64,000 nt of DNA from an uncultured Chloroflexia bacterium. GTDB taxonomy: Bacteria; Chloroflexota; Limnocylindria; QHBO01. The stretch lies in assembly GCA_963825525.1 (NCBI GenBank), contig CAWGTN010000003.1:144297-208296 (forward strand). Direction: 5' to 3'. This document shows positions 1-64,000 of this stretch, piece after piece; position 1 is the stretch's first letter; each line of letters starts with the position of its first letter. Below the pieces are notes generated by a model. The model did no database searches. It had not been told where the DNA came from and saw only the letters and a program-made list of their open reading frames with translations. The position numbers and the translations under genes are program-made.

Positions 1-168
1 CTGGTCGCCGCTGTCGATGACCGCAACGGACATCGCCACGCCGAGCTCGGCGGCGACTACTTCGACTGCGGCAATGACGCGGCGAGCGGCGGCGAGCGTC
101 ATGCCCGCCGCCTGCGACGCGGTCGGCGTCCGCCAGGCGTCGACGTTCCGCAGGTCCGAATCGGGCAT
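1..168 (-). CDS. GlcG/HbpS-family heme-binding protein, N-terminal part (runs off window)
   Basis: Manual translation from ATG 168: MPDSDL...MTLAAARRVIAAVEVVAAELGVAMSVAVIDSGDQ, resembling the DUF336/GlcG N-terminus; directly follows the permease stop. Confidence 0.65.
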   Translation of the reverse strand, partial: MPDSDLRNVDAWRTPTASQAAGMTLAAARRVIAAVEVVAAELGVAMSVAVIDSGDQ

Positions 169-169
169 G

Positions 170-988
170 TCAGTCCCTTGAGCGGAGTCGCAGCGCGACC
201 AGGGTGAGCGCCACGGTGCCGATCATCAGCAGCACGGCCATGGCGATGAGGACGGGCAGACGCTGGGCGAAGCGCACCTGCCCATAGAGAAACACCGGGA
301 AGGTGGGGTCGCCGCCGACCAGGAAGATGGCGAGCGCGATCTCGTCGAACGACACGATGAAGCAGGTCAGCCAGGCGGCGACGATCGTCGGTCCCATGAG
401 CGGCAGGACAACTCGACGAAGTGTCGCCGGATAGGTAGCGCCGAGGTCCATGGCCGCGTCCTCGAGCGCCGGGTCGAGCCCTGAGAGACGCGCCAGCTGG
501 ATCAGCGTGGCGTACGGCGTGGCGATGACGGTATGCCCGATGGCAACGCTCAGCAGTGAGCGCGGCAGGTCAACCGTCACGAACAGGAGGAAGAATGCGA
601 CGCCCATGACCACGAAGGGAACGACGAGAGGCAGCCCGGCGAGCGCAAGCAAGGCTGCGCGGCCACGGAACTGGAAGCGGAGGACCGCTGTGGCGACGAG
701 GAACCCAATGGTGGTGGCGATGGTTGCCGAGGCTGTTCCCACCAGCAGGCTGTTCCGCGCGGCGGCGAGCATCGGGCCGTTGCCGAGCACGTCCGCGTAC
801 CAGTCGAGCGTCAGGCCCTCGATCGGGAATCGAAGCGTCGATCCGGCATTGAACGAGAAGACGAAGAGGATCCCGATCGGCAGGTAGAGAAGGACGAGCA
901 TGAGCGCGTAGAAGGCGCGGAGGGGAACCGCGGTCCCGCCGACGCCGATGTGCCGCGAGCGGCGGGATGGCACCGAACGACCCATCAC
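170..988 (-). CDS. Polyamine ABC transporter permease (PotC-like)
   Basis: Multiple TM segments, LYLPI..FSFN motif, EAA-type loop LEDAAMDLGA. Confidence 0.9.
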   Translation of the reverse strand: MMGRSVPSRRSRHIGVGGTAVPLRAFYALMLVLLYLPIGILFVFSFNAGSTLRFPIEGLTLDWYADVLGNGPMLAAARNSLLVGTASATIATTIGFLVATAVLRFQFRGRAALLALAGLPLVVPFVVMGVAFFLLFVTVDLPRSLLSVAIGHTVIATPYATLIQLARLSGLDPALEDAAMDLGATYPATLRRVVLPLMGPTIVAAWLTCFIVSFDEIALAIFLVGGDPTFPVFLYGQVRFAQRLPVLIAMAVLLMIGTVALTLVALRLRSRD

Positions 989-1845
989 AGGGACACCCGC
1001 TTCAGGTTCACGACCCGAAGGGCGATCAGCACAAGCAGCAGCGTCAGGACAAGCATGATCACCGCCATCGCCGCGCCCAGCGGCCAGTTGGCGGAACGCG
1101 TGAAGAAGCCAAGGATGATGTTGCCGTACATGATCCCGTCCGTTCCGCCGACCAGGGCTGGCGTGACGTACTCACCGACGGTCGGGATGAAGACCATGAA
1201 GAAGGTGGCAAGAGCGCCGGGAATGCTCAGCGGCACCGTGATACGCCAGAAGCGGGCCCAGGGGCCGGCCCCGAGATCGGCCGCTGCCTCGAGGTGGTTG
1301 CGATCGATGCGCTGCATGGCCGCATAGATCGGCAAGGCGGCGAAAGGCACCCAGACATACACGAGCGTGACGATCACTGCGGGACGGCTGTAGAGGAGAA
1401 GCGTCACCGGCTCGTTGGTCAGGCCGATGCTCTCGAGGAGGGAATTGATGGTGCCTTCCGGGCCGAGCATCAGCTTCCAGGCCATGATGCGAAGGAGATA
1501 GCTCACCGCGAACGGGACGAGCAGGAGGGTCAGATACAGCGTCGCCCGGTTTCCGGCCCGGAAGGTGAGGAAGTAGGCGATCGGATACGCCAGCAGGGTC
1601 GCGCCTGTGGCGATGCCGACGGCAGTGACCACCGAAAGGCCGAGCTGTCTCATGAAGGCCGGGGTGCTCAGGATCTGCTCGTAGTGCTCGAGGGACGGAG
1701 CGAAGCCGCCGTCAGGGCCGACCGCGCCTGAGCCTGAGCGAAGGCTGAAGGCCAGGATGAGCAGCACCGGGACGACGAAGAACAGCGCGAGCCACACCGC
1801 GGGCGGCCCGACGAGCAACGGCAGCGTTCTTCGACGTCCGAGCAC
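985..1845 (-). CDS. Polyamine ABC transporter permease (PotB-like)
   Basis: LAYPIAY and LEAAADLGA motifs, NWPLGAA C-terminal motif; 4-bp overlap with next gene. Confidence 0.9.
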   Translation of the reverse strand: MLGRRRTLPLLVGPPAVWLALFFVVPVLLILAFSLRSGSGAVGPDGGFAPSLEHYEQILSTPAFMRQLGLSVVTAVGIATGATLLAYPIAYFLTFRAGNRATLYLTLLLVPFAVSYLLRIMAWKLMLGPEGTINSLLESIGLTNEPVTLLLYSRPAVIVTLVYVWVPFAALPIYAAMQRIDRNHLEAAADLGAGPWARFWRITVPLSIPGALATFFMVFIPTVGEYVTPALVGGTDGIMYGNIILGFFTRSANWPLGAAMAVIMLVLTLLLVLIALRVVNLKRVSL

Positions 1846-1878
1846 CGTGATGTGCCTCGCGCTCGCGCTCGGCCCGGT

Positions 1879-2994
1879 CTACTCCGCCTGCACTCGCTCC
1901 CACATGGCGGTCCAGGCGGTCCGCTGCTCGTCGGTGACGATCGGCGTGAAATTCGTGGACTCGAGGATGGACGGGTCGTTGATGCCGAACGCCTCGATCA
2001 GCACTGGGTCATCGATGGCGGCCATGACATCGGCGTTCGCACATCCGTAGTAGAAGAGCGAGACCGCGTTTCCGCAGGTCGCCTCCGCGAGCTTCAGATC
2101 CAGGAACTTGAGCGCCAGCTCGTAACTGTCGGTCTCGGCGCTGATGCCGTACAGGCCGACCCACGAGTTGCGTCCCTCGTCCGGGTTCGCGTACGCGACC
2201 GGGTCGCCGGCCGCGAGGGCCGTGGCGTAGCAGCCTTGCCACGCATAGGCGACCCAGACCGTGCCGTCCTGCACCGATGGGCAGAGGTCCGTGTATTCGC
2301 CGGTCCAGTAGAACGCGTTGAGGGGCTTCTGGGCGATCCAGTCGGCCTCGATCTGAGCGAGCTGGTCATCGGTCAGCGCGGTCTCATCCCAGCCATTGAT
2401 GTACGACGAGACGGCAACGGCGGCCGGCCCGTCATTCCACATCGATACGTGGCCGGCAAAGGCCGGGTCGAGCAGTGCGTCCCAGCTCGTCACCTCCGGC
2501 ACGTGATCCGTGTTGTACAGGATCGAGCTGAAGCCCCAGTCCCAAGGGAGGAAATACTGCTTCCCGTCGACCTGGCCGAGCTGTCGGTACTCCTCCGGCA
2601 CCTTGTCCCAGTTGGACAGTTTGCTCGTGTCGATCTCTCGAACGAGGCCCTCATCCACGTAGAACTGCTGCCAGCCCGTGTAGAAGTGGAAGACGTCGGC
2701 CTGGCTGCCGGCCTGCATGAGCGCCAGGATGTTGGCGTCGGTGTCACCGAACTCGAAGTTGACCTGGGTGTCCGGACTCGCCGACTTGAAGTCGGTCCAG
2801 AAGTCTTCGGCTTCGTATCCGCTCCACTCCAGCACGAGGAGCTCGTCCGGCTCGGCCGCAGCCGATGGACTGGACGCCGGCTCGCCAGACGATGCCCCGC
2901 CAGATCCGCCACCGACGTTGGTTCCGCAGGCAGCGAGCAGCAGCCCGATGGCCACGATGGGTGCGGTGAATCGCGTCAGATGCGTGGTTCGCAT
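1879..2994 (-). CDS. Polyamine ABC substrate-binding lipoprotein (PotD/PotF-like)
   Basis: Lipobox LLAAC, WSGY, PWDWG and SWDAL motifs; SD GGAGG upstream. Confidence 0.85.
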   Translation of the reverse strand: MRTTHLTRFTAPIVAIGLLLAACGTNVGGGSGGASSGEPASSPSAAAEPDELLVLEWSGYEAEDFWTDFKSASPDTQVNFEFGDTDANILALMQAGSQADVFHFYTGWQQFYVDEGLVREIDTSKLSNWDKVPEEYRQLGQVDGKQYFLPWDWGFSSILYNTDHVPEVTSWDALLDPAFAGHVSMWNDGPAAVAVSSYINGWDETALTDDQLAQIEADWIAQKPLNAFYWTGEYTDLCPSVQDGTVWVAYAWQGCYATALAAGDPVAYANPDEGRNSWVGLYGISAETDSYELALKFLDLKLAEATCGNAVSLFYYGCANADVMAAIDDPVLIEAFGINDPSILESTNFTPIVTDEQRTAWTAMWERVQAE

Positions 2995-3037
2995 GCTCGG
3001 TTGCCTCCTGATGCGCCGGAGCTCTAGATGCCAATCC

Positions 3038-3109
3038 CTGAAGCGTTGCTCAAGATCGGATCGTACTGCGCCGATACAGGTCGGTCAAGATTCTGAAGCA
3101 TGCCTTCAG
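3038..3109 (-). promoter_or_regulatory. Sigma70-type promoter TTGACC-N17-TACGAT flanked by two 17-bp operators
   Basis: -35 at 3083-3088 and -10 at 3060-3065 (minus strand); CTGAAGCGTTGCTCAAG 3038-3054 and CTGAAGCATGCCTTCAG 3093-3109. Confidence 0.7.
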
Positions 3110-3117
3110 ATGGAGTG

Positions 3118-4542
3118 TCATCCACCCATCCGATAGCCGAGCAGCCGCGGGAGACGGGCGATCAACCGAACAAGGACGTTCGGCCGCCGATCCACCTGCT
3201 CCGCATCGTCCTTGCGAACGAGTGCCTCGCGAACGAGTCGCGCACCGACATATCGGAACGGCTCGGGTGGGAAGGGCCGCGTGCGGGCACCGACGATCGG
3301 AAGCCGCGCCAATGGGTCCTGTCCGCCGTCGGTCAGCGCGGCCAGAATTCGTCCCGCCAGACGCGACGGCCCCACGCCGTTGCCGGAGTAGCCGTGGGCA
3401 TAGTGGACCCGGCCGCCATACATTGAGCCGAGCGACGGTAGGCGATCCGCGGAGATGTCGATCGGGCCTCCCCACGCATCGTCGATTCGGACGTCGGCGA
3501 GCATCGGAAAGAGGTGGCGAAACCCGGCCGCGGCCCGCGCCACGGCCGTCCGATCCGCCACGAACCCACGCCCGATGACACCGCCAAATCCGGCCCCACC
3601 GACCCCGGCGCCGAAGGCGATTCGCCCGTCCCGCGTGGTCCGGAAGTAGCTGACGGTGAAGCGAGCGTCGGTGATCGCCTCGCCTCCGGTCCACCCAAGC
3701 TCGGCGAGGCGTTCGGGGATCGGCTCCGTGAGCACGATGTAGCTGCCCCAGGTCATGAGCCGAGTGCGAAACCCTGGCCAGCCGGCGGCCCATGCGTTCA
3801 GCCCGAGCACCACCTGCGGTGCGCTGAGCGAGCCCTGGTCGGTTTCGAGGGTCAGCGACGAGCCGGCGCGCAGGCGCCGCACCCTGGTCTTCTCGTGGAT
3901 CGTCACCCCGCGCTCAATCAGCACGCTCCGGAGGCCACGAGCCAGGATCGCCGGCTGCACCGTGGCACCTCCGGGCATGAGGACACCGGCACGGAACCGC
4001 GGCGAGGCGCAGCGCCGCTGGACGTCCTTGGCATCGACGGGAACGTAGCGGTCGGCAACCCCGAGCTCGCGGCACACGCGTACGGGTGCCGCCCACGAGT
4101 CGTCTTGGGCGCGCGACGCACTGACTTCAAGGTAGCCGCCCGGCGTGAACCAGGCGTCGACCCCATGCCGCTCGCAGAACTCCCCGATCTGGCCGACGGC
4201 GCGCTCCGACGCTCGAGCGAGCTCGACGGCGGCATCCGGGCCGTGGAGTTCGGTCAGCAGTGGAAGCTGATCCCACCATCCGTGGACGAAGCCGCCGTTC
4301 CGTCCGCTCGGACCGCCTCCGCAGATGTCCTGCTCGAGGATCACGATGCGTGCGTCCGGCATCCGCTCGAGGAGCTCGTAGGCGGTCCACATCCCGGTGT
4401 AGCCTCCGCCGACGATCGCCACGTCACATTCCGCCGGGCCGAGGAGGGCAGCTGCGGGCGGATGATCGCCTTCAGCACGCAACGCCTCGCGCAGCCACCA
4501 ACTGCGTCGATCACCGGGTTCGGGGAGCACCGGATGGTCCAC
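3118..4542 (-). CDS. FAD-dependent oxidoreductase, DAO/PuuB (gamma-glutamylputrescine oxidase)-like
   Basis: VAIVGGGYTG, GPSGRNGG and GYSGNGVG motifs; polyamine operon context. Confidence 0.85.
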   Translation of the reverse strand: MDHPVLPEPGDRRSWWLREALRAEGDHPPAAALLGPAECDVAIVGGGYTGMWTAYELLERMPDARIVILEQDICGGGPSGRNGGFVHGWWDQLPLLTELHGPDAAVELARASERAVGQIGEFCERHGVDAWFTPGGYLEVSASRAQDDSWAAPVRVCRELGVADRYVPVDAKDVQRRCASPRFRAGVLMPGGATVQPAILARGLRSVLIERGVTIHEKTRVRRLRAGSSLTLETDQGSLSAPQVVLGLNAWAAGWPGFRTRLMTWGSYIVLTEPIPERLAELGWTGGEAITDARFTVSYFRTTRDGRIAFGAGVGGAGFGGVIGRGFVADRTAVARAAAGFRHLFPMLADVRIDDAWGGPIDISADRLPSLGSMYGGRVHYAHGYSGNGVGPSRLAGRILAALTDGGQDPLARLPIVGARTRPFPPEPFRYVGARLVREALVRKDDAEQVDRRPNVLVRLIARLPRLLGYRMGG

Positions 4543-4549
4543 GGCGTAC

Positions 4550-4633
4550 CTAAAGCGTTGCTACAGTTCCGCGATCCTATCGGGCCAGCGGACGGTCGGT
4601 CAAGATTGCATGCCTGAAGCGATCCTTTAGACT
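4550..4633. promoter_or_regulatory. Divergent promoters with two more 17-bp operators
   Basis: CTAAAGCGTTGCTACAG 4550-4566 and CTGAAGCGATCCTTTAG 4614-4630; minus-strand TTGACC(4598-4603)-N18-TAGGAT(4574-4579); plus-strand -10 TAGACT 4628-4633. Confidence 0.7.
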
Positions 4634-4640
4634 TGGCGCC

Positions 4641-5198
4641 ATGGCCGAGCAAGACGACATGATCGGGGCAACCCTCCGCGCCGTTCGGCGACGGCAGGGC
4701 ATGACACTGCGCCAGGTGGCTGAGGCGGCGGGCGTCACCGAGAGCTTCCTGTCGCAGGTCGAGCGAGACATCGCAAGCCCATCAATCGCCACGCTGCGGC
4801 GTGTCGCGGTTGCGCTCGGCACGTCCATCGGCGTACTCCTCGACGACGTCGGCCCCCAGGGCCAGCTGGTCCGCGCGGCGGACCGCCGGATTGTCACCTA
4901 CCCGGGGCTGGATGCACGCGACGAGTTCCTTACCGATGGCAGCGGTGGGCGCCTGCAGGTGATCCTTTCGGTCGTGGAGCCCGGGGGCGGCACGGGTCCG
5001 GAGGCGTATAGCCACGAGTCGGACGAAGAGTGCCTCATCGTCCTCGAGGGCGCGCTCGACCTGTGGGTGGGTGCCGAACACCATCGGCTCGAGACCGGAG
5101 ACGCCATCCGCTATCCGAGCCGCACACCGCATCGCAACGAGAACCCGGGGCCGGACACCGCACGCATCCTGTTCGTGATCACGCCGCCCAGCTATTGA
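4641..5198 (+). CDS. XRE-family HTH + cupin transcriptional regulator (PuuR-like)
   Basis: N-terminal HTH (LSQVERDIASPSI), C-terminal cupin (H..EE..VLEG..PH); divergent from oxidase. Confidence 0.9.
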   Translation: MAEQDDMIGATLRAVRRRQGMTLRQVAEAAGVTESFLSQVERDIASPSIATLRRVAVALGTSIGVLLDDVGPQGQLVRAADRRIVTYPGLDARDEFLTDGSGGRLQVILSVVEPGGGTGPEAYSHESDEECLIVLEGALDLWVGAEHHRLETGDAIRYPSRTPHRNENPGPDTARILFVITPPSY

Positions 5199-5255
5199 CC
5201 GCGTCGCCTTCCGTTGGCGGTGCGGTGGCGGCCGGGCCGCGGTAGCATCGGCTCA

Positions 5256-6476
5256 ATGAATGAGTCCGCGTCGCGCACCCCGGTCATCGTCGATGGCATT
5301 CGAACACCCTTCGGCCGCTATGGCGGCGCGCTGAAGGACGTTCGGCCCGATGACATGGCCGCCCACGTCATCCGTACCCTGGTGGCGCGCAGCTCTCTCG
5401 ATCCGACGGTCATCGATGACGTGATCCTCGGGGCGGCCAACCAGGCGGGCGAGGACAACCGAAACGTCGGACGCATGGGGGCGCTGCTCGCCGATCTCCC
5501 GGTCGAGGTCCCCGGACAGACGGTCAACCGGCTGTGCGGCTCGGGTCTGCAGGCGGTCATCACCGCCGCGCATGCCATCGCCTACGGCGACGGGTCGGTG
5601 TTCGTGGCCGGTGGCGTCGAGTCCATGACCCGCGCCCCGTTCGTGATGGCCAAGCCATCGGCTGCATTTCCGCGCGGTGAGCAGACCATGCACGACACCA
5701 CGCTCGGCTGGCGCTTCACCAATCCGCGTCTCGCCGAGGCGTACTACCCGTACTCGATGGGAGAGACGGCGGAGAACGTGGTGGAGCGCACCGGCGTCAG
5801 CCGTGAGGAGCAGGATGCCTTCGCGGTCGGCTCGCAGCAGCGGTGGAAGGCGGCGCAGGATGCCGGTCGGTTCGCCGACGAGATCGTCCCGATCGAGGTC
5901 CCCGACGGCCGGACGACCCGGATGTTCGACACCGACGAGCATCCGCGCCCCGACGCGACCCTCGAGGACCTGGCAAAGCTGAAGCCGGCGTTCTCACGGG
6001 ACGCGTCGGGATCGGTCACGGCCGGCAACTCATCGGGCATCAACGACGGGGCGGCCGCGCTCCTGGTCATGAGCGAGTCTCGGGCGCGCGAGCTGGGCCT
6101 GAAGCCGATGGCGCGCCTCGTGGCATCGGCGGTTGCCGGTGTCGATCCCGCGACGATGGGATTGGGGCCGATCCCGGCATCCCGCCTGGCACTCGAGCGA
6201 GCGGGCCTGACGGTTGCCGATCTCGACCTGGTGGAGCTCAATGAAGCCTTCGCCGCGCAGGCCGTTCCGGTGATGCGCGAGCTCGGACTGGACCCAGTGC
6301 GGACCAACGTGAACGGCGGGGCCATTGCGATCGGTCATCCGCTGGGGGCGTCCGGGGCGCGGCTCGCCGCGACCCTGGTGCACGAGATGCGGCGCCGCGG
6401 TGCACGGTACGGGCTTGCAACCATGTGCATCGGCGTTGGCCAGGGAATCGCCGCCGTCTTCGAATCCGTCGAATAG
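5256..6476 (+). CDS. Acetyl-CoA C-acyltransferase / thiolase (PcaF/PaaJ-like)
   Basis: [20 protein letters not shown] and CIGVGQG motifs; start 7 nt after TAGCAT. Confidence 0.92.
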
Positions 6477-6489
6477 CGACCGGCCGCCG

Positions 6490-7695
6490 GTGTCGGACGT
6501 TCGGCTGATCTTCTCGATCCAGGCCGTTCGCGCGTTCCTCTACGGGTTCAGCAGCATCCTCATCGGCGCGTCGCTGGCGGCAACCGGCCTCGACGCGGCC
6601 GCGGTCGGCGCCGTGTTCACTGCGATGCTGGTGGGCATGGCCATCTCCGCCATGGCAGTCGGCCGATGGGGCGAGCGATTCGGTCGGCGCCGGACATACG
6701 CGGTGCTCCTCGCGATGATGGGGATCGCCGGCACCGTGTTCGCGCTGACCGGCCTGGTTCCGCTCCTCGTGCTGGCCGCGTTGACCGGCACGCTCTCCAC
6801 CGACCCGAACGAGTCCGGGCCGATCACCAGCATGGAGCAGGCCATGCTCTCCACCGCGCCGGCGACGGAGAGGGCACGGGTCTATGGCCGCTACAACGCC
6901 GTCGCGTATCTCGCGGGTGCGGTTGGGGCGCTCGCCGCCGGCGGACCGACCGCTCTGCGCGCGATCCTGCCCGGGCTGCCCCCCGACCAGCGCTGGCTGC
7001 TGCTCATGCCGATCGGCGCCGTCGTGTGCGTGATGCTGGCGCTTCGGCTCTCCACGACGGTGGAGGTCGAGCGCACGCCCATGCCCGGTGCGCGGGGGCT
7101 GCAGCGCTCGCGCGGTACCGTGCAGCGGCTCTCGGCACTTTTCGCGCTCGATGCCTTTGCCGGCGGCTTCATCGTCCAGACCTTCATGGTGTTCTGGTTC
7201 GGACGCCAGTTCGGCGCGACGGCCGAGGTGATGGGCCTTGTCTTCTTTGCCGTCGGCCTGCTGCAGGCGGCGTCATCGGTCGCCGCCGGGTGGCTGGGCA
7301 TGCGGATCGGCCTGCTGAACACCATGGTCTTCACGCACCTGCCGTCAAATGTGCTGCTCGCGCTGGTGCCGCTGGCTCCCACGTTCCTCGTCGCGGCGCT
7401 GCTCCTGATGGGCAGGTCCGCCCTGTCGCAGATGGACGTTCCGGCCCGGCAGGCGTACCTCGCGGCGCTCGTCGATCCGGCCGAGCGAACGGCGGCCGCC
7501 GCCTACACCAATGCGGCGCGCCACGTGGTGCGGCCGGCCGGTCCGGCGCTCGCATCGGCGTCGATGGGTATGGCGGCGGGGATCCCGTTCCTCGTGGCGG
7601 GCGGTCTGAAGATCGTCTACGACCTGGCGCTGTACGTCACGTTCCGGCGGGTCTCGCTGGCTGACGACGATCCGCCTCCCACTCCCCGCGGGTGA
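6490..7695 (+). CDS. MFS transporter
   Basis: About 12 hydrophobic segments, ERFGRR motif A, SQMDVPARQAY. Confidence 0.85.
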   Translation: MSDVRLIFSIQAVRAFLYGFSSILIGASLAATGLDAAAVGAVFTAMLVGMAISAMAVGRWGERFGRRRTYAVLLAMMGIAGTVFALTGLVPLLVLAALTGTLSTDPNESGPITSMEQAMLSTAPATERARVYGRYNAVAYLAGAVGALAAGGPTALRAILPGLPPDQRWLLLMPIGAVVCVMLALRLSTTVEVERTPMPGARGLQRSRGTVQRLSALFALDAFAGGFIVQTFMVFWFGRQFGATAEVMGLVFFAVGLLQAASSVAAGWLGMRIGLLNTMVFTHLPSNVLLALVPLAPTFLVAALLLMGRSALSQMDVPARQAYLAALVDPAERTAAAAYTNAARHVVRPAGPALASASMGMAAGIPFLVAGGLKIVYDLALYVTFRRVSLADDDPPPTPRG

Positions 7696-8218
7696 TCGCG
7701 TACTCGACGTCCCCGTGCTCGTCGCCCGGGATCTTGTACGGCCAGTCCCCGTGGAAGAGACGAATGAAGCGCAGTCCGGACTTCTCCATCACGCGACGCG
7801 ACGCGCCATGGATGGCAAGGGCGAACGCGTTCACGCGGCTCGCGCCGAGGTCGGTGAAGGCCAGGTCGACCAGCGCCCGTGAGCCCTCGGTCGCGTAGCC
7901 CTTGCCCCAGGCCGCACGCATGAATCGGTAGCCGAGCTCAGGCTCGTCGTCAGGCGCGTCCTCCTCGGGGCGCAGGTGGAACCAGCCGAGGAAGTTGCCG
8001 GTCGACTTCTCGATAGCGGCGAAGAACCCGTAGCCGGGCCAGCGGTCGTAGTGGGCAAGCCAACGTGCCAGCACGGCGGCACTCGCCTGGGGAATTCCTC
8101 CGGTGATGTGGAACGTCACGTCCGGGTCGCTGTCGAGCTCGACGATGAGGTCGAGGTCGTCGGAAGTGAAGCGGCGGATGAGCAGCCGATCGGTCTCGAC
8201 CACGAGTTCCCCGCTCAT
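7637..8218 (-). CDS. GNAT N-acetyltransferase (RimJ/RimL family)
   Basis: ETDRLLIR, ELGYR..WGKGYATE and SRRVMEKSG motifs. Confidence 0.9.
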   Translation of the reverse strand: MSGELVVETDRLLIRRFTSDDLDLIVELDSDPDVTFHITGGIPQASAAVLARWLAHYDRWPGYGFFAAIEKSTGNFLGWFHLRPEEDAPDDEPELGYRFMRAAWGKGYATEGSRALVDLAFTDLGASRVNAFALAIHGASRRVMEKSGLRFIRLFHGDWPYKIPGDEHGDVEYAITRGEWEADRRQPARPAGT

Positions 8219-8222
8219 CGGC

Positions 8223-9212
8223 TCAGGAGAGCTTGAGGTTCGGGAGCACCTTCTCCCCGAAGGTCGAGATGAAGGAGGCCTGGTCGCGCCCGACGTTGTG
8301 GATGTAGACCTCGTCGAAGCCCATGTCGACGAATTTCTGGATCTGGGCGGTGTGCTCCTCGAGATCGGCGCTGATGAGCATCCGATCCTTGAAGTTCTCG
8401 ATCCTCACCAGCTTTGCGATGTTCGCGAAGTCCTCGGGGTTCTTGATGTCCTGCTTCGGGAATGGCATGCCGCCGTTCGGCCACTCCTTCAGGGCGTTCT
8501 CTTCGGCCTCGCCCTGCGTCGGTGCCCAGCTGATGTGGATCTGGAGCTGGGTTCGCATGGCCGATGCGTCCTTGCCCGCCTCCTTGGCGCCCTCGCGGAA
8601 CTTGTCCCACAGCATCGCGATCTTCTCGTCGGCGGCGCCCACGGTGATGATCCCATCGGCGAACTTCCCGGTGCGCTTGGCATTCACCGGTCCGGCGGTG
8701 GCCACGTAGATCGGGACCGGCTGCTCTGGGATCGTGTACAGGCGCGCCGACTCCAGGGTGAAGTAGTCACCATCGTGCTTGACGACCTTGCCGCTGAACA
8801 GCTTGCTGATGATCTCGATGCTCTCGAACATCATCCGGCTGCGTACCCCGATCTCCGGCCACTCGCCGCCGATGACGTGCTCGTTCAGCGCCTCGCCCGC
8901 GCCGAGTCCCAGCCAGAAGCGCCCCGGGTACATGGCGCCAAGCGTCGCGGCCGCATGTGCGATGACCGCGGGGTGATAGCGGAAGCCGGGACAGGTGACG
9001 GCGGTGCCGAAGGGAAGCGTCGTCCGCTGGCCGAGTGCGCCCATGAAGCTCCAGGCGAACGCACTCTGGCCCTGTTGTGGGGTCCATGGGTGGAAATGCT
9101 CGCTGACCTGGAAGCCGGCATCGAAGCCTGCGGCCTCGGATTGTTCCGCCCAGTCCAGGAGGTCCGTCGGATGGAACTGCTCGAGCATTGCCGCGTAGCC
9201 GATCTTCGTCAT
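8223..9212 (-). CDS. F420-dependent LLM-class oxidoreductase (G6PDH/TIGR03557-like)
   Basis: SEHFHPW, FGTAVTCP and GLGAGEALNEH motifs. Confidence 0.9.
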   Translation of the reverse strand: MTKIGYAAMLEQFHPTDLLDWAEQSEAAGFDAGFQVSEHFHPWTPQQGQSAFAWSFMGALGQRTTLPFGTAVTCPGFRYHPAVIAHAAATLGAMYPGRFWLGLGAGEALNEHVIGGEWPEIGVRSRMMFESIEIISKLFSGKVVKHDGDYFTLESARLYTIPEQPVPIYVATAGPVNAKRTGKFADGIITVGAADEKIAMLWDKFREGAKEAGKDASAMRTQLQIHISWAPTQGEAEENALKEWPNGGMPFPKQDIKNPEDFANIAKLVRIENFKDRMLISADLEEHTAQIQKFVDMGFDEVYIHNVGRDQASFISTFGEKVLPNLKLS

Positions 9213-9306
9213 GTGCCTAGCCTACCCGCTCCTCTCTTTCGGCGGTTGGGTGGGCGGCCCTCCACGGTATTGGTGGCCGCGCCTCGGTATATGGTGGGCT
9301 GGCCTC

Positions 9307-9510
9307 GACGGTTCCTGGAGGCGGCGCCTCGATCTATCACGGGATGTTCACGCGAGGCCACGGCTGCGCGTCGGATCTTCGAATTATCGAGCCCTCACGT
9401 GCGTGAGCGACGCGCGCGCGGACCCTTCACGCACCCTGCCACTCGATCCATCGCGGAAACGGCACCTGGCAAGGCTCCTCCGTGCGATTCCCTCGATCCA
9501 TCGAGTGCGT
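9307..9510. repeat. Palindromic-box repeat element, copy 1 (four CGAT-NN-ATCG-type boxes)
   Basis: Boxes start at 9330, 9380, 9444 and 9494 (spacing 50/64/50). Confidence 0.7.
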
Positions 9511-9544
9511 GTCAACCGGCGCGGCACGAAAGCGGCGCGGCACG

Positions 9545-9583
9545 AAAACGGCGCCGGCCGCCCAAGGGGCACCCGGCGCCGTT
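9545..9583 (-). terminator. Rho-independent terminator of the 9599-10369 gene
   Basis: AACGGCGCCGG...CCGGCGCCGTT inverted repeat ending in a short T run on the minus strand; abuts a 16-bp tandem duplicate CGGCGCGGCACGAAAR. Confidence 0.6.
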
Positions 9584-9598
9584 GATCGCAGTCAGGAC

Positions 9599-10369
9599 TC
9601 AGGCGCCGTCACCCTCTGCATCAGTGCTCGAGTCGTCCGCGCCACCGTCACCGTGGTGGCCCGGACCGAAGTGACCGCGTCCGCCGCCGAACCCGCCGAA
9701 CCCGCCCAGGCCGCGACCGTCGAACTGTCCGCCAGCTTCGAGCCAGGTGTCCAGGTGCTCGATCGCCGCATCGGCGCGAGCCTGGTCCATGCCCTCGGCG
9801 ACCGCGGCATCAAGGTCCGCCTGGACCGCCGCGCGCACCGAAGCCTTGACGTCGTCGTAGGCAACGCCCTGCGTCTCGGCCAGCGCCTCGAGGGATCCGG
9901 CCTCGCGCGCCTGCCCGATGAGGTCGGCGCTCTCGATGCCCAGTGCATCGGCTGCCGCCTCGAAGACATCGCCGCCGAGGAAGCCGCGGGCCATACCCCG
10001 TTCCTCTCCGGCATGGAGGCCGCGTCCGAAGGCTCGCCCGAACAGCTCGCAGCCTTCGCCGTCATAGGCGTCGACCCGTTCGCGAAGCTCGGTCGCTCGC
10101 TCCTCGGTGAGATCGCCGGCCGCAACGGCGGCGTCGATCGCGGCGTTGGCCGCCGACTGACCGGCGCTCACCAGGCCGGCGCGATCGGTCCCGAGCTCGG
10201 ACGACAGCGTATCCAGGAACGTGTCGCAGTATTCGCCGGCCGCGCCGGTGGTCTGGCCATCGCTGGCGGCTGGTTCGTCGGTGGCCAGCGCGGAGCCGAT
10301 GAGGGTTCCGCCCAGCAGGGCCGAAACCAGGAGGGCTCCGGCAAAGCCGAGTGTTTTCGTGATGCGCAT
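9599..10369 (-). CDS. Secreted helical-repeat protein with Gly/His-rich tail
   Basis: SD GAGGT, Sec signal peptide ending SALA, two internal repeats (AAVAAGDLTEERA / AAVAEGMDQARA). Confidence 0.75.
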   Translation of the reverse strand: MRITKTLGFAGALLVSALLGGTLIGSALATDEPAASDGQTTGAAGEYCDTFLDTLSSELGTDRAGLVSAGQSAANAAIDAAVAAGDLTEERATELRERVDAYDGEGCELFGRAFGRGLHAGEERGMARGFLGGDVFEAAADALGIESADLIGQAREAGSLEALAETQGVAYDDVKASVRAAVQADLDAAVAEGMDQARADAAIEHLDTWLEAGGQFDGRGLGGFGGFGGGRGHFGPGHHGDGGADDSSTDAEGDGA

Positions 10370-10438
10370 TGGTACCTCACTGATGTGGGTGGATGAGGGC
10401 GGTGTCGTGTCGACGGCCAACGATGAGCGGAGGCGATG

Positions 10439-10487
10439 AAGATCGCACCAAGATCGACGGTGCCGGTCTTCACATCGTCTGAATCGG
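10439..10487. promoter_or_regulatory. Candidate OmpR-family binding sites (11-bp-period direct repeats)
   Basis: AAGATCG at 10439 and 10450; GTCT at 10466 and 10477; lies between divergent response regulator and secreted-protein gene. Confidence 0.4.
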
Positions 10488-10507
10488 CTCCGACTACGAT
10501 GCGGCCA

Positions 10508-11221
10508 ATGGGAGCACGAATTCTGGTCGTGGAGGACGAGCCGCAGCTGCGCGCGCTCCTTCGGCTGTACCTGGAGCGCGAGGGCCACAAGGTCACCGAT
10601 ACCGGCGACGGTCCATCAGCCCTTGCCGCCTATGACGCCGATGGCGCCGACCTGGTGGTGCTCGACCTCATGCTTCCCGGGATGCAGGGCGAGACGGTCC
10701 TCGAGGCACTGCGCGACGCGGGAACGGTTCCGGTGCTCATCACCTCGGCCAAGCGCAGCGACGCCGAGCGCATCGCCGGGCTGCGGGCCGGTGCCGACGA
10801 CTACCTGGCCAAGCCGTTCAATCCGCACGAGCTCACCGCTCGGGTCGCAGCGATCCTGCGTCGCAGCAGGCCGATGGGTGGGGACGACCCGCCGCCGATC
10901 CTGAGTTTCGATTCCGGCAGGTTGGTCCTCGATCCCGGATCGCGCCGCTACACGCGGGCCGACGGCGAGGCCGGGCGGCTGACGCCGGGCGAGAGCGCGC
11001 TGCTGGTGGCCCTCGCCGCGCGCCCGGGAGCGGTGCTTGCGCGTCAACAGCTGCTCGACGTCGTGGCGCGACGGCCCGACGAGGTCTACGAGCGCGTGGT
11101 CGACGTCCACGTGGCCAATCTTCGGCGCAAGCTCGGGGACGACCCCGGCGACCCGTGGCTCATCGAGACGGTGACCGCGACCGGCTACCGCCTTGTCGCC
11201 GCCCTGGATCCATCGCCGTGA
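10508..11221 (+). CDS. OmpR/PhoB-family response regulator
   Basis: VVEDE, LDLMLP, GADDYLAKPF and VDVHVANLRRKL motifs. Confidence 0.93.
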   Translation: MGARILVVEDEPQLRALLRLYLEREGHKVTDTGDGPSALAAYDADGADLVVLDLMLPGMQGETVLEALRDAGTVPVLITSAKRSDAERIAGLRAGADDYLAKPFNPHELTARVAAILRRSRPMGGDDPPPILSFDSGRLVLDPGSRRYTRADGEAGRLTPGESALLVALAARPGAVLARQQLLDVVARRPDEVYERVVDVHVANLRRKLGDDPGDPWLIETVTATGYRLVAALDPSP

Positions 11222-12525
11222 TGCGCGGCTGGCCACTTGCCGTGCGGCTGGCCGTGCTGCTGTCCCTGGTCGTCGTGGTCGTGCTGCTGGCGGTCGGGAT
11301 CATGGTCAATCGCGCGGCATCCCGCTCCCTCGACGAGACGCTGGGGCCACGTGACCAGGAACGCCTCAACCTGGCCGCCGCGATCGTGGAGGGAGGCCTT
11401 GAGCGTGGAGCGGACCGACGCGCCATGCAACGCCTCCTGGAGCGCATCGCCATCGAAACGAGGGGGTCGGTTCGGATCGTCGACGCCGAGGGTGCCGTGC
11501 TGTTCGAGGCCGGCCGGATTCCGGCGGACACCGAGAGCGAGACCCTGACGTCCAGCCTCTCCGATGCGGCCGGAGGCGGTGCACTGGAGGTCGAGCTGCC
11601 GAGCGCCGCCGCGCCGATCGTGCGCGCCTTCAACGGCGCGCTGCTCGTGACCGGGGTGATCGGCATCGCGGCGCTGCTCATGGCTGCCACGATCGGCGCG
11701 AGCCGCATGACACGCCCGCTGCGAGACGTTGCCGCGGCGGCCCGCCAGCTCGGTGCCGGCGACCTGAGCGTGCGGGCGCGGGGTGGGGCGGATGCGGAAT
11801 CGACCGAGCTGGCCACCGCATTCAACGGCATGGCCGAGCGCCTCGAGCGTTCGGAGACCCTTCGTCGCCGCGCGGCGAGCGATCTTGCCCACGATCTCGC
11901 TACCCCGGCGACCGTGCTCGAATCGCAGATCCAGGCGATGGTCGACGGCGTGGTGCCGGCCGACGCGACCCAGCTGGATCGTGCTCGGGCGGCGGCGGCC
12001 AGCCTGTCAGGCGTCATCGGCCACCTCGGCGACCTGACCCAGGCGGAGGCCGCGCCGCTCCAGCGCCGCGCCGAGCCGGTTCGACTGGGTGCGCTGTGCG
12101 ATGAGGTGGTCGCGGCGCTTCACGGCCTGCTCCTCGAACGCGACGTTCGCGCCGAGGCGTCCGGATCGGACCCGGTGGCAAGCGTCGACCGGGTCCAGGT
12201 GGAACGTGCGATCCGCAATGTGATCACGAACGCGGTCCAGCACTCGCCGAAGGGCGGGACCATCCGGATCGCGGTGTCGGAGGCGAACGGGCCCGAGGTG
12301 CGGATCACGGACGAGGGGAGTGGGATCGGAGCGGACGACCGACCATACGTGTTCGAGCGCTTCTACCGAGCCGACAGGTCCCGGGGGCGAATGCCCGGCA
12401 GCGGCATCGGTCTGACCGTGGCGCGCGAAATGGTCGTGGCCAACGGCGGCTCGATCGAGGTCGAGTCGACCGGGACACATGGGACCACCTTCCTGATCCG
12501 ATTCCCCGGCGCGCCATCGGCCTGA
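11221..12525 (+). CDS. HAMP-domain sensor histidine kinase (BaeS-like)
   Basis: 2 TM segments, HAMP, H-box AHDLATP, N-box NAVQH, FERFYR, GSGIGL. Confidence 0.92.
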   Translation: MRGWPLAVRLAVLLSLVVVVVLLAVGIMVNRAASRSLDETLGPRDQERLNLAAAIVEGGLERGADRRAMQRLLERIAIETRGSVRIVDAEGAVLFEAGRIPADTESETLTSSLSDAAGGGALEVELPSAAAPIVRAFNGALLVTGVIGIAALLMAATIGASRMTRPLRDVAAAARQLGAGDLSVRARGGADAESTELATAFNGMAERLERSETLRRRAASDLAHDLATPATVLESQIQAMVDGVVPADATQLDRARAAAASLSGVIGHLGDLTQAEAAPLQRRAEPVRLGALCDEVVAALHGLLLERDVRAEASGSDPVASVDRVQVERAIRNVITNAVQHSPKGGTIRIAVSEANGPEVRITDEGSGIGADDRPYVFERFYRADRSRGRMPGSGIGLTVAREMVVANGGSIEVESTGTHGTTFLIRFPGAPSA

Positions 12526-12542
12526 GCCGCACAATGGCGCCG

Positions 12543-12963
12543 ATGCCCAGGATCCTCGTGTTGCTCGCACTCGTGCTTGCTGCCTGCGCCGCGCCGACCG
12601 GCGATGCCGTGGCGGCGTGCGACGAATCGTGGGATGCCGTGGAGCCCTTGATCGTCACACCGACCGACGAGGCTGCGATCAGCGTGCCCATCGACTGCAT
12701 GGTGCGAGATCGACGAGTCGCGCATCCGGATCGGCTTTCTGATGCCCCCGGGGCCCAGCTGTCATCGGCTCAGCGGCCTCACCATCACGGAGAGTGCCGA
12801 TGCCGTCGAGATCAGCATCGCCGTGTCCGTCGTCAACGACCCGCTGGCCGGCGCCTGCGCGGAGGAATCGACGCGGGCCGTGACCGAGGTGGACCTCCAG
12901 GCACCCGTGGCCGACCGCGATCTGCTCGACGGAGGGGCTCAGCCGGTACCATCGGGGTCATGA
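12543..12963 (+). CDS. Hypothetical lipoprotein (one frameshift near 12700-12726)
   Basis: Lipobox LAAC in one frame, continued by EIDESRIRIGFLMPPGPSCHRL...DLLDGG in another; stop overlaps the ALDH start (ATGA). Confidence 0.6.
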
Positions 12964-14435
12964 CAACCGTTCCCACCAAGCTGCTGATTGCCGGTGAGCT
13001 GCGAGACGCGCAGGCCGGCGCCACCTTCGACACCTTCGATCCGGCACGCGGAGCCGAGCTCGCCAGCGTTGCCCAGGGTGGCACCGATGATGTCGACGCC
13101 GCCGTCAGTGCGGCCCGCGGTGCCTTCGACGGGGCATGGGCCAAGACCGCGCCCGCCAAGCGCGCACGGATGCTGAACCGGCTGGCGCAGCTCATCGACG
13201 AGCACACCGACGAGCTTGCCGAGCTCGAGAGCCGTAACTGCGGCAAGGCAAAGTGGCAGTGCGTGGCCGAGATCAAGGTCGCGGTGTCGACGCTCGAGTT
13301 CTTCGCCGGTGCCGCGCACCATCTCTACGGCCGATCGCACGTCGTGAATCCGGCGGTCGTCACCTACACCCTGCGCGAGCCGGTCGGGGTGGTCGGGGCG
13401 ATCATCCCGTGGAACTACCCATTCATGATGGCTGCCTGGAAGGTGGCTCCGGCCCTGGCCACCGGCAACACCATGGTGCTCAAGCCCGCGTCGGCCACCC
13501 CGCTGACGGCCATCCGTCTCGGCGAGCTGGCGCTCGAGGCCGGCATTCCGGCCGGCGTTCTCAACGTCGTCCCGGGCCCTGGGGCCGAGGTGGGGGAGGC
13601 GATGGCCGCGCACCCGGGCATCGACAAGATCGCATTCACCGGCGAGACCGCCACCGGCCGGCGTATCGCCGAGACTGCGGCGAAGACCCTGAAGCGGGTC
13701 TCGCTCGAGCTCGGAGGCAAGAGCCCGAATATCGTGTTCGCCGATGCGGACCTCGACGCCGCCGTCATCGGCTCTCTGTGGGCGATCTACTACTCGGCCG
13801 GACAGTCGTGCGAGGCGCGCTCACGGATCCTGGTCGAGGACGAGGTGTATGACGCGTTTGCATCGGCATTTGCGGAGAAGGCGAAGGCGCTCAAGGTCGG
13901 CGACCCATTGGCCGATGACACGAAGGTCGGCTCGCTGATCAGCCGTTCCCACGCCGACAAGGTGCGCGGGTTCGTGGAGATGGGCGTCGAGGACGGCGGC
14001 GAGCTGCTGGCCGGTGGCGCCGTCAGCCTGGATGGCGGGCTGGATGCCGATGCCTACGTGGCTCCGACGGTCATCGGCGGCGTGACGAACGACTCGCGGA
14101 TCGCCCAGGAAGAGGTGTTCGGGCCGGTCGTGACGCTGACCCGATTCGGCGATGAGGCGGAAGCCGTGAAATTCGCCAATGACGTGCGCTACGGGTTGGC
14201 CGCCACGGTCTGGACCGGCGACGCGGCGCGCGGCCATCGGGTGGCGCAGCGCATTCGGTCGGGCGCCATCGGCATCAACACGCCATTCGTCGCGTTCCCC
14301 GGCGTGCCGTTCGGCGGCTTCAAGGAGTCCGGATACGGTCGCGAGCAGTCGATCGAGGCGCTCGACCTCTATACCGAGACCAAGGCCGTCCTGCAGGGGA
14401 CGTCGCCGAAGACCGTCAACCCGTTCGGGATCTGA
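12960..14435 (+). CDS. Aldehyde dehydrogenase
   Basis: IIPWNYP, FTGETATG, LELGGKSP, catalytic GQSC, EEVFGPV, PFGGFKESG. Confidence 0.95.
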   Translation: MTTVPTKLLIAGELRDAQAGATFDTFDPARGAELASVAQGGTDDVDAAVSAARGAFDGAWAKTAPAKRARMLNRLAQLIDEHTDELAELESRNCGKAKWQCVAEIKVAVSTLEFFAGAAHHLYGRSHVVNPAVVTYTLREPVGVVGAIIPWNYPFMMAAWKVAPALATGNTMVLKPASATPLTAIRLGELALEAGIPAGVLNVVPGPGAEVGEAMAAHPGIDKIAFTGETATGRRIAETAAKTLKRVSLELGGKSPNIVFADADLDAAVIGSLWAIYYSAGQSCEARSRILVEDEVYDAFASAFAEKAKALKVGDPLADDTKVGSLISRSHADKVRGFVEMGVEDGGELLAGGAVSLDGGLDADAYVAPTVIGGVTNDSRIAQEEVFGPVVTLTRFGDEAEAVKFANDVRYGLAATVWTGDAARGHRVAQRIRSGAIGINTPFVAFPGVPFGGFKESGYGREQSIEALDLYTETKAVLQGTSPKTVNPFGI

Positions 14436-14887
14436 TGCCGATCCTCCACACCCGCAGCTGGGTTCCGGCGCCGATCGACGAGGTGTTCACGTTCTTCGAT
14501 GACCCGGCAAACCTCGGCCGTCTCATGCCGCCGCCGGTGCGGATTCGGCTCGTGCGGATCGAGCCCTCGCCGCCTCAGCCGGGGTCGATCTTCGAGTTCC
14601 GCTACGGGCTCGGTCCGTTCCAGCGAACGTGGATCGTGCGGCTGCTGGATCGGGTGCCGGGCGAGCGATTCGTGGACGAGACCGTCAGCGGCCCCATGGC
14701 CCGCTTCAACCACAGCCACGGCTTCCGCGCGGGTGAGCGCGGCACGTTCATCGAGGATCGGATCGATTTCCATGTCGGTCCGGACGGGGCTGTCGGGGCG
14801 GTGGTCGACGCACTCGCCGGCATCGTGATGCGCATGACCTTCGTCTGGCGCGCGGCTCGCCAGCGCCAGATCCTCCGAGGATCCTAG
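14435..14887 (+). CDS. SRPBCC family protein
   Basis: APIDEVFTFF..PANL..LMPP, FVD..GP..H.H pattern. Confidence 0.8.
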   Translation: MPILHTRSWVPAPIDEVFTFFDDPANLGRLMPPPVRIRLVRIEPSPPQPGSIFEFRYGLGPFQRTWIVRLLDRVPGERFVDETVSGPMARFNHSHGFRAGERGTFIEDRIDFHVGPDGAVGAVVDALAGIVMRMTFVWRAARQRQILRGS

Positions 14888-15285
14888 GCCGGCTCCATCG
14901 ACCGGACCTCGCGTCGGACCAGTGCCGTGGCGAAGAGCACGAGTGCCAGGCCTCCATACACCCCGACCAGGTGATAGGCGGTCGCCGTCAGCCCAAGGTA
15001 GGTGTCCTCTGGCAGCGGCGGGGGCCCAATGCAGGCGCACGCCGCCTGGTACCCGATGAGCAGGACCCCGATCCACACTGCGGCCACCGTCCAGGCGCCC
15101 GCAATGGTGTGGGCCACGAACCGATGCGGTCGGCCGGTCGGGTCGGCGACTGCCCACGCGTGAATCCCACCGGCGAGGGTCAGGGCCACGAAGAATGGAA
15201 CGATGTCTCCGTCGCCGTCCTGGCTGGCCGCCACGGCGGCGACGCCAGCGAGCATCGCGGCCGCAATACTCGGGATGCCGCGCAT
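14884..15285 (-). CDS. Hypothetical membrane protein (about 4 TM)
   Basis: Hydrophobic ORF, SD GGAGGAG upstream, CAC motif in a loop. Confidence 0.6.
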   Translation of the reverse strand: MRGIPSIAAAMLAGVAAVAASQDGDGDIVPFFVALTLAGGIHAWAVADPTGRPHRFVAHTIAGAWTVAAVWIGVLLIGYQAACACIGPPPLPEDTYLGLTATAYHLVGVYGGLALVLFATALVRREVRSMEPA

Positions 15286-15378
15286 CGGTCACTCCTCCCC
15301 TGCGATGTCCGGATTGTATCGGCCCTCAGCAATGGGTCGGTTGCGTCGGGTGGGGACGCCGCGTACCGTGGGATGACG

Positions 15379-16272
15379 ATGTCCGGTGCCCTCGCTGCAT
15401 GGTTCGATCGGTTCCCCGAAGGCTGGTGGGGGTATCACTGGGCGCCACCGCAGCCGATGAGCGCGGTCGAGCTGATCGGGACCCCGACCATCGACTCCCG
15501 CCTGATGGCGACCCTGTGGGCGGTGATGAGTCGACGCCGGAGCGTGATGCTGAGCTCGGAGGCGCCGCAGGCCGGCAAGACCACCGCGCTCTCCGCGCTC
15601 GTTGACTTCCTTCCCGACGACACGACCGGCATCTTTGTGCGTGGGTGGGCGGAGGGGTACGACTGGCTCGACGAGATCCCGGAGGGGACGGGCTACCTCC
15701 TTATCAACGAAATGAGCGACCACCTCCCGATCTACGTCTGGGGCCGGGCCGCTCGTGGGGCGCTCATGCTCGCCGGCAAGGGCTGGGGGATGGGTGCCAC
15801 GATGCACGCCGATTCGCTGCCCGAGGCCCTCGACGCGCTCCGCGGCCAGCTGGGCGTCACGGATCGCGACCTGGCGGGAATCACGATCTACCTCCAGTAC
15901 TCGGCGTATATGACCCCCGTCGGGATGTATCGGCGCATCGAAGAGGCCTGGCACCTCCGGCTCGACGATGCCGGGGCGCTGGCACCGGTGCGCCTTGGGG
16001 CGATCGCCGGTGAACGGTCACCCAGCCTGACCGGGGCCCAGCGCCTGCCCTCGCCGCCGATGCTCCCGAGCGATGGCGGTCGAGCCGGCCGACCCTTCGA
16101 GCATGATCCGGCAGCCTATGCGGTGCTCGCCCGGAGCCTTGGCATCGGGCCGGAGGAGTTCGAGTCCGAGCTCGGGCAGCGGTCGTCCTTTCTCGATGAT
16201 CTCGCCGAACGAAACGTGTGCGATCCGCCCTCGGTGGCCATCGCGATTCGGTCGTACGTACCGGAATCCTGA
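15379..16272 (+). CDS. Divergent VirB11/TadA-like P-loop ATPase, stand-alone
   Basis: Walker A APQAGKTT, Walker B LLINEM, His-box GATMHADS. Confidence 0.65.
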   Translation: MSGALAAWFDRFPEGWWGYHWAPPQPMSAVELIGTPTIDSRLMATLWAVMSRRRSVMLSSEAPQAGKTTALSALVDFLPDDTTGIFVRGWAEGYDWLDEIPEGTGYLLINEMSDHLPIYVWGRAARGALMLAGKGWGMGATMHADSLPEALDALRGQLGVTDRDLAGITIYLQYSAYMTPVGMYRRIEEAWHLRLDDAGALAPVRLGAIAGERSPSLTGAQRLPSPPMLPSDGGRAGRPFEHDPAAYAVLARSLGIGPEEFESELGQRSSFLDDLAERNVCDPPSVAIAIRSYVPES

Positions 16273-16364
16273 CCGGCATCGCCGGGTCGCCGTGGCGCGT
16301 TGGCCTGCCTCATGCATAGGACGGTGACCTAGCCGCCCGATGTCACTTCAGGAGCCTCGCCCAC

Positions 16365-18203
16365 ATGCCACGCATCCTTCCCCTGTTCGTCGTCATGCTG
16401 CTGACCCTGGTCGCGTGTGAATCCGACACGGCGACATCCCCCGACGCAACCGTTGCGGGAAGCCAGCCACCGTCGGAACCCGCCGCTTCTCAGTCAGCCG
16501 AAGAGTCCGCGGATCCCGCGGCGAGCGGACCGACCATGTCCGACGAGACGCTCGGTGTCGAGGTTGCGTCCTCCGGTTTCGAGCAGCCGACCGGCATGGC
16601 GTTCATCGGCGAGGAAGAGTACTTCGTGATCGAGAAGGGCACCGGCGAGGTGCACCGAGTGTCGGATGGCGAGCCCGGGGAGCCCGTTCTCGACCTGGCA
16701 GTGAATTTCTTCGATGAGCGCGGCCTGCTCGGGATCGCGGTGCATCCCGACTTCGGCGACAACGGGTACGTGTACCTGTTCTGGACCTGGACCGGTGAGG
16801 GAGAAGGAGAGCAGTCGCTGCTGGGCGCGGATAGCGAGGATGAGTTCGCCGTCCCTGAGCTCGGCAACCGCGTCGATCGATTCGTCTGGGATGGCGAAGG
16901 GCTGACGTGGGATCTCAACATCGTCGAGATGCGAAGCAACACGCTCGAGACCGATACCCTGGACCGCATCCGCGGGAATCACGATGGCGGGCAGATGGTC
17001 TTCGGCTTGGATAACACCCTCTACTTCGTCATCGGCGACCAGAACCTGCGGGGGGAGCTCCAGAACATCGAAGGCCAGGGCGGGCTGGACCCGGCCAACT
17101 GGACCGGGGTGGTCGTTCGAGTCAACGACGACGGTTCGATTCCGGACGACAACCCCTTCGTTGGTGCCGCCAGTGCCATGGATGGCCCTGCGGCCGAGAA
17201 TCTGGCCCGAACGTGGGCGTACGGCGTCCGAAACAGCTTCGGCCTTGCCATCCACCCGGAGACCGGCGCGCTCTGGCAGACGGAGAACGGCGACGACAGC
17301 TGGGACGAGATCAATATCTTCCCCGGCGGGTCCAACTCGGGCTGGTGGCAGGTGATGGGACCGTCCGTCCGCTTTGACGAGTATCGCCAGCTCGAAGTCG
17401 ACTCCGAGGATGGGACCGACGTCGCGGAATACCCGCCGGATCAACTGGCCGAATCGGCCGAAGAGGCGTTGTCACGCTTGGTGGAATACGAAGGAAGCCA
17501 GTTCGTGGAGCCGGTCTTCGCCTGGAAGTATCCGCCGGCTGTGACCTCGATCGCGCTCGTCGCGGACACCTCGCTCGGTGAGTCATCGGCGAACACCGCA
17601 TGGGTCGGCACCGTGTTGACGGACTCCCTCTTCCGCTATCCCCTGGCCGCGGACGGATCTGGGTTCGACCTCGGCGCTGACGAGGGCCTCGCCGATGGCG
17701 TCGACGACAACGCGCAGAAGGGCGATCTCGGCGAGAGCGAACCCTATGCCGTGGGAACGGGCTTCGGCATCGTGACGCACATTGTCCCGGCGCCCGACGG
17801 CATGCTCTATGTGACCAGCCTCGACTCGGGCAACGTGTATCGGATCGGGCCGGCTGACCAGGTCGGCGCCGGTCCCACCTCGTCGGCGGCACCCAGCGCC
17901 GGTGCGGCCGAGGGCGACGTGGTCGAGATCACCGTCGGAACCGACGATGGCAACGAGCTGCTCTTCGTCCCGGACGAGATCAGCGTGCCGGCGGGGACGA
18001 CGGTCCGCCTGACCTTCGTGAACGAGTCGACCGTTCCGCACAACCTCACCTTCGGCGCGCCGATCAACGCCGCCACGGCCACGATCGTGGACCCGGGGGC
18101 CGAAGAAACGATCGAGTTCACTGCCCCGGAGGCGGGCGAGTACACCTTTACCTGCACGCTCCACCCCGGCATGGATGGGACACTGACGGTCGAGGAGGGG
18201 TAG
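16365..18203 (+). CDS. PQQ-dependent sugar dehydrogenase (GSDH) lipoprotein fused to C-terminal cupredoxin
   Basis: Lipobox LVAC; ERGLLGIAVHPDF, NHDGG, IPDDNPF, YGVRN, TENG..DEIN; Cu site PHN...CTLHPGM. Confidence 0.85.
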   Translation: MPRILPLFVVMLLTLVACESDTATSPDATVAGSQPPSEPAASQSAEESADPAASGPTMSDETLGVEVASSGFEQPTGMAFIGEEEYFVIEKGTGEVHRVSDGEPGEPVLDLAVNFFDERGLLGIAVHPDFGDNGYVYLFWTWTGEGEGEQSLLGADSEDEFAVPELGNRVDRFVWDGEGLTWDLNIVEMRSNTLETDTLDRIRGNHDGGQMVFGLDNTLYFVIGDQNLRGELQNIEGQGGLDPANWTGVVVRVNDDGSIPDDNPFVGAASAMDGPAAENLARTWAYGVRNSFGLAIHPETGALWQTENGDDSWDEINIFPGGSNSGWWQVMGPSVRFDEYRQLEVDSEDGTDVAEYPPDQLAESAEEALSRLVEYEGSQFVEPVFAWKYPPAVTSIALVADTSLGESSANTAWVGTVLTDSLFRYPLAADGSGFDLGADEGLADGVDDNAQKGDLGESEPYAVGTGFGIVTHIVPAPDGMLYVTSLDSGNVYRIGPADQVGAGPTSSAAPSAGAAEGDVVEITVGTDDGNELLFVPDEISVPAGTTVRLTFVNESTVPHNLTFGAPINAATATIVDPGAEETIEFTAPEAGEYTFTCTLHPGMDGTLTVEEG

Positions 18204-18243
18204 CCTCCACGGCGGGGCGCGCCACGGGTGGTAGCCTCTTGGC

Positions 18244-19671
18244 ATGAACCTCGTGGCGCCCCGTCCTGACGACACGACCCTCGGACAGCTGCGAGTGGCG
18301 GGCTACCGCGCTCGGAGCGTCAAGGAGGAGATGCGCGCCAACCTGTTGGCCCGCCTGCGGGAGGGGAAGTCGTTCCTGCCCGGCATCCTGGGCTACGACG
18401 ACACCGTGCTACCGCAGCTCGAGAACGCGATCCTGGCGGGACAGGACGTCATCCTGCTCGGTGAGCGCGGCCAGGCCAAGAGCCGGATCGCTCGTTCGCT
18501 GGTTGGGCTGCTGGATCCGTGGGTTCCCTACGTCGCCGGCACCGAGATCCATGACGATCCTCTGCAACCGATCTCGCCCCTTGCCCGCAGCATCGTGGCC
18601 GAGCAGGGCGACGCCACGCCCATCGGCTGGTGGGCAGCAGAGGATCGCTACAGCGAGAAGCTCTCGACGCCGGACATCAGCATCGCCGACCTCATCGGCG
18701 AGGTGGACCCGGTCAAGGTTGCCGAGGGTCGATACCTGTCGGACGAACTCACGATCCACTACGGGCTGCTGCCGCGGACCCATCGCGGCATCTTCAGCCT
18801 CAACGAGCTGCCGGACCTCGCCGAGCGGATCCAGGTCGGCCTCCTCAACGTGATGGAAGAGCGTGACGTCCAGGTGCGTGGGTATCGGGTTCGACTGGAC
18901 CTCGACCTGTTCGTGATCGCCAGCGCGAATCCCGAGGACTACACGAGCCGCGGCCGGATCATCACCCCCCTCAAGGACCGATTCGGTGCCCAGATCCGGA
19001 CCCACTACCCGGAGGAGACCTCGGTCGAGATCGCGATCATGGAGGGCGAAGCGGCCTCCTTTGACGAGACCGATGGCGGGGCGGTGCCGGTCCAGGTGCC
19101 GGGCTTCATGAAAGAGATCGTGGCCGAGCTGTCCCAGCTGGCCCGACGATCATCCGAGGTGAGCCAGCGCTCCGGCGTTTCGGTGCGCGTCACGATCGCC
19201 AATCACGAGACCCTGGGGGCAGCCGCCCTGAAACGGGCAGTACGGCTGGGCGAGCCGTCGGCCGCGCCGCGCATCAGCGACCTTCCCGCGGTCGTGGCCT
19301 CGACCGCCGGCAAGATCGAGCTCGAGACGCTCGGCGACGAGACCCGCGAGGATCGCGTGGTCGAGAAGCTGGTGGCCCGGGCGGTGGTCAACGTCTTCAA
19401 CCGACACTTCGCGATCTCCGAGCTGGTACCACTGCTCGAGCGCTTCGAGGAGGACGGGGTTGCCGCCGAGGTCGGGGATCTCGTCGGCTCGCAGTCACAC
19501 GGTGAGCTGGCCGGTTCACTGCCCGAGCTCAGCGAGGCGGTTGGGCGCCTGGACGCCGGTGAGTCTGCGGCCGGGATCGCCTCCGCGGTGGAGTTCGTGC
19601 TCGAGGGCCTGCATCTCAATCGGCGGCTCAACAAGGAGCGTCGGGCGGGCGGGGTCCGCTACGCCCGCTGA
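18244..19671 (+). CDS. ChlI/MoxR-like AAA ATPase (mycobacterial Rv0958 type)
   Basis: GERGQAKS, NELPDLAERIQVGLLN and SANPEDYT.RGRIITPLKDR motifs. Confidence 0.85.
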   Translation: MNLVAPRPDDTTLGQLRVAGYRARSVKEEMRANLLARLREGKSFLPGILGYDDTVLPQLENAILAGQDVILLGERGQAKSRIARSLVGLLDPWVPYVAGTEIHDDPLQPISPLARSIVAEQGDATPIGWWAAEDRYSEKLSTPDISIADLIGEVDPVKVAEGRYLSDELTIHYGLLPRTHRGIFSLNELPDLAERIQVGLLNVMEERDVQVRGYRVRLDLDLFVIASANPEDYTSRGRIITPLKDRFGAQIRTHYPEETSVEIAIMEGEAASFDETDGGAVPVQVPGFMKEIVAELSQLARRSSEVSQRSGVSVRVTIANHETLGAAALKRAVRLGEPSAAPRISDLPAVVASTAGKIELETLGDETREDRVVEKLVARAVVNVFNRHFAISELVPLLERFEEDGVAAEVGDLVGSQSHGELAGSLPELSEAVGRLDAGESAAGIASAVEFVLEGLHLNRRLNKERRAGGVRYAR

Positions 19672-19710
19672 CCCTCGCGGGTCACGAGTGCGACGGGGAG
19701 CGCGCGTTCG

Positions 19711-19920
19711 TGCGTGCGCTCGCGTGCGCTCGCGTGCGCTCGATCTATCGCGGGATCTTCACCGGACAGCACGTTCACGCTGCATTTCCCCGATACATCG
19801 AGGGACTCCGCGCACGAAGGACCCCGTCGGCGGACGGTTCCTGCTCCCGGGCGCTCGATCTATCGCGGGATAAGCACGCCCGGGCGCCCTTACGCGAGAA
19901 AACCCTCGATCAATCGAGCG
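19711..19920. repeat. Palindromic-box repeat element, copy 2, preceded by 3x 10-bp tandem CGCGTGCGCT
   Basis: Boxes start at 19741, 19791, 19856 and 19907 (spacing 50/65/51); GCTCGATCTATCGCGGGAT occurs twice exactly. Confidence 0.75.
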
Positions 19921-19936
19921 GGCAACAACCAGAAGT

Positions 19937-20863
19937 TCACCGCCCCGCAAGATCGTTGACCAGTGGCGCGAACGCCTCCATGGCACGCGCAGGGATTCCG
20001 TACGAGCTCACCCCGGTTCGCTCTCGGCGTCTGAGCATGCTCTCGCGCAGCGCTCCGATCGTGCCGTACAGCAGGTACGGCGAGCCGCCGATCACCGCCG
20101 GTCCGGCTGACCGGATCCACGCGTGAGCCGAGGCACCCAGGGGCTGGGGACCGCCGACGATCCCCGCGTCGCCGACGAAGACGTTGAGCTCGAGATCGTC
20201 AAACCGCTCGCCGGCGGCGGAGCGCACCATGGACGCGCGCCGCTCGAGGGCGGCCTCGGTGGCGTGGCGGACCATCGGCCGGCCAGCGGCCGAGAACTGC
20301 GGAACCAGGCTCACGATCTGTGCCTCGCGCGCGGCAATGCGCACCATCCGCGGGCCGCCCGCCCCGAGCATGATCGGCGGATGGGGCTTCTGGACCGGCT
20401 CCGGCTGAACCCGTGCCCGATCGAGGTCGTAGAAGCGGCCGTGGTGCGTGACCTCCTCCCCGGACAGCAGCCGTCGGATGACGTCGAGGGCCTCGAGCAT
20501 GCGGTCGATCCGCACGCTCGCCACGTCGTACGGCACGCCGAGCTGCCGATAGTCACGCCGATTCCACCCGGCACCCATGCCGAACTCCAGGCGCCCGCCG
20601 CTCAGCCGATCAAGCGTCGCCGCCTCCCGCGCCACGATCAACGGATGGCGAAAGTCGTTGGCCAGCACATACGGCCCGATGCGCAACGTTCGCGTCACCG
20701 CCGCCGCGGCGGCGAGGGCGACCGGGGGCGCGAGCTGGTGCGACAGGTGGTCGGTGACGTACAGCGCCGCGTAGCCGAGCTCCTCGACCCGCTGCGCGAA
20801 GGCTGACCAGTCGTCGGCGCGGTCGGAGTTGTTGGTGTAGACGGCGAATCGAAACGGCCGCAT
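19937..20863 (-). CDS. F420-dependent LLM-class oxidoreductase (TIGR03621-like)
   Basis: TDHL, VLANDFRHP, ATLDRLSGGRLEFGMGAGW, PPIMLGAGG. Confidence 0.88.
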   Translation of the reverse strand: MRPFRFAVYTNNSDRADDWSAFAQRVEELGYAALYVTDHLSHQLAPPVALAAAAAVTRTLRIGPYVLANDFRHPLIVAREAATLDRLSGGRLEFGMGAGWNRRDYRQLGVPYDVASVRIDRMLEALDVIRRLLSGEEVTHHGRFYDLDRARVQPEPVQKPHPPIMLGAGGPRMVRIAAREAQIVSLVPQFSAAGRPMVRHATEAALERRASMVRSAAGERFDDLELNVFVGDAGIVGGPQPLGASAHAWIRSAGPAVIGGSPYLLYGTIGALRESMLRRRERTGVSSYGIPARAMEAFAPLVNDLAGR

Positions 20864-20869
20864 CGGCGG

Positions 20870-21526
20870 TCAGGCGATCGGGCGAGTGCGAGCGTAGACC
20901 GCCGTCTGCCAGATCACGCCGCGGTGGTGAAAGCGGCGCTCGAAGCCAGCGGCTCGAATCCTCAGGTCGACGGTGCGCTCGGGGTGCACATGGAACTGGA
21001 AGCGCTTGCGAAACAACCGCAGGCCCAGGTTGCCGGCGCCGACCACCGCGCGGACCCACCACCTCTCCACGGGGAAGACGAGGCCGTACGTGCGCCTGGC
21101 GCGCTCGACGGACCGATCGACGAGCGCCGTCCAGTCGCCGTAGCAGCAGATCACGCGGTCGAGCGTCACGATGTCGGCCGGCGCGATCTCGGACGCCACC
21201 TCTACGAAGTCCCCGTACAGGAACGTGGCTCGCTCCCCAAAGCCGCGGCGTTCGACCTCGAGGCGGGCGGCGGCGAGGTAGGGATGCGAGGCGTCCACGT
21301 CGGTCAGGCGCGCAGCGCCGGCCAGCAGCAGCTCGGTCCCGACGACTCCCACGCCGCCGCCGATGTCCAGGACCTCGGCCCCCTCGGCGCCGAGCGCCCT
21401 GACCGCATCGATCAAGCGGGCGGTCGTCCCGGCCGCACCATTGCGACGGTAGTCAGCGAGCTCACGCCGCGCGGTCCGGTCGTCGAAGATCGTGTCGTAA
21501 TCGGCTCGGCAGCAGGATTCGGGCAT
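20870..21526 (-). CDS. Class I SAM-dependent methyltransferase
   Basis: VLDIGGGVG motif I, DIVTLDRVICCY. Confidence 0.85.
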   Translation of the reverse strand: MPESCCRADYDTIFDDRTARRELADYRRNGAAGTTARLIDAVRALGAEGAEVLDIGGGVGVVGTELLLAGAARLTDVDASHPYLAAARLEVERRGFGERATFLYGDFVEVASEIAPADIVTLDRVICCYGDWTALVDRSVERARRTYGLVFPVERWWVRAVVGAGNLGLRLFRKRFQFHVHPERTVDLRIRAAGFERRFHHRGVIWQTAVYARTRPIA

Positions 21527-21547
21527 GCCGCCATGATGCGCCCCGCG

Positions 21548-24500
21548 CTATCGGTCTGCCATCTCCGCGAACTGGCACAGGGCGTTGGCGAGCCTCATCT
21601 GCTCGGGCGTGCGGGCGCGGACGCGCAGCAACGATGGCTCGGCCACCACCACGGTGACGCATCGGGCTCGGGAGGTCGCGACGTTCAGCCGATTCCTCGA
21701 GTACAGGAAGCTCATCCCGCGAGGGGCGTCCTCGGGCGAGCTGGAGGTCATGGAGTAGATGCTGACCGGTGCCTCCTGGCCCTGGAACTTGTCGACGGTG
21801 CCGACGCGGCCCTCGGGCAGCTCGCGCAGGATGGCGCCGACCTGGGCGTTGTACGGCGCCACGACGAGGACGTCCTGGTATGTCAGCGGGCACTCCTCGC
21901 CCTCCTGGTTCACCCAGGTGGCGCCGCCCTCGACCAGGGTCCGCACCAGGGTTGCCACGGCGCGGGCCTCTTCGACCGACTCGTTGTCGTTTCCGCTGTG
22001 CTCGATCGGGAGCAGCCGGACGCCGACGCCGCCGAGCGGTTCGGTCGCGTGAAGCGTCTGCTGCCCCAGGTGCTCCTTTGACTCGAGGCGACCCTCGTAG
22101 AACGCCGGAGAGGTGAAGTCGGTGATCCTCGGATGGAGCCGCCAGGTGTGCTCGAGGAACAGGCCGCGATCGGGAGGCATGGTGTCGTCGTCGCCGAGCA
22201 GGTGCGCGAGCGCTGAGCGGTCCGCTCCGGGCGGATGCGAGCCCTTGATCGGCTGGTCGAGCTGCTGTGGGTCGCCCAGCAGCACGAGGCTGCTCGTCGA
22301 GCCGGCCATGGCAAGCACGTTGGCCAGCGAGATCTGGCCCGCCTCGTCGACGAACAGGACGTCGACCAGGCCGTCGCTCTTCTCCGGCGCCCAGAACCAC
22401 GAGGTTCCTGCCGCTAGGTTGAACTCGCCGCTCGCCAGCCCTTCGCGAACCTCCGGGTTCGACTCGGTCACGTGGATCCGTGGGTCGTCGATACCGGGGA
22501 TGCCCTCACTCACCTTCTGCGCCGCCCGAATGTCGACTTCGACCCCGTTGGCCGCCTTGAGCACCTCCGAGAGAAAGTTGCCGATGACCTTGTGGCTCGT
22601 GGCGCTGATGCCCACCTTCTTGCCGGCCTGCAGCAGCCGCACGATCATCCGGGCGCCGGTGTACGTCTTGCCGGAGCCGGGCGGACCCTGCAGCGCGAGT
22701 GTCCCCGCGTCGAGGCAGCTGACGAGGCGGATCGCTGCCTCGAGGTCGGACTCGCCATGGTGGCGCAAGGCCCCACCATCGGCCTGGCCACAACGAGGCG
22801 CCCGTGCCAGCAGAAGGTCCCGCCCGGCGCGCCACTCGCCCGGAGCGTCCACGCCGTTGGCGGCGACCCAGCGCCCGAGACGCAGCAGCGAGGCCCGGTG
22901 ATCCGCGTCGCCAATGGTGTCGAGCGGAATCAGGGCCTCCGGGTGGCGGATGTCGGCGTCGTTCATCCAGACGAGATCGACGGTGGCTCGCGCGTTGTCG
23001 ATGGCGTCGATCGATGCGCGAACCTTCCACGCCTTCCACGACGCGTCGGGCTGCTCCTGCTGCAGGCGCGGGTCGTAGAGCTCCGACCGGGAGCCGATGT
23101 CGTACTCCTGGGCGGGGATTTCGTAGCGCCAGATCTGCCGCTCCTTCGCCTTCGGCTTCGGCTTGAATGGCGGCCCGATCGGACCGACGACGGTCAGGCG
23201 GCCGAGCGCCGTGCGGTCCTCGACCAGCTCGTCGGGTCCCATCCCCATCCGGTTGAAGAACTCCCAGTAGGCGACCTTTGCCTCGCGCCTGTGCCAGGAC
23301 AGCAATTGCGCCAGCAGCCAGGCCGCGTGCTGCTCATCGGTACGGTCGATCCGGTCCGCGGGGACCCCTTCGCTCAGCAGGTCCGCCACTTCCTGTACCT
23401 CGGCGGCGGACTCGGAGAGGCTGGCCGGGGCTTCCGGCGAGACTGCCGCCGGACGCGGGACCACCGCCCCGGCCAGCGCCGCCAGCTCGTGCCGCCGCTC
23501 CTCGAGCCAATCCCGGAGGCGGAGTGTGCTGAGGACGTCATCGCGGTTATAGGCCGCGATCGAGGCAAGGATCGTGGATGCGGGCCGATCGCCCTCGCCA
23601 AGCTCCAGCCAGCGCTCGAACTCGACGATGCTCGATCCGGCGTCGCGCAGACCCTCGGTTCGCGTGAAGTCGTACATCGGCTCGAGGCGCTTGATCGAGT
23701 AGCTCTCGACCGATGCGCGCAGCCCCTGGCGCACGGCCCGATACAGGTCGATGAGCACGTTGCCGCGCAGCAGGCGGTCGACCTGCTCCTCTCGCGTTCC
23801 GTGCCTGCCCATGAGGCGCTTGAGCGCCGTGGGCTCGTACGGGGCGTAGTGATAGACGTGCATGTTGGGATACTCGTCGAGCCGCGCAGTGAGCAGATCC
23901 ATGAGCGTTTCGAACGCGGCCTTCTCCCCGGCCAGGGTGATCTCGTCCGGCGCATCGGGGTCGTGCGACCAGATCGGCGTGAACGCGCCGGCGGTGTCGA
24001 GGACGCCGAAGAGATAGTCGATCCCGTCGTCGTAGGCGAACGGATCCCCCTCGAGGTCCAGGAAGAGGTCACCCTCGTCGGGCTCGGGCAGGGTGGCGAG
24101 CCCGCGCTCGGCCTCGATCGGCTCGCCCGGAGCAGGCTGGAGGAGTTCGTAGATCGGCTTTTCGAGGCCTCTGCCATCGACCTGGATGCGAGCCTGCTCG
24201 CGCACTCGCTCCATCGAGGCCGCCCCGGCGCCGTCGAGCGGGGGATCGAACGGAATCGGGGCGGCGGCCAGGCGCTGGACCGTGTCGATCTCGCGTGCGA
24301 CCAGGGACTTCCGCTGGCGCGTGCTGATTCCCGCCACGAGCGAGAGGTGGTCGTCCTCTCGGCGACGTTTGACGCACAGCTCGGCCCAGCGGCAGACGGT
24401 GCAGTGCTCGACCGGCTCGGGGTAGGTGTCTTGCGGCGGGTACGTAGGGGCCGCGGCGGCGTCGAGCACCGTGTCTTCGAAGCGGCGCTTCGCGGCACGG

Positions 24501-25117
24501 TAGTACGACAGGTAATCGGTGACCCGCAGCGCGGCGACCTCGCGAGCGCTTCCCCCGAGCACAACACGCATCTCTTCGGGTTGGACGCCCTGGAGAGCCG
24601 TGAGCTGCTCCACGTAGCTGCACATCTGGAGCACGGCGCCGGCCTTGACGTGACGGGCGAGCTTGGTATCGGCGACCTCGTAGTGATACGGACCCCAGAC
24701 CGATGGGCGCTCCAGCGACTCGACCCGCAGCAGGAAGTCCGCGTATCCGAGCCACCGACCGTCGAAGAATGTGGCCTGGAAGATGACGTCGGCACCGGAC
24801 GCCATGGCATCGATCGTCTCCTGGGCCTGTCGTCGGATGCGGTCGCCGCGATCCTCGTCATCGTTGCGCGCGATCTCGACCACGGCCCGGCCGTCGGCGG
24901 CGAGGTCATCCAGGTAGTGCTGCTCGTGGCGGAAGCCGCGCTCGCGGATGACGTCAAGCTCCGGGTCGTCCCGCATCGGGCGCTTGACGAGTCCCGCGAG
25001 CGCGCCTCGTTCGAGCGCGGTCAGGTGCTCGCAGGCCAGGTACCCGACGAGGTCGGTGGCCGAGAACACGGCCTGGCCGTCAATCAGCTGCAGTGGATGG
25101 TCCTCCCCATGCAGCAA
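21548..25117 (-). CDS. TM0106-family RecB-like nuclease + RNase H-like + SF1 (Dna2/Nam7-like) helicase
   Basis: ADFLL..EVADTK nuclease, HCTVCRW..C, FLDLEGDP, QGPPGSGKT, VDEAGQ, GDPQQL, TVDKFQGQE, RLNVATSRAR; true start may be CTG at 25093. Confidence 0.9.
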   Translation of the reverse strand: MLHGEDHPLQLIDGQAVFSATDLVGYLACEHLTALERGALAGLVKRPMRDDPELDVIRERGFRHEQHYLDDLAADGRAVVEIARNDDEDRGDRIRRQAQETIDAMASGADVIFQATFFDGRWLGYADFLLRVESLERPSVWGPYHYEVADTKLARHVKAGAVLQMCSYVEQLTALQGVQPEEMRVVLGGSAREVAALRVTDYLSYYRAAKRRFEDTVLDAAAAPTYPPQDTYPEPVEHCTVCRWAELCVKRRREDDHLSLVAGISTRQRKSLVAREIDTVQRLAAAPIPFDPPLDGAGAASMERVREQARIQVDGRGLEKPIYELLQPAPGEPIEAERGLATLPEPDEGDLFLDLEGDPFAYDDGIDYLFGVLDTAGAFTPIWSHDPDAPDEITLAGEKAAFETLMDLLTARLDEYPNMHVYHYAPYEPTALKRLMGRHGTREEQVDRLLRGNVLIDLYRAVRQGLRASVESYSIKRLEPMYDFTRTEGLRDAGSSIVEFERWLELGEGDRPASTILASIAAYNRDDVLSTLRLRDWLEERRHELAALAGAVVPRPAAVSPEAPASLSESAAEVQEVADLLSEGVPADRIDRTDEQHAAWLLAQLLSWHRREAKVAYWEFFNRMGMGPDELVEDRTALGRLTVVGPIGPPFKPKPKAKERQIWRYEIPAQEYDIGSRSELYDPRLQQEQPDASWKAWKVRASIDAIDNARATVDLVWMNDADIRHPEALIPLDTIGDADHRASLLRLGRWVAANGVDAPGEWRAGRDLLLARAPRCGQADGGALRHHGESDLEAAIRLVSCLDAGTLALQGPPGSGKTYTGARMIVRLLQAGKKVGISATSHKVIGNFLSEVLKAANGVEVDIRAAQKVSEGIPGIDDPRIHVTESNPEVREGLASGEFNLAAGTSWFWAPEKSDGLVDVLFVDEAGQISLANVLAMAGSTSSLVLLGDPQQLDQPIKGSHPPGADRSALAHLLGDDDTMPPDRGLFLEHTWRLHPRITDFTSPAFYEGRLESKEHLGQQTLHATEPLGGVGVRLLPIEHSGNDNESVEEARAVATLVRTLVEGGATWVNQEGEECPLTYQDVLVVAPYNAQVGAILRELPEGRVGTVDKFQGQEAPVSIYSMTSSSPEDAPRGMSFLYSRNRLNVATSRARCVTVVVAEPSLLRVRARTPEQMRLANALCQFAEMADR

Positions 25118-25176
25118 AGCCTAGCCGTTCGACGTGACAGCTCGTGCGTCGCTTGCGGGCCGTTGCACAATCAGGC

Positions 25177-25641
25177 ATGCGCGCGCGATGGCCTGTCCTC
25201 GTCATCCTGGGTCTTTCGGCGTGCGCATCCGCGCCCGCCCCGGTGCCGGACCTCGCGGGCTGTGATCGCACCGACGACTTCACGTTCGTCGGTGAGACCA
25301 CGCTCGCCGCGCTTGGCGTGGCAGAGTTCGCCGGCGGGCAGGATGCCATCCGACGGGGCATGGTCTGGGTGACGGCAGGCCCGGTCTCGATGAATCCCAG
25401 GCGTCCGCTCGACGCCGGTGGGCCGGTCGACGGACCGATGTCGCGCGTGGTGTGTGTCCAGTGGCCTGATGGGAGCGGCATCACCACCTCGATCGATGAC
25501 GACTGGCAGCCACCCGTCGATCTCCAGGCGGCGCCCAATCTGGCAGCCGACGAGGTTCCGCTGTCCCTCGGCCTTGTGCTCGTCCTTGCAGTGCTGGTCG
25601 GTGCGTCGTTCCTTGCCTTCCGCCGGGACGCCGTGGCCTGA
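25177..25641 (+). CDS. Hypothetical lipoprotein with C-terminal TM, paralog 1
   Basis: Lipobox LSAC; FVGETTLAALG and CVQWPDGSG motifs; TM followed by FRR. Confidence 0.75.
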   Translation: MRARWPVLVILGLSACASAPAPVPDLAGCDRTDDFTFVGETTLAALGVAEFAGGQDAIRRGMVWVTAGPVSMNPRRPLDAGGPVDGPMSRVVCVQWPDGSGITTSIDDDWQPPVDLQAAPNLAADEVPLSLGLVLVLAVLVGASFLAFRRDAVA

Positions 25642-25750
25642 TCAGACGGCTTCGCCGGGCGGCATTGGCGGCTCATCGGGCCGCAGGGTCGGCTCGGCGG
25701 CGTCGGAGGAGATCGGGTCGGACGACGCTCACTCGCGTCGGGCGAGCAGG
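25642..25750 (-). pseudogene. Remnant 3' end of the MFS gene at 26290
   Basis: 25711-25750 matches 26347-26386 at 38/40 nt; reads LLARRE*ASSDPIS...EAV* with an internal TGA. Confidence 0.75.
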
Positions 25751-25807
25751 GTAGCGGCTTGTTGTGACAGCTCGCGCGTCATCGCCGATGAGGTGGAGAA
25801 TGGGCCC

Positions 25808-26293
25808 ATGCACCCTCTTGGTCCTGGGACACTCGCACTCCTGGCCCTCGCCCTCGCCGGCTGTCTGGGCCCGACGGCCGAGCCCCCGTCATTGCCCGGC
25901 TGCGACCAGACCACGGATTTCGCATTCGTCGGCGAGACCACGCTGGCCGCGCTCGGCCTCCCGGACTTCGCCGGCGGGCAGGATGCCGTTCGGACCGGCA
26001 AGATCTGGGTCACCGCCCGCCCCGTCTCGGTCGATCGCGGACCCGTCCAGCCCAACGACGAGCCGGGAATGGAGCTGCTGTCGCGCATGGTCTGCGTCGA
26101 GTGGCCCGACGGGAGCGGCATGGCGGGTTCCATCGACGAGGGCTGGCAGCCTCCCCCCGGACTGCTCGCCACGCCCTCCGGATCCGGCAGCGCCGTTCCG
26201 ATCCTGGCGCTCGTCGTCGTCACCACGGTCGTGATCGGCGTGTCGTTCATCGCCTTTCGGCGCGACAGCCGCAGAGAGCCCGGCGAGGGCTAG
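25808..26293 (+). CDS. Hypothetical lipoprotein with C-terminal TM, paralog 2
   Basis: Lipobox LAGC; same motifs as paralog 1. Confidence 0.75.
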   Translation: MHPLGPGTLALLALALAGCLGPTAEPPSLPGCDQTTDFAFVGETTLAALGLPDFAGGQDAVRTGKIWVTARPVSVDRGPVQPNDEPGMELLSRMVCVEWPDGSGMAGSIDEGWQPPPGLLATPSGSGSAVPILALVVVTTVVIGVSFIAFRRDSRREPGEG

Positions 26294-27594
26294 ACCTCCA
26301 TCGGTGGCGGCACGTCTCTCGGGGTGATATCGCCCGAATCAGGTTCGATCGGGTCGGACGCCGCTCCCTCGCGTCGGGCGAGCAGGACGAACGGGATGGC
26401 GAGGGCCTGGATCGCGCCGGCGACCACGTAGGAGGCGGCATATCCGTTGAGATCCGCCACGCGACCCAGGGCAGGTTGGATGACCACGCCGCCCGCCGAG
26501 CCGAGCAGCGAGTCGAACGAGAGCACGGTAGCTCGCTGCTGTGACGGGATGAGCCCGTTGAGGAAGGCGCGCCGGATCGGGTCCTCGAGGGCCGAGACCA
26601 GAGCCCACGTGATGAGCAGCGCGAGCGCCACCACGAACACCGGCATGACTCCGAGCGCGACCAGGGCGACAACGCTCAGGAGCGTGCTGATGAGGATTGC
26701 GTCCGTCCGTCGGCGGAAGAGGCGTCGCACGTACACCACGCTGAGGCCGCCGAGCATCTGGGCCGCGGCGAGGATGGCGGCGGCGAGTCCCGCGATCCCG
26801 TACGCGGTCGGGTCACCGTAGAGCTCAAGCAGGTACGGCTGCAGCGCGTAGAACGCATAGAATCCGACCCCCGTCGTGAACGGGGCGGCCAGCATCAGCC
26901 AGCGCACGGGACGGTTCCGCAGGCCGCCCTCGACCGCGCCGGAGAGCACGGTGCGGACCGCCGCGCCCGGCGACGCGGTCCGGTCGGGCGTGAAGCCGAT
27001 GTCGCGCATGAACCGCCAGGCGATGACGACCGTGAGGCCCAACAGGGCGGCCCGCACGATGTATGGCACGCCGAGGCTCGTGAACTGGGCAATGACGCCA
27101 CCAAGGACGGAGCCGACGAGCATCGCTCCGCCGCCCACGACCTGGGCGCGTCCGAAGACGCTCTCGAGGTCGCCGACGAATCCCGTCTCGGTCAGCGCGT
27201 CGACGAGCCACGCCTCGGTCGCGCCAGAGAAGAATGTGAACCCCAGGCCGAGCAGGGCGGAGGCAGCAGCCCAGCCGATGAACGGCGCCTCGATCTGCCA
27301 CATGAGCAGGTAGAGCAGGGTGGAGGCGAGAAGTGTCGCCGCGCCCAGGATGAACGAGAAGCGGCGACCGCGGGTATCGGCCACGACGCCGGTCGGAACC
27401 TCGAAGATGACCTGCCCGACGGCGAAGAACGCGTTGGCGGCGAAGGCCTCGGTGTTGCTCAGCCCGGCATCGAGCAGGAAGAGGGTGTTCACGCCCCAGA
27501 TGAACGACGCGGCGAGCGTCGTCAGCAGGGTCAGCGCGAGATATGTCCGCTGAACCGTTCGCGCGGCGGCCGGCATCGAGCTACGCGGGGCCAC
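26290..27594 (-). CDS. MFS transporter
   Basis: FEVPTGVVADTRGRR, FFSGATEAW and RATVLS motifs; about 12 TM. Confidence 0.9.
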   Translation of the reverse strand: MAPRSSMPAAARTVQRTYLALTLLTTLAASFIWGVNTLFLLDAGLSNTEAFAANAFFAVGQVIFEVPTGVVADTRGRRFSFILGAATLLASTLLYLLMWQIEAPFIGWAAASALLGLGFTFFSGATEAWLVDALTETGFVGDLESVFGRAQVVGGGAMLVGSVLGGVIAQFTSLGVPYIVRAALLGLTVVIAWRFMRDIGFTPDRTASPGAAVRTVLSGAVEGGLRNRPVRWLMLAAPFTTGVGFYAFYALQPYLLELYGDPTAYGIAGLAAAILAAAQMLGGLSVVYVRRLFRRRTDAILISTLLSVVALVALGVMPVFVVALALLITWALVSALEDPIRRAFLNGLIPSQQRATVLSFDSLLGSAGGVVIQPALGRVADLNGYAASYVVAGAIQALAIPFVLLARREGAASDPIEPDSGDITPRDVPPPMEV

Positions 27595-27623
27595 GTCGCT
27601 GCCATCGGGGGAGTGGTCCCCGC

Positions 27624-28121
27624 TCAGGCACCGTCATCTACGGGTACCGCGAACTGGTCGTGGGCCCGCACGAAGGCGGCGCGCTCCTCGTCGCTGGACC
27701 GAGACATCGACGCCAGACCCTCGAAGTACGCCTCGCGGGGCGCGCCCGGCGAGAAGTGGATGAGCATCGTCGCCGCCGCGCCGGACCGATTCCGGAAGGC
27801 ATGGATGCCACCCTCCGGAACGTGGAAGAAGTCTCCAGGCAGCGCGTCGGTCCACTCACGGCCGTCGTACACCGCCACGGTCCCCGACAGGATGTAGAAC
27901 GACTCCGAGAACGACCGATGAAAGTGCGGATCGGGGCCACTCTCCTGTGGCCCCATCTCCCAGCGGTACAGGCCGAATTGGCCGTCGGTGGTCGCCCCGG
28001 TGGCGAGGTAGTGGACGAGGTTGCCATTGGAATAGCGCAGGTCGGGCAGCGCGTCGGACGTACGCAGCGAGGCAGTCGGCTCGCCGCCCTCGCCGGTGTA
28101 GCGCGGCTCCGGATAGGTCAT
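27624..28121 (-). CDS. Cupin domain protein
   Basis: [16 protein letters not shown] and VPEGGIHAF motifs. Confidence 0.88.
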
Positions 28122-29143
28122 GGTCGGGCGACGTCAGGATCGAGATGCGACGGCAGGCCGAAGAGCGGGAACCAGCGTGCCGTGTCGAGGAAGAACGTGA
28201 TGCCGCCGATCCGATCGCCATCGAGCTCCAGGACCTGGAGCGACCACGGCTCGAACCCGCCTCCCGCGGCGGGCTTGTACTGCGCGAAGGCGGGTGAGCC
28301 ATTGGCCATGACCGGGATGAGTCGAGAGCCCTGGCAGCCGATGCCGGGGCCGAGGCACCACTTCACCACGTCCTCGTGGGTCTGCAGCCACAGGTCGTAC
28401 GGCGGCATATTCCACTCGGCGTCCTCGCGCAGGAGCGCGGTCAGCGCATCCATGTCGTAGCGCTCGAATGCATCGACGTAGCGGCCCAGCAGCGACTCCG
28501 CGGCCGCATCGATCGGAGCCGCGGGAGCATCGGCATCCACGCCGTGCTCGTCGAGCGTGGCTCGAGCGCGCTGGAGCGCGCTGTTGACCGATGCGACCGA
28601 TGTGTCGAGCAGCTCGGCGACCTCGCTCGCGCGCCAGCGCAGCACCTCGCGCAGGATGAGGACGGCTCGCTGCTTCGGCGGAAGGTGCTGCAGCGCGGCC
28701 ATGAATGCGAGCTTGATCGACTCGCGGGCCACGGCCGTCTCGGCGGGATCGACGGCCGACGGCATGACCCGCGCATCGGGGATCGGCTCGATCCAGACGC
28801 TCTCCACCAGTGGCGGCGGCAGGGGAGTGTCCGCGGACTGCGCCGGCCCCATGTCCATCGGCCGCGCGCGACGCTGCCGGCTGCCCAGCATGTCGAGGCA
28901 GACGTTGGTGGCGATCCGGTACAGCCACGAGCGAAGCTGCGCGCGGCCTTCGAATCGGTCGAGCGCTCGCCACGCCTTGAGCAGGGTCTCCTGGACCGCG
29001 TCCTCGGCCTCGAACGAGCTGCCGAGCATCCGATAGCAGTAGCCGATGAGCTCCTTGCGGTGGCTCTCGAGCTGCGGCTCGAGCTCTTCGTGGGTCGGCC
29101 GTGTCGTGGCCGCTGCAAACGTGTGTCCCGTCGATTCGCTCAT
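28118..29143 (-). CDS. ECF sigma factor, SigG/ECF56 type with C-terminal SnoaL-like domain
   Basis: [48 protein letters not shown]; C-terminal [10 protein letters not shown]...MPP. Confidence 0.9.
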
Positions 29144-29153
29144 GGGATCGATG

Positions 29154-29468
29154 CTACTCCGTGGGCTGCATATCTGGGCATCGCCGCACCGCCAGAAGGC
29201 GCACTTCGACGTCACCCGCGTTGCGCAGGATACGCAGGGGGAGCCAGCCGAGGGCCAGCTGATCGCCGGCGACGAACGTCTGCGACCCCCCGGCGGCGCA
29301 GTCGACCTGGAGCACGCCTTCCTCGATGAGGACGAACGCTCCCGCCCATTCCTCGGCACTGGTCGCGTGCACGTCCCCCGGGGCGAGGACAAGGCGCCGA
29401 CGCTCGAACGCCGGCCCAAGCTCCCGATCCAGGTCCACCGGCCAGCCCCTCCCGCCAGCCATCGTCAT
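29154..29468 (-). CDS. Small cupin-like hypothetical protein
   Basis: Coupled by ATGA overlap to the FAD oxidoreductase; LAPG..VLIEEG..LRN beta-rich pattern. Confidence 0.6.
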
Positions 29469-30838
29469 GCCCGGGGCGGCACGTTCACGTTCCGATGGAA
29501 CAGGTTCGCCGGGTCGTAGCGCGCCTTGATCTCGCGCAGCCGATCCCACGTTGAGGCCGGATACGCCGCGCGGAGGCTCTTCTCCGATGCGTCCTCGATG
29601 AAATTGACGTACGCACCGGGAACGCCCTGGTCAATAGCCGCAGCCAACCCGACGGCCCATTCCTCGCGACGCGGGCGGTCGTCCGGGCCGTCGACGAAGC
29701 TCACGACGATCCCCATGATCGGCGCGCTGCGGTGGGCAAACGCGGTGGCGTCGGCCGGGACGCGGGCCATGGCACCCCCGAGCGCACGCAGCTGGACGGC
29801 CTTCATGGACGAGTCCGATGCCTCCAGGTACTCGAGCATGGTGGTCGCCGTGGCCACGTCGACATGGTCGAGGAACATCGTCCGCCCGACGACGATCGGG
29901 CGGAAATCCCCCTCCTCGGGCGGGAACATCTCCGGATAGGGGATCGGCCGCACCAGGTCGGCAATCGGCTCGGCCAGGGCTCGGAAGGGCGCGATGACGG
30001 CGTTCGCGTCATCGGCGTCTCCGGCGTAGCAGACCAGGGCCATGAGGACGATGCTGCCGTGATGCTCCTCGGGCACGAACGGCATCGGCGGACAGCCCAT
30101 GACGTTCGCGATCGTGCTCAGCTCCTCGGGCGCCGCGGCCGCGGCGGCCATGAAGCCGGCAACCACCTCGGGCGTCGCGGGCAGGACGAGGATGCCACCG
30201 ACCACCCCATCGAGGGGATGGAGCGCGAACGTGAAGCGGGTGACGACGCCGAAGTTGCCGCCGCCACCGCGAACCGCCCAGAACAGGTCAGGGTGCGAGT
30301 CGGCGTCGACGTCGAGTCGCTCACCGGCGGCCGTGACCATCTCCACCCCCAGCAGCGAGTCGATGGTCATGCCGTGCTTGCGCACGAGATAGCCGATCCC
30401 GCCGCCGAGGGTGATCCCGCCGACGCCCACCGACCCGGTGTCACCGAAGCCCACGGCCAGCCCGTGCTCGGCTGCCGCCGCCGTGATCTCGGCCGCCGTG
30501 AGTCCTGCCTCGGCTCGCGCGATGCGCGCCTCCGGGTCGATCTCGATGCCCTTCATCTCTCGGAGGTCGATCACGACGCCACCGTGGGTGGATCCGAATC
30601 CGAGGCCCGAGTGGCCGCCACAGCGGACCGCCACCTCGAGATCCGCTTCGCGCGCGAAGCCGATGACGGTCGCCACGTCGCCGGCGTCACGCGGACGGGC
30701 GATCACCGATGGCAGATCCTCGAAGCCTCCCGCCCCCACGAGGCGGAGCGCGTCATAGGTGGGATCGTCGGGTGTGATGACCGGCCCGCCGATGTGCTCG
30801 CGCAGCTCGGCGACCGATGTCGGGGGTGAAGAGATCAC
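29465..30838 (-). CDS. FAD-binding oxidoreductase (VAO/berberine-bridge family)
   Basis: RCGGHS, GVGGITLGGG, RGGGGNFGVVT, YVNF, KARYDPANLF. Confidence 0.92.
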   Translation of the reverse strand: MISSPPTSVAELREHIGGPVITPDDPTYDALRLVGAGGFEDLPSVIARPRDAGDVATVIGFAREADLEVAVRCGGHSGLGFGSTHGGVVIDLREMKGIEIDPEARIARAEAGLTAAEITAAAAEHGLAVGFGDTGSVGVGGITLGGGIGYLVRKHGMTIDSLLGVEMVTAAGERLDVDADSHPDLFWAVRGGGGNFGVVTRFTFALHPLDGVVGGILVLPATPEVVAGFMAAAAAAPEELSTIANVMGCPPMPFVPEEHHGSIVLMALVCYAGDADDANAVIAPFRALAEPIADLVRPIPYPEMFPPEEGDFRPIVVGRTMFLDHVDVATATTMLEYLEASDSSMKAVQLRALGGAMARVPADATAFAHRSAPIMGIVVSFVDGPDDRPRREEWAVGLAAAIDQGVPGAYVNFIEDASEKSLRAAYPASTWDRLREIKARYDPANLFHRNVNVPPRA

Positions 30839-30876
30839 GGTGGTCCTCTCATGTTCGGTCGGGTGAGTATCAGTCC

Positions 30877-30907
30877 ATAGGACGGTGCAGGCGGTCGAGA
30901 ATCATCG
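30877..30907 (-). promoter_or_regulatory. SigG/ECF56-type promoter CGATGA-N18-GTCCTAT
   Basis: CGATGA 30907-30902 and GTC 30883-30881; heads the gene run that contains the sigma factor. Confidence 0.65.
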
Positions 30908-32314
30908 GGACGGAACGGACAGACCCGCCTCCGGCAGCCCGGAAAGGCGGCCGATTCCGGCGTCGATCCGTCCCTCGTCGATCGACCCGTAGCCGAAGAC
31001 GATGCCCGCTTCGCTATCGGGTCCACGACAGGTGTTCGCCAGGCCGTAGAGGCCGATTCCGCCGGCCGCCGCTGCGGCCACCAGCGTCGCCTCATCGACC
31101 CCCGGAGGCAGCCAGGCCATCACGTGCAGGCCGGCCGAGGCACCGGTCGGCCGCCAGTCCGGGAGGTGGCGCGCCAGGGCGTCGAGCAGGGTGTCCCGGC
31201 GGCGCCGATAGATCGACCGCATGCGGCGCAGATGCCGATCGAGCTCGCCCCCCTCGACGAAGTCCGCCAGGGCCAGCTGATCCAGTGCGCTCGACCCCTG
31301 GTCGGCGGCGAGCTTCGCGGTCGTGAGGGCGTCCCGGAGCCGCGGCGGCACGGCCAGCCATCCGAGACGCAGCCCCGGGGCCAGGGTCTTGCTTGCCGTG
31401 CCGGCATAGATCACGCGATCGGCACAGAGGCCCTGCATGGCACCGATCGGGTCTCGGTCGTACCGGAATTCGGCGTCGTAGTCGTCCTCGATGACGACCG
31501 CATCGCGGCGATCGGCCCAGGCAACGAGCTGACCTCGCCGGTCGGCGGAAAGGACCGCGCCGGTCGGGTACTGGTGCGCCGGCGTGACGACCATGGCGTC
31601 CGCGTCCGATGCCTCCAGCAGGTCCACCCGTACGCCCTGGTCGTCGACGGGGATGGCGACGACCGGTAGACCGGCATCCTCGAGCATCTGCCGGTACTCC
31701 GGATGCCACGGATCCTCGACGCCGATGCGTCGCGCGCCGGACGCGCGAAGGACCTGGGCCACGAGATGCAGCCCCTGGGCGACGCCGCCGGTGACGATCA
31801 CGTTATTCGCGGCGATGCACGTCCCGCGCGAACGGTTCAGATAGCCGGCCAGGGCGTTCCGCAGCTCCGGCATGCCCCCGCCACCCAGGTACCCGAGTCG
31901 GTCCGCGGGCGCCGATGCCAGGACGCGGCGAAGCGACCGCAGCCACGCCGTGCGCGGGAACTCCCGGACGTCGGGTCGTCCGGGGCGGAAGTCGATCTCG
32001 AAGTCCGGTCGCACGCTGATCGGGGCGGACTCGACCGAGCCCGGGACCCGTCCGACGCGCGTGGCTCCACCGGGGCGGCTGACCAGGTAGCCCTCGGCGG
32101 TGAGCTGCTCGTACGCCGAGACGACCACACCGCGCGCCACCCCAAGCTGCGCCGCGAGGGCACGGGTCGATGGGAGGGACGCGTCCGCGTTCAGTCGTCC
32201 TCCGCGAACCGCGTCCCGCAGCGCCTGCTCGAGCTGCCGATACAGAGGGAGCTCGTTGTCGCGGTGGAGCGGAAGGTAGAGCTCCAACTCTGAACTGGTC
32301 CGGAATCGTCGCAT
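30902..32314 (-). CDS. MocR/GabR-family regulator (GntR wHTH + PLP aminotransferase domain)
   Basis: LPSTRALAAQLGVAR, TPAHQYPTG, IEDDYDAEFRY, SKTLAPGLRLGW. Confidence 0.93.
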   Translation of the reverse strand: MRRFRTSSELELYLPLHRDNELPLYRQLEQALRDAVRGGRLNADASLPSTRALAAQLGVARGVVVSAYEQLTAEGYLVSRPGGATRVGRVPGSVESAPISVRPDFEIDFRPGRPDVREFPRTAWLRSLRRVLASAPADRLGYLGGGGMPELRNALAGYLNRSRGTCIAANNVIVTGGVAQGLHLVAQVLRASGARRIGVEDPWHPEYRQMLEDAGLPVVAIPVDDQGVRVDLLEASDADAMVVTPAHQYPTGAVLSADRRGQLVAWADRRDAVVIEDDYDAEFRYDRDPIGAMQGLCADRVIYAGTASKTLAPGLRLGWLAVPPRLRDALTTAKLAADQGSSALDQLALADFVEGGELDRHLRRMRSIYRRRRDTLLDALARHLPDWRPTGASAGLHVMAWLPPGVDEATLVAAAAAGGIGLYGLANTCRGPDSEAGIVFGYGSIDEGRIDAGIGRLSGLPEAGLSVPSR

Positions 32315-32341
32315 CGGACTGGACCTTAGCAAAGGACCGGT
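32294..32341. promoter_or_regulatory. Candidate MocR operator: two direct repeats plus one inverted repeat
   Basis: ACTGGTCC 32294, ACTGGACC 32318, GGACCGGT 32334 between divergent MocR and EamA genes. Confidence 0.6.
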
Positions 32342-32360
32342 CGGATGTCATCATCGAGGT

Positions 32361-33287
32361 ATGCAGGATCGCGCGAACCAACTCAACTGGCTGATCTTCA
32401 TCGCCCTGGGCGTGATGTGGGGCAGCAGCTACCTCTTCATCAAGATCGGGGTCGAGACGCTGACCCCGTTCACCCTGGTGGCACTGCGCCTCGCCATCGG
32501 CGCCGCCCTCCTGATCGCGGTGGTCTCCATCGCTCGCGAGCCGATGCCGCGCCGGATCGGCACCTACGGGCACCTCGTCGTGATGTCGATCTTCAACATC
32601 GTGCTGCCGTTCAGCCTCATCACCTGGGCCGAGCTGAGCGTGGCGTCCTCGCTGGCCGCCATCCTGACCGCTGCCGTCCCGCTGTTCGTCATCGTCATCG
32701 CGGCCATCGCGCTCAGGGATGAGCCGATCACCATCGGCCGCGCCGCCGGACTCGTCGTCGGCTTCATAGGGGTCGTGATCCTCACCGGCGGGGGACCGGT
32801 CGGGTCATCCAGCTTCCTCGCGGAGCTGGCGCTCGTTGGCGCGGCGATCTCCTACGCCATTGGCGCGGTCTACGCTCGGCGCAACATCCGCGGGCTGCGG
32901 CCCATGGTGCCCGCTGTCCTCCAGGTTGGATTCGCCTTCGTCATCAGCGCCAGCCTGGCCCTCGTCTTCGAGCGGCCATTCGAGCTGTCGTACCCGCCCC
33001 AGGCCTGGTTTGCCCTGGCCTGGATCGGGCTGCTGGGGTCGGGGCTGGCCTATCTCGCGTTCTTCCGCCTGCTGGCGACCTGGGGTGCGACCCGTACCTC
33101 GATGGTCGCCTACGTCCTGCCGATCGTGGGCATCGTGCTGGGTGTCGTGTTCGCCTCCGAGGCCGTCGATCTGCGGATGATCGGTGGCACGGTGCTCGTC
33201 ATCGGCGGCATTGCGCTGGTCAACGCCCGATTCGGACGATTCCCACTCGGTCGTCGCGCGGATCCCAAGGTCAAGACGGCCGCATGA
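32361..33287 (+). CDS. EamA/DMT family transporter
   Basis: WGSSYLFIKIG motif, about 10 TM, two EamA halves. Confidence 0.9.
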   Translation: MQDRANQLNWLIFIALGVMWGSSYLFIKIGVETLTPFTLVALRLAIGAALLIAVVSIAREPMPRRIGTYGHLVVMSIFNIVLPFSLITWAELSVASSLAAILTAAVPLFVIVIAAIALRDEPITIGRAAGLVVGFIGVVILTGGGPVGSSSFLAELALVGAAISYAIGAVYARRNIRGLRPMVPAVLQVGFAFVISASLALVFERPFELSYPPQAWFALAWIGLLGSGLAYLAFFRLLATWGATRTSMVAYVLPIVGIVLGVVFASEAVDLRMIGGTVLVIGGIALVNARFGRFPLGRRADPKVKTAA

Positions 33288-33721
33288 GCTGGGCGAAGTT
33301 CGAGGACGAGGCGGCAGAGGCCGCCGCTCGGGGCCGCCAGCTCATCCACCGAAACGAGATCGGGCAGGGCCTGCTGGTGACGATCCGGGGCAGTGGAACG
33401 CCTCGGATTCATCCGGTGTATGCGGCCGTGCGTGACGGGCGACTTCTCACCTTCGCCGATGGCGTGAAGGCCGTCGACCTGGAGCAGGATGGACGCTACG
33501 CGTTCCATACGCACGTGCACCCGGACGAGCCAAGCGAGTTCATGGTGCGCGGCCACGCGCGTCGCATCGAAGGCGATCTCCGTCAGCGGGTGGCGTCGAC
33601 CTGGGACTTCGACCCGGGTGACACGTATCGCCTGTTCGAGCTGCTGGTCGAATCGGCGCTCCTTGGTGAGCGCGCCGATGCCGACGCGTGGCCTCCCATC
33701 TACACCGCCTGGAAGGCTTAG
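33284..33721 (+). CDS. Pyridoxamine 5'-phosphate oxidase-like split-barrel protein (possibly F420-binding)
   Basis: LVTIR..GTPRIHPV, KAVDL..DGRYAFH, EFMVRG. Confidence 0.75.
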   Translation: MSWAKFEDEAAEAAARGRQLIHRNEIGQGLLVTIRGSGTPRIHPVYAAVRDGRLLTFADGVKAVDLEQDGRYAFHTHVHPDEPSEFMVRGHARRIEGDLRQRVASTWDFDPGDTYRLFELLVESALLGERADADAWPPIYTAWKA

Positions 33722-33740
33722 GCCCTCTACGCCAATTCGC

Positions 33741-33771
33741 CGATGAGTTTCGGCGCGCGACCCGGTCAGAT
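33741..33771 (+). promoter_or_regulatory. SigG/ECF56-type promoter CGATGA-N18-GTCAGAT
   Basis: CGATGA 33741-33746 and GTC 33765-33767, upstream of a DHA2 MFS gene. Confidence 0.65.
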
Positions 33772-33798
33772 GGACATCAACCCAGAGAGACGTTACCC

Positions 33799-35412
33799 AT
33801 GACTTCGACTGCCCCCCAAAAAGCAACTCGGCGCGAGTGGATCGGCCTCGCCGTGCTGGCCCTCGCCACATTGATGTACGTGATGGACCTCACCGTCCTT
33901 CATCTTGCCGTTCCCGCGTTGAGCGCCGACCTCGAGCCGAGCAGCGCGCAGCTGCTGTGGATCATCGACATCTACGGATTCATGGTTGCCGGCGCGCTGA
34001 TCACGATGGGCACTCTTGGCGACCGGATCGGCCGGCGACGGCTACTCCTCATCGGCGCGGCGGTCTTCGGCGTCTTCTCGGTGCTGGCCGCCTTCTCCGT
34101 GAGCGCCGAGATGCTCATTGCCAGCCGCGCACTGCTTGGCCTGGCGGGCGCCACGCTCGCGCCGTCCACGCTGTCGCTCATCTTCCACATGTTCAACGAT
34201 CCGAAGGAGCGCTCGATCGCGATCGGCGTCTGGATCGGCGGCTTCAGCGCGGGCAGTGCGATCGGCCCCGTGCTCGGCGGCGTCATGCTCGAGTTCTTCT
34301 GGTGGGGATCGGTCTTCCTGTTGGCGCTGCCGGTGATGGCGCTGCTGCTCGTCCTCGGCCCGCGCGTCCTGCCCGAATATCGAGATCCCGACGCCGGCCG
34401 GCTCGATGTCACGAGCGCCGCGATGTCGGTGGCGGCCCTGCTGGCGTTGATCTTCGGCCTGAAGCAGATTGCGCAGGACGGGTTCGGCATGGCGCCGCTG
34501 CTCGCCATCGGAATCGGCATTGCGGTCGGCGTGCTGTGGGTTCGCCGCCAGCAGCGCCTGCCCGATCCGATGATCGACGTTGCCCTGTTCCGGATCCGTG
34601 CCTTCAACGGCGCGCTGGCCGTGAACTTCCTGGCGATCTTCGTGATGGTCGGCTACTTCCTGTTCGTGGCGCAGTACCTCCAGCTCGTGGTCGGGCTGTC
34701 GCCACTCGAGGCGGGGCTGTGGTCGCTGCCGTCGGCCATCGGTTTCATCGTCGGCTCGCAGCTCGCACCGCGGGTCGTGCAGCGCGTGCGCCCGGCGTAT
34801 CTCATCGGCGGCGGCCTGGCGGTGGCGGCCATCGGGCTCTTCATGCTCAGTCGCGTTGGATCGATCGACGGGCTGGGATTGCTCGTCGCCAGCTCGGTTG
34901 TCATCTCGATCGGCATGGCGCCGGTGTTCGGGCTGACCACTGAGCTGATCGTCGGATCGGCACCTCCGGAGCGGGCTGGCGCGGCGTCAGGCATCAGCGA
35001 GACCGGTGCCGAGCTGGGCGGTGCACTCGGCATCGCGATCCTCGGAAGCATCGGCGTTGCGATCTATCGCGGCGAGCTGTCCGAACGCCTGCCGTCGGCC
35101 GTGCCGGACGCGGCTGCCGACGTCGCCCGTGACACGCTGGGCGGGGCGGTGGCGGTAGCCGGTCAGCTGCCCGACGCGCTGGGCGCAACGGTCCTGGGAG
35201 CGGCTCGCGATGCGTTCGTTCACGGCATGCAGCTCACGAGCGTCATGGCCTCCGTGGTGGCCGTGGGTCTGGCCGTGACGGCCGTCGTGGTCTTCCGGAC
35301 CCCCGGTTCACCGCCGGCCGAGTCCGCCACCGGACCCGATGAGCGCCACGAGCCGCAGCATCCGGCGCCGATGCCGGTCCCCGCCGCTCGCCTCGAGGGC
35401 GCCGAGGGCTAG
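33799..35412 (+). CDS. DHA2 (14-TM) MFS efflux pump, QacA/SmvA-like
   Basis: MDLTVLHLAVP, LLWIIDIY, LGDRIGRRRLLL, WWGSVFL, ELGGALGIA. Confidence 0.92.
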   Translation: MTSTAPQKATRREWIGLAVLALATLMYVMDLTVLHLAVPALSADLEPSSAQLLWIIDIYGFMVAGALITMGTLGDRIGRRRLLLIGAAVFGVFSVLAAFSVSAEMLIASRALLGLAGATLAPSTLSLIFHMFNDPKERSIAIGVWIGGFSAGSAIGPVLGGVMLEFFWWGSVFLLALPVMALLLVLGPRVLPEYRDPDAGRLDVTSAAMSVAALLALIFGLKQIAQDGFGMAPLLAIGIGIAVGVLWVRRQQRLPDPMIDVALFRIRAFNGALAVNFLAIFVMVGYFLFVAQYLQLVVGLSPLEAGLWSLPSAIGFIVGSQLAPRVVQRVRPAYLIGGGLAVAAIGLFMLSRVGSIDGLGLLVASSVVISIGMAPVFGLTTELIVGSAPPERAGAASGISETGAELGGALGIAILGSIGVAIYRGELSERLPSAVPDAAADVARDTLGGAVAVAGQLPDALGATVLGAARDAFVHGMQLTSVMASVVAVGLAVTAVVVFRTPGSPPAESATGPDERHEPQHPAPMPVPAARLEGAEG

Positions 35413-35446
35413 CCGCCCCCATCGACGCGGGTGCGATCATGAGCGC

Positions 35447-36832
35447 ATGAGTCCACGCTGGCTGCTGGCACTCGCCTGGCTCGCCGGGTTCACGCTCATC
35501 GACTCGAGCATCGTGAGCCTGGCGCTTCCCGACATCGCTCGCGACTTCGACCAGAGCATCGGCCAGCTGGCGTGGGTCTCCACTGGATTCCTGTTGGCCC
35601 TGGCCGCCACGCTGCTCGCCGCAGGACGTTTGAGCGATCGATATGGGCAGCGCCTTGTGCTGGCCATCGGCGCGCTGGGATTCCTGGTCTTCACCCTGGC
35701 ATGCGGCCTGGCGCCGAGCTACGAGCTCCTCGTGGGCGCCCGGGTCGCACAGGGGGTGTTCGGCGGGATCCTGTACACCGTCTCGCTGGCAATCACCGTC
35801 ACCGCGTTCCCACCGGAGCGTCGTTCGACGGCCATTGGCATCTACTTCACCTCCGGCGCACTCGGGGCGGTCATCGGGCCGGTGGTCGGCGGCTTCCTCA
35901 CCGATCTCGGGGGATGGCGTCTCGTGTTCCTGGCCCAGCTGCCGCTGCCGCTGGTCGTGGCGATCGGAGCGGTGGTCCTGCTTCCGCGCGCGACCGGGCG
36001 GTCAGGGTCCTTCGACGTGGCCGGCATCACGGCCGCGTCCCTCGCCATCGTGGCGATCACGTTCGGCATGCTCGAGCTCTCCGAGCCGGGAGGGATCGGG
36101 CTGGCCATCGGTGCGGGTGTCGTGGCCATCCTGGCGCTGGGTGCCTTCGTCGCGGTCGAGCGCCGCGTGCCCGACCCCGCGGTCCGGCTCGACATCTTCG
36201 GCAACTCGCGATTCGTGGTGGCAACCCTGGCCGGCGCGGGAGCCTGGTTCGCGATCATGTCGTCGACGATCTACACCGCCCTCTACCTCCAACTCGGCCG
36301 CGGCTTCGGTGCGGCTGATTCCGGGTTGGTGCTCCTGGCATCACCGCTCGTCGCCCTGGTCGGCTTTCCGTTCGGCGGCCGCATGGTGCGATCCGTCGGT
36401 GTGGATCGGTCGCTCATGGCGGGCGTGTCACTGATGCTCATCGGCTCGTCGCTCATGCTCACCTGGGGAGCCGATACGCCGGTGTGGTGGATCGTGACAA
36501 CCGGGCTCGTCACCGGCGCCGGTATCGCGCTCTCGCTGGTCGCCAGCGCCACCGATGCGCTCGCGCAGTTTCGACCGGAGGATGCCGGGACCGGATCGGC
36601 TCTGTTCAACAGCCTCCGTCAGCTCGGTGCGGCAATGGGCGTTGCCGTCCCGGCCGTGGCGTTCGAGCTGCTTGCCATGGGCAGTCGAACGCCTGACTCC
36701 TCGCTGGCCGGGAGCAGCGCCGCATTCGTGATCCGCACCGCCGTGCTTGTCGTCCCGCTCGTGCTCGTGCTCGTCGATCGACGCGAGGCGCTGCGGTCGG
36801 GTGGCGCCCCCTCGCTCAACGAGGCGGGCTGA
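35447..36832 (+). CDS. DHA2-type MFS transporter
   Basis: DSSIVSLALPDI, GRLSDRYG, GWRLVF, RQLGAAMG. Confidence 0.88.
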   Translation: MSPRWLLALAWLAGFTLIDSSIVSLALPDIARDFDQSIGQLAWVSTGFLLALAATLLAAGRLSDRYGQRLVLAIGALGFLVFTLACGLAPSYELLVGARVAQGVFGGILYTVSLAITVTAFPPERRSTAIGIYFTSGALGAVIGPVVGGFLTDLGGWRLVFLAQLPLPLVVAIGAVVLLPRATGRSGSFDVAGITAASLAIVAITFGMLELSEPGGIGLAIGAGVVAILALGAFVAVERRVPDPAVRLDIFGNSRFVVATLAGAGAWFAIMSSTIYTALYLQLGRGFGAADSGLVLLASPLVALVGFPFGGRMVRSVGVDRSLMAGVSLMLIGSSLMLTWGADTPVWWIVTTGLVTGAGIALSLVASATDALAQFRPEDAGTGSALFNSLRQLGAAMGVAVPAVAFELLAMGSRTPDSSLAGSSAAFVIRTAVLVVPLVLVLVDRREALRSGGAPSLNEAG

Positions 36833-36877
36833 CGCGCGGAACCCCGACCGCAGCAGGCGCGACCGAGCCCAGCCAGG

Positions 36878-38080
36878 TCAGGCCCGGTGCGCCGCGTGGA
36901 GTCGCACCGTGCCGGCAATGCCCTTCAGCTCGACCGGACCGATCTCGGTGAATCCGAGGCCGCTCCCATCGGCTGCCTCGACCACCTCCTGGCTGACAAG
37001 CACTTCCCCGGGACGCGCGTAGTCGCTGACGCGGGAGGCGACATTCACCGTGCGACCGAAGTAGTCGCCTTCCTGGAAGAGGACCGGTCCCGCGTGCAGG
37101 CCCACGTGTGCAGGAGGCAGGCCCGCGGCCCGCGCGCCGTCGACCATGTCGAGCGCGGCCAGCACGCCGGGGCCGGGATTGCGGAAGTAGAACATGACTC
37201 CGTCGCCCATCCACTTGATGGGCTTGCCGTCGTGCTGGGCAGAGGCCCGTCGCACAAGCGTGCGGAGCCGGTCGGCGAGGTCGGCTGCCGCCTCGTCGCC
37301 GTGCTCTTCAGTGAGGCGCGTATAGCCGGTCAGGTCCAGGAAACAGATGGCGGGCGGCTGAGCGAGCCGGCTGAACACACCGGCCTGGCTGAGCGCCTGC
37401 TCGACCCCGTAGATGATGCTCTCGTTCCACGTATGTTCCTGGTGCCCGTGGTAGAGGCCCAGCAGCACGTCATCGAGAAGGGGAGCGAGCTTGGCGGCAA
37501 CCTGGTTGTCCGCCATTTCCATCATCTCGCTGGGGGAGAACCCCTGCTCGAGCAGGGGAAGCTCGACTTCCGTACGCCACCAATCCGTCTCGGTCTCGGC
37601 GATGCGCCGGATCGATTCGCCGTAGAGGCGGAGCCAGCGGTCGATGACGGCCGGGCGGAAGCCGTGCGCCACCTGGGCTTCGACGAGGGGGATGATTCTC
37701 AACTCATTGTCGCGAATGAGATCGTTCGGCGACGGTTCCGCGAACCCGGTGGCCTCGCGCATGACAAGGAGGAGATGCACGGGGATGCCGGTCCGCTCGC
37801 TGACCTGCGCGAACGTGGTGTCCGTGTACGTGCTGAACCGGTCGTAGCCGCTCGCGTCCATGAAGTCGAGCGACAGGACGCCGTCACGAACGGCCTGCGC
37901 GATGCCCTCAAGGGGAAGGCCCGCCTTTTCGAGTGTCTGGACGAGCGTGCTGCGTCGGATGTCTCCGAGCGTCAGGCTGCCGTCCGGCTGAGGCTCGAAG
38001 ACGCGCAGCGCCAACAGCCGGTCGAGGTAGTCGACCGGAACGCCGGCGCGCTGTGCAGCCTCGGCCTTCGAGTATCCCAC
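36878..38080 (-). CDS. Class III adenylate cyclase with N-terminal HTH-like regulatory region
   Basis: FLDLTGYT, KWMGDGVM, GDYFGRTVNVASR. Confidence 0.88.
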   Translation of the reverse strand: MGYSKAEAAQRAGVPVDYLDRLLALRVFEPQPDGSLTLGDIRRSTLVQTLEKAGLPLEGIAQAVRDGVLSLDFMDASGYDRFSTYTDTTFAQVSERTGIPVHLLLVMREATGFAEPSPNDLIRDNELRIIPLVEAQVAHGFRPAVIDRWLRLYGESIRRIAETETDWWRTEVELPLLEQGFSPSEMMEMADNQVAAKLAPLLDDVLLGLYHGHQEHTWNESIIYGVEQALSQAGVFSRLAQPPAICFLDLTGYTRLTEEHGDEAAADLADRLRTLVRRASAQHDGKPIKWMGDGVMFYFRNPGPGVLAALDMVDGARAAGLPPAHVGLHAGPVLFQEGDYFGRTVNVASRVSDYARPGEVLVSQEVVEAADGSGLGFTEIGPVELKGIAGTVRLHAAHRA

Positions 38081-38116
38081 CGCCCTAGGGTACCGGGTCG
38101 CCGACCGGTCGACCGG

Positions 38117-38437
38117 TCAGCTCCCAGGGGGGCTGTAGGCAGGTGAGAGTCGGGACGCGGCGTCGAGGTCCTCGGCACTCAGCGTCACGATGGTGCGCAG
38201 CGTGATCGACCCGCTGGATCCGATCTTCAGGCTGGCTGCCGCGGCTGCCGCGTGATCCGGGAAGTTCGCGAGCACGTAGAAGTCGTCGGACCCGAAGGCC
38301 CAGAAGATGTCCTCGAGCGTCCCGCCTGTTGATGCAACGACCTCGGTCGCCGCCTGACGGCGCTTGGTGCCGCCATCCTTGAGTACGCCCTTGGCGCCGT
38401 CGGCCGTGTAGCCGCCGATGAACAGATACCTGGGCAT
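38117..38437 (-). CDS. GYD domain protein
   Basis: MPRYL..YT..G, GG.LE...AFG..DFY pattern; SD GGAGG. Confidence 0.85.
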   Translation of the reverse strand: MPRYLFIGGYTADGAKGVLKDGGTKRRQAATEVVASTGGTLEDIFWAFGSDDFYVLANFPDHAAAAAASLKIGSSGSITLRTIVTLSAEDLDAASRLSPAYSPPGS

Positions 38438-38558
38438 GGGTGCGGTCCTCCATGATTATCGAAGGAGATCACGGTACACCCGCCCACCACGACTACTCCG
38501 CGGACATGGCTCGGAACTTGCGATCTTGCCGTGCCAATCACCCGCACTCGAGAGATTC

Positions 38559-39005
38559 GTGACCGACACCGCCGCATCCTCACGCAGCGACCTGGCTGCC
38601 GTCGCCGAGATCCTGGCCCAGCTCGACATTTGCATGCTCACGACTCGCGCCGCCGATGGCGCTCTCCACGGGCGCCCCATGTCGAACAACGGTGAAGTGG
38701 AGTACGACGGCGACAGCTGGTTCTTCGCTGGCGATGGGAGCAGAAAGGTCGTCGAGATCGACGCCGAGCCGCGGGTCGAGCTCGCCTTCATCGACACGCC
38801 GAATGGGACCTGGATCAACGTCGAAGGAGAGGCCTCCGTCGTGCGTGACGCGCCGGAGCGCAAGCGTGCGCTCTGGCAGAAGGACCTCGAGCGCTGGTTC
38901 GAGAATGGTCCCGACGACCCGAGCGTGGTACTCATCCGGGTCGAGGCTCGCCACATCGACGCCTGGGCCCGCGGCGAAGATCGCTCCTTCGACATCCCCG
39001 CCTGA
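38559..39005 (+). CDS. General stress protein 26 / PNPOx-like FMN-binding protein
   Basis: CMLTT..G.LHGRPM, WFF..SRKV.EI, WFENGPDDP. Confidence 0.85.
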   Translation: MTDTAASSRSDLAAVAEILAQLDICMLTTRAADGALHGRPMSNNGEVEYDGDSWFFAGDGSRKVVEIDAEPRVELAFIDTPNGTWINVEGEASVVRDAPERKRALWQKDLERWFENGPDDPSVVLIRVEARHIDAWARGEDRSFDIPA

Positions 39006-39058
39006 CCGGGGCGAGGTCTGGTCAAGAAGCCGCCAGCGGGCTCATCCCGAGCGAACGG

Positions 39059-39421
39059 TCAGTAGGTGACGACCTGGTCCGCCTGGGTGATGAGCTCGAC
39101 AAGGCGCTCCGGCGGGACGAGCTCGACGGGCTTGTCGCCGAGCGCCGCCGCATCGAGCCCCCGTGCCTTGCTGGACATTCCGGATGCGAAGACGGGAACG
39201 CCGGCCGCGGCGATGGCCGTGTAGTGCTCGCGGATGCTGCCGGTGCCGATTCCGACTGCGGCGTCCATGGTGGCGTCGCGCAGATAGCCGACCGCGTCGC
39301 CCGCCAGGAACATCGTGACGTCGTGGCCGGCTGCCGCCGCCGATTTCGCAACGAGGAACGCGAGCGCACCGCGGGTGGGACTCTCGGGGCCGCTCACGAG
39401 ATGGACGAGAAGCTTGCTCAA
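39059..39421 (-). CDS. DsrE-family protein
   Basis: GPESPTR, GHDVTMFLAGDAV; TTG start after GGAGG. Confidence 0.8.
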   Translation of the reverse strand: MSKLLVHLVSGPESPTRGALAFLVAKSAAAAGHDVTMFLAGDAVGYLRDATMDAAVGIGTGSIREHYTAIAAAGVPVFASGMSSKARGLDAAALGDKPVELVPPERLVELITQADQVVTY

Positions 39422-39484
39422 AGTGACCTCCGTCTATTGCCTGTGGATCGGCACGGTAGCAGGGACACGCACGATACTTGGTGA

Positions 39485-39943
39485 GTGGTCGACGACGACG
39501 GAATCCTGGTTGCCGTGTACGGCACGCTTCGCCGCGGCGAGCGCAACCATGAGCTGCTGCGCGGCTCGACGTATCTCGGTGCCGCCGAGGTCATAGGGAC
39601 GCTTCGCGATGTCCCGAAGACGCCATACCGCGAGTACGCCTACCCCGCGCTGGTGCGTGAGCCCCGAGGCCGCGTGCAGGTCGAGGTCTATCGGCTGACC
39701 GGGCCGAGCGTGCTGGCCGAGCTGGACGAGCTCGAGCGCTACGATCCCGCTGACGAGGATGCGTCGCAGTACCTGCGTCGGGCCGTCGACATCCTCGACG
39801 GACCGGTCGACCGAGCCGAGGCCTACATCCACCACGGTCCAACCGATGAGCTGGGTTCGGTGATTGCCTCGGGGGACTGGCTGGAGCGTGGGCCGGATGC
39901 CCCGGCACCCGAGCTCAACCTGCCGGGTGACGCTCCGGTGTGA
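39485..39943 (+). CDS. Gamma-glutamylcyclotransferase (AIG2-like)
   Basis: [24 protein letters not shown]. Confidence 0.88.
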
Positions 39944-42900
39944 CGCGCTCCGCCGACGGATCCTGAACGGCAGTCACGGTGCAATGGGGGTTGAGCGAGG
40001 GCATCCTCGAGCTGGTCGAGATACGGGCGCGCGCCGAGGCGCTCCATGATGGCCCGGGTCTCATCGGCCACTCGCTGGCGCTCGGACGCATCGAGAACGC
40101 CGGAAACGATGGCGTCGAGACCGGTGAGCGCGACGAGCCAGGAGAGTTCGAGCTCCTGCCAGCGTCGCATCGACATCGATGTACTGCGCGCGGGCCTCCG
40201 ACCGGCGACCTTCCACGGCCGCCAGCGACGCGGACATCCATGTCCGCTCGGCGTCCGTGCGACGCCCCTCTCGCCCGCCGGCGAACGCGTCGAGCATCTC
40301 GCGCAGGACGGCGGCGTCGCGCAGCCGCAGCGCGGCCCGCGCGCCGACCGGCGGCGCCGCTTCGGTGGCACCCTGGCTCGCGTGGCCGAGGGCGGTCCGG
40401 CACAGCGCGACGACCTCCGGATACCGGCCGGTCGCCATCATCTCAGCCCACTGGGCGAGGATGGCAATCCCCCGGTACTGTGCGTCGTCATAGCCGGCGG
40501 CCAGCGCGAGCGACCGCCGCGATCACATCCGCCGTCGGCTCGCCACGATTTGCGAGGATCTGGGCGTGGAGCGACCCGAACCAGAGTCGTTCGGCCGGTT
40601 CCTGCTCCTGTTCGAGCTCGTCTCGGAGCTGCTCGAGCGCCCAATCCCAGTGGCCGATGGCGATGGCCCCGTCGCAGGCATTGCCGACGAGGTAGCGGAC
40701 GGCCCATCGTTGTCCCCAGCGACGGGCCTTCTCGACCCCTTCTCGGGAAATGCGGTGGACCGCCGCGGGATCCTCCGGCTCCAGGGAATAGCCCAGGTTC
40801 ACGGTCGCGCGCAGGACCGAGTTCGGCAGGTTGAAGCGCTCGGCCATCGCCATGGCCCCGGTGAGCGTCGCCATCGACTCGATGGGACGGCCGATGTTGA
40901 CGAGTGCCACGCCGCGCGTGATGAGCAGCTCAACGGTGAGCTCGTTCAGCCCGCGCGCTTCGGCGGCGGGGAGTGCCCGCTCGGCGAGCGCAACGGCCTC
41001 CGCCGGTCGGTTCATGCGCATTGCCAACGTGGCCTGGGCCGTGGCCAGGTGGACGTACCCCTCCGCGTCTGGCGTGAGACCCGGCTCGGCAAGCGCTTCG
41101 GTAAGGAGCCGATGTCCTCGTTCCTGGTGGCCCTCGACCAGGATCTGACCGAGGAAGCCGGTCGCGCGGCGCCGTGCTCCGTCCTGCTTGAGCGCGGTCG
41201 CCAGCTCGACGGCACGCTCGAGGAGCGCGATCGCATCGTCCAGCTTTCCGGCGTCGCTGGCGGCATCGGCCGCTTCCATGCGGAGCTCGAGCTCGTCAGC
41301 GGCGTCGACCGTGACCTCGAGCGCCGTCCGGAAGTAGGTGACTGCCCGGGCGTGCGAGCCGAGGGCTCGAGCGCGCGCAGCCGCGCCGCGAAGTGCGACG
41401 CGCGCCTGCGCCGCCACCGCCGCCCCTTCGTCTCCATCGGGCTGGGCTCGGTAGGCCTCGATGTAGTGCTGGGCCAGCACCCCTGCCAGCTCATCGTCGC
41501 CAAGGGTCTCGAAGTGACGGGCCGCCGCGAGGTGCCGCGAGCGGCGGTCGCGGCGAGCCAGTGTCCCGTAGGCGACCTCCTTGATCAGGCCCTGCACAAA
41601 GCGGTACTGGCCGCGCTCCGGCGACCGCGGGTCATCGTCCAGGACCACGAGCTCACGCTGGGCGAGATGTCGCAGCCGATCCTCGACCTCGGCCGCATCG
41701 GCGCTCGACATGGCGGCCAGTGCGTGGGCGTCGAACGATAGGCCGAGCACTGAGGCGTCCTGGAGCAGGCTGCGATCGGTGGCATCCAGGCCGTCAAGCC
41801 GCGCCGCGATGAGGGCATGCAGCGTCTCCGGCACCGCGAGCTCCGAGAGGTCACCAACCGGCTGGTACGCACCATCCGTCTGCTGCAGGCGACCGTCATT
41901 GAGCAGCATGCGGACGGTCTCGACCGCGTAGAGCGGAATTCCCTCAGCGCGCGAGACGATGGTGCCGACGGCCGACTCGGGCAGGCCGGGGACCAGCCCG
42001 GCCAGCAGGTCGGTCATCTCGGCGTCGCTGAGCGGCTCGATGCCGATCGAGGTGAAGGAACGTTGCCCGGCACCCCAGGTCGGACGCCGGTCGAGCAGCT
42101 CAGGGCGGGACAGGGTGATGACGTAGATCGGCCGGCCGCGGGACCAGGTCAGGAGGTCCTCGATGAAGTCGATGAGGCCCTCATCGGCCCATTGCAGGTC
42201 CTCGAACACGAGAACCACCGGTCCGCTCTCGGCGATGCGCTCGAAGAACGTCCGCCAGGCCGTGAACAGCTCGCCACGCTCCGTGTTCGAGCCCTCCTCG
42301 ATGCCGAGCAGCTGGAGGAGGGGTCCCTGGAGCGATCGGCGCTCCTCGGCGTTGGGGACGAACTCGTCGAGCACGGCTGTCAGGCGCTCCCGGGTCGTGG
42401 CGTCGTCCGCGCCGTCGCCGATGCCGAGCCGCATGCGCACCATCTCGCTCAGCGCCCGGAACGTGATCCCCTCGCCGTAGGAGGGGGAGCGGCCCTGGTG
42501 CCAGTAGACCGTCTCGGTGACGCCGTCGATGTACTTGAGGAACTCCCACGCCAACCGGCTCTTGCCGATACCGGCCTGGCCGATGACGCTCACCAACCGC
42601 ACGCCGCGCTCGCGCGCCGTGCCGTGGTAGAAGTCCTTGATGAGCTGGAGCTCGGCCGTTCGACCCACGAACGGGGCCTCGAGCTGCTCGCTGCGCCCGA
42701 CACCGCCGCGCTGCGCCACGACGCGCACCGCCCGCCACGCAGCGACCGGCACTTCCTTGCCCTTGAGCAGGTGCTCACCGCCAGGCTCGTAGGCGATCGC
42801 CTCGCTGGAGGCCCGCCGGGTCGAGTCGCCCACGAGCACGGTCCCCGGCGCCGCCACCGACTGCAGCCTCGATGCGGTGTTCACGAGGTCGCCGGCCACC

Positions 42901-43466
42901 ATCCCCATGTTGCTGGCGCCGATCGTGACGGCGGCCTCGCCGGTCAGCACGCCGGCGCGGAGCGCGAGCCCGGGCGCTTCGGCTCCCTCGCCGATGCGGC
43001 GAACCGCCTCCACCAGGTCCAGCGCCGCCCTGACGGCGCGCTCGGCGTCATCCTCCTGGGCGACCGGCGTGCCCCACACCGCCATGACCGCGTCGCCGAT
43101 GAACTTCTCGATGGTGCCGCCATACCGTCCGATGATCTCGCGGCACGTCCCGAAGTAGCCGTCGAGGAGCTCGCGAACGTCCTCCGCGTCTCGCGACTCG
43201 GAGATGGTGGTGAATCCGACGAGGTCGGCGAACAGGACGCTGACCAATCGGCGCTCGGCGATTGCCGGGGTCGGCCCGCTTGCCGGGGTGGCCTCTGGAC
43301 CGTTCGCGGCGGTGGCGGACAGGGTCGTGCCGCACTCGCCACAGAACTTTCCGCCCGGGGGGTTGGCAGTGCCGCAGGTCGCGCAGGCAACGACCAAGCG
43401 AGTTCCGCACTCGACGCAGAACTTCTGACCCGTCTCGTTGTTCGTCCCGCAGGTCGCGCAGTTCAC
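39915..43466 (-). CDS. Double zinc ribbon + class III cyclase + AAA/STAND ATPase + TPR protein (frameshifts near 40515 and 40171; 3' end approximate)
   Basis: Four CxxCG motifs, [44 protein letters not shown]; C-terminus continues in other frames. Confidence 0.85.
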
Positions 43467-43565
43467 GTTGGCGTTGTCTCCAATCAGGGCGCAAAGTATC
43501 ACCGGCCGGTTGCGCGCGGGTCAACGCGACGCGGATCCGCGATTCGGACAAGAATGCGCGCAGGC

Positions 43566-43596
43566 CGATGATTCCCGCGGGCGGAGTCGGTCATAC
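43566..43596 (+). promoter_or_regulatory. SigG/ECF56-type promoter CGATGA-N18-GTCATAC
   Basis: CGATGA 43566-43571 and GTC 43590-43592, upstream of an MDR MFS gene. Confidence 0.65.
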
Positions 43597-43626
43597 CGAC
43601 CGAGATACCCGTTGACTGAGGACATC

Positions 43627-45289
43627 GTGACCGCTGAACCCCGCGCGTACGACCGCGCGCCCATCGAGCTTCCCCACCGCGTCCGCCTCGAGATCCTTGG
43701 CGCCGTGCTGCTCGGCATCTTCCTGGCCGCGCTCGACCAGACGATCGTCGGCACCGCCCTGCCGCGCATCGTCACCGACCTGGCGGGCAACGACCTCTAC
43801 GTGTGGGCGTTCACGGCGTACCTGCTGACCGCCACCGTCTCCGGCCCGATCTACGGCAAGCTGTCCGACCTCTTCGGTCGGCGGCCGATCTTCCTCATCG
43901 GCGTCACGGTCTTCCTGACGGGTTCCGTGCTGTGCGGCATCAGCCAGGAGATGTGGCAGTTCCTCGCTGCACGCGGGATCCAGGGCCTCGGCGCAGGCGC
44001 GCTGTTCCCGATCGCGCTGGCGATCATCGGCGACATCTTCGCTCCCTCGGAGCGCGGCAAGTACCAGGGCTTCTTCGGGGCGGTGTTCGGCGTCAGCTCG
44101 CTCATCGGCCCGGCCATCGGCGGCCTGATCACCGACAACTTCGGCTGGCACTGGATCTTCTTCGTCAACCTGCCGATCGGCCTTGTCGTGCTCTACGTCA
44201 TCTTCCGAACGCTGCCGACGCGCCGCGAGGACGATGCCGATCGCCACATCGACTACCTGGGCGCCGCCCTCCTGGTCGGCGCACTGGTGCCGATCCTCAT
44301 CGGCTTCACGAACAAGCAGTCCGGCGAATGGACCGATGCCGGGGTCGGCGGCCTCATCGCCCTTGGTCTCGTCCTGGCGGTGGCCTTCGTGTGGGCCGAG
44401 TCGCGGGCGCATGAGCCGATCGTCCCGCTCAGCCTGTTCCGGATGCGCACCTTCACGGCCAGCGTCATGGCCATGTTCCTGGCGGCCATGGGCTTCTTCG
44501 CCGCCATCGTCTTCCTGCCGCGCTGGTTCCAGGTGGTGGCCGGCGCCTCCGCCACCGAGTCCGGCTACCAGATCCTTCCGCTGCTGGGCGGGTCTGATCG
44601 TCTCCGCGGTGACCGCCGGCCAGCTCGTGGCGCGAACCGGGCGATACAAGACGCTCATCGTCAGCGCGCTCATCCTGCTGGCCGTCGGCCTGTTCCTCCT
44701 CACGAACATCCGGCCCGATACCGATCGCCCGCTCATCTGGCTGTGGATGGCACTGGCGGGGTTGGGGATCGGCCCGTCATTCGCGGTCTTCACGCTGGCG
44801 GTGCAGAACGCCGTGCCGATTCGGCAGCTGGGCACCGCGACCTCCAGCCTGACGCTCTTCCAGCAGGTCGGCGGGACCGTGGGGCTGGCGATCACCGGCA
44901 CCCTGTTCGGCTCCACCCTGCTCGATGAGATCCCGAAGCAGCTCACCGCGGCCGGCGTGCCGCCGCAGTTCGCGGACCAGTTCGCGTCGGGCGACGCGGG
45001 GAGCTTCAACGACCTGACGAGCGTCGGCGACCTCGGGGCATCGATCCTGGCCGGCGTGCCCGAGGCATTCCGTGCCCAGGTGGAGCCGATGATCCCGGCG
45101 ATCGTCAGTGGCATCCACACCGCGTTCTCGATCGCCACCGGCGCGACGTTCCTGGTCGGAATCGTGACGGCGCTGCTGGCGGCGCTCGTGGTGCTGGTCG
45201 TCATGCCGGCCGGCAAGATGGGGGAGCACGTCGAGGACGAGGCAACCTACGCGGAGATTGATGCCGTGGCGGCCGGCCCCGCCGACTGA
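43627..45289 (+). CDS. MDR/DHA2 MFS transporter, EmrB-like (frameshift near 44590)
   Basis: LDQTIVGTALP, YGKLSDLFGRR, WHWIFFVNLPIG; LLGG|LIVS joined by removing one base. Confidence 0.88.
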
Positions 45290-45331
45290 ACGGTGGACGG
45301 CCGATCTATCGGCGCGATGCACAATGCGACC

Positions 45332-48300
45332 GTGACCATCTCCGAAGAACGCCGCCTCGTCACGGTGCTGTTCGTCGACCTCGTCGGCTTCACGACCCGG
45401 GCCGAACAGACCGATCCCGAGGAGGTCCGCGAGGTCCAGCGTTCCTACTTCAGCGCCGTGGCCGCCGAGGTCGAGCGATACGGTGGCACCGTCGAGAAGT
45501 ACATCGGGGATGCCGTGATGGCCATCTACGGTGCACCCAAGGCCCACGATGACGACGCGGCACGCGCGCTCCACGCCGCCCTGGCCATCCGTGCCGCGGT
45601 GGCCGAGACGGGCCACGACCTCGAGATCCGGATCGGCGTCAACACCGGCGAGGTGGTGGGTGGTGCCGGATCCGGCCCGCAGGAGCACGAGTACACCGTG
45701 ACCGGCGACGCGGTGAATGTTGCCGCCCGACTCCAGCAGGCCGCCGAGCCGGGGGAGATCTATGTCGGCTCCACCACCCGCCGGCTGGCGGCCGAAGCCT
45801 TCGAGTTCGCCACCTTGCCGCTCATGGAGCTCAAGGGCAAGGCCGAGCCGTTCGAGGTCTGGCGCCTGGTCGGTGGGGCGGCCGAACCCACCCTGGCGCG
45901 TGGCGGTGAGGCCCCGCTCGTCGGCAGAACCCGCGAGCTTCGCCTGCTGCTGGGCGCGCTCGAGGAGGCGGCCGAGGGCCACGGCCTTCTCGTCGGCCTG
46001 TCCGGCGAGGCCGGGATCGGGAAGTCGCGCCTGGCGCTCGAGGTTCGGGCCCGTGCCGAGGCCGATGGCTTCACGACCGCGTGGGCCGCTGCCCCGTCGT
46101 ACTCGACATCCTTCCCGTACCACCTGCTCGGGCAGCTGGCGATCAGCATCGGCGTCGCGGAGGTCTCCGACGGCCCCGACCCCGGCCCCGATGCACGATC
46201 CGCTGTGGGCGGCCGCCCTGGCCGACCTGGCCGGCGCCGCCACCGACGCCCAGCGCCTGCTTCTCCGCGACGTGACCCCCGCACGGCGGCAACGGCTGCT
46301 GGTCCAGGCCATCGGCGCACGCATCACCGCCCGCGCGGAGGAGCGACCACAGCTCCTCATCCTGGACGACCTGCATTGGGCCGATGCCTCGAGCCTCGCG
46401 GTGCTCGACGAGCTCGTGGCCCTGGTCCCGGACCACCCGATCGCCGTGCTGGCGCTCTATCGGCCCGGATGGGAGAACCCGTGGGCGGGGCGTGGCTACT
46501 ACCAGCAGGTGAACCTCGCCGCGTTGCGCGACACGGACGCGGAGGAGATGGTTCGCGCCCTCTCGCCCACCTCCCCGCTGAGCGATTCCCAGACGGCAGC
46601 CCTGCTGACGCGGTCCGGCGGCAACCCCTTCTTCCTGGAGGAGCTGCTGCGCAGCGGCGCCGCCGGCAACGGTGCGGCCGCCGGCCTTCCGGAGACGGTG
46701 CACGAGCTGCTCCTGGCACGCATCGATGCCCTGGGGCCCGAGGTGCGGGCCGTGCTGCAGACGGCGGCCGTCGCCGGCATCAGCTTCAGCGAGCGACTGC
46801 TCCACGCGGTCGAGCCCGGCGCCGATCTCGAGGCGGCTCTCGGCGCCCTTCAGCGCGCCGATCTCGTGGTGGCCGCCGGCGGCAGCGGCGAGGATCGTTC
46901 GTTCGCGATGCGGCATCCGCTCGTCCACGAGGTCGCCTATCGGAGCCTGCTCATCGCCCGGCGTCGCGAGCTGCATCGGCGGATCGGTGCGTGGCTGGAA
47001 GAGCACGTCGGAGACGACGCGCTGGCCGAGATCGCCGCGCACTACCGTGACGGCGACGAGCTGGATCGGGCGCGCGAGCTTCTCCCGCGGGCGGCGGAGC
47101 GGGCTGCCAGGCTGAACGCTCAGCTGGAGGCGGTGGACGCATATGTCCAGGCCGCCGATCTCCTGACCGATGACCCCGCGCGCCGCGCCCTGATGCTGGA
47201 GCGCGCATCGGCGCACAGCTTCCTTGCGGCTCGATTGCCGCGGGCGCTGGAGTTGGCGACCGAAGCCCACGACCTCTACGAGCGGGCGGGGGATCGACTC
47301 CACGCGCTCAACTGCCGTCGGTTGCTCGGCCGCTACTCGTGGCTCGACGGTCGGGGAGAGGATGCGGCGCGCGAGATCGACGCCGCGGTCGAGGGTCTCG
47401 AGGCGCTGGACCCGAGCCCGGAGCTGGCGCTCGCCTACTCGTACCGATCCCAGCTGGCGTTCCTCGCGCCCGACTACGAGCTCGGGCAGCAGATCGCGCG
47501 CAAGGCCATCGGCGTGGCCGAGGCGGTGGGGAGCGTCGAGGCCCTGGCGCACGCACTGAACAACCTCGGGATGTGCCGCGCCGGGCTGGGCGACCCCGGC
47601 GGCATCGACGACGTTCGGCGCAGTCTCGCCATCTCGCTGGAGCACAACCTGGTGGATGACGCCAGCCGGGCGTACACCAACCTCAGCGGCCAGGGTGCGG
47701 CCATTGGCTTCTTCCCATATGGCGAAGCCGAGGCGCTCTACGCGGAAATGCTCGACTTCGATCTGCGTGCGGCACCCGGCGGCTCGTACGAGCAGTGGCA
47801 TCGCGCCGGACAGGCGGAGCTGTGGATCAGCATGGGTCGCTGGGATGACGCTGAGCGCCAGCTGCGCGAGATGACGACCCTGCTCCGGAGCGCGAACCGA
47901 TACATCCGGCTTGACGTCGCGACGTTCCTCGGCCTGCTCCTTGCGTACCGCGGACGCCACGAGGAGGCGGCGACCCTGGTCCGGCCGTACGCCGAGGTGG
48001 CGGTCCAGATCGGCGACCTGCAGGCCTATGGGCCGGTGTTCGTGGCCCTGGCCCACGCGTCGCGTGGCTCCGGCGAGGCGGCGGCGGCGACCGCCGAGAT
48101 CGAGCGCGGGATCCAGGTCCGTGGCGCGACCTCGGAACAGAACGTGAGCTCGTGGTGTCTCTTCGAATGGACCGATGTCGCCGGCTGGCTGACCCGAACC
48201 CCGGACGGGGCGGTGTCAGCGGCCGCGGTGGCCGCGGTGGCTGCCCTGCGGCGCATGTCCGAAGGCCTCGAGGCCGATGTAGCCCGGGGCGGAACCGAGT

Positions 48301-48581
48301 CCGAGCTCCTCGTCCGACGGGCGCTCTACCGCTCCGCGTCGCACCAGCTGCGCCTGCTTGCCGGTGACTCGGTTGACGGTGAATGGGCCGACGCGCTTCG
48401 GTCCGCGGCGGGTGACCTCCGCCGAGCGCACCGCATCTTCGACGCGGCACGCGTGGAGCTGTGGCTGGCCGAAGCCTCTGGCGACGACCACGGCGCCCGC
48501 AGCACCGCGCTGGCCACGTTCGAGCAGCTCCGCGCGGGGCCGTACGTGGAGCGCGCCCGCCAGGTTGCTCCGGCAAGGTAG
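45332..48581 (+). CDS. Class III cyclase + AAA/STAND ATPase + TPR protein (frameshift near 46190)
   Basis: VLFVDLVGFT, EKYIGDAVM, TVTGDAVNVAAR, GEAGIGKS, LDDLHWAD, GNPFFLEE. Confidence 0.85.
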
Positions 48582-48600
48582 ACCGCGCAGAATTCGTCGC

Positions 48601-48975
48601 ATGGATATGAAGCTCGAACTCGTCTTCGTGCCGGTGACCGACGTCGACCGGGCCAAGTCGTTCTATGTCGACCAGGTTGGCTTCAACGCCGATCACGACC
48701 AGCGCGTGAGCCCCGAGCTGCGCTTCGTGCAGCTCACACCGCCTGGATCGTCCTGCTCCATCGCGTTCGGTGAGGGGATCACCCCGATGGAGCCCGGTTC
48801 GCAGAAGGGCATCCAACTCGTGGTGGAGGACGTCCGCGCGTTCCGGGATCTGCTCGTTGCCAACGGCGTCGAGGCGACCGAGGTGGAGGATCTGGCCTGG
48901 GGCTCGTTCACGTTCTTCCAGGACCCCGATGGCAACGCCTGGGCCGTCCAGCAGCTTCCCGATCGGTCAGCCTAG
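48601..48975 (+). CDS. VOC/glyoxalase family protein
   Basis: PVTDVDRAKSFY, QLTPPGS, FQDPDGNAWAVQ. Confidence 0.9.
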   Translation: MDMKLELVFVPVTDVDRAKSFYVDQVGFNADHDQRVSPELRFVQLTPPGSSCSIAFGEGITPMEPGSQKGIQLVVEDVRAFRDLLVANGVEATEVEDLAWGSFTFFQDPDGNAWAVQQLPDRSA

Positions 48976-49750
48976 CCAGGCAAGGGTCACCAGCTCGGCA
49001 TAGAGCGCCTCCACGTCCACCGCCACGCCCTGCCGGCCGAACCACTCGCCGACGTTGGCGACGTCGCGGTGCAGGAGCTCGAACGCATCGGTGTTGGTGG
49101 TGAACTCCACTGCCTGCGGCAGGTCGATCACCACCAGCCGCGCCTTCCACCACAGCAGGTTGTAGGCGGACAGATCGGCGTGGACGAGCCCGGCCGACGT
49201 GAGCGCACGCAGCGCCTGACCCATCTGCTCCCAGGCCGATGCCAGCTCATCGGCCGACAATCGCGCCTGCGCCAGCCTTGGCGCGGCCCCTTCCTCCTCG
49301 TCGCCGATGAACTCCATCATCAGCCCGTCCTCGGACCGCTCGACCGGGTAGGGGACCGGCGATGCCGGCCTCCCACGCTCGACGCAGCATCTCCCACTCC
49401 TGCATCGGCCACAGCTGGGCGGCCAATTCGTGGCCGTATCGGCTGCGGTTGCCGGCCTCGATCGCGCGCCGATCGCGCGTGCGGAGGTTCCAGCCTGCCT
49501 TGTAGATCGCGTCTCCGCGGTAGAGGGTCGAGTTCGAGAATCCCTTCTCGCGCAGCTCGTCCTTGCCGGGGTAGCGGGGTCGATATCGCTTGTGGGCAAT
49601 GAGGCGAGGGCCGCTCGTCGCGAATCGGCGCTCGAGCAGGAAGATCTCGGCCTCTTTGCCTGATTTCAAGGTGCCGCGCGGGTGGTCCTCGTAGGGCTCA
49701 CCATCGGGCCAGACCATGGACGGCCCGCGCAGCGGTTTCGTGAAGGACAC
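48967..49750 (-). CDS. RIO1-family atypical kinase (frameshift near 49360)
   Basis: LKSGKEA, VPYP, MEFIG, LVHADLSAYNLL, IDLPQAV, RDVANV. Confidence 0.85.
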
Positions 49751-49935
49751 GAAAAAGCGCTCCCAGAATCATGGGTTGGAACGGAAATGTCGTCCCGACC
49801 GGTCTGGAGCGCTGCGATGTGCCTAGGTGCGCTCCGCGCCGTCGGGAGGAACGGCAATCGTGGTCTGCACAGCGTCCTCCTCGAGTGGTTGGCCTGATCG
49901 GGGGCGATCATGCGCCGATGCGACCAGTGGCGCAA
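49751..49935 (-). promoter_or_regulatory. RIO1 5' leader: promoter plus putative translational attenuator
   Basis: TTGCGC(49935-49930)-N17-CATGAT(49912-49907); alternative stems 49829-49847:49793-49812 versus 49803-49813:49756-49767, the latter covering SD GGGAG. Confidence 0.65.
49823..49870 (-). CDS. Putative leader peptide MQTTIAVPPDGAERT
   Basis: AGGAGG (49881-49876) 5 nt before GTG; TAG lies in the loop of the first stem. Confidence 0.6.
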   Translation of the reverse strand: MQTTIAVPPDGAERT

Positions 49936-50009
49936 GCCCTACAGGCGAGCCGCGGCACTCATACTCCATGTCATACTGACGCAGACCAAAAGAGCGAGCG
50001 AACTCCACC

Positions 50010-50267
50010 ATGACCTTTTCGCGGGATCGGCTGACTCGGGCGACCATCACGCTGCCGGACGACCTCGTCAGGGAGGTCGACAAGATCGCCGGGCGGCGCG
50101 GACGGAGCCGATATATCGCCGAAGCCGTCGTCCAACGCATTCGGCGCGACCAGATCGCGGCCGCCCTCGCCGAGACCGAGGGTGCCATGAAAGATCGGCC
50201 GGGCGCGATGACCCCCGAGGAGACACTGCACTGGATCGGGGAGCTGCGGTCGGAGGTCACGAGCTGA
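50010..50267 (+). CDS. CopG/RHH-family antitoxin (VapB-like)
   Basis: RATITLPDDLVREVD...RSRYIAEAV pattern, directly upstream of PIN gene; TCATACT direct repeat at 49959 and 49971. Confidence 0.8.
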   Translation: MTFSRDRLTRATITLPDDLVREVDKIAGRRGRSRYIAEAVVQRIRRDQIAAALAETEGAMKDRPGAMTPEETLHWIGELRSEVTS

Positions 50268-50269
50268 CG

Positions 50270-50653
50270 ATGCGCTACCTGCTCGACACCAGCGTGATCC
50301 TCGACCACGTCCATGGTCACGGACCGGCAACCTGGCTCCTCGGCCGCCTTCTCGACACCCAGGGTGAGCTCCTGACGTGCGACGTCGTCATCGGCGAGGC
50401 GCTCGTCAACGGTCCTGACGAACAACGAGAAGCCATATCGGTCGTGCTCAACTCCCTCGAGTACCTTCCCACCAGCCGGCGCGCCGCAACCGACGCCGCG
50501 GCCTTCCGCACGGATCGGCGACGGGGTGGGGAATCGCTGGGACTCGCCGACGCGCTGCTCGCGGCCGTCGCGAAGGGCGCCCGCGCCACGCTCGTCACCC
50601 GGGGCCGACCCGTCCTGGGATCCATCCCCGGACTACGAATCCTCACGTACTGA
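50270..50653 (+). CDS. vapC: PIN-domain toxin (VapC)
   Basis: YLLDTSVI, VIGEAL, LADALLAA, LVTR. Confidence 0.85.
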   Translation: MRYLLDTSVILDHVHGHGPATWLLGRLLDTQGELLTCDVVIGEALVNGPDEQREAISVVLNSLEYLPTSRRAATDAAAFRTDRRRGGESLGLADALLAAVAKGARATLVTRGRPVLGSIPGLRILTY

Positions 50654-50680
50654 GCGCGATCGCCGCGATACACTCGCGCC

Positions 50681-51440
50681 GTGACCTTCAATGTCGCCGC
50701 CGATGCCTACGACCGATTCATGGGCCGATATTCCACGCTCCTCGCGCCGCAGATGGCCGATCTCGCCGGCGTCGCAGCGGGACAGCGCGTGGTCGACGTC
50801 GGGATGCGGGCCGGGCGCGCTCATCGGCGAGCTCGTCAGCCGAGTGGGGGAGGCGTCGGTGAGCGCTGCTGACCCGTCACCGCCCTTCGTTGAGGCGGCT
50901 CGCCAGCGCTTCCCGGGCGTGACCGTGGAAGAGGCGCCGGCCGAGGCGCTCCCCTTCGCGGACGCTGCCTTCGACGCGGCTCTCGCCCAGCTCGTCGTCC
51001 ATTTCATGAAGGATCCGGTCGCGGGACTGCGCGAGATGAGGCGGGTCACGCGGGCCGGCGGCGTGGTCGTCGCCTGCGTGTGGGACCTGGCCGGGGGCCG
51101 GGCGCCGCTCAGCCTGTTCTGGGATGTGGCGCGTGAGCGGGATCCCGGGGTCATCGACGAATCAAACTTCGCCGGCGCGCGCCAGGGCCATCTCCGCGAG
51201 CTGTTCGAGGCGGCCGGTCTGCGCGATGTGACCGATACGGACCTATCGATCGATCGCCAGCACGCGAGCTTCGATGAGTGGTGGGAGCCGTACACCGGCG
51301 GCGTCGGCCCGGCGGGCGCGTACCTCGCAGGTCTCGATCCGGATCGCCAGGCGGAGATGCGGGAACGGTGCCGGGCCCGGCTACCGGAAGGCCCTTTCAC
51401 GATGACCGCCAGCGCCTGGGCCGCCCGCGGAGTCGTCTGA
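50681..51440 (+). CDS. Class I SAM-dependent methyltransferase (frameshift near 50802)
   Basis: AYDRFMGRYS; VDVG|CGPGAL motif I split by one base; AEALPF..FDAA. Confidence 0.85.
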
Positions 51441-51448
51441 CCATTCGG

Positions 51449-52495
51449 TCAGCGGATCGGTGTGGTAGCCCTCGCCGTTCGCTCACCGCCTGCTGTCGTT
51501 TCCTCGGCGGTGGCCACGTCCGGCGCGAGCGCTGCGAGCCGCGCACGCAGCCACAGCAGCGCCACGTCCTTCGCCTTCGCCTCCAGCATCACGTCGAGCG
51601 GCCCTCGGGCCGACCGGATCAGCTGGAGGAAGTCCCACGGCGAGACGAGATCGGCATGAGGACCGAGCGCCGGCGGGACGACCACGTCCCGGCGGCGGCG
51701 AGTGCCGGCGATCGGGCGCTTGACCACGTCCACTGAGACACGCGGGCTCGACAGGTGGACCTTTGGTCGCACCCCCTCCGGCCAGGTCGCCATGGCCGCG
51801 GCCAGCGCATCGGCATCGGCGAGGCCCGGCGCCGGGAGAATCCGCGCATGATGCCAGTCGTACACGACCCGGACTCCGGTGCGCCGATGGAGCTCCAGCA
51901 CGTCACCGGCATGGAACAGGCGCTCGTCGTTCTCGAGGCCGAGCCGACCGCGGGCCGAATCGGAGAGGCGCTCCCATGCCGCCGCCCAGCGGTCCAGGGC
52001 AGAGGCGCGGTCGCCGTATAGCCCGCCGACATGCACCACGACCGTCGACTCAGGGCCCATGCCCATGGCATCGAACAGCGCGCTATGCGACTCGATCTCT
52101 GCCAGGGAGCGGTCGCGGAGTCCCGGTTCGTCGCCGTTGATGACCGTGTACTGGCCGGGATGCGTCGAGAGCCGCAGGCCCTGCGCGCGCGCTCGTGCAC
52201 CAAGCCCGGCCAGCTCATCGGCGCAGTCCTCGATCTGCCCTCGGTAGTCGAACTGGACCAGATCTGGGTGGGTGCCGTACGGGATGACATTGCTGGACAT
52301 CCGGTACATCCGAACGCCGATCCACTCGAGGTGATCCCACACGCCGTGGAGCACCTCGATCGAGTGCCGAAGATGCGGTCCGCTCTGCCAGCGCCGCAAG
52401 TCGGCCTCCTTGATCGGCTCGAACCCGCCGAGCACCTTGACGGCAAATCCAAGCCGATACGGGACAGCCGGTGGAGGTTCGGGCAGGAGAGGCAT
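51449..52495 (-). CDS. uvsE: UV DNA damage repair endonuclease
   Basis: YRMSS, RLSTHPGQY, VVHVGGLYG, LENDE, YDWHH, KVHLSS, HAD, MLEAKAKD. Confidence 0.92.
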   Translation of the reverse strand: MPLLPEPPPAVPYRLGFAVKVLGGFEPIKEADLRRWQSGPHLRHSIEVLHGVWDHLEWIGVRMYRMSSNVIPYGTHPDLVQFDYRGQIEDCADELAGLGARARAQGLRLSTHPGQYTVINGDEPGLRDRSLAEIESHSALFDAMGMGPESTVVVHVGGLYGDRASALDRWAAAWERLSDSARGRLGLENDERLFHAGDVLELHRRTGVRVVYDWHHARILPAPGLADADALAAAMATWPEGVRPKVHLSSPRVSVDVVKRPIAGTRRRRDVVVPPALGPHADLVSPWDFLQLIRSARGPLDVMLEAKAKDVALLWLRARLAALAPDVATAEETTAGGERTARATTPIR

Positions 52496-52600
52496 TGGCT
52501 CCTTCTCTGCAGGCTGCGTTCCTGACCAGTCAGGGTCCTCGAGCGCCGGAACGTCCGAGGCCGCGAAGCATCACGCACTGACCTCGCCGATACTTCGCCG

Positions 52601-52972
52601 ATGCGCCGCAACGCCAAGCTCCAGGTCAAGCTCACCACCACCGGTGCCCGCAGCGGGGAGCCGCGCCTGGTGACGCTCTATGCATGGACGGATCACGAGC
52701 GACCGCACGAGGACGACGGCAGCCTCATCCTCGTCGGTTCGAGCAGCGGCGCGCCAAAGCATCCGGCGTGGGTGCACAACCTCCGCGCGCATCCCGTCGT
52801 CAGCGTGAAGCGCGGCGTGGAAACCCGGGAGATGGAGGCCCGCGAGGTCCTTGAACCCGGGGAGTACGCGGAGCTGTGGGCGTTCTGCGCGGATCGCTTC
52901 CCGCAGTACGAGACCTACCGTCGCCGCACGAGCCGGCGCATCCCGATCTTCGTCCTCACGCTCCGCCCGTGA
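52601..52972 (+). CDS. Deazaflavin (F420)-dependent nitroreductase, Ddn family
   Basis: LTTTGARSGEPR, HPAWVHNLRAHP, Y..Y...T.R.IPIFVL. Confidence 0.88.
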   Translation: MRRNAKLQVKLTTTGARSGEPRLVTLYAWTDHERPHEDDGSLILVGSSSGAPKHPAWVHNLRAHPVVSVKRGVETREMEAREVLEPGEYAELWAFCADRFPQYETYRRRTSRRIPIFVLTLRP

Positions 52973-53475
52973 CGACACGCCTCGTGCTCATCGGCGACAC
53001 GCATCTCCCCAGATTTGGCCGCACGCTGCCACCCCGCCTGGTCGACGAGCTCCGCGGCGCCGATCGGATTCTCCACGTGGGCGATATCGCCGACGCGTTC
53101 GTGCTCGACCTGCTTGACGAGCTCGCCCCCACGACCGCCGTTGCCGGCAACAACGACCCGCCCGAGCTGCATGGGCGGCTCGGCCTGCGGCGGATCGTCG
53201 AGGTGGGGGAGGTCCGCATCGGCATGACGCATGGTCATGACGGACCCGGCCGGACGACACCGGACCGGGCGTACGGCGCATTCGCCGATGCTGACCCGCC
53301 AGTCCACGCCATCGCGTTCGGCCACTCCCACCAGCCGATGGTCGAGCGTCGCGACGGCACCTGGATGCTCAACCCCGGCTCGCCAACGGACAGGCGCCGC
53401 CAGCCGACCTTCAGCTGCCTGCGCATCGAGCTCGACGGGCCGGAGCTGCGTCCCGAGCTCATCACGTGGCGTTGA
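52969..53475 (+). CDS. YfcE-like metallophosphoesterase
   Basis: GDTH, HVGD, AGNND, THGH, FGHSH, NPGS. Confidence 0.92.
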   Translation: MTTRLVLIGDTHLPRFGRTLPPRLVDELRGADRILHVGDIADAFVLDLLDELAPTTAVAGNNDPPELHGRLGLRRIVEVGEVRIGMTHGHDGPGRTTPDRAYGAFADADPPVHAIAFGHSHQPMVERRDGTWMLNPGSPTDRRRQPTFSCLRIELDGPELRPELITWR

Positions 53476-53568
53476 CGACTACGTCAAACGTCGCGTAGCC
53501 GCCGTCTTGGGCCGGGTCCTACGATCCGCGGCGAGCGTCCGCTCAACCAGCGAGGCGATCGGAGAACC

Positions 53569-55134
53569 ATGACGAGCCGCGTCTCCACCAGCGCCGCCGC
53601 CCTGCCCGCCAAGCGGGACAGCGCCGTTGCCTCGGCCGCCATCCGCGCCACCCTGCCGTTGGTCGGTGCCGGGCTCCGCATTGCGAGCCTCAACTACGGC
53701 GCAATGCGATGGACGCTCGAGACCGTACCGCCGGCTGTGACCGACCGGCTCTCGCGCGAGCGAGCGATCGTGACCGCCCGCCATGCCGCGGCGCATGTCC
53801 CTGCCTATCGGGCGCACCTGCTCGAACACGAGGCAGATCCGGATCGGCTCGCGCTGACGGATCTCCCCGAGACCGACAAGGCGAGCTATGTCGACCGCTG
53901 GTCGCTCGCCGAGCGCTGCCTGGACGGCCGCATTCCCCTGCTCGGCACGACCATCGACGAGTCATCGGGCAGCACCGGGACGCCATACAACTGGGTCCGG
54001 TCCGCCGAGGAGCGGCGGCACGTGCGCCGCATGATCGGCTTTTTCGCGCGCTACACGTTCGGCAGCGCGCCGCTCGTGATCCTCAACGCGTTCTCGATGG
54101 GTGCCTGGGCCACCGGCATGACCACCGCCATCGCGCTGGAGGCCAACGGCCTGGTGAAGGCGACCGGTCCTCACGTGGACAAGATCCTGGGCACCATGCG
54201 CGAGCTCGGCACCGGATATCGCTATCTCATCGTGGGCTATCCGCCGTTCGTGAAGCTCCTCCTCGACGAGGCAGAGGCCGCCGGCTTCCCGTGGCACGAG
54301 TACGAAATGCACGCGTTGCTGGGTGGCGAGGGCAACTCGGAGGCGCTGCGCGACTACCTGCTCCGTCGCTTCCGTTCGGTCTTCTCCGGCTACGGCGCAA
54401 CCGATATCGAGATTGGGCTGGCGGCAGAGACGCCGGCGTCCATTGCCATCCGACGGTTGGCGGCAGCTCGTCCGGAGATTGCGCAGGAGCTCTTCGGCGA
54501 GACCGGACGCAGCCCGATGGTCTTCCAGTACAACCCACTCCTCCACCACGTCGAAACAAACGACGATGGTGAGCTGTTGTTCACCGTGACCCGCCACGCG
54601 ACCCTCTCCCCCAAGGTCCGCTACAACGTGCATGACGAGGGCGGGATCATCCGCGACGACCATCTGCGCGAGCGGCTCGGCGGCTTCGGCGTCACGCTCG
54701 AGTCGCTCGTCCCCGGCGTCCGGCGCCTGGTCCGCATGCCGTACCTCTACGTCTTCGGGCGCAAGGACTCGACCGTCTCGGTCATGGGCGCCAACATCTA
54801 TCCCGCCGATGTCGAGGCCGGCATCTACGCCGATCCCGCGCTGGCCGAACAGGTCCTCTCCTACCGACTTGCGGTCCGGGAGGCGCGGCCCGGTGAGACT
54901 CGACCACTGATCTCGATCCAGCTGGCCCGCGGCGAGCCGTCGACCGCCCTCGCCGATGCGCTGGCCTCCGCCATCGAGGGCCAGCTGGCTGCCCAGAATG
55001 CCGATTACCAGGAGGCGATGCGCGAGTACCCCGACCTCCTGGTGCCAATCGTCGAGCTCCACGCGCTCGGGACCGGCCCCTTTGCGGGCGACGGGGACCG
55101 CATCAAGCATCGCTACATCGGCGAATCGAGTTAA
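53569..55134 (+). CDS. Phenylacetate-CoA ligase-like (PaaK/CapK-type) adenylate-forming protein
   Basis: ESSGSTGTP, GYPPF, GGEG, YGATD, RYNVHDEG, GRKD..GANIYP. Confidence 0.85.
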   Translation: MTSRVSTSAAALPAKRDSAVASAAIRATLPLVGAGLRIASLNYGAMRWTLETVPPAVTDRLSRERAIVTARHAAAHVPAYRAHLLEHEADPDRLALTDLPETDKASYVDRWSLAERCLDGRIPLLGTTIDESSGSTGTPYNWVRSAEERRHVRRMIGFFARYTFGSAPLVILNAFSMGAWATGMTTAIALEANGLVKATGPHVDKILGTMRELGTGYRYLIVGYPPFVKLLLDEAEAAGFPWHEYEMHALLGGEGNSEALRDYLLRRFRSVFSGYGATDIEIGLAAETPASIAIRRLAAARPEIAQELFGETGRSPMVFQYNPLLHHVETNDDGELLFTVTRHATLSPKVRYNVHDEGGIIRDDHLRERLGGFGVTLESLVPGVRRLVRMPYLYVFGRKDSTVSVMGANIYPADVEAGIYADPALAEQVLSYRLAVREARPGETRPLISIQLARGEPSTALADALASAIEGQLAAQNADYQEAMREYPDLLVPIVELHALGTGPFAGDGDRIKHRYIGESS

Positions 55135-55145
55135 ACGGCCGCCGC

Positions 55146-55278
55146 GCGCCGATATATCGGTCAAACCTGCGCCCGACGCCCATCCTGGCCACGGCTCACC
55201 GATATATCGGCACCCTCGGAGCGTGAGGGGCGCCCAGCCCCGCGTGCCAGGACACCCCCTGACCGATATTTCGGCCGG
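55146..55278. repeat. Palindromic-box repeat element, copy 3 (CCGATATWTCGG x3)
   Basis: Palindromes at 55149, 55199 and 55263 (spacing 50/64). Confidence 0.7.
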
Positions 55279-55348
55279 AGCATGCACGCGCGCCGGCACG
55301 CCCGCCGGCACCCAACCGGCCGACCGCTTGGTCCTCACCCCATAATCA

Positions 55349-56155
55349 ATGAGGATGAGCGCGAACTTCCCGACCCCCGCCAGCTCCGACGCAGAGCGCG
55401 AGGCGTTCTGGCGCGACTACCTGACGCATCCGGACACGATGCAACGCGTCGGGCGCCGACTCTTCAGCCGCATTCCGACCAACCCCCGCTGCCAGATGTG
55501 CGCCGCCCCGTTCGCGGGCACCGGCGGGCAGCTCATGAAGCTCATCGGCAAGGCGCCCTCCAGGGTAAACCCGACCATGTGCAACACCTGCGAGCGCGTG
55601 TTGCTCAAGCATCGGGGTGGGGCGGAGATCGAATGCTCGGTCCTGTTCGCCGATATCCGCGGGTCCACCGCCCTGGGTGAGCGGATGACGCCCGGGGAAT
55701 TCCACGCCACCCTGACGCGCTTCTACACGGCAGCATCGGACGCGGTGTACGCGCACAGCGGCATCATCGACAAGTTCGTGGGCGATGAGGTGGTCGCCAC
55801 GTTCCCGCCGTTCCTCGGGGAGGATCACGCCGCTCGCGCAGTCGAGACGGCCCGGCACCTCCTTCGTGCGACCGGCCACGCCGATCCGGGCGGTCCGTGG
55901 GCGCCGGTCGGCGTAGGCGTCCATACCGGACGGATGTGGTTCGGCGCCATCGGCGAGGGGAGCCACGTCGAGATCACGGTGGTCGGCGATGTCGTCAACA
56001 CCACCGCGCGCCTGGCCGGGGCGGCAGAAGCAGGCGAGATCCTGGTCGCGGTGGATGCCGCCGCGGCCGCCGGCCTTGAGCCGGGACTCGAGCGACGCAG
56101 CCTGGCCCTGAAGGGCAAGGATCTGATGACCGAGGTGGTCAGCCTCCGCCTCTGA
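55349..56155 (+). CDS. Class III adenylate cyclase with N-terminal CxxC...CxxC domain
   Basis: CQMC and CNTC; VLFADIRGST, DKFVGDEV, TVVGDVVNTTARL. Confidence 0.88.
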   Translation: MRMSANFPTPASSDAEREAFWRDYLTHPDTMQRVGRRLFSRIPTNPRCQMCAAPFAGTGGQLMKLIGKAPSRVNPTMCNTCERVLLKHRGGAEIECSVLFADIRGSTALGERMTPGEFHATLTRFYTAASDAVYAHSGIIDKFVGDEVVATFPPFLGEDHAARAVETARHLLRATGHADPGGPWAPVGVGVHTGRMWFGAIGEGSHVEITVVGDVVNTTARLAGAAEAGEILVAVDAAAAAGLEPGLERRSLALKGKDLMTEVVSLRL

Positions 56156-56171
56156 CCCGTCCGCCGGTGAG

Positions 56172-56400
56172 CTACATCCCGCCGAAGAACTTGTTGATAC
56201 GGTCCGTGTCGTCCGAGAAGGCCCAGCGCTCGGTGACCTTGCCGTCCCACGTGGTAGATCTGGCGGTCCGGTAGACAAGGACTGGTCGCCGCTCCCGTGG
56301 CGGTGGCCGTGACGAGCTGGATGACGTGGTCGCTCGCCGCCGTTGCGCTGGCGTATCGGCGCTGATCGCTGGCACCAGCGGGCATGCCGTCCGCCGAGGT
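56172..56400 (-). pseudogene. Degraded SnoaL/NTF2-like gene (multiple frameshifts; 5' boundary unclear)
   Basis: Fragments in different frames: SDHVIQLVTATAT / LVYRT / IYHV / DGKVTERWAFSDDTDRINKFF. Confidence 0.55.
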
Positions 56401-56620
56401 CCGCGTTGCCCGATGGGCTCTCGGCACCGATTTGTGCCCGATCATCGGCGAGCGGGACAGCATCCGTCTTCTTCGCTCCTCGGCCTGCTTCTCAGGTGGT
56501 CGCACCATCCGCAGCCGGCCGGGTGGTTACGCCAGCGTACTCCCGGGCACCAAAGGTCGCGACCTTCCAACTCATGCACGGAATGCGCGGCTCGGTCCGT
56601 CTCGACGGATACTTACGCCG

Positions 56621-56724
56621 ATGCCGGGCTACCCCAAGCTCCAGATCAAGCTCACCACCGTCGGCGCCCGGAGCGGCAGCCGGCGCACGGTGACCCTCTA
56701 CGCGTGTGCCGATGGCCCCGGCCC
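56621..56724 (+). pseudogene. Truncated 5' fragment of a Ddn-family gene
   Basis: MPGYPKLQIKLTTVGARSGSRRTVTLYA resembles the N-terminus of 52601 and has the same GATACT upstream element; similarity ends at the FG-GAP gene stop. Confidence 0.65.
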
Positions 56725-58320
56725 TCACCCGGGGAGGCAGGTCTCGTTGCCGGCCGCGTCCACGGCGCAGATCTCCAGGAATGATGCGCCGTCCGGCAGC
56801 GTTGCTCGGAACAGGTTCTCGCCATACCAGGCCAGCGGCGTCTCCCCGCCGTCCCACTTCGCGGTGATCGACTGCCAGCGCTGCGGCATGTTCGGGGTTC
56901 GGTTGTCATGGACGCGAGCCAGAACGGTCCGATCGGGCCGCACGTCCGCGCGGATGATCGGCGGCGCCGTATCGGGCTCGAGGACATCCGTGGCCAGGTA
57001 GACCCGATCGTCCTCCGCCACCTCGCCCTGCGCCTCGACCACGTCCGGCCGGCCGTCGCCGTTGAGATCGGCGATCGCCATGCCGAGCGTCCCTGAACTC
57101 GGCGCACCGCTGAACGCGTCCAGCACCACGGAGAGCCGGCCGGTACCGTCGTTGATGAGCAGCCGATCCGGACCGTCGAGCGAGCCGATGATGAAATCCG
57201 CGTCCCCGTCCGACTCGATATCGAGCGCCACGACGACGTTGTCGTCCCAGCCGATGTTCGCCTCCGCTGGCCACCACTCCGCGGTGGCATCCACGAAACC
57301 GCCCTCCCCGTCATTGCGCAGGACATGCTCGGTGAGGCCGCTCCCGGTGTCCGGGCCGTCGTTGATCGTCACGAGGTCCAGGAAGCCGTCGCCATCGAGG
57401 TCGATCGGCGCGAACTCGTAGTTGTTCGTGAAGGCCGGCATGCGGCCGTCGGTGACATCGGCGAACGTGCCGGAGCCGTCGTTCTCGAAAAGCAGGGAGG
57501 TTGGGCAAATCTTGCAGGACAGGGCGAGGTCCAGGTCCCAGTCGTTGTCGATGTCCAGCAGCTCGATGTCCCAGCTGAAGCGGAGCAGCGTCTCAGGCAT
57601 CTGGATGGCGGTCGCATCGCTGAAGACGCCGGACCCATCGTTGAGCCACAGCGCCGCTCGCCCCCCGGAGCCCAGGGGCGAGTTGTCGCCCCAGTCGGCA
57701 AGGACGACATCCAGGTCGCCATCGGCATCCACGTCGCCGATCTCGAGGTCACCCACGCTCAGCTCGGCCGCGGGAAGGTTGGTGGCGGTGGCATCGGTCC
57801 AGGCGCCGGCCGCCGTGCTGAGCAGCAGGCGGCTCTGAGTGTCGTAGGTCGTGCCCATCAGGATGTCGGGGAACGTGTCGCCGTTGAGGTCGCCGGTCTT
57901 GATGACGCGGGTGAGGAGGGCGTGGTCGCCGAGGACCTCGGCCGTGGCGTCCACGAACGTGCCGTCGCCGTTGTTCAGCCAGGCGCGGCTGGCGACCGGC
58001 TCACCCGGCGTGTCGTAGTCGCCGCCATTCGCGAACAGGATGTCGACGTCGCCATCGAGGTCCAGGTCCGCCAGCTCCACCTTGTTCGTCCAGCCGCCCG
58101 CGGCCGACATCTCGGGTGCGGTGGCGTTCTGCCAGGCACCCGCGAACGCCGACGGAGCTTCCTCTTCGTGAGTGGGGCTCGGCGCCGGTCCCGTCGAGGT
58201 GGCAGCCGGTGAGGTGGGCGCGGGGGAATCGACGGTGGCCGATGGTGTGGGATCCACACCGCCGCAACCGCTCAGCACCAACGCGACGACGACGATCGTC
58301 ACCCGGCCCGCTCGAGCCAT
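56725..58320 (-). CDS. FG-GAP/VCBS repeat lipoprotein
   Basis: Lipobox LSGC; about 7 repeats of DxDxDGDxD..L.NDG.G.F.D.T. Confidence 0.88.
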   Translation of the reverse strand: MARAGRVTIVVVALVLSGCGGVDPTPSATVDSPAPTSPAATSTGPAPSPTHEEEAPSAFAGAWQNATAPEMSAAGGWTNKVELADLDLDGDVDILFANGGDYDTPGEPVASRAWLNNGDGTFVDATAEVLGDHALLTRVIKTGDLNGDTFPDILMGTTYDTQSRLLLSTAAGAWTDATATNLPAAELSVGDLEIGDVDADGDLDVVLADWGDNSPLGSGGRAALWLNDGSGVFSDATAIQMPETLLRFSWDIELLDIDNDWDLDLALSCKICPTSLLFENDGSGTFADVTDGRMPAFTNNYEFAPIDLDGDGFLDLVTINDGPDTGSGLTEHVLRNDGEGGFVDATAEWWPAEANIGWDDNVVVALDIESDGDADFIIGSLDGPDRLLINDGTGRLSVVLDAFSGAPSSGTLGMAIADLNGDGRPDVVEAQGEVAEDDRVYLATDVLEPDTAPPIIRADVRPDRTVLARVHDNRTPNMPQRWQSITAKWDGGETPLAWYGENLFRATLPDGASFLEICAVDAAGNETCLPG

Positions 58321-58551
58321 CAACCTGCCCCTCCGTGCCCTTGTGGCCGCCACGACCTGCGCAATTATGGGTGTGGCGTCAATGAGGGGCGGTCAGCTGG
58401 CCACACCCTCTCGCCATCGCCGATGCATGGCGATACGATCCACGCGCTCGGGGGTGATGCTCGACCACGAACCTCGCCGCTACGTCGCCCCGCACTGGAT
58501 CACGGGGGAGTGAATCTTCCCGTCCCGCCCGGTGAACGGTCGAATCTCCCC

Positions 58552-59445
58552 TCACGGCGCCGAGCCGATGTCGAGCGTCGCGACCATGCGGTCGAGCACC
58601 TCGGCCCACTCCGTCGCCTCCGCTTCATCGGGTGACGAGGCGGACAGGACCAGGTACGGGCGGTCGTTGCCCTCGGCCGGCAGCGCCCCTGCGACCGCGA
58701 TCACCCAGGCGACGGTGTACTCCCGGATGAAGCCGCCATCTTCGGGGCTGATCTCGCGCCGGATGGCAGCCACGCCATCGACGGTGTACTCCTCGGTCGA
58801 GACGACGGTGCCACCGGCCCCGTAATCGCCGCCGGGCGGGAGGTTGGCCTCGATGGCCACCTGCTCGGGCACCATGCCGTCGTCCCGGAGCTCGAACGGC
58901 TGTGGCGCGAAGAGGGTGCAGGCCGAGCGGCTCGCGCCTTCCTCGTTCGTGTACCAGCCGGCCGGGTAGGCGATCGTGTAGCCGACCTCGGACGTTTCGC
59001 CGTTCGTCGTGATGACGCCAGCGACCTCGCAGGTCTGCGGGTCAGGGAAGGCCTCATCGGGTGCCATCGAGTGGATCGGCCCGAACTCGCCGTCCTGAAT
59101 GGTCGGCGCGGCGCTCGGGGACGACGACACCGGCGGCGAAGCCGATGCGGACGGTGACGCCGTCTCCGACCTGGATGGCGATGCGCTCGCCGATGCCGAT
59201 GGCGAAGGCCCCACGCCCACATCGGTCTTGCCGTCGAGAAGCCCCAGGCCGATGACGACCACGGCCGCGGCAGCGGCGACGGTGACGAGGCCGGTGGCGA
59301 TCGGCCATGCGAGGCCACGCCGGCGCTGCGGGCTGCGATGGATCTCAGTCATGACATTCCCCGTGAATTCCGGTGGTGCATCGGCTCCCATGCGGCCGCG
59401 CACGTGGTCGCGGATCTGCCGGTCGCGTGCGTCGTTCTGGTTCAT
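58552..59445 (-). CDS. Putative membrane anti-sigma factor
   Basis: 4-bp overlap with ECF sigma; short cytoplasmic N-terminus, one TM, Ser/Pro linker, extracellular domain. Confidence 0.7.
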   Translation of the reverse strand: MNQNDARDRQIRDHVRGRMGADAPPEFTGNVMTEIHRSPQRRRGLAWPIATGLVTVAAAAAVVVIGLGLLDGKTDVGVGPSPSASASASPSRSETASPSASASPPVSSSPSAAPTIQDGEFGPIHSMAPDEAFPDPQTCEVAGVITTNGETSEVGYTIAYPAGWYTNEEGASRSACTLFAPQPFELRDDGMVPEQVAIEANLPPGGDYGAGGTVVSTEEYTVDGVAAIRREISPEDGGFIREYTVAWVIAVAGALPAEGNDRPYLVLSASSPDEAEATEWAEVLDRMVATLDIGSAP

Positions 59446-59996
59446 CGGTCAGCCTCCAGGACCGCGCGCAGGCGGCCGAGTGCGGTGTGCAGGCGTGATT
59501 TCGCGGTCCCGACGGCCACGCCCATGGCCTCGGCGGTATCGCGGATCGAGAGGTCGATGCCGTAATGCAGGACGACCGCCGCGCGGTGATCCGCACTCAG
59601 CTGGTTGAAGGCGGCCTCCAGGGCGTCGCGCGCGTGGACCGCGTCGCGGAAGTCCGCGCGCGGAGTGGCGGGCTCGCGATCGGGCATGTTCTCCAGTGGC
59701 TCGGTGGGCCGGCGTCGCCTCGCGCGGAGGGCGTTGCGCGATCGGTTCACGACGATCTTCCGCAGCCAGGGCTCGAAGCGTTCGGGCTGTCTCAGCCTCG
59801 GGAGGTCGCGCCAGGCGGCAACGAATGCCTCCTGGGCGACGTCGGACGCATCATCCGGCCCGACGATCGCCCGAGCCAGGCGATACATGTCCGACCCGTA
59901 GCGGTGCACGAGCGCCTCGAACGCCTCAGCTCGGCCCTCGCTCGCTTCGCGGACCATCTCGTCCATCCCGGCTCCCCACGTTGCTGCAGCATCCAT
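59442..59996 (-). CDS. ECF sigma-70 factor
   Basis: AFEALV, DVAQEAF..AWRDL, WLRKIVVN, GTAKSRLH. Confidence 0.9.
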   Translation of the reverse strand: MDAAATWGAGMDEMVREASEGRAEAFEALVHRYGSDMYRLARAIVGPDDASDVAQEAFVAAWRDLPRLRQPERFEPWLRKIVVNRSRNALRARRRRPTEPLENMPDREPATPRADFRDAVHARDALEAAFNQLSADHRAAVVLHYGIDLSIRDTAEAMGVAVGTAKSRLHTALGRLRAVLEADR

Positions 59997-60002
59997 CGCC
60001 GA

Positions 60003-60032
60003 ATTGACACCGGCGCCCACGCGAAGTGTTCA
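60003..60032 (-). promoter_or_regulatory. Candidate autoregulated ECF promoter TGAAC-N17-GTGTCAAT
   Basis: TGAAC 60032-60028 and GTGTC 60010-60006, a few nt before ATG 59996. Confidence 0.5.
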
Positions 60033-60064
60033 TTTGGCGCTCGGGCCGCTGCATCGGGACGGCC

Positions 60065-60403
60065 CTAGCCCAGCGTGGCCATGATCTCGAGCCGGCGCAG
60101 GAGGAAGGCCCGCTCGTCCAGCCGATGCCGACGCATCCAGCGCGTGACCTCCTGGTTGCACTTGCTCGCGTTGCAGGATCGGCAGGCCGGCGCGACGTTG
60201 CCGATGGTGTAGCGGCCGCCGTTCGAGATCGGCAGCACGCAGTCACGCTGGAGTGGCACGTCGGTCGCTCCGCAGTAGGCGCATCCGCCCCATGCCTCCT
60301 TGAGCGCCAGCCACTGCTCGTCGCTCAGGTCGTGCGTCACCCGCAGCATCCGGCGCTTGCGCCGGCGTGCGTAGCGCGCCGTCCGGGTCCGACTCGTGAC
60401 CAT
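60065..60403 (-). CDS. Small HNH-family protein (CxxC...CxxC)
   Basis: CAYCG..QRDCVLPISNGG..GNVAPACRSCNASK. Confidence 0.82.
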   Translation of the reverse strand: MVTSRTRTARYARRRKRRMLRVTHDLSDEQWLALKEAWGGCAYCGATDVPLQRDCVLPISNGGRYTIGNVAPACRSCNASKCNQEVTRWMRRHRLDERAFLLRRLEIMATLG

Positions 60404-60470
60404 CGCGTGCATCCTAGCCCGCGACCTGCGTCAGTTGTCCTCCCGGATGCGCTATGCCGCCGGCGGGAGT

Positions 60471-60601
60471 ATCGGCCAGGAAGTGGCCGTTTTCCCCAGC
60501 GGAGAACCGCTATCGGCCAACATGCGCGCCTCCGCATGGCTGCTGGTCCCACCGGCGAGCCAAATCGGCAACTGGTTGGCCGCTAGTCCCAGCAGAGGAA
60601 C
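60471..60601. repeat. Degenerate 93-bp-period direct repeat with internal palindrome
   Basis: ATCGGCCAGGAAGTGGCCGTTTTCCCCAGCGGAG (60471) versus ATCGGCAACTGGTTGGCCGCTAGTCCCAGCAGAG (60564). Confidence 0.5.
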
Positions 60602-60632
60602 AACCGGCAGCCGAAGCACCGACCGATGCCGG

Positions 60633-61574
60633 TCAGAGCCGAGCGCCGAGCCGATCCAGGATTCCCTCGACCAGCTCCCGACCACGAAGCGCTTGGAGCC
60701 ATTCAGCGGGGATCCCGCCCGCACCCTCGTCGAGGCCCCAGCGGATGCCGGCCAGGCCACCAGCGATGGCGGCGGTCGTATCGGTGTCGTGGCCCAGGCG
60801 GATGCAGCGCTCGATCGTCTCGCGATAGGAGGCCGATGCGGCGAAGGCCTCCCACGCCGACCAGAAGCTGTCGAGCACCCAGCCGCCGCCCGGCTTCTTG
60901 AGCCGCGACCGATGCACGAGCAGCATCTCGAGCTCCATGGCGTGGTCGGGATGGTGGCCGTAGGCAGCACGCACTCGGTCGACGGCGGCGGCGAGGAGGG
61001 ACTCGGGCGCGGCGCCCGGTGCCCCGAGCAACTCGCGAACGATCAGAACGTAGAGCGCGCAGGCCACCTGGCAGGGGAGCGCGCCGTGGGTGACGCGGCT
61101 GGCGAGATGGGCGCGCTCGACCAGCTCGGCGTCGTCCTCGGGCGGGTCGATGAGCGCGATCGGCAGGATGCGCATGAGGCTGCCATTGCCCTGCTCGGCC
61201 GAATCGGGCGGACCGCCGGCGCCCGTGGCCGGATCGCCGCGCTTCAGTCGCCGAATGGCCGATGCCGTGGCGTTGCCGATGTCGAACAGCCCGTCGCCAT
61301 CGGGCGTGTAGGCGCCGTCGTCATGCCAGGCGAGGATGCGGCGAGCCTGGTCATCGGGATCCCAGCCGGTGGTCGCCAGGGAGTCGAGCAGGGCGAGCAT
61401 GAGCGCGCCGTCGTCGCTCCACGTGCCCGGCGGCTGGTGGTGCGAGCCCGAACCTCGCAGCTCGACGGTGAGGGCGGGGTCGGGCGCGGTGAACTCGTAC
61501 GGAACGCCGATCGCATCGGCGACGAGGTGGCCATACACGGCAGCGGTGATCTGGTCAGTCGTCGGCGTCTTCAC
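60633..61574 (-). CDS. ADP-ribosylglycohydrolase (DraG/ARH family)
   Basis: ADAIGVPYEF, WSDDG, DIG.AT, GNGSLMR, THG, GHDTDTTAAIAG. Confidence 0.92.
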   Translation of the reverse strand: MKTPTTDQITAAVYGHLVADAIGVPYEFTAPDPALTVELRGSGSHHQPPGTWSDDGALMLALLDSLATTGWDPDDQARRILAWHDDGAYTPDGDGLFDIGNATASAIRRLKRGDPATGAGGPPDSAEQGNGSLMRILPIALIDPPEDDAELVERAHLASRVTHGALPCQVACALYVLIVRELLGAPGAAPESLLAAAVDRVRAAYGHHPDHAMELEMLLVHRSRLKKPGGGWVLDSFWSAWEAFAASASYRETIERCIRLGHDTDTTAAIAGGLAGIRWGLDEGAGGIPAEWLQALRGRELVEGILDRLGARL

Positions 61575-61648
61575 CGGGTCATCCTCGCACGGCGGATTCG
61601 ACAGCTTTGGTGTCGCGCCGGCCGGCGATCGCGCTAGGGTTCGAGGCC

Positions 61649-61813
61649 ATGCCGATCAAGCGCGACAACAACGACAGCGACGAGCCGGATCTCGTGGAGA
61701 CGTGCGCGATCTGTGGGCGCAAGCTGTGGTCGGATGGTTTGCCGCCGGCGATCGACGGCGGCGCGTGGATCTGCGGCGACTGCGACCAGGCGCGCAACTT
61801 CGAGGCGCTGTAG
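61649..61813 (+). CDS. Small Zn-finger-like protein (54 aa)
   Basis: CAICG...ICGDC; TAGGGT 8 nt upstream of ATG. Confidence 0.65.
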   Translation: MPIKRDNNDSDEPDLVETCAICGRKLWSDGLPPAIDGGAWICGDCDQARNFEAL

Positions 61814-61819
61814 CCGACC

Positions 61820-63848
61820 CTACGTCCCCGGCAGGAACGCTCCGATGCCGACGAAGCTGAAGTCCATGGCCTCCATCGATGGCCCGCTCATGGAGATCGG
61901 ACCGGAGCCGACACTCGTTGATCCGGGCTCCACCCGATAGCCGAAGTCGGTCGTGCCGGTCGGCCCCGAGCGCACGTAGAACCCGGATTTTGAACCGGCC
62001 GAGAAGGGGCCGGCCTCGGCGCTGGCGGACGGACCGGCGAAGATGGTGATCGCCCCACCCTTGGAGCTGACGGACGCGAAGGCGCCGAGCGCACCCGGTG
62101 TCGCCGCCTCGATGCTCCAGTCCGAGCATTCCATCTGGAGCGAAACGAACGCGATCTTCAACGTCCAGGCGCCGGTGTTCATACGGCACGGCTGGCCGGC
62201 ACCGGGTGCGGTCGGCTCGTAGGTGTCGGGGAGGGGTGCGAAGCCGTCAACGCACAGCTCGCGACTGTTGCTCTCGAAGATCGCCACCTCCTCGACTCGG
62301 CTCACGACCATCAGGGCCGCCTGGTCCAGCTGCGCCTCGATCGCCATCACCGCGACCTCGTGCTGGGTCGGGTTGCCGATGTGGCCCGCGACGGCCGCCG
62401 CGGCGGGGTAGTAGAGATCGGCCCATTCGCGAACGGCGTTGTCCAGCGCGATCACCTCGCTTGACCACGGTCCATGGAAGGCCGTGGTGGCCGGGATGCA
62501 GACGGTCCGCATGCAGCCGTTGAAGTCGCCCGTGCCGCTGCAACCGTCGGACATCGACTCCACCTCGCCCGCCGGACCCCAGAACGCGTCCCAGGAGTCG
62601 AAGGCATTGGTGCTGGCTTCGGAGACATCGGTCCAGGCCTCGGCGGCCGGGCCCTCAACGGAGCTGAGTGCGGCGATCGCGCCCATGATGTCGCCGTTGC
62701 GCTGGACCGTCATCGGGTGCAGTCCCGCCGAGTTGAGCGCGACCTGCAACTCCATCTGGCGCCCGGAGCGCTCGATCGATCGGTCAACGAGCTCCTGCTT
62801 GATCTCCTGGATTCGATCGCGGATGCGACACGCCCTCTCCCGGCGATGACGGGATCGGGATCGAGGGCAGCAGCGGGCCTGCGTCCACGCCCAGGCTCAT
62901 CTCGAAGACGTCCTCGGGCTTCGGCGTGTCGAGGCCGTCCCGCTCCGTCGTGCGCGGCTTCTCCCGATGCCGGCTGGAGCGGGCGACGGCCATTGCCTGG
63001 TCGTCCGCGCCCTGGCAGAGCAGCGCCAGCGACAGGTTCTCGGCGGCCTCCAGCAGGGCACCGTCGGTTTCATATGCCTGCTGCAGCGCCGATGCGGCAT
63101 CCGCCCACTGCCCCAGGCTCAACAGCGCATGCCCACGAACCGCCAGCGCCACTGCACCCTGGTCGAGCCCGTACGGCGTGCTGTCGGGCGGCTCCATGGT
63201 CTCGGCTGCGTCGAGCAGAGCCAGCGCTTCGCTGCCGAGTCCGAACGCCGGCATCAGGGCCGCGGCATTCACGAGGTGGCGCGGATCGTCCGGATCGTGG
63301 CCGATGGTCGACAGCATCGCGGCCAGCGCGCCGGCATCGTTGCCGGTGATCGCGGCCCCGACCGCCGCGGTCTTCGCCTTCCCCGCGGAGCTTGCCTCGT
63401 CGCTGGCCTCGAAGGCGCGCATCGCGTCCTCGCCAACGGCATCGGCCAGGAAGGCCCGGGCGCGGTTGAGCGCGTCGTCGCGGCTCATGGTCTCCACGCT
63501 GGTGGGCGTTGCCACGCAGCCCTGGGATTTCAGGATCGGCGCGAGCATCGACCATGTCGAGGCGCTGAACGGGCGCGAGTCGCTGAAGGCGGCCATGTTC
63601 GGGTCGCCGCCGCCGTCACCGCCCGCACCGCCGATGATCACGCCCGGCGTCGGGCTGGCGCCGTCGGTGGCGATCGGGTCATCCGGAGGGTCGCTCGACT
63701 CTGGCGTGATACCAGACTCGGACGGCGATGCCGCACCCCCGCACGCGGAGATCACCATCACGACGGCCAGGGCCAAGGTTGCTGCTGCAACTCGCCCCGA
63801 GTGCCGCCGGCGGTACGCGTCGCCTGCGGCGTCCCCCTGCTCGGTCAT
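61820..63848 (-). CDS. Large TPR-containing lipoprotein (frameshift near 62821)
   Basis: Lipobox ISAC, TPR-like helices (RGHALLSLGQW..A..ALQQA); frame continues as RDRIQEIKQELVDR...MELQ. Confidence 0.7.
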
Positions 63849-64000
63849 GGTCGATATGTAACCAGAACCGTCGCCGGTGAGGCGCCGGTTCCTGCACGCG
63901 ATCTGCCCGCGCCGGCGTCTCCGCGTTGACGCAGAACACCACGGCACAAACCGCGCGACATGATACCTGTCGCAATCCACGCTGACGCTGGCCTCCTGAC

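Follow-up and report, generated by a model that had tools for sequence, protein, structure and literature searches.

In a 64,000-nucleotide stretch of DNA from an uncultured Chloroflexia bacterium, hereafter called the window, the minus strand between 49935 and 49748 carries a promoter, an AGGAGG Shine-Dalgarno (SD) sequence, a GTG-started upstream open reading frame (uORF), three segments whose pairings exclude one another, a U5 run and the start codon (GTG) of a RIO-type kinase gene. The anatomy of this leader, its conservation before orthologous genes, its mutually exclusive pairings and several signs of uORF translation emerged consistently from the analyses presented below. Most likely the leader ties production of the RIO kinase to ribosome performance. 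More specifically, and as a tentative proposal to which we give somewhat less than even confidence, it would be a leader-ORF attenuator that depends on ribosome position and turns the kinase gene on when the ribosome stops early or is absent. A conserved ribosome-reading switch in front of RIO genes would be the first regulatory clue that bacterial RIO enzymes also serve the translation apparatus.

Layout of the leader

Table 1. Features of the RIO leader and gene in the window.
Feature	Position	Strand	Basis or remark
-35-like hexamer TTGCGC	49930..49935	-	read from the letters
-10-like hexamer CATGAT	49907..49912	-	17-nt spacer to TTGCGC
uORF Shine-Dalgarno AGGAGG	49876..49881	-	5 nt before the GTG start
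15-codon uORF, GTG (49870) to TAG (49823), peptide V/M-QTTIAVPPDGAERT	49823..49870	-	ORF reading
Pro-Pro CCU CCC, uORF codons 8-9; also anti-SD-like CCUCC	49844..49849	-	codon reading
Segment 1 (UCCCGAC GG CGC GGAGCGC)	49829..49847	-	inside the uORF, codons 8-15; pairs with segment 2
Segment 2 (AGCGCUCC AGA CC GGUCGGGA)	49793..49813	-	partner common to segments 1 and 3
Inner-hairpin 3' arm CGUUCC A ACC	49774..49783	-	minimum free energy (MFE) fold; pairs with the GGUCGGGACG half of segment 2
Segment 3 (UCUGGGAGCGCU)	49756..49767	-	holds the RIO Shine-Dalgarno GGGAG, 49764-49760
U5 run	49752..49756	-	directly 3' of the 2:3 helix
RIO-type (RIO1-like / RioB) kinase gene	48967..49750	-	GTG start 49750; frame broken near 49357

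The elements that an earlier note had read in this DNA, namely a TTGCGC-N17-CATGAT promoter, AGGAGG, a 15-codon uORF, the segments, a U run and a GTG start, were all found in place on the minus strand (Table 1). We compared them with 51 distinct leaders lying before orthologous RIO genes in MAGs of Candidatus Limnocylindria (Chloroflexota). A TTGnnn hexamer, a spacer of 16-18 nt and a -10-like hexamer are present in 47/51 of these leaders, and the -10 consensus GCATGAT/GCATAGT is likewise kept in 47/51, lying 25-42 nt 5' of the uORF GGAGG. A strict consensus scan of 49000-50600 returned 0 promoters and 0 terminators; its rules, which allow only loops of 3-8, are too strict for the -10 hexamer and the long interrupted stem of the leader.

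The terminator-like element of the window is made of an 11-bp outer stem and an inner hairpin, followed by U5. The U run before GUG that the note had pointed out thus exists in the window, but it is not a family trait: a T run of at least 3 occurs in 26/40 leaders of subgroup A, to which the window belongs (plus L005 and L064), and in 1/11 of subgroup B. Since the run is kept only in part of the family, sequestration of the RIO SD, and not termination, is the universal feature. The leader had no match in an Rfam search of 49000-50600, where all 5 weak matches lay elsewhere and below gathering, and it would therefore constitute a new family for RNA catalogues. Our literature searches found no description of a RIO leader with a uORF and competing pairings; together with the Rfam result, this agrees with the note, which knew of no description of the arrangement.

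The downstream gene encodes a RIO-type kinase

The assignment of the gene to the RIO-type kinases held up well: the C-terminal ORF of the window matches the Pfam family RIO1 (PF01163) at 1.7e-27 with 96.7 bits for a cut-off of 22, and the intact orthologue L029 (259 aa) matches it at 1.1e-33 with 116.9 bits. Its best relatives of solved structure are Rio1 chains (e.g. 1zp9 at 3.4e-19), and the RIO motifs align with those of A. fulgidus-type Rio1. Among 10 homologues, the motifs G-K-E-[AS]-E, V-H-x-D-L-S-x-x-N and I-D-x-x-Q, which we take to be the RIO nucleotide-binding loop and the catalytic/metal-binding residues, are invariant or nearly so. With 124.4 bits for a cut-off of 350, L029 is related to the PA4780 family of RIO1-like protein kinases (NCBIfam equivalog NF041645) and is not a member of it.

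In the window, the RIO reading frame is broken by one extra base near 49357, a G relative to three relatives. The contigs of all three covering runs (X2, X3 and X5) lack one base at 49356-49360. Judging from these letters, the frameshift is most likely an assembly error.

Archaeal and eukaryotic Rio1 and Rio2 are described as acting in small-subunit maturation, and Rio1 of both groups as acting at the 3' end of the small-subunit rRNA (PMC11045238, in the part available). RioB is named in the available part of PMC3358306 only as a RIO group confined to eubacteria, with no function given there.

The uORF bears signs of translation

The earlier note had named a lack of uORF or stem conservation in orthologues as a finding that would refute it, and the proposal withstood this check. 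The SD-led uORF layout is kept in 51/51 distinct Limnocylindria leaders, with a uORF length of 13-18 codons and a GGAGG-to-start spacing of 5-11 nt in all of them, and the uORF GGAGG is invariant in alignment A1. The start codon, GTG and not ATG in the window, is GTG in 31 leaders, ATG in 19 and TTG in 1, and all three stop codons are used among the 51 uORFs. Compensated frameshifts were found in L019 and L032, where the same TGA stop is restored in frame, and these two cases argue for selection on translation itself. In L005, where other sequence has taken the place of the 5' part, a new SD and ATG open a frame that still ends at the original stop. The variable start base, the three stops, the compensated frameshifts and the L005 replacement are signs, at the level of the letters, that the uORF is probably translated. 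Summed entropies at codon positions 1/2/3 were 4.86/6.14/5.58 for the Limnocylindria uORF and 7.16/4.02/4.81 for the Nocardioides-group uORF, with no third-position excess in either; in GC-rich genomes this measure is uninformative as a test of selection on the peptide.

A Pro-Pro pair, which the note had read as an EF-P-sensitive motif, is present in the window and in 40/51 leaders, but is missing in 11/51. The residue at uORF codon 9 is Pro in 46/51, and PPG or PPD occurs in 38/51. The pair is always written CCU-CCC (40/40). The third base of CCU pairs with segment 2, as U:A in 34/38 leaders, and CCU otherwise makes up 6.4% of the Pro codons in the likely genes of the window, so the letters are constrained at the RNA level too. 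The conservation of Pro-Pro is thus partly explained by RNA pairing.

The SD of the uORF is itself paired in 51/51 full-length MFE folds. It is masked by the uORF body in 45/51 Limnocylindria leaders versus 64% in shuffles. As this is only weakly above what composition gives, we did not rest the mechanism on self-masking.

Segment 2 has two competing partners

The two pairings described in the earlier note, 1:2 and 2:3, exclude each other, and both exceed shuffled sequences in the window and in the family. The leader of the window (49740-49900) has an MFE of -61.3 kcal/mol (z = -2.60; 2/200 shuffles as good), and this fold contains the 2:3 helix around the inner hairpin. The 1:2 duplex of the window reaches -30.4 kcal/mol versus a shuffled mean of -17.2, a value equalled by 0/200 shuffles. 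Across the family, the median for 1:2 is -28.3 kcal/mol versus -18.7 when shuffled, with z < -2 in 43/51 leaders, and the region from segment 2 to segment 3 has a median z of -3.78 against dinucleotide shuffles, with z < -2 in 42/51. The median for the 2:3 duplex is -28.2 kcal/mol, so that the two competitors are balanced. RNAalifold applied to 38 leaders gave 1:2 as the consensus. Of the alignment cells, 96.8% are paired for 1:2 and 94.0% for 2:3, versus 28-60% with slid partner columns.

The note had also called for a test of covarying stems. The pairings are kept with different letters in the two subgroups, which follow the same three-way logic with GGAGCGC/GCGCUCC/GGAGCGC in one and CCUCG/CGAGG/CUCGGA in the other. 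Within the subgroup of the window, however, covariation did not rise above controls: the helices are almost invariant, 1:2 shows no compensatory changes, 2:3 has only 2 pairs with double changes, not above shuffle controls, and the SD:CCUCC helix is not above controls either. In alignment A1, GCGCUCC and GGYCGGG of segment 2 are invariant or nearly so.

Segment 3 holds the RIO SD, and the 2:3 fold buries it, as the note had said: in the free leader, the median unpaired probability of this SD is near 0. A fold in which this SD is open lies +8 to +20 kcal/mol higher (median +15.4), and in the folding model the sequestered, off 2:3 fold is the thermodynamic ground state. Equilibrium folding was repeated with a ribosome on the start codon, on the Pro pair and on the stop codon; the RIO SD exceeded an unpaired probability of 0.5 in 0, 1 and 2 of 50 leaders, respectively. 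Since the SD remains paired wherever the ribosome sits, the on state has to arise kinetically, and equilibrium models cannot give the polarity of the switch.

The nascent RNA was simulated by cutting the RNA after segment 2 and computing the probability that the partner of the RIO SD is paired upstream. With no ribosome, the median was 0.99 in subgroup A and 0.57 in subgroup B. A ribosome on the Pro codons gave 0.92 (A) and 0.75-0.90 (B); for one on the stop codon, the values were 0.68-0.82 (A) and 0-0.36 (B). The partner is thus bound upstream whichever of the three situations is taken, and to the smallest extent when the ribosome has reached the stop; in subgroup A the difference between Pro codons and stop is modest, and in subgroup B all of segment 1 lies within the footprint of the Pro-paused ribosome.

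A model for control by ribosome position, and its alternatives

We infer the polarity, the kinetic pathway and the signal of the switch as follows. The promoter would drive a leader of about 150 nt with a short translated uORF. Two partners are open to segment 2 in this leader: segment 1, which is part of the uORF, and segment 3, which carries the RIO SD. The 2:3 fold would be the off state, with the SD buried, and in the subgroup of the window transcription may in addition terminate at the U run. During transcription, segment 1 would take segment 2 first. A ribosome running to the uORF stop would cover segment 1, so that segment 2 would fall to segment 3 and the gene would be off. If the leading ribosome is absent, or held no further along than codons 8-9, segment 2 would stay bound to the 3' half of segment 1 (GGAG...), the start of which lies 12 nt 3' of the P-site codon's first base; the RIO SD and start codon would then be open and the gene on. 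RIO synthesis would be expected to rise when formation of the Pro-Pro-Gly/Asp peptide bonds slows, through shortage of EF-P or Pro-tRNA, with drugs acting at the peptidyl-transferase centre or in the tunnel, or when initiation on the uORF fails. Any link to antibiotics is pure conjecture.

The same attenuator may work with the opposite polarity, which we consider unlikely, though the likeliest of the alternatives to our model. A ribosome pausing at Pro-Pro would then sit on segment 1. Translating the uORF at all, with or without a pause, would give segment 2 to segment 3 and switch RIO off, and the kinase would come only from transcripts on which uORF translation is too late; what the leader senses would be a lack of ribosomes able to initiate, and not stalled elongation. 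Footprints speak for this, since a codon-9 ribosome, taken to cover -12 to +14 around the P site, masks nearly all of segment 1 and leaves the RIO SD paired (median unpaired probability 0.00); in subgroup B it masks the whole of segment 1. Without a ribosome, 1:2 is the alignment consensus and the SD partner is held upstream in subgroup A (0.99), and the pairing of the uORF SD in 51/51 full-length MFE folds would make uORF initiation conditional. Against this reading, self-masking of the uORF SD is only weakly above composition (45/51 versus 64% in shuffles), and in the nascent-RNA simulation a ribosome on the Pro codons still leaves segment 2 taken up. Moreover, known ribosome-sensing leaders are mostly on upon stalling, for example mgtP (PMC5299641) and hflXr (PMC6310831), as the available parts of these reports describe them. 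It is improbable, in our estimate, that there is no switch at all and that a structured 5' UTR with a uORF simply holds RIO constitutively low, 1:2 having no regulatory role. The stability of the off fold, 8-20 kcal/mol below any fold with a free SD, and its persistence at equilibrium for every ribosome position would fit such a damper, yet a damper could do without segment 1, without conservation of an SD-led uORF and without a fixed position of the uORF stop. The complementarity of 1:2 exceeds shuffles by a wide margin (z < -2 in 43/51), is as strong as 2:3 and is kept with different letters in two subgroups.

Two further readings give the uORF another role. The leader could mainly serve to bind a protein or small ligand, with the uORF merely a read-out platform; in one version, the RIO protein or a ribosomal component would exert feedback by recognising a stretch that resembles rRNA, for instance the CCUCC that mimics the anti-SD. 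The very high nucleotide conservation with no codon-position pattern, the invariant CCUCC, always CCU-CCC, and the occurrence of the leader as a single copy per genome, always at RIO, are compatible with this idea, as is the reported action of archaeal and eukaryotic Rio1 at the 3' end of small-subunit rRNA (PMC11045238). We nevertheless hold it to be very improbable: there is no conserved junction resembling a ligand pocket and no Rfam riboswitch match, the SDs, start and stop codons and three pairing segments account for all conserved letters, and the compensated frameshifts argue for selection on translation itself. It is barely credible that the small ORF is no regulatory leader but codes for a functional micropeptide made together with RIO. 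Its strong SD, its conserved start, the Pro at codon 9 in 46/51 and the Pro in codons 7-11 of 34/47 Actinomycetota uORFs would suit a peptide, but the peptides differ widely between subgroups, show no codon-position signature of protein-level selection, and have most of their residues altered in the frame-shifted variants.

An extension of the preferred attenuator model, which we regard as distinctly unlikely, would couple RIO-family kinases/ATPases of Chloroflexota and Actinomycetota to a translated, self-masked, SD-led mini-ORF whose anti-SD-like CCUCC mimics the 16S 3' end, so that small-subunit initiation and elongation on it would set RIO synthesis. If true, bacterial RioB would act in the maturation or quality control of 30S subunits, its level kept in homeostasis by feedback from the competence of the ribosomes, and the conserved Pro at codon 9 would be a built-in pause.

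Comparison with known attenuators

In leader-peptide attenuators of the erm/cat type, the fold is set by where the ribosome stands on the leader, and the trp leader is the classical translated-leader transcription attenuator. The RIO leader differs from erm/cat and hflXr in having three segments in competition for a single shared partner and a uORF SD that can be masked. It differs from trp, his and pyrBI in that its uORF has no run of codons for a single amino acid beyond Pro-Pro, the helix that resembles a terminator contains the SD as well, at a distance of 8-9 nt from the start codon, much of the family lacks the U run, and the regulated gene is not biosynthetic. What it shares with these three is a leader, probably translated, with mutually exclusive hairpins, a GC-rich stem followed by a U run (in the subgroup of the window only) and, in our model, a decisive timing between polymerase and ribosome, as far as the parts available for his (PMC8129111) and pyrBI (PMC5021804) describe them.

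According to the available part of PMC5299641, mgtP of the Salmonella mgtCBR operon is an 18-codon leader ORF with consecutive Pro codons, on which EF-P-dependent stalling selects a stem-loop and sets downstream expression. The RIO leader resembles it in combining a short leader ORF with consecutive Pro codons and alternative stem-loops. However, mgtP has three Pro codons whereas the RIO leader has two, missing in 11/51; mgtP acts on transcription elongation of a proteobacterial Mg2+ transport/virulence operon, whereas the RIO leader sequesters the SD of a kinase gene; stalling on mgtP depends on EF-P, a dependence that is only conjectured for the RIO leader; and the two have no sequence relationship. 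In rli80/hflXr of Listeria, a 14-codon ORF with an RLR arrest motif is combined with alternative RNA structures (PMC6310831, in the part available). As is proposed for the RIO leader, a small ORF and alternative folds there control a ribosome-related gene, and ribosome position decides the fold. The hflXr and erm/cat leaders nevertheless carry drug-specific arrest motifs and respond to macrolides or lincosamides, as the available descriptions have it, and the RIO leaders have no such general motif.

Distribution of the leader

A covariance model of the leader (R1) gave one strong match in the genome of the window, at RIO; two more, at E 0.4-0.6, were taken as noise. It matched in 13/50 genomes of family f1 and in 0/100 genomes of families f2-f5, always with one copy per genome and always at RIO; these counts concern leaders other than those of subgroup B, which R1 misses. 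A motif pattern search of the same genome gave 4 matches besides the RIO leader. The region 5' of hflX holds no comparable SD-led uORF.

The leader-uORF arrangement before RIO genes is found in two bacterial phyla. RIO homologues of Actinomycetota are preceded by SD-led uORFs at 47/53 loci, versus 12/53 on the reverse complement, and 34/47 of these uORFs have a Pro within codons 7-11. Self-masking of the uORF SD was seen in 37/47 of them versus 64% in shuffles. An Rfam search of 15 related loci gave nothing relevant. Related RIO leaders are present in cultured Nocardioides, Microbacterium, Enemella and Lentzea, which makes experiments on them feasible.

The leader and its conservation in relatives

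The leader upstream of the RIO gene is a real, conserved feature. The earlier note described a leader-peptide attenuator controlling a bacterial RIO1 kinase, and every particular was found in its place, with one amendment at the start codon, the short leader reading frame (uORF) beginning with GTG. Segment 2 of the leader RNA can pair either with segment 1 (1:2), which would leave the SD of the RIO gene open (on), or with segment 3 (2:3), which buries it (off). The region 49740-49900 has a minimum free energy of −61.3 kcal/mol (z = −2.60), equalled by 2 of 200 shuffles, and its fold contains the 2:3 helix enclosing the inner hairpin. In most leaders of subgroup A, to which the window's leader belongs, the uORF stop is separated from segment 2 by an additional hairpin, GCCUC...GAGGC (columns 70-150 of the leader alignment A1). 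The window's leader does without it, its gap at this place being only 9 nt long (49814-49822).

Leader elements and genes at the RIO locus
Feature	Position	Strand	Details
−35-like element	49935-49930	minus	TTGCGC; 17-nt spacer to CATGAT
−10-like element	49912-49907	minus	CATGAT
uORF SD	49881-49876	minus	AGGAGG
uORF	49870 (GTG) to 49823 (TAG)	minus	peptide V/M-QTTIAVPPDGAERT
Segment 1	49847-49829	minus	UCCCGAC GG CGC GGAGCGC
Segment 2	49813-49793	minus	AGCGCUCC AGA CC GGUCGGGA
Inner hairpin, 3' arm	49783-49774	minus	
Segment 3	49767-49756	minus	UCUGGGAGCGCU, with GGGAG inside
U5 run	49756-49752	minus	
RIO open frame start	49750	minus	GTG
RIO, N-terminal part	49247-49750	minus	
RIO, second frame	48967-49599	minus	
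Glyoxalase-family gene	48601-48975	plus	converges on RIO; 3' end overlap of ~9 bases
Ribbon-helix-helix gene	50010-50267	plus	overlaps PIN-domain gene; divergent from RIO leader
PIN-domain gene	50264-50653	plus	
UvdE UV-endonuclease gene	51449-52495	minus	further upstream of RIO

The closest RIO genes on named contigs belong to Chloroflexota MAGs, mostly labelled Candidatus Limnocylindria. With the N-terminal 130 residues as query, a RIO match was found in 25 of 61 related genomes including the window's own, many of these genomes being incomplete; the genus contributes 18/36, a second family 6/11 and a third family 0/11. We took out 58 leaders, 19 from related genomes and 39 from named contigs, and analysed 51 distinct ones (40 in subgroup A, 11 in a second subgroup, B) after setting aside 6 duplicates and L035, a leader cut at a contig end. 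Two leaders, L013 (G034) and L016 (G006), come from genomes flagged unpublished, and no conclusion rests on either. In all 51, GGAGG is followed 5-11 nt downstream by a start codon (GTG in 31, ATG in 19, TTG in 1) that opens a uORF of 13-18 codons ending in TGA (31), TAA (13) or TAG (7). L005 is an exception to this parsing, since an internal ATG was picked and the frame really opens 40 codons upstream. A promoter of the form TTGnnn-N16-18-nAYnRT was recognized in 47 leaders.

R1, a covariance model of the window's subgroup, gave one strong match in its own genome (E 4e-23) and two at E 0.4-0.6. Across the class, 14 of 151 genomes, its own included, contain one match each, all of them in family f1 and one in the unpublished genome G125; these counts are lower bounds because R1 misses the second subgroup. 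With one match per genome, the leader is a single-copy, gene-specific element and not a repeated regulon element.

Two partners compete for segment 2

The RNAalifold consensus of 38 leaders of subgroup A is the 1:2 pairing. Paired cells amount to 96.8% for 1:2 and 94.0% for 2:3, falling to 28-60% after a shift of the 3' partner by 1-3 columns. The earlier note looked to orthologues for conserved uORFs and covarying stems: the uORF is present in 51 of 51 leaders, but compensatory changes within subgroup A are absent from 1:2 and no commoner in 2:3 than in shuffles, because the helices are nearly invariant. The single variable position in 1a, one half of segment 1, fits the pairing, being G:U in 18 leaders, G:C in 15, A:U in 5 and never A:C. 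The 1:2 duplex has a median energy of −28.3 kcal/mol versus −18.7 for shuffled segment 1 (z < −2 in 43/51), and the 2:3 duplex one of −28.2 kcal/mol, so that segments 1 and 3 compete for segment 2 on even terms. Compared with dinucleotide shuffles, the hairpin from segment 2 to segment 3 reaches a median z of −3.78 (z < −2 in 42/51). Subgroup B differs in its helix letters (1b CCUCG, 2a CGAGG/UCCGAG, 3b CUCGGA) and keeps the three-way competition; 1:2 stands out less there, at z of about −1 to −3. Segment 3 is followed by a run of three or more T in 26 of 40 leaders of subgroup A versus 1 of 11 of subgroup B.

When the leader is folded at full length, the RIO SD has a median unpaired probability of 0.002 (above 0.5 in 0 of 50 leaders), and freeing both the SD and the start raises the energy of the best fold by a median of 15.4 kcal/mol (range 8-20). 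The off fold is thus the predicted ground state.

Proposed switch and its polarity

One of the equally strong partners of segment 2 lies under the ribosome's path and the other bears the RIO SD. During transcription, segment 1 would take segment 2 first. A ribosome at the end of the uORF would then cover segment 1, and segment 2 would pass to segment 3 to give the stable off fold. With the ribosome absent or paused at codons 8-9, segment 1 could keep segment 2 through its GGAG half, which would begin at the footprint edge, 12 nt past the first base of the P-site codon, and the RIO SD would stay open. We simulated nascent RNA cut after segment 2 and took the median probability of upstream pairing for the stretch that later pairs with the RIO SD. 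This was 0.99 in subgroup A and 0.57 in subgroup B with no ribosome, 0.92 and 0.75-0.90 with a ribosome on the Pro codons, and 0.68-0.82 and 0-0.36 with a ribosome at the stop codon, part of the drop in subgroup B being due to the terminating ribosome itself covering the SD-partner stretch. The simulation agrees in direction with the proposed switch, the predicted effect in subgroup A being modest. Under the opposite polarity, a paused ribosome would sit on segment 1, and translation of the uORF in any form would switch the gene off; this appears about half as likely, mainly because the known ribosome-sensing leaders mgtP (PMC5299641) and hflXr (PMC6310831) switch on upon stalling.

Probable translation of the uORF, and its proline codons

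Several features are signs of translation. The uORF SD never varies, the start codon can have G, A or T as its first letter, and all three stop codons occur. L019 and L032 are each shifted in frame ahead of CCUCCC and shifted back behind it, with the TGA stop unchanged. L005 (the same as L038) has other sequence in place of the half of its leader nearest the promoter, at ~150-250 nt before the RIO start; there, a different GAAGGAGG with an ATG begins a 40-codon frame that joins, in phase, the conserved 3' portion of the uORF and reaches the old stop. The summed entropies over codons 2-7 (4.86, 6.14 and 5.58 at codon positions 1, 2 and 3) count against selection on the peptide.

Pro-Pro is found in 40 of 51 leaders (PPG 24, PPD 14, PPR 2) and codon 9 is Pro in 46; the 11 leaders lacking the pair have HPG, LPG, LPA (two), PLD, SPD, SPG (three), PSG or none. 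All 40 pairs are spelled CCU-CCC. Among 31 likely genes of the window, 6.4% of the prolines are encoded by CCU, and 2 of 70 Pro-Pro pairs are spelled CCU-CCC. RNA constraint explains part of this usage, since the U of CCU pairs with the A ending segment 2 in 34 of 38 leaders and CCUCC complements the SD of the uORF itself. The choice fits a programmed pause too, as CCC and CCU are reported to be the slowest codons in diproline synthesis and to be avoided in first position (PMC8129111); the two explanations are inseparable here. The uORF body is predicted to mask the SD of its own frame in 45 of 51 leaders versus 64% for shuffled bodies, and because shuffled bodies mask it so often we keep self-masking as a candidate feature only.

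Leaders of other RIO-type genes

A 10-homologue RIO profile gave 80 loci, of which 53, labelled Actinomycetota, remained once rows labelled Chloroflexota or Limnocylindria were dropped. An SD-led uORF of 8-45 codons, at most 330 nt upstream, is present at 47 of these loci versus 12 of 53 on the reverse complement, and 34 of the 47 uORFs have Pro in codons 7-11. The Nocardioides-type uORF (14 leaders) starts with M-(S/T)-(I/M)-T-V-(L/A)-G-L-P-(A/S)-D, is 27-40 codons long and extends, in a different frame, over the RIO SD (GGAGCAC) and ATG (among L130-L157); its SD GAGAGGAG is complementary to CUCCUCUC within the uORF. A second Limnocylindria family (L022-L027, L140, L148, L153), whose leaders were not found in the R1 search, has a different uORF, MS.R.ARDAAGLR..., with an SD GGAGGCCGG complementary to the in-ORF CCGGCCUCC, read A-G-L-R, and no Pro-Pro. 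RIO-type genes are thus preceded by a putatively translated leader far beyond the window's sequence family.

Leader-ORF attenuation is a textbook class of mechanism. The earlier note knew of no description of this case, and our searches agree: no Rfam family matches the leader or related loci, and the literature searched, with subscription journals and bioRxiv supplements outside its range, yielded no description of a leader peptide of a bacterial RIO kinase. Judged by title and abstract, the papers on RIO kinases and uORFs are eukaryotic, and none of those listed for bacterial RIO kinases deals with bacterial regulation. As far as we found, there is no earlier description of the leader family, its RIO target, the balanced design of three segments or the conserved Pro at codon 9. 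The leader would offer a first regulatory handle on bacterial RIO kinases, testable in cultured relatives.

The RIO protein and its gene

L029, an intact orthologue of 259 aa, matches Pfam RIO1 at 1.1e-33 and solved Rio1 chains, e.g. 1zp9, at 3.4e-19. Against the NCBIfam 'PA4780 family RIO1-like protein kinase' it scores 124 bits, far under the cut-off of 350 bits, which places it outside that equivalog. Across 10 homologues, the nucleotide-binding and catalytic motifs show little or no variation. Eubacterial RIO kinases form the group 'RioB' (PMC3358306), and PMC11197903 gives PA4780 as no more than a predicted kinase.

In the window, the RIO domain protein is obtained by combining two frames, the C-terminal of which matches Pfam RIO1 at 1.7e-27. 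Alignment with three close relatives revealed an extra G at ~49357, which breaks the frame, and an in-frame extra GAA at 49291-49293. At 49356-49360, one base fewer is present in the contigs of all three covering sequencing runs (X2, X3 and X5); that of X2 otherwise matches the window exactly across 218 bases. In relatives, the orthologous open frames span 250-324 codons. The hflX gene of the same genome also lies in two frames, split at profile position 223 (G000:C2:294046-295093; loci L163/L164), another sign of single-base indel errors in the 4-contig assembly. The RIO frameshift is most likely an assembly error, and we treat the gene as intact in the organism on the basis of the run contigs, the orthologue frames and the split hflX. 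In L031, a 93% identical close relative, two single-base insertions end the RIO frame at 166 codons; they are probably assembly indels too.

Since the ribbon-helix-helix and PIN-domain genes upstream are on the other strand and the downstream gene is convergent, RIO stands alone behind its leader. These two upstream genes look like a vapBC-type toxin-antitoxin pair.
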